NCBI RefSeq assembly: GCF_900079115.1
Contig: NZ_LT549890.1
Coordinates: 2,400,001-2,432,000 of the forward strand
DNA length: 32,000 nt
DNA from: Saccharolobus solfataricus
GTDB taxonomy: Archaea; Thermoproteota; Thermoprotei_A; Sulfolobales; Sulfolobaceae
Direction of reading: 5' to 3'
The position numbers and the translations under genes are program-made. Position 1 is the stretch's first letter. Every line of letters begins with the position of its first letter. Under the pieces are notes generated by a model. It was not told where the DNA came from. It saw nothing but the letters and a program-made list of their open reading frames with translations, and did no database searches. Positions 1-32,000 of the stretch are shown piece after piece.

Positions 1-1051
1 TTCCATCCAATCCAGCTTCTATTACTGCAGTTAAGAGAAGATATGGATTTGTGGAGGGATCGGGGACTCTATATTCTATTCTCCTGTCTAACTGTGACAT
101 TCCGGGATATGGTGTCGGTATTCTTATCATGGCGGACTTGTTGTTATATCCATAGGTTATTTTAGTTGGTGCCCAAGAACCAGGAACAAGTCTTTTATAG
201 GAGTTAATCGTTGGTGAGGCTATTGCGGTTAATGCTTTAGCGTGTTCCAACAAACCAGCTATGAAATTGTAGGCTAAGTCGCTAAGTCCATACTTATCAT
301 TATGGCTATAGAATAAATTCTGATTATCTTTCCATAAGCTGATGTTTAAATGGAGTCCAGATCCAGCCAATTTATTAAATGGTTTTGGCATAAAGTTCGC
401 TTCTACACCATGTTTACTTGCTACTTGTCTTGCGACTTCCTTAAATATAACAACTTCATCCGCACTCCTTAGCGCGTCTTTATGCATTATATCAAACTCA
501 TACTGTCCTGGTCCATATTCCTTTATTATTCTTATTGGTTCTATGTTAATTTGCCTTAACGTTTTAGCAATTTCTGGGATTATTTGATTGTTATAAAATG
601 CAGAAGGATCGAAACACCTAGCATCATCCAATGGTTTTTTATCCTTTGTTAAATAGAACTCTATTTCGAAAGCTGATTTGAAGTCGAAATCGTATTGTTC
701 TTTTGCCTTTTCTATTGTTTTAATTAATATACTTCTAGGATCATAATTCCATGGATTTCCATGCTTATATAGGTTGCATATTACTATGGCTGATGGTGGA
801 AAGACTGAGAGTGTATTAAGGTCTGGAGTAAGGAATACATCTTCATCTTGTGGTCCAAATGTGCCATAGGGACTTATGTAATCCATTGGAGTAAAGCTCA
901 TCATTGCCATTGTTAAGCCTATACCCGTTTTCAATAATTCATCTACATGGTCAATATAAGCTCCCTTTGATCTAATATACCCATCTAACCCTACCCAAGT
1001 GAATCTTAGAATTTCCACGCCCTTTTCTCTAAGTTCTTTCTCTACATTCAT
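1..1051 (-). CDS. glnA: Glutamine synthetase (GlnA family), N-terminal ~350 codons; the C-terminus runs off the left window edge
   Basis: Reverse-strand reading from the ATG at 1049-1051 gives MNVEKELREKGVEILRFTWVGLDGYIRSKG...KEYGPGQYEFDIMH...AGSGLHLNISLW...TINSYKRLVPGSWAP...NNKSAMIRIP with no stop down to base 1. These are the classic GS beta-grasp and catalytic-domain motifs. It is absent from the ORF track only because it is open at the edge. Confidence 0.85.
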   Translation of the reverse strand, partial: MNVEKELREKGVEILRFTWVGLDGYIRSKGAYIDHVDELLKTGIGLTMAMMSFTPMDYISPYGTFGPQDEDVFLTPDLNTLSVFPPSAIVICNLYKHGNPWNYDPRSILIKTIEKAKEQYDFDFKSAFEIEFYLTKDKKPLDDARCFDPSAFYNNQIIPEIAKTLRQINIEPIRIIKEYGPGQYEFDIMHKDALRSADEVVIFKEVARQVASKHGVEANFMPKPFNKLAGSGLHLNISLWKDNQNLFYSHNDKYGLSDLAYNFIAGLLEHAKALTAIASPTINSYKRLVPGSWAPTKITYGYNNKSAMIRIPTPYPGMSQLDRRIEYRVPDPSTNPYLLLTAVIEAGLDG

Positions 1052-1088
1052 TAATAATAAAATAAACTTGCTAGTTTATTAACAATTA

Positions 1089-1844
1089 TCATTGCTGAGT
1101 AAAGTTAGTATTTACTTCTTCTGGTTCTTCATACCACTTTACTTTTTCCCCAATCTTCGCCCTCATTTTCCATTTAATACTCTTGGGATGTTTCTCTATT
1201 ATTTCCCTTAATTTTACTAGTTTAGGTTCTATTATTTCCCTGTTTTTATCGTTTTTCATGAATTCTAATACTCTATCATGATTTATTGTATAAGTCTTAT
1301 AAAATCCCCAGTCTTCGGATAAGATTTTAGCTATATAATTATAGTTCATGGTCTTCTCGTCGTCTCTTTCCCCTAATTCCACATCGTAAAGCAGTGCAGC
1401 TATATCTTTCTTATCATTTTCAGTAAGTTGTATTATTTGCATTTTTGTCAGAAATAAATCCGAAGTTGGGATGGTATATTTCATTATTCTTAATCTATCC
1501 TTTAACACAAGTTTATGACACATTACGAATTCATCTAAAAAAACATCAACTGTTGAGTTAATTATAGGATCAAAGAACATTAATCTAATATGTCCATGCA
1601 ATGCGTTAAACCTCTTATTTGGAATCAATCCTATACCTTCTAAGAATCTAGATATCTTAGTACTTTGAGATGAAAGTCCAAAATAATCTATATCCTTGTA
1701 TACTCGTGGATACAATTCTGATCCCTTTTTAGCTATTAGAGCTATTGCTGCTCCTCCAATCACTCTTAGAGTTATTCCCTCATTCTCAGCCTTATCTATT
1801 ACTTCTATCCCTCTATTCAGCAATTGTTCCTTAGTTAATGTCAT
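1089..1844 (-). CDS. Hypothetical protein, possible pol-beta-fold nucleotidyltransferase
   Basis: 251-aa ORF with host-like codon usage. RVIGGAAIAL...YKDIDYFG resembles the G[GS]-x(n)-DxD nucleotidyltransferase signature. No other motif recognised. Confidence 0.45.
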   Translation of the reverse strand: MTLTKEQLLNRGIEVIDKAENEGITLRVIGGAAIALIAKKGSELYPRVYKDIDYFGLSSQSTKISRFLEGIGLIPNKRFNALHGHIRLMFFDPIINSTVDVFLDEFVMCHKLVLKDRLRIMKYTIPTSDLFLTKMQIIQLTENDKKDIAALLYDVELGERDDEKTMNYNYIAKILSEDWGFYKTYTINHDRVLEFMKNDKNREIIEPKLVKLREIIEKHPKSIKWKMRAKIGEKVKWYEEPEEVNTNFTQQ

Positions 1845-1970
1845 AATAATTATTTAGAGTTACCTCAATATAAATTATGGCATTATGGATATTTTAAAAC
1901 TTCTTGACAGAATGATTAAAAGGTCGTTAGAGCGATTAGGCAAAAAGTTTATAAGCATAGTTAGAAGTGT

Positions 1971-2348
1971 GTGACTATGGAACCTCTGATAGCCATAGAT
2001 CTAAATTCCAATATGAGTATTTCTCAATTAGAGAGTTCAGTTAAGAAACTTTTTGAGACATTCGGAGCTTTGGATGTAGTTTTCATTATAGATGACGATA
2101 GTATAGTGGAACTAGATGGAAATTTGGTTTTGACATTTTATAGTGTGAAGGAGTTGGTAGAGACATATAAGGTATTGAAGAAACTCTCAGAAGTTAAATC
2201 CAATAGGTTAAGGGTTACTAGTGTGATAAGGTTAGAAAGAGATCTAAAAAGGTTCCCATTAGTTGTAATAACGGACAGGAAGATCGTTGGCTTAAATAAG
2301 AACTTAATTTTTGTGTATGACGGAGATAAAGTGAAAGCAAGATATTAA
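1971..2348 (+). CDS. Hypothetical protein (125 aa; ATG at 1977 is the more likely start than GTG at 1971)
   Basis: Uninterrupted ORF, divergent from 1089-1844, with host-like AT-rich codons. No recognisable domain. Confidence 0.5.
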   Translation: MTMEPLIAIDLNSNMSISQLESSVKKLFETFGALDVVFIIDDDSIVELDGNLVLTFYSVKELVETYKVLKKLSEVKSNRLRVTSVIRLERDLKRFPLVVITDRKIVGLNKNLIFVYDGDKVKARY

Positions 2349-2558
2349 GTCTTTTATATATTTATAATAGCATAAAAATTGTCATATCTTCTTAAAGAGT
2401 TTTTACGAAAAAATTTAAGGTAGGAGGCACCCGACTAATGTTCTCTGAAAAATCACTGTGAAAAATTCAATAAAAATCTTTCTTGGAACACCGTTTATGT
2501 TTAGCTGTTTGTATTTTTAGAAGATAATTTTTTAGTATAATTTTATGAGATAGAGTCC

Positions 2559-2605
2559 ATGAAAGCTGAAAATTGGAGTAATGTAGTTGGTGGCTACATC
2601 TCGTG
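2559..2605 (+). pseudogene. 5' fragment (15 codons + 2 nt, MKAENWSNVVGGYIS) of the MFS transporter gene split by ISC1234
   Basis: ATG at 2559. Joining 2605 directly to 3838 (removing 1232 bp = IS + one copy of ctcgtg) gives ...GGYISWVMDGYDLGAV..., in frame with ORF 3842-5008. Confidence 0.75.
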
Positions 2606-3831
2606 AGAGTGTCCGGAATGTAAAAAATTGAATTTTTATTGGCAAGAATAAATTGGTTTCTAGTATTATCTTGGATTAAATTGGAGTAACACTTAAGTTA
2701 TGGGAGTAGAGGGTAGTACCATGGCAAGAACATTAAGACACATACCAAACCTGATGTACTACCCTCTTCCCCCAATAGAGGATATGCCGTGGAGGGAAAA
2801 ATGGTTAACGGAGATCAAGCCCGTGCTGGACGCCATGGATTTGGAGAGGGTCCTTGGCGAGGGCGCGCTGGTTTACCTGAAGTTGTTAATCGTCATGGTG
2901 CTCTATTCCTGCTCCTATAGGGACGCGGTGAAAATGGTCAACGTGAACGTGGTCGTGGCCTGGTTCGTGGGGAGGAAGGTGGGGAAGAGCACGCTGCACG
3001 ACTTCGTGGGCAGGTTGTACGGGGTGAGGAAGAAGTTGTTGGAGATTTCCTTCAAGCTTGAGGAGAAGTGCCTACCCAGTTACCTCCCTGCGAGCGCGCA
3101 TCTCGTGGACTTCATGGCGTGGCTAGTGGACTCCTTCCTACTGGACTTACCTCCTGGGAAGAGGAGCGTGGAGACCTTTCGGGAGAAGGCGGAGCTGGAG
3201 AGGAGGGAAGGTAACTTGGAGAGGGCCAGGAAGCTGCTCTCCCTGGGGAGAACCAAGAGGAGGTTCGAGGGAAGGTGGACCAAGAAGAGAGGGGTCTCGC
3301 ACTACGGGCTCAAGGCAGTGGCCGTGATCTCCGTCTCCCTCTTCGTGAGGTCCATCACGTTGAAGCCAGCCAACTTCTCGGACAAGAGGTTCAAGTCACC
3401 GCTCAAGGGGATTAAGATCGCGGACAGGGGATTCTCTCCCTCCCCGACACAGCTCATAGCGCGGGAGAAGCCCTTCACTACCCTGAGGGCCCACGTGGAG
3501 TTCTTCGGCACCTACCTGAACGCGTTCTGGAGGCCCTACGGGACTACGACTTGGAGGAACGACGTCTTCCTTCACGTCCTGGGAGTGATCTACAACATCA
3601 AGATATTCCTCGCGATCCAACGGAGGACTCCTCCAGAACGTAGAGCCGTTCAGCTCTGAGACGCACCTCCTCGCGATCAGACAACGCTATGCGCGATAGG
3701 TAAATCCTCTCGTCTTGATATTTTTCCATTATAAAGTTTTTCTCGGTGATCCAGGTCCTATCCTTCTGGCAATATTAATATTTATCATTCTGTTTATCTA
3801 TTCGTTCAGATAATTACATTCCGGACACTCT
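2606..3831 (+). mobile_element. ISC1234-like insertion sequence (IS5 family), copy 1, inserted in the MFS gene
   Basis: The terminal inverted repeat agagtgtccggaatgt ... acattccggacactct is perfect over 16 bp. It is flanked by direct repeats ctcgtg (2600-2605 and 3832-3837). The element is GC-rich relative to its surroundings. An almost identical copy lies at 10133-11358. If the cgtg bases are counted as element, the span 2602-3835 is exactly 1234 bp, so the ends are ambiguous by about 4 bp. Confidence 0.85.
2700..3659 (+). CDS. ISC1234 transposase (IS5-family DDE)
   Basis: 319-aa ORF filling the element. It is repeated at 10227-11186 with 4 aa differences. The family assignment is from memory of Sulfolobus IS nomenclature. 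Confidence 0.8.
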   Translation: MGVEGSTMARTLRHIPNLMYYPLPPIEDMPWREKWLTEIKPVLDAMDLERVLGEGALVYLKLLIVMVLYSCSYRDAVKMVNVNVVVAWFVGRKVGKSTLHDFVGRLYGVRKKLLEISFKLEEKCLPSYLPASAHLVDFMAWLVDSFLLDLPPGKRSVETFREKAELERREGNLERARKLLSLGRTKRRFEGRWTKKRGVSHYGLKAVAVISVSLFVRSITLKPANFSDKRFKSPLKGIKIADRGFSPSPTQLIAREKPFTTLRAHVEFFGTYLNAFWRPYGTTTWRNDVFLHVLGVIYNIKIFLAIQRRTPPERRAVQL

Positions 3832-3837
3832 CTCGTG

Positions 3838-5008
3838 GGTAATGGATGGGTACGATTTAGGTGCTGTTGTTATTACAGCAACGATATTAGGTAAATTGTT
3901 CTATCCCGGGATAGGTTTGCTAAGTGCAGTTTTGCCCATAGTGTTTACTGTAATCTCTAGGCCATTAGGTGGATTTGTTTTTGGTTATGTTGGAGATAAA
4001 TACGGCAGAAGAGTTAGCTTACTAATTTCGGTATTAGGTTACTCTTTATCTATAGGCTTAACTTCTATATTACCTACTTATGCCCAAATAGGGATTTTAG
4101 CTGCCGTTATAATTTCAATTCTAAGATTTATACAAGGTATATTTATAGGAGGAGACGTTGCGGGTAGTTTCACTATAGTAATGGAAAGCCTTAACAATTA
4201 TAGAGGTCTATTTTCCGGTATAATGCAATCTGGAGTTTTGGTTGGTTTTGTTGGAGTTGACTTCTTATTTACTTATTTAGCGTCTGTTACTGGAGCACAG
4301 TTTATATCGACTTATTGGAGGTTAATTTTCGCCATTGGAGTAATACCAGCAATATTGGCTGCCTTAATTAGATTCAGGATGACAGAACCTAGTGTCTGGC
4401 TTAAGATAAAACATTCTGCAAATCCCTTAAAAGGCCTAAGAGAACTTCCGCAACCGTTTCTAGTTATGGTAGGCTTCTGGTTGGCAATTTACGCTGGACC
4501 TCAATTAGTACCTACATTGTTTGGGCAAGTGATGAAGTTGCCTCCTTCGTATTACGGTCCTTTAGTTCTCTATATGAATTTAATAGGGATACCATCCATG
4601 TTGGTTGCAGGAGTTCTCTCGGATTATATAGGGAGAAGAATGATGGGTATAATAGGTTCGATATTTGCTGCAATAGGTTCATTAACTTTTTATTACTTTA
4701 TTCAAATTCACAACATTAACCTATTATATCTTATATTACTTTTCGGTTTTCTGGTAAACTTGCCCTCTTCTATAACTCCTGCATTTTTATCAGAGAGATT
4801 TAAGACGTTTACAAGAGCTTTGGGAGTTGGCACCGCGTACAATGGAGCATATATAATAGCGGGTTTCGCTCCGATTTACGTTTCCATTCTTTCGAACTTT
4901 ATGAATCCATTTAATGCAGCTACAACAGTAGCAGTTATCGGCTTCATTATAGCCATAACTGGACTTATTGCGGGACCGGAAACTTATAAGACAAGTCTAG
5001 AAGAGTGA
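3838..5008 (+). CDS. MFS transporter, metabolite:H+ symporter (MHS)-like; 3' portion of an IS-disrupted gene (an internal ATG at 3842 could still allow expression)
   Basis: Multi-TM protein with the MFS loop 2-3 signature RPLGGFVFGYVGDKYGRR and a second copy, LSDYIGRR. The N-terminal 15 codons lie upstream of the IS at 2559-2605. Confidence 0.8.
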
Positions 5009-5041
5009 TTTGTTTTTTAATGTTAAGTCAAATATTTTCTT

Positions 5042-6271
5042 ATGAAGATAGCAGTTATAGGTTCAGGTCCAGCTGGAGTATCAGCTTCATTAGAATTAGC
5101 CAAAAACAATAAGGTAGTATTAGTGGAAAAAGAGGAAAGACTTGGAGGAACGTGCGTATTATATGGCTGTATTCCATCTAAGGCTATGCTACATCCCATA
5201 CACTTGGCTTCTGAACTCGAAAAGTTAGGCAAAAATATAACTTTCGATTTGGGAGAGCTGAGAAAATTAGGACAAGATGCGTCATATAGGCTATCTAAGG
5301 GAGTCGAATATATGCTAGAAGATAATGGTGTAGAAGTTATTCATGGAATCGCATCTCTTAGATCTGGGCAATTAATAGTAAACAATGAGACTATCCAAGT
5401 GGATTACGTTGTTTTAGCTACTGGTACTTATAGAGAAGTTGTTAAGGGTATAATATATTCAGAGGATTTGCCTTATTTGAACAAGGACTTTAAGAGCGTT
5501 ATAATTGTTGGCGGAGATGTAGGAGGTGTTGAATTTGGATGGATGTTAAGGAAACTTGGAAAGGAGGTAGTTCTAGTTGATAAGCAATCCTCGTTATTAC
5601 CATATCTAGATAAGGAGGTTAGTAATGCTATAACTAACTACTTCTCTAAGATTGGTGTGAGATTGTATTTGAATCGTTCAGTTAAGGAGATGAAAGAAAA
5701 AGAGGTGATATTAGAGAATGGAGAGAAGTTAACTGCGGACGTCGTATATATGACTTTTGGTAGGAAGCCATCTATCCAAGGATTTGAGGAGATCAACCAT
5801 AATCCTTTCGTCATCGTTGACGAATATTTAAGGACTAGTCTAAGTAATGTTTTTGCTGCAGGTGATATAATTGGTACTCACACTGCCCATGAAGCAATGT
5901 ACGCTGGGAAAATAGCTGCAACTAACATTATGGGTGGTAAAAAAGTATTTAATAAACAAGGCATACCTAAGGTCGTATATACTCACCCTACAATAGCTTA
6001 TGTTGGAAGTATGGAAGGAAAATGCGTTAAAATAAATTTAGTTGAGTTAGGTCGTGCGATTACGGAAAAAGAGATTGATGGATTTCTTAAGCTATGTATT
6101 AAAGATGATAAGATTGTGGGAGCTCAAGCTTTTATGAAGGATGCTGAAGAAGTGATATCACTAATTTCATTCTTAATTAGGTATAATATTAAGGTTAATG
6201 AGATTAAGGATTATGTAGCTCCTCATCCTTCCTATATCGAAGCTTTAACTGAACTTCTAAATAGACTCTGA
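5042..6271 (+). CDS. Class I pyridine nucleotide-disulfide oxidoreductase (dihydrolipoamide dehydrogenase-like)
   Basis: GSGPAG FAD motif, redox-active GGTCVLYGCIPSK (CxxxxC), second dinucleotide motif GGDVGGVE, and C-terminal interface motif APHPSY. Confidence 0.8.
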   Translation: MKIAVIGSGPAGVSASLELAKNNKVVLVEKEERLGGTCVLYGCIPSKAMLHPIHLASELEKLGKNITFDLGELRKLGQDASYRLSKGVEYMLEDNGVEVIHGIASLRSGQLIVNNETIQVDYVVLATGTYREVVKGIIYSEDLPYLNKDFKSVIIVGGDVGGVEFGWMLRKLGKEVVLVDKQSSLLPYLDKEVSNAITNYFSKIGVRLYLNRSVKEMKEKEVILENGEKLTADVVYMTFGRKPSIQGFEEINHNPFVIVDEYLRTSLSNVFAAGDIIGTHTAHEAMYAGKIAATNIMGGKKVFNKQGIPKVVYTHPTIAYVGSMEGKCVKINLVELGRAITEKEIDGFLKLCIKDDKIVGAQAFMKDAEEVISLISFLIRYNIKVNEIKDYVAPHPSYIEALTELLNRL

Positions 6272-6343
6272 GATAGATTCATTCAAATTTCATTGCACAG
6301 CACAGTAAATAAGCATATATAGCTGGATAGCCTATCCATAAAT

Positions 6344-7027
6344 ATGGATGTATACGAAGCAATACGAAAGAGGAGGGATATAAGAAGTTATTACAAACCC
6401 GACCCAATCCCTGATGAAGTGTTAGCTAAAATTCTTTCTGCAGCCCATATGGCTCCTTCAGTAGGTTATTCTCAGCCTTGGAATTTCATTATAATCAGAG
6501 ATGATGAAATTAGGAAGAAGATTAAGCAGGTAGTAGAGGAGGAGAGAAAGAGATTTGAAAGCGTTTTAGATGAAGAACGCAAACTAATATTTTCTAAAAT
6601 AAAGGTCGAAGCAATACTAGATACTCCTGTTAATATGGCGGTAACCTATGATCCTAATCGCTTTGGTCCTAATATTTTGGGCAGATCTACTATGCCTGAG
6701 ACCTCATTATACAGTACCGTATTAGCAATAGGGAACTTATGGTTAGCGGCTACCGCAGAAGGTATAGGGGTTGGATTTGTGTCTTTCTTCAATAAAGAGA
6801 AAGTTAAAGAGATATTAAATATTCCCAAGGAGATAGAGTTAGTAAGTTACCTAACCTTAGGATATGTTAGAGAGTTTCCTAAAATACCGGAGTTAGAGGA
6901 GAAGGGATGGAATAGAAGGTTAATGTTATCGGATCTCGTGTTTGAAGATATTTTTGGCAAGAAAACTAATAATAATTTCAGACTGTTATTAGATAGAACA
7001 TTTGAGGAAATATTTAATAATTTCTGA
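6344..7027 (+). CDS. Nitroreductase-family flavoprotein (BluB / 5,6-dimethylbenzimidazole synthase-like)
   Basis: N-terminal [10 protein letters not shown]...[33 protein letters not shown] matches the nitroreductase/BluB signature. Confidence 0.7.
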
Positions 7028-7562
7028 GGTTTTCAAATTTAGCCTTAACTCTTAAGGCTCTACCCATTTTTATTACTTCATAATTTATTTGTAAATTATT
7101 GCACGATCGTGTAATCTCTATTTGATCCTCTGATATAAACCTTATATTTGGCTTGCTACAAAGGCTTACGTCAAGATATTGGGATAGTATTTCGTCTATT
7201 TCATTCATACTATTTACTGTAAATTCTAATTCTATAGTATTTCTCATCATTCTTGCGAACGTACCGTGTCGGCTTGACATATATGCCGTTGCTATGCATG
7301 TTATGCTTCCAATTAAATTGAATACCAATACTAAATAATAAAATGGATATCCCAAAATAGTAATTCTCACTATATAAAATATATATGTTGTTAATACAGA
7401 GAGAAAAACTGAATATGCTACGGAAGACACTATTGAAAGCCTATAGTTTGTTTTGAAACGATAACTTAGTAACAACCCAGTAAAAAATGGTCCTATTATT
7501 GGAACCCACCATAATAAAAACGGAAGTAAAAATACTGCCCTACTTAAAGTGAAATTTTTCAA
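7014..7562 (-). CDS. Hypothetical integral membrane protein (182 aa)
   Basis: Four or more hydrophobic helices in the N-terminal two-thirds. Its 3' end overlaps the convergent nitroreductase gene by 14 nt. Confidence 0.55.
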
Positions 7563-7631
7563 TGCGAATTAATTTCTCACTTTATACTTTATTAAGTTTT
7601 ATCTTAATGGGGGTTAAGGGGGCGGAAGACC

Positions 7632-7649
7632 CCATCCCCAAGGGGATGG
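7632..7649 (+). repeat. Perfect hairpin ccatcccc-aa-ggggatgg in the putative left end (LE) of the IS200/IS605-family element
   Basis: 8-bp stem with a 2-nt loop, about 47 bp upstream of the tnpB ATG (7696). Subterminal hairpins are the hallmark of IS200/IS605 ends. Confidence 0.55.
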
Positions 7650-7695
7650 ATAGTCCCCTTATATTTTAAATATAAGAACTACAGATATACAATTA

Positions 7696-7991
7696 ATGCC
7701 TGAAGTAGGGTTCCGCTTCCGCGCTTACACAGACGAACAAGCACTGAGGGCGTCAAAAGCCCAGTTGAGGCTAGCATGTGAGGTATATAACACCCTACGT
7801 TGGACAGATACGTATTCTACCAAAGGGATGGGAAAGGTCTTACACAGACGGAGTTAAGACAGATGGCCCTTGACTTAAGAAAGCAGGATGAGGAGTACAA
7901 ACAACTTCACTCACAAGTTGTTCAACAGATAGCAGATCGTTTTTACGAGGCTAAGAAGAGGTTTATGGACGGGCTAGCACGCTTTCCAAGA
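7696..7991 (+). pseudogene. tnpB: tnpB (IS605 OrfB / IS1341-group) 5' fragment, frameshifted near 7800
   Basis: The ATG at 7696 reads [36 protein letters not shown]. The frame then shifts into ORF 7800-..., which reads [59 protein letters not shown], typical of a Sulfolobus TnpB N-terminus. Similarity stops at the ISC1359-like left IR (7992). Confidence 0.7.
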
Positions 7992-8106
7992 CAGTATGGG
8001 AATCTCTTTTTTCTCGTAAAAAACGAGATGTATGAAATACAGAAAAAGTTGAGAGGATGAGAATTTCTGGAGAAAAGTTCGTATATGCGAGGGCGAACCT
8101 GAATGT

Positions 8107-8961
8107 ATGAAGCATGAGAATACAACTAAACCGGCGAAGTTCAACCGAGACTTCGCCAGGTCCGCCCTCAAGATAATTTACTCGGTCCTCACTAAAATAC
8201 TTTTCCCTGAGGAACTCCTCAGTGCCTTGCTTAAGGCGAGTGGGAGCTACTTGAGCAGGTTGGGAAAAGATGGGAGAAGAGCGTTGAGAAAGTTGAACGT
8301 GGTTCAAGTTGAGGACGTGAGGGATGCGTTGAGGAAGATGGGGAGGATGACGTTAAGGGGAGTCAGGGACAGGAGGGTAGCAGTGGACTTCCATGTCATA
8401 CCTCAATACCACGCTAACAAGAGTTTCTTGAGTAGGATAAAGCCAACTAAGGGGACGTCGTGGGGATTGGTTCAAGCTGCGATCTTCCTCCTGGGGAGGA
8501 AGAGGCGCTTCCTGGACGTGATCCCAGTGACCGTGAAGAACGTAGCTGAAGGTTTCAAGGCGGTGATGGAGGTAATCGTGAAGGAGTTAGAGGAGGATAA
8601 GCTGAGGCTCGTCATGGTCTTCGCGGACAAGGAGTTCGCGGTGAACGAAGTGATTAGGTTCCTCTTGGAGTTGGGCTTGGACTTCGTCATATCTGCCAAG
8701 GCCCAGATGTACAAGAAGTACGAGGGGATGTTGCAGAGTGTGGACGTGAGTTTCGGCGGAGTCAGATACACGGGCTTCCTCTGCGTGAGACATGGGACCG
8801 GAGCTTATCTCATTATCCTGAGGAAGGAAGACGGCAAGATTATTGCCTTCCTCGTGAGGAGGGAGATCGACCTTCACGATGCCATAGTCCTTGCCGAGAT
8901 GTACAGGGAGAGGTGGGGGATAGAGAACGCCTTCCGCTCCCTTGAGGAGTTCAGGATCAGG
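8107..8961 (+). pseudogene. ISC1359-like DDE transposase, N-terminal 285 codons (interrupted)
   Basis: It ends ...YRERWGIENAFRSLEEFRIR, with a YREK-type IS4 motif. The stop TAG at 8962 is the first triplet of the inserted ISC1217-like element. Confidence 0.75.
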
Positions 8962-10109
8962 TAGCACTTTACGGTTTTCTCCTCCTCTTGAACAGTTTTT
9001 TGATCCCACCCGCCTCACGGTAAATACTTTTTATCAATCTGGCCAACCTTTTGGCCCCGAGCATCAGACCCGTGGAGTACTTGAAGTATTGAACAACGAG
9101 GAGGGAGAGAGCCTTCAAGGCCACGAAGCCTGAGTTCCTAACCCAGGTCAAGAAGGACCCACCCTCGAGTCCCAAGGCCTTGAGCTCCCTGATCAAGACC
9201 TCTATGTCCCAACGGTTCTCCCAGGTCGTTATGATATCTTCAGCCGTGTCGTTAAGGTCGGTGGAGAAGAAATACCTCCTCCCGTAACCCTTATAGTCAT
9301 CTATAACAAGTAACTTTATGGGAGTCCCCAAGTACTCTACCAGGTACTCCCCTTGGGGGAACTCGCTAACGGGCACGGATCTGCCACCCTCGACGACTCG
9401 CGCGCTGGACTTGAGTTCCCCCACAGTATTCCCTTGGAGAGTCCTCGAGTTCACGTACCACGAGTCGAAGACCTTGGATTTCACATTCAAACCTGAGAGG
9501 GAGGAGAGAAACTCCAAGAGGGCATCTATCTTGGTCTTGAACTTCACCTCCTCACCCCTACGCTTGAGCTCCTCTTCCACCTTTCGGGGTATGTAGGCAA
9601 TTATGTGGATCACGTAGATCTGGTTGTTCACCAGATCCTTGACGCCAATCACAAGGAGTTGGATCGCGGGTTCGAACCTCTTGTGCGCCCTACAGTAGAA
9701 GATCTGCGCCCCGTTTCTGGAGACCGGCATGGCCCTAGCGTAGAGCTTGTGGTCGTGGGTGTCGTCCACTATGAGAAGGACAGGATGATCCCCGACTAAC
9801 TTCTTCACGACCTCGATTAGTTTGGCTTGAGCTGCCTTGTCCAAGTTATTCAGTACGGTCTCGTAGTCCATCTCGGCCTCTTGAGCTATCTCGGTAGCAT
9901 TTCTTCCCACAACCGCCCCCAAGAGTAGCCTCTTGGCAACGTCCTTCCTCGTTCCAGTCATGGATAGTATGACCTCGTTAACTGCCTTTTCCAATGCCTT
10001 ATAGTACTCCTCCCTCGTCAATTCTTTGGTCATACCAAAATTAAAGGTTCTAATTTTAAAAAGTTTTTATGGGCCTCTTGAACTGCCAGGATTTTCCGAT
10101 AAATGCTAA
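8962..10109 (-). mobile_element. ISC1217-like insertion sequence (1148 bp) nested in the ISC1359-like transposase gene
   Basis: Imperfect terminal IR: tagcactttacgg (8962-) versus the reverse complement of 10096-10109, ttagcatttatcgg. It is flanked by the direct repeat tcaggatcagg (8951-8961) / tcaggattagg (10110-10120). The name rests on my recollection that ISC1217 is about 1147 bp and is tentative. Confidence 0.65.
8969..10033 (-). CDS. DDE transposase of the ISC1217-like element (354 aa, apparently intact)
   Basis: Full-length ORF filling the element. C-terminal WENRWDIEVLIRELK resembles the DDE-transposase Y/W-R-E-K region. Confidence 0.75.
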   Translation of the reverse strand: MTKELTREEYYKALEKAVNEVILSMTGTRKDVAKRLLLGAVVGRNATEIAQEAEMDYETVLNNLDKAAQAKLIEVVKKLVGDHPVLLIVDDTHDHKLYARAMPVSRNGAQIFYCRAHKRFEPAIQLLVIGVKDLVNNQIYVIHIIAYIPRKVEEELKRRGEEVKFKTKIDALLEFLSSLSGLNVKSKVFDSWYVNSRTLQGNTVGELKSSARVVEGGRSVPVSEFPQGEYLVEYLGTPIKLLVIDDYKGYGRRYFFSTDLNDTAEDIITTWENRWDIEVLIRELKALGLEGGSFLTWVRNSGFVALKALSLLVVQYFKYSTGLMLGAKRLARLIKSIYREAGGIKKLFKRRRKP

Positions 10110-10132
10110 TCAGGATTAGGACTTGTGACGTG

Positions 10133-11358
10133 AGAGTGTCCGGAATGTAAAAAATTGAATTTTTATTGGCAAGAATAAATTGGTTTTTAGCATTATCTTG
10201 GATTAAATTGGAGTAACACTTAAGTTATGGGAGTAGAGGGTAGTACCATGGCAAGAACATTAAGACACATACCAAACCTGATGTACTACCCTCTTCCCCC
10301 AATAGAGGATATGCCGTGGAGGGAAAAATGGTTAACGGAGATCAAGCCCGTGCTGGACGCCATGGATTTGGAGAGGGTTCTGGGCGAGGGCGCGCTGGTT
10401 TACTTGAAGTTGTTAATCGTCATGGTGCTCTACTCTTGCTCCTATAGGGACGCGGTGAAAATGGTTAACGTGAACGTGGTCGTGGCCTGGTTCGTGGGGA
10501 GGAAGGTGGGGAAGAGCACGCTGCACGACTTCGTGGGCAGGTTGTACGGGGTGAGGAAGAAGTTGTTGGAGATTTCCTTCAAGCTTGAGGAGAAGTGCCT
10601 ACCCAGTTACCTCCCTGCGAGCGCGCATCTCGTGGACTTCATGGCGTGGCTAGTGGACTCCTTCCTACTGGACTTACCTCCTGGGAAGAGGAGTGTGGAG
10701 ACCTTTCGGGAGAAGGCGGAGCTGGAGAGGAGGGAAGGTAACCTGGAGAGGGCCAGGAAGCTGCTCTCCCTGGGGAGAACCAAGAGGAGGTTCGAGGGAA
10801 GGTGGACCAAGAAGAGAGGGGTCTCGCACTACGGGCTCAAGGCCATAGCCGTGATCTCCGTCTCCCTCTTCGTGAGGTCCATCACGGTGAAGCCGGCCAA
10901 CTTCTCGGACAAGAGGTTCAAGTCACCGCTCAAGGGGATTAAGATCGCGGACAGGGGATTCTCTCCCTCCCCGACACAGCTCATAGCGCGGGAGAAGCCC
11001 TTCACTACCCTGAGGGCCCACGTGGAGTTCTTCGGCACCTACCTGAACGCGTTCTGGAGGCCCTACGGGACCACGACCTGGAGGAACGACGTCTTCCTTC
11101 ACGTCCTGGGAGTGATCTACAACATCAAGATGTTCCTCGCGATCCAACGGAGGACTCCTCCAGGACGTAGAGCCGTTCAGCTCTGAGACGCGCCTCCTCG
11201 CGATCAAGCAACGCTATGCGCGATAGGTAAATCCTCTCGTCTTGATATTTTTCCATTATAAAGTTTTTCTCGGTGATCCAGGTCCTACCCTTCTGGCAAT
11301 ATTAATATTTATCATTCTGTTTATCTATTCGTTCAGATAATTACATTCCGGACACTCT
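10133..11358 (+). mobile_element. ISC1234-like insertion sequence, copy 2, nested in the ISC1359-like transposase gene
   Basis: It has the same 1226-bp core and the same 16-bp perfect IR as copy 1. It is flanked by gacgtg (10127-10132) / cacgtg (11359-11364), which match at 5/6. By eye there are roughly two dozen substitutions and no indels relative to copy 1. Confidence 0.85.
10227..11186 (+). CDS. ISC1234 transposase (IS5 family), copy 2
   Basis: 319-aa ORF differing from 2700-3659 at 4 residues (V/I, L/V, I/M, E/G). Confidence 0.8.
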   Translation: MGVEGSTMARTLRHIPNLMYYPLPPIEDMPWREKWLTEIKPVLDAMDLERVLGEGALVYLKLLIVMVLYSCSYRDAVKMVNVNVVVAWFVGRKVGKSTLHDFVGRLYGVRKKLLEISFKLEEKCLPSYLPASAHLVDFMAWLVDSFLLDLPPGKRSVETFREKAELERREGNLERARKLLSLGRTKRRFEGRWTKKRGVSHYGLKAIAVISVSLFVRSITVKPANFSDKRFKSPLKGIKIADRGFSPSPTQLIAREKPFTTLRAHVEFFGTYLNAFWRPYGTTTWRNDVFLHVLGVIYNIKMFLAIQRRTPPGRRAVQL

Positions 11359-11364
11359 CACGTG

Positions 11365-11595
11365 AGGAAGGAACTGGTCCTCGTCCTGCTCTCCTATCTT
11401 CTCTTGAACGTCTGGTTCTTGATCCGTTCTTGGAGGAAGGTCAAGTTGTGGGAGTTCTCGGTCTCCCTCTCGAACCTCCTCGATCGGGAGGTAAGAGTGG
11501 AACAGGGACGCGCGTTCCGTGAAGTGAAGACGTCATTCCCTAAACTCCAGCTAACCCTATGCACCTCCTTCCAGCTACGTGAAATTAATTCTTAA
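11365..11595 (+). pseudogene. ISC1359-like transposase, C-terminal 76 codons
   Basis: Reads RKELVLVLLSYLLLNVWFLIRS.... Splicing 8961 + 10121-10132 + 11365 gives FRIR-TCDV-RKELV in one frame, a 365-aa reconstructed ORF. Confidence 0.7.
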
Positions 11596-11734
11596 TATTT
11601 AACTTCTATGGTGTAAAACTGATTTATTAACGATTATTTTCACAAAATATATATCATGCTATTTGAATAATACCGATCAAATTCAATTTAAGTAATATCC
11701 TCATTTATCTCAGAAGAAGGAGATCTCCATACTG

Positions 11735-12185
11735 ACGTAAAGAACTTGAGGAAAGATATTTGCATGAAGCTCGGTAAGTATTTTGCAGAGCACTACGATA
11801 TCGTGGTAATGGAGGATATTAGCGTTAAGAAGCTGGTTGGTAAGTCTCTCAAGGCGAGGAGGAGGCTTCACGATGTTGGTTTTTACGAGTTTAGGACGAT
11901 ACTGTAGTATCAATTAACAAAAACGGTAAGAAGCTCACTCTCGTCGATCCAGCATACACGTCGATGACTTGTGCTAGATGCGGATACGTTAGGGAAGATT
12001 TAACTCTCTCCGACCGCGTGTTTGTTTGTCCTAAATGCGGTTGGATAGTAGACCGTGACTATAATGCTTCTCTCAACATCTTACGTAGATCGGGGTCGGA
12101 ACGACCCTTAGTGTGGAGCTCTGCCTTCTACCGCTGGCAAGGTGAGGGTGTGAAGCAAGAAGCCCTGTCCGTTAGGGCAAGGTAG
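11735..12185 (+). pseudogene. tnpB: tnpB 3' fragment (RuvC-II/III and zinc finger) with one nonsense mutation and one frameshift
   Basis: Reads [38 protein letters not shown]...[16 protein letters not shown], followed by a TAG. After a 1-nt shift it reads [58 protein letters not shown], which has a CxxC...CxxC zinc finger and the RuvC-III DRD. Confidence 0.75.
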
Positions 12186-12186
12186 T

Positions 12187-12468
12187 TCACTTAAGCTCAA
12201 TAACGTTTCCTTCTGTGTCCTCAAAGTACAGTATTCCATCTTCTCCAATTACTACATATCCAACCCTTCCTCTACATTTATATGGAAATGCGAGTAGCCC
12301 CTTTGTCTTTAATCCGGAAACTGCGTACACTGGCAATAAAGAGTCATCTAAGTTTAAGGCTAGGCAGTCTGGTATTAACTTAAATAGGTCGTTAAGTAGG
12401 CTATTAAGCAATTTTTCATATTCGTCTCCTAAACCTTTCAGCTTTCTCGCCTTTTCAAATATGTCCAT
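12187..12468 (-). CDS. Hypothetical protein (93 aa)
   Basis: ORF with host-like composition, abutting the IS right end. No recognisable motif. Confidence 0.45.
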   Translation of the reverse strand: MDIFEKARKLKGLGDEYEKLLNSLLNDLFKLIPDCLALNLDDSLLPVYAVSGLKTKGLLAFPYKCRGRVGYVVIGEDGILYFEDTEGNVIELK

Positions 12469-12583
12469 GTTTAATATTCTCCTTTCGTAAGCTAAAAATT
12501 TCCCCTTTTATTTAGAATGAATATTATTTTGGAATTACTATAAGTTAACCTTAAATTCTACCCTATATAGAATATTATAAAGA

Positions 12584-13651
12584 GTGAGAAAGTTGGAGAA
12601 TATTATACTTAAGAATTACGAAGAAGAACTATTTGACCATGAAGTTTACAGTAAGTTAGCAGAAGTAGAGAGAGATCCAGAGTTGAAGAAGACACTCTTT
12701 AAGTTAGCAGAAATGGAGAAAAAACATTCGGAATTTTGGAGAGAGATTGCAGAGAAGAGAGGACTTAAAGTTAAAGGAAAATTATCCACATTAAATAAAA
12801 TCAAGGTGGACTTTTACAGTTTGTTACGAAAAATTTTGGGTTTAGATATTACTATTAAAGTCCTAGAGAGTAGTGAGGAAGATGATATAGAGAAGTATAG
12901 AAAATTGTCAGAAATGGAAATGTTCTCGTCTGAGGAGAAACAAAGGTTAAAGGATATCATGGTAGACGAGGCAGTACACGAAAAAGTTTTAGGGAATGTT
13001 GAAGCCAAGAGCGTAGGTGATTTTGTATATGGTATAAGTGACGGTCTAGTAGAGGTTCTGGCTGCAGTGTCGGGATTATCTGGGGCTATATCTTCACCGC
13101 TGTTTGTTGCCGTAGGAGGATTGATAGTAGGAGTATCTGGAACGCTTTCAATGGCAATAGGTGCGTACCTATCTACTAAGTCAGAAAAAGATGTAAAGAT
13201 CCAAGAAAGAAAAAGATTAGAGTTAGAGAAGAATGTTGATCAGCACTCAGTTCAATTAAGGCTAGTTAATTTCTTCACAGAACTTGGAGTAAATCTAAAT
13301 CTAGCTAAGAAGGTTTCGTTAAGTTTAGTAAACGTTGCTGAAGATATTCTATACCCGGAAGTTAAAGAAAATCCAGTTAAGAGCGCCTTGATTACCGGTT
13401 TGTCATATATTACTGGAGCCATAATACCCATATTGCCATATTTAATTGGTCTATCTGGGCTTACTGGTCTGATTACATCATATATAGTTGCAGGATTATC
13501 TACGTTTATAGTGGGTTCTATTATAGGAATATTAAGTGGAATAAGTCCATTTAAGAAAGGTATCCAAATGGCTTCTTTAGCACTGCTAGCAGCTTTAGGT
13601 ACTCATGGTTTAGGATATTTAGCGTCAAGGTTTCTAAATGTTAGCATCTGA
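12584..13651 (+). CDS. VIT1/CCC1-family iron/manganese transporter with an N-terminal ferritin-like domain
   Basis: The N-terminal helical region has EVYSKLAE...MEKKHSEFW (rubrerythrin/ferritin-like). It is followed by GISDGLVEVLAAVSG and several C-terminal TM helices typical of VIT1. GTG start. Confidence 0.75.
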   Translation: MRKLENIILKNYEEELFDHEVYSKLAEVERDPELKKTLFKLAEMEKKHSEFWREIAEKRGLKVKGKLSTLNKIKVDFYSLLRKILGLDITIKVLESSEEDDIEKYRKLSEMEMFSSEEKQRLKDIMVDEAVHEKVLGNVEAKSVGDFVYGISDGLVEVLAAVSGLSGAISSPLFVAVGGLIVGVSGTLSMAIGAYLSTKSEKDVKIQERKRLELEKNVDQHSVQLRLVNFFTELGVNLNLAKKVSLSLVNVAEDILYPEVKENPVKSALITGLSYITGAIIPILPYLIGLSGLTGLITSYIVAGLSTFIVGSIIGILSGISPFKKGIQMASLALLAALGTHGLGYLASRFLNVSI

Positions 13652-13690
13652 TATGAAAGCCTTTAAATTTTATTATTTCTATTATTAGAC

Positions 13691-14683
13691 GTGCCTAGCT
13701 TATTTGGAAAAAAAGTTAAGGTAATACACCACATAGATCAATTACATTCAACAATGAAATTAGCAATAAAGACTATATTAGATTCTTATTTGCCAGATGT
13801 TGTAAGAGGTTATGGTTTTAAGTACGCGGATCCAATATGGGGAGAACCCATTTTTATACCCTATGGATATCTAGATGGGGAATTTAAGGATACTATTGAT
13901 GCATTTAAAAAAATCATGGAGGAGATTAATGAAAGAAAAGAAGATGGTTTAGCGAAATTTAAGGAATGGTATCCAGATGCAAAGTTCTTTGATATTTACA
14001 GATTTATTCAATATTCGATCCCTGGGACTGAGGAAGGTTACACTCCCGGTATTGCAGTAGACCCCTTAATGCCATATAATTATTTCAAGGATGGCTTAAA
14101 TGAGGTCAAGGATGAGGTTAAAGGAGAAGTTGTTGTTGCATCTCCATCACTTTCATCCTTTACCGAGTTTAAGTTTTACGACCCAATAATAGGGAGAAGA
14201 AATGAAATAGTTGATGCATATATTTGGATTAATAAGTTATTCCATGAACAATATGATAAGGATAAGATGTATGATGAGAAATTAGGAAGACATTATATGA
14301 ATACTATACTTGACTTTTTAGAAGGATATAGTAAAAAAGGAAGAGTTAATGAGATAGAGGGGGGCGATGTTTTATTGATTCCAATGTTTATATGGGGTAA
14401 GGACAAGCTTTTCAATGATAATAGTAACATAGTTTCAGCGTGGCAGAATTCTAAGTTGTTAACTAGTTCAATGTTCCACGAGATTGAAGCATTACCAGTT
14501 ATACTTAATAAACAATATTTCGACTCCATAGTGAATAGATGTTCCCAGACTTTTACTAAAATCATTCTATTAAGTAATAAGAAACTCCCTCAAATTGATA
14601 AATGTAATGAATGTCCATCCTCCTTAAGACTACTAAAACTACAAAAAGAGGGTAATTTCTCAAAAGTATTTATAACGAAATGA
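13691..14683 (+). CDS. Hypothetical protein (330 aa)
   Basis: Long uninterrupted ORF with a GTG start and host-like codon usage. No domain recognised. Confidence 0.5.
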   Translation: MPSLFGKKVKVIHHIDQLHSTMKLAIKTILDSYLPDVVRGYGFKYADPIWGEPIFIPYGYLDGEFKDTIDAFKKIMEEINERKEDGLAKFKEWYPDAKFFDIYRFIQYSIPGTEEGYTPGIAVDPLMPYNYFKDGLNEVKDEVKGEVVVASPSLSSFTEFKFYDPIIGRRNEIVDAYIWINKLFHEQYDKDKMYDEKLGRHYMNTILDFLEGYSKKGRVNEIEGGDVLLIPMFIWGKDKLFNDNSNIVSAWQNSKLLTSSMFHEIEALPVILNKQYFDSIVNRCSQTFTKIILLSNKKLPQIDKCNECPSSLRLLKLQKEGNFSKVFITK

Positions 14684-14687
14684 TTTT

Positions 14688-15512
14688 TTAGGCTAAAGCC
14701 TCGTTTATAGCGTTTGTTATTTGGCTTGAAGCATTAAGAATTTCATTGTAAGCTTGTAAGTACTGTCCAGAAGGCGTAGCTTTGTTTAGTATTATATTGT
14801 ATAGTAATGTGGAATTTAACGTTGCTAATGTGGATGGACTGATTGAATTCGGATATCCCAAATCGACCCAAGTACCACCAGGTCCAGTTATTATTAATAC
14901 TGTAATTATGTGGGGGTAATTACCAAAATATGCTGGGGCTACATTATTTAGTTGGGTGTATGTCTGATTTACTTCGTAATATACCACCAGATTATATGCC
15001 CAACTGGGTAATTCGCTTTTTAACTCTTTTAATCCAAAAGTTACATCATCAGTATTTATTAGCGTACCATTAGTTGTTTCATTTAAATATTGCCCATAAA
15101 TGTAAATTGGGTGGAAATATACTCGAGAGTTTGGAAATGGCGTGTAGTTTAGGAATAGTAACCCTGGGATTTCCCCTCCAAAGTTACTCTCGTACACTGA
15201 AGAGTGTGGAACTACGCTTAGATTTCCATATTTAGAAAGTGCTAAATATAGGGGCCAAGATGTTGTAGCACCGTTTGGACAACCATACCAGCTTACGAAG
15301 TAGATTTCTACTGAATTGTTAGATGCGTAATTGGTATTACTGATTTTATATAAATTAAAGAGAGGAGTGTTTGCATTGGCTGTAATTAGTGAAGAGGAAT
15401 GGCTAAAGTATGGAAACGCTACTAAGAATACAATTACCACAGCTAACACAACAAAAGGTATGTAAATCAACTTATTCTCATTTTGTTGTGATTTTTTCCT
15501 TTTAGCCATCAT
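14688..15512 (-). CDS. Membrane-anchored, probably secreted/glycosylated protein (DUF929-like, tentative)
   Basis: N-terminal basic stretch plus one TM helix (LIYIPFVVLAVVIVFLVAF). Many N-x-S/T sequons. The WYGCPNGA motif is recalled from crenarchaeal DUF929 proteins. Confidence 0.5.
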   Translation of the reverse strand: MMAKRKKSQQNENKLIYIPFVVLAVVIVFLVAFPYFSHSSSLITANANTPLFNLYKISNTNYASNNSVEIYFVSWYGCPNGATTSWPLYLALSKYGNLSVVPHSSVYESNFGGEIPGLLFLNYTPFPNSRVYFHPIYIYGQYLNETTNGTLINTDDVTFGLKELKSELPSWAYNLVVYYEVNQTYTQLNNVAPAYFGNYPHIITVLIITGPGGTWVDLGYPNSISPSTLATLNSTLLYNIILNKATPSGQYLQAYNEILNASSQITNAINEALA

Positions 15513-15527
15513 ATATACAACTGAGCA

Positions 15528-16250
15528 TTAAGTTAAATTTGTTTTGCATAGTGGAATATCTCCGACATAGACTATCTTATTTCCGATTAAGCTAAAAGTC
15601 TTTATGTAGACTTTTAATCCTTCCTTTATTGAATCCCAAAACTCAACAGAAAATTTGGGATCGGTTTTCTCATTAGGTAAGAAGCATTTAGCGTCGTTCC
15701 TCATTACTAGAATCAATAGTATTGCGTTAAATCCCTTTCTCATTAATTCTCTCAACTCTTTTAGGTGCTTTCTGCCTCTTTCGGTTGGAGCGTCTGGGAA
15801 ATAAGCTATCTCGTTTTCCACCAATGTACAGCCTTTTACTTCCAAGTATGTATTATCATACTTGAAGTCAATTCTACTATTTCCTACCTTAACCTCCTTT
15901 TCGTAGATTTTTGGTATAAATTTAGAGGCTATAATGTTATGTAATCTACTATCTAATACTATAAATCTTGAGTTAGCGTAAGCTGCAGTTATTGAAAATT
16001 TTGTCTTATTACCTTTTGTTTCCCTTATTAGAACTAAGTTTCCAGGGTAAATTAATTCTTTTAATCTGCCAGGATCGTGTAAATGTACAAGGATTTCTTC
16101 CCCGTCAAGGGTTACTTTAACTAAGAATCTATTTATTCGTTCTATAACATATGCCTCAAATAATTTTTCAGTAAACTCGTATACGCTAAACCCCTCTTTA
16201 ATATAAAAGGGCGAGACTCTAGTTAGATCTTGGGAGTTGCTTTCATTCAT
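15528..16250 (-). CDS. sfsA: SfsA (sugar fermentation stimulation protein A homolog, nuclease-fold DNA-binding protein)
   Basis: RINRFLVKV...[12 protein letters not shown]...SRIDFKY...LEVKGCTLV...[16 protein letters not shown] matches conserved SfsA blocks. Confidence 0.8.
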
Positions 16251-16543
16251 AAAATCTAATCAACAACAGTATATTGTATTTTAATAATATATAGGTTATA
16301 CTGCTAATGGGGTTAATAGGGATGAACGGGGCAAAGATTCGCGACTTCGGTAAAGTCTAAGGGCTGAGTGTTGAGCACAAATTTATGAAATCCTATGAAG
16401 CCCAAACCTCTAAATTGGCAAGAAGGAAAAGCTTACATGTTGAAAGGTAGAGAATTATCACTAAAATATTACTAATAAAGAATACGCTTCTCATTTTTCC
16501 CTTAACGTATTTAAGTTTTTTAACCATTATATCTGTTAATCAA

Positions 16544-16598
16544 CTGATGATGAATTTGCCGAGTGTTGATAATGTGAAATAAACTTAGTTTCTGACTA
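16544..16598 (+). ncRNA. Candidate C/D box sRNA (2'-O-methylation guide)
   Basis: C box AUGAUGA lies at 16547-16553. An exactly 12-nt spacer, auuugccgagug, follows, then D'-like UUGA (16566-16569). A degenerate C' (aaUGUGA, 16571-16577) comes next, and D box CUGA lies at 16592-16595. The D' spacer is complementary to ACUCGGCAAAU, which I recall as part of the conserved archaeal 23S rRNA sequence GGAACUCGGCAAAU. The locus is intergenic and abuts the stop codon of the convergent gene. Confidence 0.45.
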
Positions 16599-17195
16599 AG
16601 AAGGATTAACACATATTCTGGTGTTATACTCTTCTTGTATTTCATTACACTCCATTCTATCTGAACTTACGAGCAATTTTTCTAATTTCTTTAATTGTGA
16701 ATCCACAAATGTTACCTTATATCCTGTAACTATGTACCAAATATTATTCTTATTTTGGATAACCACTAGTCTAGGAGAGAGTTCTAGTAACATTTTTTTG
16801 ACATGTTCAGTATTGCTACCAGTTCCGCTGACTCTGAATTCCTTAACCACAACATCTCCTTGACTTCCCTCTATCTCATATCCATCTACGTAAATAGTTA
16901 ATAGAGCCCCTAATCTCAGTATTGTTGAGAATTCTTTAGGTTCTAGTTCCATTTTATATTTTGAAATATATCTCAACCACCTTTCCCTTTTCCTTCCCCT
17001 AGTTTTCATTTTTATTAAGCCTTGTAAGCTCATAGAACTTAGTATATCATTTACTGTAAAAGTGATGAAGTCTGGATCCCTAAAGATTTCCATACCTTTG
17101 CATTTCATATCAGTGATGATTCCATTGCATAAGTAGGAGTATTCTTGCAATGGTGGGATAAACAAATCTTCAATACTAGTAATTTTAAGTCTCAC
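16596..17195 (-). CDS. Hypothetical protein (199 aa), downstream of the wHTH gene
   Basis: Uninterrupted ORF 41 bp downstream of 17237-17626 on the same strand. No confident domain. Confidence 0.5.
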   Translation of the reverse strand: MRLKITSIEDLFIPPLQEYSYLCNGIITDMKCKGMEIFRDPDFITFTVNDILSSMSLQGLIKMKTRGRKRERWLRYISKYKMELEPKEFSTILRLGALLTIYVDGYEIEGSQGDVVVKEFRVSGTGSNTEHVKKMLLELSPRLVVIQNKNNIWYIVTGYKVTFVDSQLKKLEKLLVSSDRMECNEIQEEYNTRICVNPS

Positions 17196-17236
17196 ATAAC
17201 TCCTCTATACACACTATCGGATTTAAGTATTTAATA

Positions 17237-17626
17237 TCAAAACATATCAGATAGCATTAGATCTTCTAATAACATCATATTTATAAGCGACATTGTAATA
17301 AGTAAGGGAATAATATCAACGTATTCTTCAGGTAACTTGGAAGGATCTAGTCTACCGCTCTGAAGTAATTCTTGTAATTTTATTGATTTTTCTTTTAAAG
17401 TTTCGTAAATCCTCTTCGCCTCCTCTAAACCAGCAGCGGTGAGATCATAAATAGTCTTTTTGAATATAATTCCTTTACTTCTCTTTATTACTAGACCGTC
17501 TCGTTCCAAGTATCTTAATGTCGCCTCAACTTCATATTTATCTTCCTTTAGTCCCTCTGATATCTTTTCCAGTGTGGAGTCTCTATTCTGATATAAATAA
17601 GCAAGGATCTTTTCTCTAAGGTTCAT
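17237..17626 (-). CDS. Winged-helix (MarR/PadR-like) transcriptional regulator with a hydrophobic C-terminal tail
   Basis: The N-terminal region, ILAYLYQNRDSTLEKISEGLKEDKYEVEATLRYLERDGLVIKR, is a typical wHTH. It is followed by a coiled-coil-like segment and a hydrophobic C-terminus (IIPLLITMSLINMMLL). Confidence 0.6.
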   Translation of the reverse strand: MNLREKILAYLYQNRDSTLEKISEGLKEDKYEVEATLRYLERDGLVIKRSKGIIFKKTIYDLTAAGLEEAKRIYETLKEKSIKLQELLQSGRLDPSKLPEEYVDIIPLLITMSLINMMLLEDLMLSDMF

Positions 17627-17807
17627 ATAGATATTTTTATCTTTCCCTAGGATTTAAGTATTTTGGCCAGTCTAATTTGTCTTATTATATAGTCTTTATT
17701 ATTTATTTATCTAAAAAAAGCGACATATAAAACTGATAGGTAAATTATGTAAAAAGGATTCCCGAACTAGTTAGGGATTATTTTAATTAATGATGTGGGT
17801 AATTTAA

Positions 17808-18137
<330 letters not shown>

Positions 18138-18148
18138 ATTTTTTATTA
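18138..18148 (+). terminator. Oligo-T tract after the ferredoxin gene
   Basis: attttttatt lies directly after the TAA. Archaeal termination commonly uses T-runs. Confidence 0.3.
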
Positions 18149-18170
18149 ACATTTCCACTTCCTTTCTAGA

Positions 18171-19691
18171 ATGAGATTTTATATAAATCCTAGGAACAAG
18201 TATATAGAGGTTTATGGAGAGGGAAGAGAGGGCATAATTATTTTTCCAACATGGGTTCCCGGTTCTTATGTTATTAGAGATACTGAGAGATATGTTGTAG
18301 AAATAGATGGGATTAGAATAGGGAAGAACAGATTCTTCGTTAAGGATAAGTTCAGATATTTAATTCAAGCTCTTAGTAAAGATCAAAGGGAAGCAATCTC
18401 AACGAGCGACTATTTATTTATAAATCCAGCATCAGTATTCCCATTTCAGACAATTGAAGAGGAGTACTGTGTTAAAATTAACGTTAGGTGGCCCATTCAT
18501 ACTACGCTAAAAAAAGTCGGAGATTGGTTTTGTGCTGATAATTACAATGAATTTGCGGACTCACCGATTCAAGCTTCACCTAAATTAAAGTTGATCGAAA
18601 TTGATAGAAATCATAAAATTTCTACTATTGATGAGCTTGATAAACCCATAGTAGAATCTCTAGGTAAATGTACATTTGAAATAGATCAGAATATATTTTC
18701 CGATTCCTCAACAAATGAGTACATATTCTTTTTTAGAAGATCCGATACCGATTTCGGCGGAATAGAGCATGAGAGATCTTCCTCCATTGTAATCTCATGG
18801 AACTATAAAGATCTTATTCGTTTGTTTATTCATGAGTATTTCCATAGATATAATGTAAAGAAGATTAGACCAAAAGATTTAAAGATAAATTACGAAAGTG
18901 AGACTTATACTGAATTACTGTGGGTTGCAGAGGGTCTTACAGAATATATTGCAGTAATAGTCCCTTTGAGAACAAAAGTAGTAAAAGTTGACGATACCTT
19001 AAATTACATTGCTAATACACTAGCATGGCTTACCTTCCCCGGAATAAGGAGAATGAGCTTAGCAGAGTCTTCCTATACTACATGGATAAAGTATTATCGC
19101 CGTGATAATAATTTCTTAAATGTAGGTATTTCTTATTATCAGCTAGGTCTTATAGTTGGTCTTATAATGGATCTAGAGATGATTGACAGCGGTAACTCAA
19201 TATATAATTTCTTTAGAGAATTATATAAGATAAGGGAATATACGTATGGAAACGTTAGAGATATAGCAGAGGGGTTAGGAGTTCAAAATATAGACGAATT
19301 GGTGTTTTCAAGAAATCCACCTATATTTAACAGATTGTCGAAATTTTTTAAACTGAGTTTCGTGGACAAAGGTTTTCCATACTGTGGTTTAATGCTAGAT
19401 AATAAGAAGGTAACTTTTGTTGAAGATGACTCACCAGCAGATAAAGCAGGGATTATTCCGGGAGATGAAATAGTTGGGATAAACGGAATATCTTCTAGTA
19501 ATTTAAATTTAGAATGTAAGGATAAACTGGAGTTAGTTATTAATCGAGAAGGGAGGCTTATAGAGTTTACGATTATACCAGATGGAAATCCCGGACACAA
19601 TTTGGTTATAAAAGGAAATGGAGAGATCTTCAAGAAATGGTCTGGTGGTATAGAATATGGAGAAGGAAAGTCAAATATAAGAATTATCTAG
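18171..19691 (+). CDS. M61-family (glycyl aminopeptidase-like) metallopeptidase with a C-terminal PDZ domain
   Basis: HExxH zinc motif in IHEYFHRYN, a downstream WVAEGLTEY glutamate motif, and a C-terminal PDZ-like AGIIPGDEIVGINGI. Confidence 0.75.
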   Translation: MRFYINPRNKYIEVYGEGREGIIIFPTWVPGSYVIRDTERYVVEIDGIRIGKNRFFVKDKFRYLIQALSKDQREAISTSDYLFINPASVFPFQTIEEEYCVKINVRWPIHTTLKKVGDWFCADNYNEFADSPIQASPKLKLIEIDRNHKISTIDELDKPIVESLGKCTFEIDQNIFSDSSTNEYIFFFRRSDTDFGGIEHERSSSIVISWNYKDLIRLFIHEYFHRYNVKKIRPKDLKINYESETYTELLWVAEGLTEYIAVIVPLRTKVVKVDDTLNYIANTLAWLTFPGIRRMSLAESSYTTWIKYYRRDNNFLNVGISYYQLGLIVGLIMDLEMIDSGNSIYNFFRELYKIREYTYGNVRDIAEGLGVQNIDELVFSRNPPIFNRLSKFFKLSFVDKGFPYCGLMLDNKKVTFVEDDSPADKAGIIPGDEIVGINGISSSNLNLECKDKLELVINREGRLIEFTIIPDGNPGHNLVIKGNGEIFKKWSGGIEYGEGKSNIRII

Positions 19692-19693
19692 TA

Positions 19694-20742
19694 GGTGCTT
19701 TGTGGATTGCTTCAGAATTGTACAAAAAGTTTATAGATTATTCGTTAAGTATTACCTATGGGAAAGAGTAAGTACAAGAGGGACTGGAGCAAGTACGACG
19801 AGAACGTCATAACTAGATATAAGTTGATGTTCCCTTCTACGTATTCGAACATTGGTGGGACTTATTAGCAGAGGAGAACAGGAACGCTAGGACAAAGTAT
19901 AAAGCTCCGAAGGAGTTCAACGAATTCCTAGCATTCTTACACATCTTCCTACCTTGCAATAGAAGGAGTATTAAGAGCCTTAGAACAATTGAAGATCATC
20001 CCCACAAGCCTCGAACAATATGGGAGAGAGTGAGGAACATGAACATAACCTTCCCCGAGACAAGTGATGAACTTGAAGTAATTGTAGACGCTACCGGCAT
20101 TAGCACAAACACGGGAGGACAATACATTGTTGCCAAGTGGGGTAAGACTATGGATTCAAAATTCCTCAAGATCGAGATAGTAATGGACAATAACGAATTC
20201 AACGTGGTAAACGCTGAGGTCACTAGCAACGAGGTTGAAAGTGCTGTAAAAACAGTTAAGGATCTTCAAGATAAGGGAAAGAAGGTCAAGAAGTTTTATG
20301 GAGATAAGGCATATGACGTCAATGAGGTTTACAAGACCGGAGTTGAGGTTGTAGTTCCTCCCAAGAAGAACGCTTCTACTAAACGCCATCCTGCTAGACG
20401 TAAGGCTGTGAGTGAGTTTAGGAAGTTGGGTTATGATCGTTGGAGGGAGGAGAAGGGTTATGGCGTTAGGTGGCGGGTCGAGTCCTTGTTCTCTGCGGTG
20501 AAGCGTACTTTTGGGGAATCGGTTAGACAAGTTTTGCTGGGCAAGTAGTTGAGGCTAAGCTCAAGTTCTGGGCTTACGCGTGGATGGTTAACTTGGCGAA
20601 TTCTGTAGTCGGTAGGGCTCCGGGCATTAGGGTGTAAGCTTGAGAAGAACGTTGAAATAAATATTAATTACTGAAAAAATTAGTGTTATACAATATCGTT
20701 TTAATGAGACAAATTAAACGAATCAACAAAGTATATTGCACC
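19694..20742 (+). mobile_element. ISC1058-like insertion sequence (IS5 family), decayed copy (~1049 bp)
   Basis: Imperfect IR: ggtgctttgtggattgcttcagaatt (19694-) versus the reverse complement of the right end, ggtgcaatatactttgttgattcgtttaattt (ending at 20742). The internal transposase reading is broken several times. Confidence 0.7.
19758..20637 (+). pseudogene. ISC1058-like transposase with at least 3 frameshifts
   Basis: Reads MGKSKYKRDWSKYDENVITRYKLMFP, shift, WWDLLAEENRNARTKYKAPKEFNEFLAFLHIFLP, shift, AIEGVLRALEQLKIIPTSL, shift, then ORF 20030-20548. After a final shift it reads QVVEAKLKFWAYAWMVNLANSVVGRAPGIRV and stops. Confidence 0.75.
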
Positions 20743-20781
20743 AAAATCCTTATAAACTCTTTCTAAGGAAGCCTATACTAC

Positions 20782-21066
20782 ATGGAGCCATTCTATTTCA
20801 AGTCCTATAATAGAACAGTAGGAATAGCTCATGATATAAATGAATTAGAGAAGGAGATAGAGAGACTAGGAAGGGATGATCCTGGTTGTGTTGAGTGGCA
20901 TCTTAGGGAGGGGCATATTGTGGTTTGGTTGAACTATATTGGTGAGAGGGGTTTGGCTGAGATGTTGAGGGGGGTTGGTAACGTGAAGGAGGCGTTGGCT
21001 AGGATTAGGGAGTTTAAGGCATTGAAGAGTAGGCAGAGGAAGAGGACAAGATACTATAGCAAATAA
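20782..21066 (+). CDS. Hypothetical 94-aa protein whose C-terminal 65 codons are encoded by the 199-bp repeat
   Basis: ATG-initiated ORF. Codon style switches at the repeat boundary (see findings). The TAA is completed by the first unique base after the repeat. Confidence 0.5.
   Translation: MEPFYFKSYNRTVGIAHDINELEKEIERLGRDDPGCVEWHLREGHIVVWLNYIGERGLAEMLRGVGNVKEALARIREFKALKSRQRKRTRYYSK
20867..21065 (+). repeat. 199-bp direct repeat, copy 1
   Basis: By base-by-base visual comparison it is identical to 22492-22690. Hand count: 79 G versus 15 C. Confidence 0.9.
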
Positions 21067-21301
21067 TCCATTTTTTACGGTTAACTAAACTTCCAACTTT
21101 TTCTCAAGTTAGTATTTATAGGAAAATCGTTACACTTTTACGTTACGTTAAAAATATATAATGAATCTTTCCTGGTTAGATGAAAAATGTTTATTGATAA
21201 GCTATAATATTAAGAAGTACAATGGAAGATATTTATAAATACATGGATAAATATTTTGACTTTTTATGATAAGGGAATTTCCTAAAACTACTATCAAGTC
21301 T

Positions 21302-21494
21302 GGTCTATCGGACATGTGCGATTCAAGTGTCTTTTGCGAATTGTAATTTGTAAATGATGCAGTTGTAAAAATGTTAACATTTGGTAATCATGTTTCTCTA
21401 CTAATTAGTCGCCTTCATTTAGTTAATTTCATAGCAATCTTTAAAATAAAGTGAATTCGCAATGGATGTCTGAATCTCCCGGTCTATCGGACAT
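21302..21494. repeat. MITE-like structure: 14-bp direct repeats flanking 23-nt imperfect inverted arms
   Basis: ggtctatcggacat occurs at 21302-21315 and 21481-21494. The arms are gattcaagtgtcttttgcgaatt (21320-21342) and aattcgcaatggatgtctgaatc (21454-21476), matching at 17/23 as an inverted repeat. A 14-bp perfect palindrome, aaatgttaacattt, lies inside at 21369-21382. Confidence 0.45.
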
Positions 21495-21676
21495 AATTAA
21501 AAATCTGAAGTCTAAATTTTAAAAATCTTGAAAATTCGTCTTTGCCTTTAAAGGCTAGACTCTCAGTAGTGAGGAATTAAGACTATGAAAAGATTATCGA
21601 GTGAAGATTATCATTAAATTCTTCTAGGATTGATTAAAAATACAAGCTATGAGATTCTCTGTTCTGATATTAAGAA

Positions 21677-21712
21677 GTTAAACTTTATACCTATTGAGTT
21701 AAACTATTATTT
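21677..21712 (+). promoter_or_regulatory. Putative vapBC promoter: TATA-like tttata flanked by two gttaaact repeats
   Basis: gttaaact occurs at 21677-21684 and 21698-21705. tttata at 21685-21690 is centred about 26 nt before the vapB ATG, consistent with a leaderless transcript. The repeats are candidate AbrB-type antitoxin operators. Confidence 0.35.
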
Positions 21713-21952
21713 ATGATGGTCACAAAGGTACACAAAAAGGGAATAGTAGTTATCCCAAAGGAAATAAGGGAAAAGTTTAACATCAAGGAGAGGGATGAAG
21801 TAATTATTTACAGTGACGAATATGGGATTCACATATTACCAAAGAAGTCGCCAGAGGAATTATTTGGAATAGATAGAGGAAAAAGTTTGGAAGAGCTGGC
21901 TAAGGAACATATTAAAGAAAGGGAAACTGAACGTGCGAAAGTACATCCTTGA
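21713..21952 (+). CDS. vapB: VapB-type antitoxin (AbrB/SpoVT domain)
   Basis: VHKKGIVVIPKEIREKFNIKERDEVIIY is a typical AbrB/SpoVT swapped-hairpin motif. It overlaps the PIN gene by 20 nt. Confidence 0.8.
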   Translation: MMVTKVHKKGIVVIPKEIREKFNIKERDEVIIYSDEYGIHILPKKSPEELFGIDRGKSLEELAKEHIKERETERAKVHP

Positions 21953-22313
21953 TGCTAATATTATATTTCAATTCTTCTCTGGTTCACCTAATGTTAAGAA
22001 GTATCTATTAAATAATGACGAGAAGTTTGTTAACGCTGTAAATCTTTCAGAATTCGCATATCATTACGCAAGGAAATTCGGCCTTAGGGCCTCGAGCGTC
22101 AAATTGAACTACCTCTTGACCTTCATAAATCTTGTGGAAATCGATAAGACACTTGCGGAAATAGCTTCGAAAATAAGATTAAAATACAATCTATCCCTAG
22201 ATGATTCCTTTCTCATCGCCACAGCAGAGGTAATTGAGGGAATAGTTGTCGCATCTGATCACGAGTTAGCAGAAAGAACGGCAAAAGATTATAATGTGGA
22301 ATTTATACTCTAG
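21933..22313 (+). CDS. vapC: VapC-type toxin (PIN-domain ribonuclease)
   Basis: It has YILDANI (first acidic residue), SEFAY, SLDDSFLIATAE and ASDHE, giving the four conserved PIN acidic positions. GTG start overlapping the end of vapB. Confidence 0.8.
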   Translation: MRKYILDANIIFQFFSGSPNVKKYLLNNDEKFVNAVNLSEFAYHYARKFGLRASSVKLNYLLTFINLVEIDKTLAEIASKIRLKYNLSLDDSFLIATAEVIEGIVVASDHELAERTAKDYNVEFIL

Positions 22314-22491
22314 AATAATTTTAATAAAATGAAGATACAACTTTATCCGCATAAAAAATCTTACAGTACTGCTTCAAATTTTAAATCTTAATTTTTCCCA
22401 ATCAAGGTGTTTTTCGGTGTTATACACTTTTTCTTCAAGCTTCTGAGTGGGAAACGCATCGGGCTAATCTATTATAGCCCTATTGTAATAA

Positions 22492-22690
22492 TAGGAAGGG
22501 ATGATCCTGGTTGTGTTGAGTGGCATCTTAGGGAGGGGCATATTGTGGTTTGGTTGAACTATATTGGTGAGAGGGGTTTGGCTGAGATGTTGAGGGGGGT
22601 TGGTAACGTGAAGGAGGCGTTGGCTAGGATTAGGGAGTTTAAGGCATTGAAGAGTAGGCAGAGGAAGAGGACAAGATACTATAGCAAATA
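22492..22690 (+). repeat. 199-bp direct repeat, copy 2 (gene fragment with no start or stop)
   Basis: Identical to 20867-21065. It ends 6 bp before the stop codon of the convergent Lrp gene. Confidence 0.9.
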
Positions 22691-22696
22691 CACTTT

Positions 22697-23464
22697 TTAT
22701 AAAAATTCATATTTTGTTGTTATCATTATTTCTGCGTCCTTATCGTATTCTCTCTTAAACTTTAATGCTAAGTCCCTAGCTTCATCCATACTATCAACCA
22801 CATTTACAAATATTCCAGCTTTATCATCTTCTATTTCAGTGAAAGCGTACTTAGCAAAGAAATTTTTCCCGTCTTCTACTTTAGATGTAAATACTGCAAA
22901 TATAGATATTTCTGCCTTATTTAAATCTATAATAGGGATCAATCGGATGAATTTCTTGCTATATAAATATCTTAGATGCCTTCTGATCGTTTTAGACGAT
23001 ACACCCAATTCTTCGGCAAGCTCAATTGGTTTTATTAGAGGTTTCTCTTTGAGGATACTCACTACTTTCAAGTCGAACTTAGATGGGCTATAAGGCATCT
23101 GATTTGGTATATAAATCATTCTTGGTTCTCCTAACTTCTCGCTCATTTTTCGTATTTTTTCATCAAGTTCAACTCTACTCTTTGAATCGATTTCATAAAC
23201 GTTAATTTCTTCTAAACACTCAATTTTAGCTATGTAATCTCCATCCCAATCGTATAAATTGTTAAAGGCCACGTAGCCATGGTATCTGCCTAGGAAATTC
23301 GGATTTACATAAACTGTAAATCTTTTGATTATATCCCCAAATAACTTTTCCATTCTGTAGCTTACTGCTGGTGGAGATATGCCTAACATGATTGCTATTT
23401 TTCTTTGTGGTGTTCTAGCGTCCTTTAGAAGTATCTTCAAAATTCCCTTATCTATTGAGTCCAT
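22697..23464 (-). CDS. Tandem-domain Lrp/AsnC-family transcriptional regulator (two HTH modules)
   Basis: The first HTH is ILKILLKDARTPQRKIAIMLGISPPAVSYRMEKL. The second is VVSILKEKPLIKPIELAEELGVSSKTIRRHLRYL. Each is followed by a RAM-like region. Confidence 0.75.
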   Translation of the reverse strand: MDSIDKGILKILLKDARTPQRKIAIMLGISPPAVSYRMEKLFGDIIKRFTVYVNPNFLGRYHGYVAFNNLYDWDGDYIAKIECLEEINVYEIDSKSRVELDEKIRKMSEKLGEPRMIYIPNQMPYSPSKFDLKVVSILKEKPLIKPIELAEELGVSSKTIRRHLRYLYSKKFIRLIPIIDLNKAEISIFAVFTSKVEDGKNFFAKYAFTEIEDDKAGIFVNVVDSMDEARDLALKFKREYDKDAEIMITTKYEFL

Positions 23465-23522
23465 AATTACCTATCCCATTTATGTTTTATATCCTTTTCT
23501 TACAATACTGTTTTAAAAGTTT

Positions 23523-24122
23523 TCACAATATTTCTTCTTTTTCACTTATCTTTTTGAGACCTTCGAATAAGGAGTTTGTATTTCTTTCATTAAAGGGTAG
23601 TTTTATTATAGTATACTCTCCAGAATATATCCCATACATAAAAAGTATTACATCTCTCTCGTACAAAAAAGTGTAAATAAGTGCTTGCATTAGGTCGACC
23701 TTCTTAAGTTCAGGTTTGCTCTTTATTTCTATCACAAGATCGTCAGAGCAAATATCGGCCTGCCCAACCAACTTGATATTTCCTATTCTCTCTATCCTCT
23801 TATCACAATAGTATAATTTCCTCTCATTAACTACCTCGTAAAGAAGCTCTAGAGCTTTATTCAAATTATAGTAAAATGGTAAATATTTCTCATTAATTCT
23901 GATAATGCCATTTATTAGATATTCTTGCAAATACTCATGAAGTAATTGACCTAGCTTTCCGTTACTGGGCATTCTCAACTCTAGTATATAATATTGGGAA
24001 AGTACTTCGTACTCTATATCCTTGTAGTTAATGAAATAGCCTAATTTCTTTTTTAGACTATTTTCCACCATTCTGCTTTTCTGATCGGAGTTTAAATAGA
24101 TTTTTCCAAAAAACCAAGACAT
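23523..24122 (-). CDS. PD-(D/E)xK nuclease, RecB/Cas4-like core without a Fe-S cysteine cluster
   Basis: Motifs in order are LVGQADI (D123), VIEIKS (E132-x-K134) and QALIY (Q146-xxx-Y150), the RecB-family D...ExK...QxxxY signature. There is no CxxCxxxxxC. Confidence 0.6.
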   Translation of the reverse strand: MSWFFGKIYLNSDQKSRMVENSLKKKLGYFINYKDIEYEVLSQYYILELRMPSNGKLGQLLHEYLQEYLINGIIRINEKYLPFYYNLNKALELLYEVVNERKLYYCDKRIERIGNIKLVGQADICSDDLVIEIKSKPELKKVDLMQALIYTFLYERDVILFMYGIYSGEYTIIKLPFNERNTNSLFEGLKKISEKEEIL

Positions 24123-24184
24123 ATCTAGTATGAATTTAGCTTGAATATTACCATAATTATAAACGTTTTAGGATCGATAGTGAT

Positions 24185-25354
24185 TTAAGTTCTTCCTCTT
24201 CTCCAATCTGTCTTAGGTAGTATTACGTGTTTAAATGATTCTAGTCTATTCTTATAAGGAATCAAATCCTCTATTATGTTTCTTATCTCATTCTTCAAGT
24301 TCTTTTTAGGACTGAATCCCAAGGATGGCAATATTTTAGTTTCAACGTTATAATAGTGCTCTTCTTTCTCTACTCTAGGATTATTTACATTTTGTATCTT
24401 TACCGTTAACCCCATGGACTCGCCAACTTCTTTAACCATGTTTGCAATTTGACCAACACTATAGACTTCATGAATCTGATTAACGACTCTATATTCTCCT
24501 TGGCTAGGAGGATGTTCAAGTAAAATTGTTAATGCTTGCATACTATCTTCAAGTGAGATAAATCCTCTGGTTTGTCCTCCTTTTCCATAAGGTGTTAACG
24601 GAAGACCTAATACTGCTTCCACACAATACCTATTAACAACTGTTCCCCAAACTTCATCAAAATCAAACCTTGTCCTTAACTTCTCATCTATAATTTCCTC
24701 AGTTCTAGTACCATATACAGGACCTTGCATAATATCAGTGATAGTTAAGTTCCATACTTTATTTGCCCACATTAAGTTATAGCTGTCATAAACTTTACTC
24801 CAATGATACCAACTGCTCGCCCATTTAGGAAATGGAATCTTATCCTTTTTACCATTTATCTCGACTTCTACGAATGGTGACTCCAGTATATCGTAATTTG
24901 GAGTTCCGTACTCTCCCATTGTCCCCATCTTTAAGATATGAATACTAGGATCTACTTTAATGATCGAATAGATTAGATTTATTGTACTGGTCAGATTGTT
25001 TATTAGTGTATAATTAGCGTGGTTCACATCAATCATCGAGTAAGGAGCAGATCTTTGTTCGGCAAAATGTACTATTGCTTCCGGTTTATGCCTCTGAATA
25101 ATTTCATGTAATTTATCGAAATCCTTAACATCAGCCCTATAAAAAGTTATATCAACGTCAAGTAATTTTCTTGCTGCTGAAATCCTTTCCTCAGGATCTG
25201 GTAATGGAAATGCGGAATCTGATCCTACTTCCCTTACCGCATCCCTGGTATATAAGTTATCTACTCCAATGACTTCATGTCCTCTTTTAGCTAATCGTAA
25301 GGCTAGAGCCCATCCTAAGTAACCATCAGCACCTAAAATAATTACTTTCATCAA
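24185..25354 (-). CDS. agl3: UDP-sulfoquinovose synthase (SQD1/Agl3-type SDR)
   Basis: Blocks ILGADGYLGWA, HFAEQRSAPYSM, KMGTMGEYGTPN, SWYHWSK, IMQGPVYG, NRYCVEA, YGKGGQTRGF and NPRVEKEEHYYN are near-collinear with plant SQD1 as I recall it. Confidence 0.8.
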   Translation of the reverse strand: MMKVIILGADGYLGWALALRLAKRGHEVIGVDNLYTRDAVREVGSDSAFPLPDPEERISAARKLLDVDITFYRADVKDFDKLHEIIQRHKPEAIVHFAEQRSAPYSMIDVNHANYTLINNLTSTINLIYSIIKVDPSIHILKMGTMGEYGTPNYDILESPFVEVEINGKKDKIPFPKWASSWYHWSKVYDSYNLMWANKVWNLTITDIMQGPVYGTRTEEIIDEKLRTRFDFDEVWGTVVNRYCVEAVLGLPLTPYGKGGQTRGFISLEDSMQALTILLEHPPSQGEYRVVNQIHEVYSVGQIANMVKEVGESMGLTVKIQNVNNPRVEKEEHYYNVETKILPSLGFSPKKNLKNEIRNIIEDLIPYKNRLESFKHVILPKTDWRRGRT

Positions 25355-25444
25355 TAATGTGAAGGTTGTGGAAATAAAAAAGCTTATGGTAAGGGTAAGG
25401 CTAACTAACGAGAAAAGTTAAATCCGCATCCGTTAAATCGGAAA

Positions 25445-26371
25445 TTATTGCTTAACAGTCTGTAATAGATGATCTAAATTCTCCTTATAAACTCTATAGA
25501 AGTCCTCAACAGACTTATTTAACCTTTGCCTATCACTCTCTGGTAATACACCCTCCAAACTCGGTCCTATTTCAGCTCCTACAACTATTGGAACACTTAT
25601 GTGGATTATTTCACCTTGATAAGTTCTAGGGGTTGCGATACTCATTACTCTTCCCTCATTAAAGACTACTGATCTCACGATATCCTTTATTATAGTTGCA
25701 GGTCCCCATGTTGTTCCTCCCATTACCCTTATTATTTCCCCTGGTATTGACTTGACGTAATTTTCAACTTCCTCTTTAGTTAATCCCTTAGCTACTTCCT
25801 CAAAAGGTTTTCCATTAACCTTAACTGTGCTCCATAATACCACTGCATCTTCTCCATGCTCTCCTGCTACGTATCCAGTTACTTTGTTCGCTGGGACCTT
25901 GAGTTTCTTGGCTATGTATGATCTAAGTCTCATTGTCTCCACTGCATCGCCAGTACTTATTGTAAATTGTTTAGAGAATCTCATAAATACTGATGCCATC
26001 ATGTCCACGGGATTTGCAACCATTATATATAGTGCCCCTGGATTTTTAGGTGGAAGCTGTTTTGCAAGGTCTATTTGTATTTTCGCATTGTCAATAAACA
26101 AGTCCCTTCTGCTCATTCCAGGTTTCCTGGGCTTACCTGCCATAATTAGTATGATATCAGCATTGGTCACATCATCAAGAGAGTTAGTACCAATAACTTC
26201 AGTGGAAAGACCTCGCGTAGCTATTGCGTGTCTTAACTCGTGTTCAAACTTTTCTGGTAATTCCGGTACAATATCATATAGTATAGCTTCACTAGCCAAG
26301 CCGTCAAAAATTACAGAATAAGCTATTGTCTGGCCTATTTTTCCTACTCCTATAAAAGCTATTTTTACCAT
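25445..26371 (-). CDS. mdh: Malate dehydrogenase (LDH-like MDH family)
   Basis: [15 protein letters not shown] Rossmann start, [15 protein letters not shown] substrate-loop arginines, and catalytic AGEHGE. The ORF track begins 19 codons further upstream (26428). I prefer the ATG at 26369-26371, which places the GxGxxG motif at the usual distance, but the start is not certain. Confidence 0.85.
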
Positions 26372-26468
26372 ATTATCACGAGTATAAATATGCATTCTAA
26401 AGTATATTAAGCTTTTTTCAATGTTCATTATAGTTCGACTTTTATACTCCCTTTAATTTTACTCTATT

Positions 26469-27776
26469 ATGGAAATAGCTGAAAAGATTGCTGAATTTGT
26501 GAGTTCAGTAAATTATCAAAATTTAAGTGAAAAGGTTATACATGAGGCAAAAAGAAGAATAATTGATGCAATAGCAGTAGCTCGTGGAGCATTAAATTCC
26601 CCACCTCATTTAGTTAACAAAAACGTGGTAACATACTTTCTGGGTTCTGTACCTCTACTTTTTGGAGGAAATGCAACTCCAGATTTCGCAGCATTTTACA
26701 ATACTTTCTTAATTAGATATCTCGATTTTAATGATACTTACCTTTCAAAGGAGCCCCTACATCCTAGTGACATGATAGGGGCTTTCTTATCCTTAGGTTC
26801 CCTATTTAATTTAGAAGGGAAGGATGTAATAGAAGCTGTTGCTATAGGATATGAGGTCGGTGTAAAGTTATGCGACGCAACATCATTGAGAAAGAAAGGT
26901 TTTGATCACGTGACTTTCCTTCAAGTTGGAGCTGCAGCAGGTTTAGCTAAGATGTTAAAATTGGACGAAAAATCTACTGTTAACGCTATTTCATTAACAT
27001 TAGTACCAAATATTGCACTTAGAGAGACTAGATCTGGGGAATTATCGATGTGGAAGGCTGGTGCAGCAGCAGATGCCTCAAGGAAAGCGGTTTTTGGAGC
27101 GCTATTAGCTAAATTTGGAATGACGAGCCCTTCAAAGCCTTTCTCAGGTAGATTAGGTTTTGTAAACGTTGTGGCAAAAGATTTTGACTCTACGGTGTTT
27201 AATCGCCTAGAGGACGATGGTATACTTAAAACCAGCTTAAAGAAATATCCAGTGGAGTATCATGCTGAGGCAGTGGTAGAAGCTGGGAAGAGTTTTAACG
27301 TTAACGTTGATGATATAATTAAGATAGAAGTCGAAACCTATGAAGCAGCTAAGACAATAATAGCAGATGAGGAGAAATGGAATCCTACCAATAAGGAGAC
27401 AGCAGATCATAGTCTGCCCTACATCCTGGCTTATACCTTAATTAAGAAGGATTTCTGGCTTGACGCATACGATAAAGAGATGATATTTAATGAAAAAATA
27501 AGAAATTTAATGAAAAAGATTACTGTTATTGAGGATGAAAAATATACTAGTATATATCCGAAGGAGCTACCCGTTAAGGTCACAATCTATACCACTAAGG
27601 GTAAAGATACGATCGAAGTTAGGAACCCTAGAGGATATTATAATAATCCAATGACTGATGCTGAAGTTGAAGAAAAATACTTAAGGCTGAAAGGTAGAAA
27701 GGAAGAGTTAAATATTTTGTGGAATATGGAAGAATTAAAGGTGAAGGAGATTGTCTCAAGTATTAAGGGAAGCTGA
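26469..27776 (+). CDS. prpD: 2-methylcitrate dehydratase (MmgE/PrpD family)
   Basis: 435-aa protein with PrpD-like architecture (N-terminal AEFV...L...VIHEAKRRIIDAIAVA, internal DHVTF, and ADHSLPYILA near the C-terminal domain). It is followed by prpB. Confidence 0.75.
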   Translation: MEIAEKIAEFVSSVNYQNLSEKVIHEAKRRIIDAIAVARGALNSPPHLVNKNVVTYFLGSVPLLFGGNATPDFAAFYNTFLIRYLDFNDTYLSKEPLHPSDMIGAFLSLGSLFNLEGKDVIEAVAIGYEVGVKLCDATSLRKKGFDHVTFLQVGAAAGLAKMLKLDEKSTVNAISLTLVPNIALRETRSGELSMWKAGAAADASRKAVFGALLAKFGMTSPSKPFSGRLGFVNVVAKDFDSTVFNRLEDDGILKTSLKKYPVEYHAEAVVEAGKSFNVNVDDIIKIEVETYEAAKTIIADEEKWNPTNKETADHSLPYILAYTLIKKDFWLDAYDKEMIFNEKIRNLMKKITVIEDEKYTSIYPKELPVKVTIYTTKGKDTIEVRNPRGYYNNPMTDAEVEEKYLRLKGRKEELNILWNMEELKVKEIVSSIKGS

Positions 27777-28608
27777 TTTCTTAATGGTTCCGGGAGTTTT
27801 TAATCCTTTTACTGCAATTCTGGCAAAAAAGGTAGGTTTTAAGGCTGTATACTTATCAGGTGCTGCTCTTACATCATCTTACGGCTTACCAGACATAGGT
27901 TTAATAACATTAGATGAAGTTGCTGAGATGATAAGAAGAATTAAAGAAGTTGTTGATATCCCGATAATAGTTGATTCAGATACCGGGTTTGGTGAGGCAA
28001 TGAACGTTTATAGAACTGTAAGAGTCCTAGAAAAAGCAGGTGCTGATGCTATTCAAATAGAGGATCAAAGAATGCCAAAGAAATGTGGGCACTTAGAGGG
28101 TAAAGAGGTCGTGGAGCCTTTAGAAATGGTTCAAAAGATAAAGGCTGCTTTAAAGGCTAGAAGAGATGCTTTAATAATAGCAAGAGTAGATTCTCGTGGT
28201 GTAATTGGTCTTGACGATGCAATAGAGAGGGCTAAGATTTATTTAGAGGCAGGAGCTGATATAATATTTCCAGAGGCTTTAACCAGTAAGGAGGAATTCA
28301 CTAAGTTCGCTAAAGAGGTAAAAGCCCCGTTATTAGCTAATATGACTGAATTTGGTAAAACCCCTTACATTAAAGCTCAAGAGTTTAAGGAGATGGGTTA
28401 CAAATATGTAATATTCCCTGTTACTATATTTAGGGTAGCAGCTAAGGCGATGAAGGATGCCTTAGAGGTTTTATTAAGAGAGGGAACACAAATCAACTTA
28501 TTAGATAAAATGATTAATAGGCAACAGCAATATGAGATAATTGATTACTTCTTCTACGAGAGATTAGACAAGGAATTAGGTAGTATAAAACTCGTTAGAA
28601 AGCTTTAA
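27751..28608 (+). CDS. prpB: Methylisocitrate lyase (PEP mutase/isocitrate lyase superfamily)
   Basis: YLSGAA, DSDTGFG and QIEDQRMPKKCGHLEGK (the catalytic KKCGH loop). The TTG start at 27751 overlaps prpD by 26 nt; the alternative ATG is at 27784. Confidence 0.8.
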   Translation: MSQVLREADFLMVPGVFNPFTAILAKKVGFKAVYLSGAALTSSYGLPDIGLITLDEVAEMIRRIKEVVDIPIIVDSDTGFGEAMNVYRTVRVLEKAGADAIQIEDQRMPKKCGHLEGKEVVEPLEMVQKIKAALKARRDALIIARVDSRGVIGLDDAIERAKIYLEAGADIIFPEALTSKEEFTKFAKEVKAPLLANMTEFGKTPYIKAQEFKEMGYKYVIFPVTIFRVAAKAMKDALEVLLREGTQINLLDKMINRQQQYEIIDYFFYERLDKELGSIKLVRKL

Positions 28609-28632
28609 ATTTTTATATATGAAATTTAAATT

Positions 28633-29061
28633 ATGGCAATAACTTCTAGAAGCTTAATTAAGAGATCTCCCGTGGTTGTTAAGGTAGGTACTAAGGCTAT
28701 TGATGCTTGTAAGATTATGTATCAAAATAATATAGGATCTGTGGTAATTGTTAATGAAAAAGATTATCCAGTAGGAATATTTACAGAGAGAGATGTATTA
28801 CGTGCAGTAGCGTGTGGAAAAGATTTGAATGATAAAGTGGAGAACCTAGGAACTTTTGGGAAGTTAGTAACAGTTAAATCTAACTCTTCAATTGGGGAGA
28901 TAGCAGAGAAGATGGTTAAAAATAACATAAGACATATAGTTGTAGTAGATGATGAAGGTAAGCTTATTGGTGTTGTGTCTATAAAAGACATAGTAAATGA
29001 GAAACACGTTCTAGATTTTTTAGTTAGGTCTGAGTTAAATTGGGAAGGAGGGACTGATTAA
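28633..29061 (+). CDS. CBS-domain pair protein (142 aa)
   Basis: Two CBS repeats (IGSVVIVNEKDYPVGIFTERDVLR and IRHIVVVDDEGKLIGVVSIKDIV). Its stop overlaps the next ATG (TAATG). Confidence 0.8.
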   Translation: MAITSRSLIKRSPVVVKVGTKAIDACKIMYQNNIGSVVIVNEKDYPVGIFTERDVLRAVACGKDLNDKVENLGTFGKLVTVKSNSSIGEIAEKMVKNNIRHIVVVDDEGKLIGVVSIKDIVNEKHVLDFLVRSELNWEGGTD

Positions 29062-30194
29062 TGAGTGTCGTAAGTAAAGGTTTGGAGAATGTTATTATAA
29101 AGGTTACAAATTTAACATTCATAGATGGGGAGAAAGGAATACTGAGGTATAGAGGATATAATATTGAAGATCTAGTTAACTATGGCAGTTACGAAGAGAC
29201 TATCTACTTAATGCTTTATGGAAAATTACCTACAAAGAAAGAATTAAACGATTTAAAGGCTAAACTTAATGAGGAATACGAGGTACCTCAGGAAGTTTTA
29301 GACACAATATACCTTATGCCGAAAGAAGCAGACGCAATAGGTCTTTTAGAAGTAGGAACAGCAGCATTAGCCTCTATTGATAAGAACTTTAAATGGAAGG
29401 AAAACGATAAAGAAAAAGCAATTAGCATTATTGCTAAAATGGCTACTCTAGTAGCAAATGTATATAGAAGAAAGGAGGGTAATAAGCCAAGAATTCCAGA
29501 GCCCTCAGATAGTTTTGCAAAAAGCTTTCTTTTAGCGAGTTTCGCTAGGGAACCTACTACAGATGAGATAAACGCAATGGATAAGGCGTTAATACTTTAT
29601 ACTGATCATGAAGTGCCAGCATCGACAACGGCAGCACTTGTTGCAGCATCCACTTTGTCGGATATGTATTCTTCCCTTACTGCAGCCTTAGCTGCGTTAA
29701 AAGGTCCATTACATGGTGGAGCAGCTGAAGAGGCTTTTAAGCAATTCATTGAAATAGGTGATCCAAATAGAGTACAAAACTGGTTTAATGATAAGGTAGT
29801 GAATCAGAAGAATAGACTAATGGGATTTGGTCATAGAGTTTACAAGACTTATGATCCCAGGGCAAAGATATTTAAGAAACTAGCCTTAACGCTAATTGAA
29901 AGGAATGCTGATGCAAGGAGATATTTTGAGATAGCTCAAAAACTTGAGGAGTTGGGAATTAAGCAATTTTCTAGCAAGGGAATCTATCCTAACACTGATT
30001 TCTATTCTGGAATAGTCTTCTACGCTTTAGGATTTCCAGTATACATGTTTACTGCCTTATTTGCCTTATCGAGAACTTTAGGTTGGTTAGCACATATAAT
30101 AGAATATGTAGAGGAACAGCACAGACTTATTAGACCAAGAGCCTTATATGTTGGACCAGAATATCAAGAGTATGTTTCTATAGATAAACGATAA
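29061..30194 (+). CDS. gltA: Citrate synthase / 2-methylcitrate synthase
   Basis: GPLHGGA, MGFGHRVYKTYDPR and NTDFYSG catalytic blocks. The sequence matches my recollection of the structurally characterised S. solfataricus citrate synthase. Confidence 0.9.
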   Translation: MSVVSKGLENVIIKVTNLTFIDGEKGILRYRGYNIEDLVNYGSYEETIYLMLYGKLPTKKELNDLKAKLNEEYEVPQEVLDTIYLMPKEADAIGLLEVGTAALASIDKNFKWKENDKEKAISIIAKMATLVANVYRRKEGNKPRIPEPSDSFAKSFLLASFAREPTTDEINAMDKALILYTDHEVPASTTAALVAASTLSDMYSSLTAALAALKGPLHGGAAEEAFKQFIEIGDPNRVQNWFNDKVVNQKNRLMGFGHRVYKTYDPRAKIFKKLALTLIERNADARRYFEIAQKLEELGIKQFSSKGIYPNTDFYSGIVFYALGFPVYMFTALFALSRTLGWLAHIIEYVEEQHRLIRPRALYVGPEYQEYVSIDKR

Positions 30195-30196
30195 GT

Positions 30197-30214
30197 CTTT
30201 TTTATTCTTTTCTC
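30197..30214 (+). terminator. T-rich tract after citrate synthase
   Basis: cttttttattcttttctc starts 3 nt after the TAA. Confidence 0.3.
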
Positions 30215-30228
30215 TAAAATATACATAG

Positions 30229-30600
30229 ATGCCTTTAATAGTAGGTCTAATAGGTTCTGTTATAGCCTTTATAGTAGCGTGGATAGTGGTTTCAATACCC
30301 ACGTGGATAGCTGGAAAAATAGTTACACCAAGAACTGCCACGTTTGGTAGAGCAATGTTGGCAACGTTAATTGGAGTAATAGTTTATGCAATTTTCACTG
30401 CATTATTCTCACTTATATCTCCAATAATTGGAGTAATAATAGGATTTATAGCATTTCTAGGAGTATACAAGGTAGTCTTTAACACTGGCTGGTTACAAGC
30501 GTTAGGTATAGCAATTTTAGCAATAATAGTTGCATTCATAATACTATTTATCCTAGGGCTAATAGGGATTGCATTGCCTCATTTAGGTCCTTTCAAGTAG
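30229..30600 (+). CDS. Small integral membrane protein (123 aa, 4 predicted TM helices)
   Basis: Almost entirely hydrophobic helices (LIGSVIAFIVAWIVVSI, LIGVIVYAIFTALF, IIGFIAFLGVY, GIAILAIIVAFIILFILGLIGI). Confidence 0.55.
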   Translation: MPLIVGLIGSVIAFIVAWIVVSIPTWIAGKIVTPRTATFGRAMLATLIGVIVYAIFTALFSLISPIIGVIIGFIAFLGVYKVVFNTGWLQALGIAILAIIVAFIILFILGLIGIALPHLGPFK

Positions 30601-31094
30601 AACTCAAAGTAATTTTTTCTTTTTAGTTCAAAAGGAAATCTTTTAGATACCAGGTAAATAATCCCATCATCAGCTCTTATTTCCTCTGCGTATCCTAAAT
30701 CGTAAGCCATAGCAGCCATTGCACACAATGCAGCATCCACATAATCCTTAATTTCATGTAAGTCTTTCCAATTCAAACCTACAATCTTCATGGAAGATGT
30801 TGGATGAGTCTCAATTACATTATATAATTTTTCCTTCAATTGGATAGCCCTTTGCACGAGGGTTTTCATGAAGGATGGAGGCAATACCCTCAGTTTTCTT
30901 TTTATCATTTCCTTATCTACATTTCTAAAACCGTTGTGATAAGAAAGAGGAGAATCTATGGCAGTAATTTTCGCTACCTTACAACTTTCAATAATTTCCT
31001 CGTTTGTTACTAGTTCGATGATTTTTATCTCGTTGTCTATGAGTATTGCTACTGCAGTCTTTCTTCTTACTGCCAGATCGATTCCACAATACAT
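30579..31094 (-). CDS. Hypothetical protein, possible RNase H-fold (DUF429-like) protein
   Basis: N-terminal [17 protein letters not shown] resembles the first beta-strand/Asp of RNase H-fold proteins. The assignment is weak. Confidence 0.4.
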
Positions 31095-31121
31095 ATTTAT
31101 TTCCCTTATTATCTTCTTATT

Positions 31122-31805
31122 GTGAAACCTCCTATTATTATAATAAACTTTAAGGCATACGAGAACTCGTTTGGTGATAAAGCAGTAAATTTAGGTAAAA
31201 AAATAGAAAAAATAAGTAAAGAGTACTCAGTTGAAATCATATTGTCAACACCAGCCACCATGATATATAGAATGTCTCAGGAAGTAGATTTACCAATTTA
31301 TGCTGAACATGTAGACCCAGTACCTTTAGGAGCATTTACTGGAGCGATATTACCAGAAATGGTAAAAGATGCAGGTGCTAAGGGTACTTTAATAAATCAC
31401 AGTGAGAGACGTCTAAGAGCTGATGAAATAGATGATGTGCTAAAAAGGACCAAAAAATTAGGTTTAAAGAGTATATTATGTGTTGACAGATATGAATTGG
31501 TATATCCCTTTAGTTTGCTGAAACCTGACGCAATTTTAATAGAGCCCCCAGAATTGATAGGAACTGGTGTCTCAGTTTCGAAGGCTAAACCTGAGGTAAT
31601 AACTAGAGCTGTAGATGAGATAAGAAAGTCCGAGGGAATATATCTAATAGCAGGGGCTGGAATTACTACTGGTGAGGATGTTTATAAGGCGTTGAAGCTT
31701 GGAGCTCATGGAATAGGTGTAGCAAGTGCTGTTATGAAGGCTAAAGAGCCTGAAAAGGTTGTTGAGGACTTTATTACAAGTGCATTGAGGGCGATCTCTT
31801 CGTAG
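31122..31805 (+). CDS. tpiA: Triosephosphate isomerase (archaeal short form)
   Basis: [24 protein letters not shown] and [11 protein letters not shown] motifs. GTG start. Confidence 0.9.
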
Positions 31806-32000
31806 CTATTTTCAATAGGTATATGTAAAGTTCTGGAAAATTATTTTTACAAATGTCCTTTATTTCATTGTTCTCAAATCTAATTAACGAGAAATATACG
31901 TAAAGATATATTGCTGCAGAAAACAGAGCGCAGTCTTTTATTTCCATGCACAATCCTTCCAATCTTATTACGTTTATTAGCAAGCTCTTATCAATTAGTT

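Follow-up and report, generated by a model that had tools for sequence, protein, structure and literature searches.

Two copies of a 199-bp sequence bracket a toxin–antitoxin operon on the chromosome of Saccharolobus solfataricus, and we consider it highly probable that they stem from an ancient insertion-duplication that has since been inherited vertically, its two copies being homogenised by gene conversion, with no active mobile element at work. The window, i.e. the whole stretch of 32,000 nucleotides that we analysed, is part of this chromosome, and the proteins of the locus are AAK42704/5/6 of S. solfataricus P2. As an earlier note on this DNA had noticed, segments 20867-21065 and 22492-22690 are direct repeats: a repeat search of the 32-kb window found them identical at 199 of 199 positions with a spacing of 1625 nt, as a single family, the only other repeats longer than 60 nt being two IS copies that form one pair. 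Chance cannot explain the recurrence of a perfect 199-mer within 32 kb, and since the duplication is also found in the independent complete chromosomes CP160827.2 and CP033235.1, an assembly artefact is excluded. Literature searches yielded nothing specific on the 199-bp repeat, on locus tags SSO2579-2583 or on concerted evolution in Sulfolobus. An SM3A-like MITE and an intact vapBC operon lie between the repeats (Table 1).

Table 1. Features of the locus, with positions in the window
Feature	Position	Strand	Basis and remarks
Degenerate ISC1058-like IS5-family element	19696..20731	+	DDE_Tnp_1 fragment; context, outside the repeat structure
orf94 (intact, 94 aa; parent of the duplicated segment)	20782..21066	+	ORF call; S. 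solfataricus AAK42704
Copy 1 (R, c1)	20867..21065	+	2 nt of codon 29, codons 30-94 and 'TA' of the orf94 stop
T6 run, 5 nt past the orf94 stop	21071..21076	+	T-run listing; equivalent T-rich tracts after copy 1 in other species
SM3A-like MITE, 165 bp	21316..21480		Inverted repeat; 14-bp flanking direct repeat ggtctatcggacat at 21302-21315 and 21481-21494
Palindrome halves, 10 bp	21677..21781		GTTAAACTTT (21677-21686) and AAAGTTTAAC (21772-21781); inverted-repeat search
vapB antitoxin, 79 aa, AbrB/MazE fold	21713..21952	+	PF04014 (E=1.6e-14); TIGR01439
vapC toxin, 126 aa, PIN domain	21933..22313	+	PF01850 (E=1e-19); AAK42705
Non-coding spacer between vapC and copy 2	22314..22491		Three T5 runs, at 22392, 22410 and 22428
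Copy 2 (c2), fragment of orf94	22492..22690	+	6 bp from the lrp stop; identical to copy 1
lrp, Lrp/AsnC-family regulator, convergent with orf94	22697..23464	-	PF13412 and PF13404; synteny

The gene from which the repeat derives, orf94, belongs to an uncharacterised small-protein family conserved in thermoacidophilic archaea: 41 homologues were found at the protein level, a scan of genome contigs with the family alignment returned 48 genomic loci in Sulfolobales, Thermoplasmata, Thermoproteales and others, and searches of Pfam, NCBIfam and the PDB gave no match. Copy 1 does supply the last 65 codons of this 94-aa ORF, as first described, and base 21066, the first after copy 1, completes the TAA stop. 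The T6 run just downstream looks like an archaeal terminator and may serve orf94 as such; candidate terminators at this locus were read from listed T-runs. Copy 2 is a non-coding pseudogene fragment of orf94. Its description as a gene fragment whose frame stays open, antisense through the Lrp/AsnC gene, was accurate; the statement that it has no start was not, an in-frame GTG at 22407, upstream of copy 2, giving a formal 228-aa ORF in the ORF listing, although there is no evidence that it is a gene.

The ORFs between the repeats are vapB and vapC only, with neither an integrase nor a transposase among them, as had been stated, and the domain matches and inverted repeat of Table 1 agree with the cargo of a MITE-like element and vapBC that had been recognised from the letters. 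The two genes overlap by 20 nt with the antitoxin gene upstream, the arrangement of a type II VapBC system, and the translation of VapC, read directly, offers D7, E41, D91/D92 and D112 as candidate acidic residues. Compared with S. islandicus, vapB is 95.8% identical at the nucleotide level, and identities of 97.5% for VapB and 90.4% for VapC at the amino acid level suggest that the pair may be under purifying selection. Homologues of VapC are confined to this locus in Saccharolobus and to proteins 65-67% identical in Metallosphaera; the one of these that was looked up (P0071, 67%) lies in an unrelated locus that has only the promoter and vapBC in common with that of S. solfataricus and that, when checked, had no flanking direct repeats. 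The palindrome halves bracket a TATA-like TTTATA (21684-21689) and the start of vapB, and both are kept in S. islandicus; the first falls within a 38-nt upstream stretch shared with the Metallosphaera locus and the second within vapB. We regard this palindrome as a candidate VapB operator. Downstream, the T5 runs of the spacer look like possible vapBC terminators, and the spacer itself (78.4% identical to that of S. islandicus) evolves faster than copy 2.

The MITE is a later, S. solfataricus-specific insertion within the unit. The stretch 21103-21488 has no detectable match in S. islandicus, and a related copy of the MITE in S. shibatae sits at another position. Its termini resemble the neighbouring ISC1058-like element, and SM3A, of 164 bp, is mobilised by ISC1058 (PMC3718332); short-read contigs break within the MITE. 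The IS, just upstream of orf94, is 82.7% identical to an IS5-family IS of plasmid pYN01; neither S. islandicus nor S. shibatae carries it here.

The contig scan with the orf94 alignment (48 loci) took in no complete Saccharolobus genome and yielded one outgroup; lineage sampling therefore rests on exact-protein look-ups. In S. islandicus L.D.8.5 the copies occupy positions 10086-10284 (c1) and 11360-11558 (c2), with both junctions homologous to those of the window, and the repeat has the same junctions at 10 more S. islandicus loci (11 with L.D.8.5). S. shibatae and Sulfolobus sp. E5-1-F carry a derived form with an internal deletion of ~93 bp in copy 2. In all four (S. solfataricus, S. islandicus, S. 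shibatae and E5-1-F), copy 2 has homologous flanks on its left and on its right. Since arrangement and junctions are common to these species, the duplication predates them, and the alignments point to a single origin in their common ancestor. Duplication had been listed among the alternatives in the earlier note, and it is an old duplication of the orf94 end, common to four species, that emerges from the comparison.

Between S. solfataricus and S. islandicus, identity is 86-91% for the flanking genes, 95.8% for vapB, 89.5% for vapC and 73-83% for the spacers, and the non-coding copy 2 is 88.9% identical, the same as the coding copy 1. The whole block has diverged as far as the genes around it (~11-14%), the pattern of a cargo that was inherited vertically, diverging in step with its flanks. 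In three outgroups (the Saccharolobus MAG DRTY-1, S. tengchongensis and a JGI metagenome contig) orf94 is directly convergent with lrp across a gap of 17-37 bp, and neither vapBC nor a second repeat copy is present. Judged from these genomes, direct convergence of orf94 and lrp without vapBC is the ancestral state. The operon has decayed in S. shibatae and is deleted in CP077713.1, by an IS/MITE-associated replacement, and in E5-1-F; c1 and c2 stay in all of them, so that vapBC was lost in two lineages and the repeats were kept both times.

Within a genome, c1 and c2 differ at 0-1 of 199 positions (12 genomes or contigs), whereas 22-25 of the 199 positions separate the copies of S. solfataricus from those of S. 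islandicus, in c1 and c2 alike. A clade-specific SNP of CP002425.1, CP003928.1 and CP046616.1 is present in both copies. The 79-80-nt tract of c2 left in S. shibatae and E5-1-F has 0 and 2 differences, respectively, to its own c1, as against 4-12 to other species; these tracts carry lineage-specific changes, including a T>C specific to the S. shibatae MAG that is found in both copies, and over the 79 nt compared the copies group by genome in four species. With copy-2 junctions shared between species, recent duplications in separate lineages cannot account for this within-genome identity. The copies have evolved in concert, probably by intrachromosomal gene conversion: they are identical in each genome and ~11-12% apart between S. 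solfataricus and S. islandicus because conversion would overwrite copy 2. Within-genome mismatches occur only at repeat positions 194 and 196, and in S. shibatae and E5-1-F the 19-nt end piece that the internal deletion cut off has drifted away from the c1 of the same genome; such edge effects would be expected of conversion. The old and inert duplication that the earlier note had envisaged is therefore half right: the duplication is old, but its copies, instead of diverging independently, appear to have been homogenised.

The earlier note had favoured another reading, in which the repeats are attL and attR of a site-specifically integrated vapBC element, still excisable by a recombinase. Identical direct repeats do bracket the cargo, the outgroups show an 'empty' orf94-lrp junction, and toxin-antitoxin cassettes move between genomes, the Metallosphaera relative being in another context. 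However, no integrase or transposase lies in or beside the unit, save the unrelated, degenerate and S. solfataricus-specific IS, and tRNA and Rfam scans of the window found nothing, so that a tRNA target is lacking. The repeat itself consists of protein-coding sequence, not of a short att core, and to our knowledge its 199 bp far exceed the length of archaeal att cores. The ends of the 1625-bp unit are direct copies of coding sequence, with neither terminal inverted repeats nor a target-site duplication. Searches of plasmid and phage DNA with the whole unit gave no match to the cargo and none in phages, the sole plasmid matches being the orf94 homologue present on pAH1 and IS-related DNA on pYN01, and the vapBC lineage has one locus per genome. 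The junctions are shared across species 11-17% diverged, the cargo has diverged in step, the complete genomes and metagenome contigs show no presence/absence polymorphism within species, and both repeats outlast the loss of vapBC. These four lines of comparative evidence already largely refute an attL/attR footprint, which we hold to be extremely improbable, and they speak equally against the new class of minimal excisable toxin-antitoxin module that had been proposed.

A recombinase-free variant is unlikely rather than negligible. In it, host recombination between the repeats pops out a 1625-bp circle (R, MITE and vapBC) and leaves one repeat behind; the circle could then re-enter any orf94-bearing genome by a single crossover, as a non-autonomous mobile toxin-antitoxin module. 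Perfect direct repeats of 199 bp are substrates for pop-out recombination, which is routine in S. islandicus genetics (PMC3718332). Presence/absence polymorphism and a 1625-bp circle, both pointed to in the earlier note as signs of excision, were sought. The survey of complete genomes covered contigs >1 Mb, drawn from 11 index blocks with the S. solfataricus proteins, from 16 with the main S. islandicus orf94 variant and from 3 in the case of S. shibatae; it contained no single-repeat allele, all retrieved S. solfataricus and S. islandicus loci having both repeats and empty sites occurring in distant outgroups only. Metagenome scans gave 0 matches to the single-repeat (A-R-D) junction and 0 to the circle (B-R-C) junction, with patterns that had been validated locally and whose halves match wild-type loci, including 3 JGI contigs. 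Nor was the unit found at any other place, and its deletion would join orf94 to antisense lrp sequence (P0052).

One Logan contig alone, L058 (1609 bp, from run SRR30918482), shows precisely the junction with one repeat that recombination between c1 and c2 would produce. It is 100% identical on both sides to CP002425.1, a reference that carries vapBC and that we take to be S. islandicus REY15A. The contig is short, terminates 7 nt upstream of the lrp start codon and looks like a fragmentary or transcript-derived de Bruijn assembly; its A-R-D path may be a product of tip clipping, i.e. an assembly artefact, though excision by homologous recombination might be real. Two further short-read contigs (L002 and L003), unbroken through copy 2, were considered as evidence that copy 1 was absent, a reading that was rejected because a de Bruijn assembler would clip, as tips, the short pieces of unique sequence that separate copy 1 from the IS or MITE. 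The same caveat holds for L058. In a weaker conjecture, the identical repeats would leave vapBC permanently excisable by host recombination, and toxin-antitoxin addiction alone would retain it.

Copy 2 might, finally, be kept for a function of its own: the lrp mRNA would have a 3' UTR with 199 nt antisense to orf94 mRNA, complementarity being kept by selection together with conversion. The coupling would date from the time when orf94 and lrp were directly convergent. In the outgroups the two genes, 17-37 bp apart, probably had overlapping transcripts; the lrp strand has no run of T5 or longer from the lrp stop to position 22358, i.e. past copy 2; all or part of copy 2 survives in every ingroup genome, even where vapBC is gone; and L058 may be a transcript-like contig linking lrp to R. 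Yet S. shibatae and E5-1-F tolerate the ~93-bp internal deletion, the adjoining non-functional spacer persisted too, and identity at all 199 positions, synonymous ones included, is predicted by conversion alone. We find this reading very unlikely; that read-through lrp transcripts act as trans-antisense to orf94 mRNA, with conversion keeping the complementarity exact across speciation, is a conjecture of slender probability.

Under the insertion-duplication history that we prefer, ~1.1 kb of DNA with the vapBC operon would have been inserted between the convergent orf94 and lrp in the common ancestor, and in that event the final 199 bp of orf94 would have been duplicated beside lrp. The resulting orf94-vapBC-copy 2-lrp structure would then have been inherited vertically, functional copy 1 repeatedly overwriting copy 2 by non-crossover homologous recombination within the chromosome, presumably through the RadA-dependent short-patch recombination of Sulfolobales; short-patch recombination in Sulfolobus has reportedly been described by the Grogan laboratory. 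In two lineages the cargo would have been lost via other deletions that left both repeats standing. With less confidence, we infer that repeat-by-repeat deletion is counter-selected, because the intact toxin-antitoxin pair would be lost with it and orf94 would be left with neither its stop codon nor its terminator. The original event may have been template-switch or staggered-break repair, or else a circle with an orf94 fragment may have integrated by a single crossover. A simple target-site duplication was at first rejected, the flank of copy 1 seeming homologous to a 3' extension of the DRTY orf94, a homology that became ambiguous with two further outgroups.

Duplicated tuf genes and rRNA operons of bacteria undergo concerted evolution by gene conversion. 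The present locus resembles them in that the copies are identical in each genome and diverged between species, lineage-specific changes appear in both copies and mismatches are limited to the ends of homology. By contrast, the partner here is not another functional gene but a non-coding fragment of 199 bp (80 bp in two lineages), and the copies are direct repeats 1.1-1.6 kb apart around a toxin-antitoxin operon, with no fixed deletion found. As a toxin-antitoxin locus it is one of many chromosomal vapBC loci of Sulfolobales, which it resembles in its AbrB/MazE-type vapB overlapping a PIN vapC, its conserved context, its vertical inheritance and its distant relative in another genus. In S. islandicus LAL14/1, vapBC loci have degenerate IS copies on their flanks, with one exception, SiL_2575/2576 (PMC3718332), whereas the flanks here are a duplicated gene end. 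With the attL/attR sites of SSV-type and pNOB8-type elements the locus shares direct repeats around inserted DNA and an empty site in relatives; it differs in having no integrase, no tRNA target and a much longer repeat, and in being old and fixed with a co-diverged cargo. Foreign DNA inserted along with a few hundred bp of locally duplicated sequence, the disrupted gene being regenerated, recalls target duplications of the MMBIR/FoSTeS type; such an origin would be a candidate here, and no junction microhomology or donor sequence was identified.

What was a candidate for a new class of mobile element thus gives way to a well-documented natural case of concerted evolution in a crenarchaeon, in which a non-coding fragment of 199 bp (~80 bp in two lineages) has stayed identical to the gene it came from while four Saccharolobus species diverged. 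For genome scans, this is a caution that perfectly identical flanking repeats are no proof of recent insertion. The locus is also a natural read-out of the minimal homology tract for gene conversion and of the fading of conversion at tract edges. S. solfataricus P2 and 98/2 and S. islandicus REY15A, which carry it, are genetically tractable, so that the conversion rate, the pop-out rate and any stabilising role of vapBC are directly measurable.

The two copies of the 199-bp repeat are 100% identical, lie in direct orientation and are spaced 1625 nt apart, so that the layout described in the earlier note on this DNA, contents included, proved accurate. Copy 1 is the 3' part of orf94, the gene of a 94-aa protein: it comprises 2 nt of codon 29, codons 30–94 and the 'TA' of the stop codon. 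The reading frame of copy 2 is open antisense across lrp and, with an upstream GTG, yields a formal 228-aa ORF, which gave no family match. Between the copies lie an AT-rich stretch, vapB and vapC; a tRNA scan and an Rfam search across the window returned zero tRNA genes and zero Rfam matches. Chromosomes CP160827.2 and CP033235.1 match the window at 99.995% and 99.96% identity, respectively, and the orf94, VapC and Lrp proteins of the window are those of S. solfataricus P2 (AAK42704, AAK42705 and AAK42706). Since the duplication is present in independent assemblies, it is real and an assembly artefact is ruled out.

Features of the repeat locus and of its surroundings in the window, with nucleotide identities between species
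Feature	Position	Strand	S. solfataricus vs S. islandicus identity (%)	Remarks
~1.24-kb element, two copies	2602-3837; 10129-11364			~98% identical to each other
ISC1217-type transposase gene	8969-10033			between the ~1.24-kb copies; PF04693, E=3e-181
M61 peptidase gene			86.3	
ISC1058-like element	19696-20731			IS5 family, degenerate; upstream of orf94; 82.7% identity to IS of plasmid pYN01
Remnant transposase ORF	20030-20548			within ISC1058-like element
orf94	20782-21066	+	88.2 (5' part)	94-aa ORF
Copy 1	20867-21065		88.4	3' part of orf94
Candidate T6 terminator of orf94	21071-21076			from T-run listing
AT-rich DNA, ~200 bp	21103-21300			beside MITE
14-bp direct repeat	21302-21315; 21481-21494			borders MITE
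MITE, SM3A-like	21316-21480			165 bp; terminal inverted repeats
10-bp palindrome pair	21677-21686; 21772-21781			perfect; GTTAAACTTT and AAAGTTTAAC
vapB	21713-21952		95.8	MazE/AbrB
vapC	21933-22313		89.5	PIN
Copy 2	22492-22690		88.9	non-coding; 3' limit 6 bp short of lrp stop codon
lrp	22697-23464	-	91.0	Lrp/AsnC family; convergent
199-aa protein gene	23523-24122	-		adjoins lrp
Epimerase gene			88.3	
Non-coding spacers			73-83	

orf94 is a resident chromosomal gene and not cargo. Pfam, NCBIfam and PDB searches found no relative, and the gene belongs to a family of well-conserved 95–110-aa proteins whose alignment shows an invariant start, MEPFYF, and the motif HL.EGH.V.WL.Y. Members were found in 41 protein clusters and at 48 genomic loci; they come from Sulfolobales, Thermoplasmata, Thermoproteales, Vulcanisaeta, Caldivirga, Nitrososphaeria and further archaea, and the Acidianus plasmid pAH1 carries a homologue too, close to plrA and an integrase gene.

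We retrieved the syntenic loci (from the M61 peptidase gene through orf94 and lrp to the epimerase gene and beyond) of many genomes through exact-protein look-ups. In all three outgroups (the Saccharolobus MAG DRTY-1, S. tengchongensis and a JGI metagenome contig), orf94 is directly convergent with lrp, with 17–37 bp between them, and both vapBC and the second repeat copy are absent from the locus; on this comparison, such an arrangement is the ancestral state. Copy 1, vapBC and copy 2 are all present in S. islandicus L.D.8.5 and at ten more S. islandicus loci (three of them metagenome contigs), where the repeat again extends over 199 bp and the junction flanks are homologous to those of the window. 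The identity of the cargo is level with that of the flanking genes across the block, so that the age of the cargo matches that of the species split. Note that the gene of the 199-aa protein, which has no Pfam or NCBIfam match, adjoins lrp in all Saccharolobus loci examined.

The two copies have nevertheless not evolved independently. Indeed, copy 2 has diverged between the two species to the same extent as the coding copy, whereas the adjacent spacer is only 78.4% identical. Independent evolution since the S. solfataricus–S. islandicus split should have produced ~30 differences per genome, an estimate that combines half of the 11.6% coding divergence (copy 1) with half of the ~21% spacer divergence (copy 2). 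In each of 12 genomes or contigs, at most one of the 199 positions differs between the two copies, for which we estimate a probability of ~1e-13 or less under independent evolution. The repeat pairs of the two species differ at 22–25 positions, with identical substitutions in both copies. Likewise, a substitution specific to one clade (CP002425.1, CP003928.1 and CP046616.1) is carried by both copies, as is a T>C change private to one S. shibatae MAG, and over the 79 nt common to all, the copies cluster by genome (S. solfataricus, S. islandicus, three S. shibatae genomes and Sulfolobus sp. E5-1-F). The simplest mechanism would be recurrent intrachromosomal gene conversion without crossover. Within-genome mismatches are confined to positions 194 and 196, beside the right-hand boundary, and a 19-nt end piece of the S. 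shibatae copy 2, isolated by an internal deletion, has ~4 differences from its own copy 1; both observations fit conversion tracts that require flanking homology. Efficient short-patch homologous recombination is a property of Sulfolobales.

The earlier note had proposed either an att pair or a mobile toxin–antitoxin module outside the known element classes. It had rightly remarked that no integrase or transposase lies inside: ORF and family searches found no recombinase encoded within or beside the unit. A phage search with the whole unit gave no match, and its plasmid matches were restricted to the orf94 homologue of pAH1 and an IS-related match on pYN01. Within Saccharolobus, close VapC relatives occur at this locus only. 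The next ones are from Metallosphaera (65–67% identity); the one examined, at an unrelated site, adjoins a nucleotidyltransferase gene, and no flanking direct repeat was found there. DNA homology between the two genera is limited to vapBC and 38 nt of its promoter. The 10-bp palindromes, which flank a TATA-like box and the vapB start, are conserved in S. islandicus, the upstream one lying inside the promoter stretch common to Metallosphaera vapBC; the pair is a candidate VapB operator.

Scanning of JGI metagenome contigs gave no match to the predicted single-repeat empty site (orf94-5'/repeat/lrp) or to the circle or tandem junction (spacer/repeat/copy 1 flank). The four half-patterns matched wild-type loci (including three JGI contigs) and one single-repeat contig, showing that the scan patterns work. 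The latter, Logan contig 1141 (1609 bp, run SRR30918482), has exactly the empty-site structure and encodes a 116-aa orf94 family member fused through the repeat to the antisense lrp flank. Both its sides are 100% identical to CP002425.1, the accession of the laboratory strain S. islandicus REY15A, whose reference has vapBC. On the M61 side, the contig starts 35 nt past the stop codon, ~545 nt ahead of orf94, and on the lrp side it ends 7 nt upstream of the ATG. These features suggest that the library was fragmentary or transcript-like, in which case the clipping of short side branches can lead a de Bruijn assembler to make this join. The same clipping explains two contigs that run through copy 2 in S. 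solfataricus samples. We thus treat the contig as a lead in which a real deletion is rather unlikely, and not as evidence of mobility.

Perfect 199-bp direct repeats should recombine, and pop-in/pop-out genetics in S. islandicus uses such recombination with arms of 776–919 bp (PMC3718332). The deletion product was found in no complete genome. Plausibly, cells that lose an intact VapBC pair are harmed, or the recombinant orf94, deprived of its stop codon and reading into antisense lrp (a 116-aa product in S. islandicus), is disfavoured. A shortened copy 2 occurs in precisely those lineages whose vapBC has decayed or disappeared, which is consistent with the former explanation without proving it. 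In S. shibatae, vapBC is broken (32-aa MazE and 72–77-aa PIN fragments) and a ~93-bp internal deletion leaves repeat positions 9–88 and the 19-nt end piece of copy 2; S. shibatae CP077713.1 and Sulfolobus sp. E5-1-F have lost vapBC and kept copy 1 and 80 nt of copy 2. CP077713.1 has, instead of the vapBC segment, 401 bp (4324–4724 of the retrieved locus, encoding a 106-aa ORF without Pfam match) with the same terminal sequence as a downstream MITE, suggesting a deletion mediated by mobile-element copies. Recombination between the repeats was rejected as the cause of this loss, the replacement beginning with an IS/MITE terminus.

Copy 2 might also be retained for an antisense role. The lrp strand lacks any stretch of at least five T from the lrp stop codon to 22358, past copy 2, and lrp transcripts may therefore carry 199 nt antisense to the orf94 mRNA; two lineages, however, tolerate the 93-bp deletion in copy 2. 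Should the single-repeat contig derive from RNA, lrp transcripts would enter copy 2, and the long M61–orf94 intergenic region would be transcribed.

Formally, the final structure is a ~1.1-kb insertion (before MITE arrival) with a 199-bp target duplication. Alignments with the three outgroups fit either original gene end, copy 1 with its T-rich 3' flank or copy 2 abutting lrp, and comparison with the Metallosphaera vapBC locus revealed no donor of the spacers flanking vapBC. The duplication could have arisen by template-switch or staggered-break repair, with 199 bp copied locally and ectopic DNA captured, by single-crossover integration of a circular DNA with an orf94 fragment followed by trimming, or by tandem duplication of a larger segment and later deletions. 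Persistence would be expected only where orf94 was restored intact, together with a stop codon and T6 terminator of its own, and lrp was left unharmed.

The ISC1058-like element, whose transposase gene is frameshifted, lies between the M61 gene and orf94 in S. solfataricus only (sole SNP noted against CP160827.2: 20319 T/C). The MITE has termini similar to those of this element, and its size is compatible with that of SM3A (164 bp), which is mobilised by ISC1058 (PMC3718332). It is bordered by an unusually long direct repeat, short-read contigs end within it, and it has no counterpart in S. islandicus, where the homologous position holds a single hairpin-like sequence, tatggcctcagggccata; a related copy occurs elsewhere in S. 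shibatae. The adjacent ~200 bp of AT-rich DNA is specific to S. solfataricus. In CP003928.1, a different MITE (~206 bp, ~4557–4762 of the retrieved locus, termini GAGTGTGGACAACAATTT and AAATTGTTGACCGCACTC) sits between the vapB TATA box and start codon and, from this position, probably silences vapBC; both repeat copies are identical there despite it. Elsewhere, the part of the window with the two ~1.24-kb copies is IS-rich; each copy has a gene for a protein of 319 aa, which gave a weak match to the DUF772 transposase family.

A literature search found no paper on this locus. The repeat is real and non-random: it is an old duplication, inherited vertically and probably kept by gene conversion around a resident vapBC, and the proposals of an att pair and of a mobile module were not borne out. 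The locus is a new example of a known phenomenon, concerted evolution by gene conversion, and has some interest, if modest, as a naturally occurring reporter of gene conversion over short tracts in Sulfolobales.
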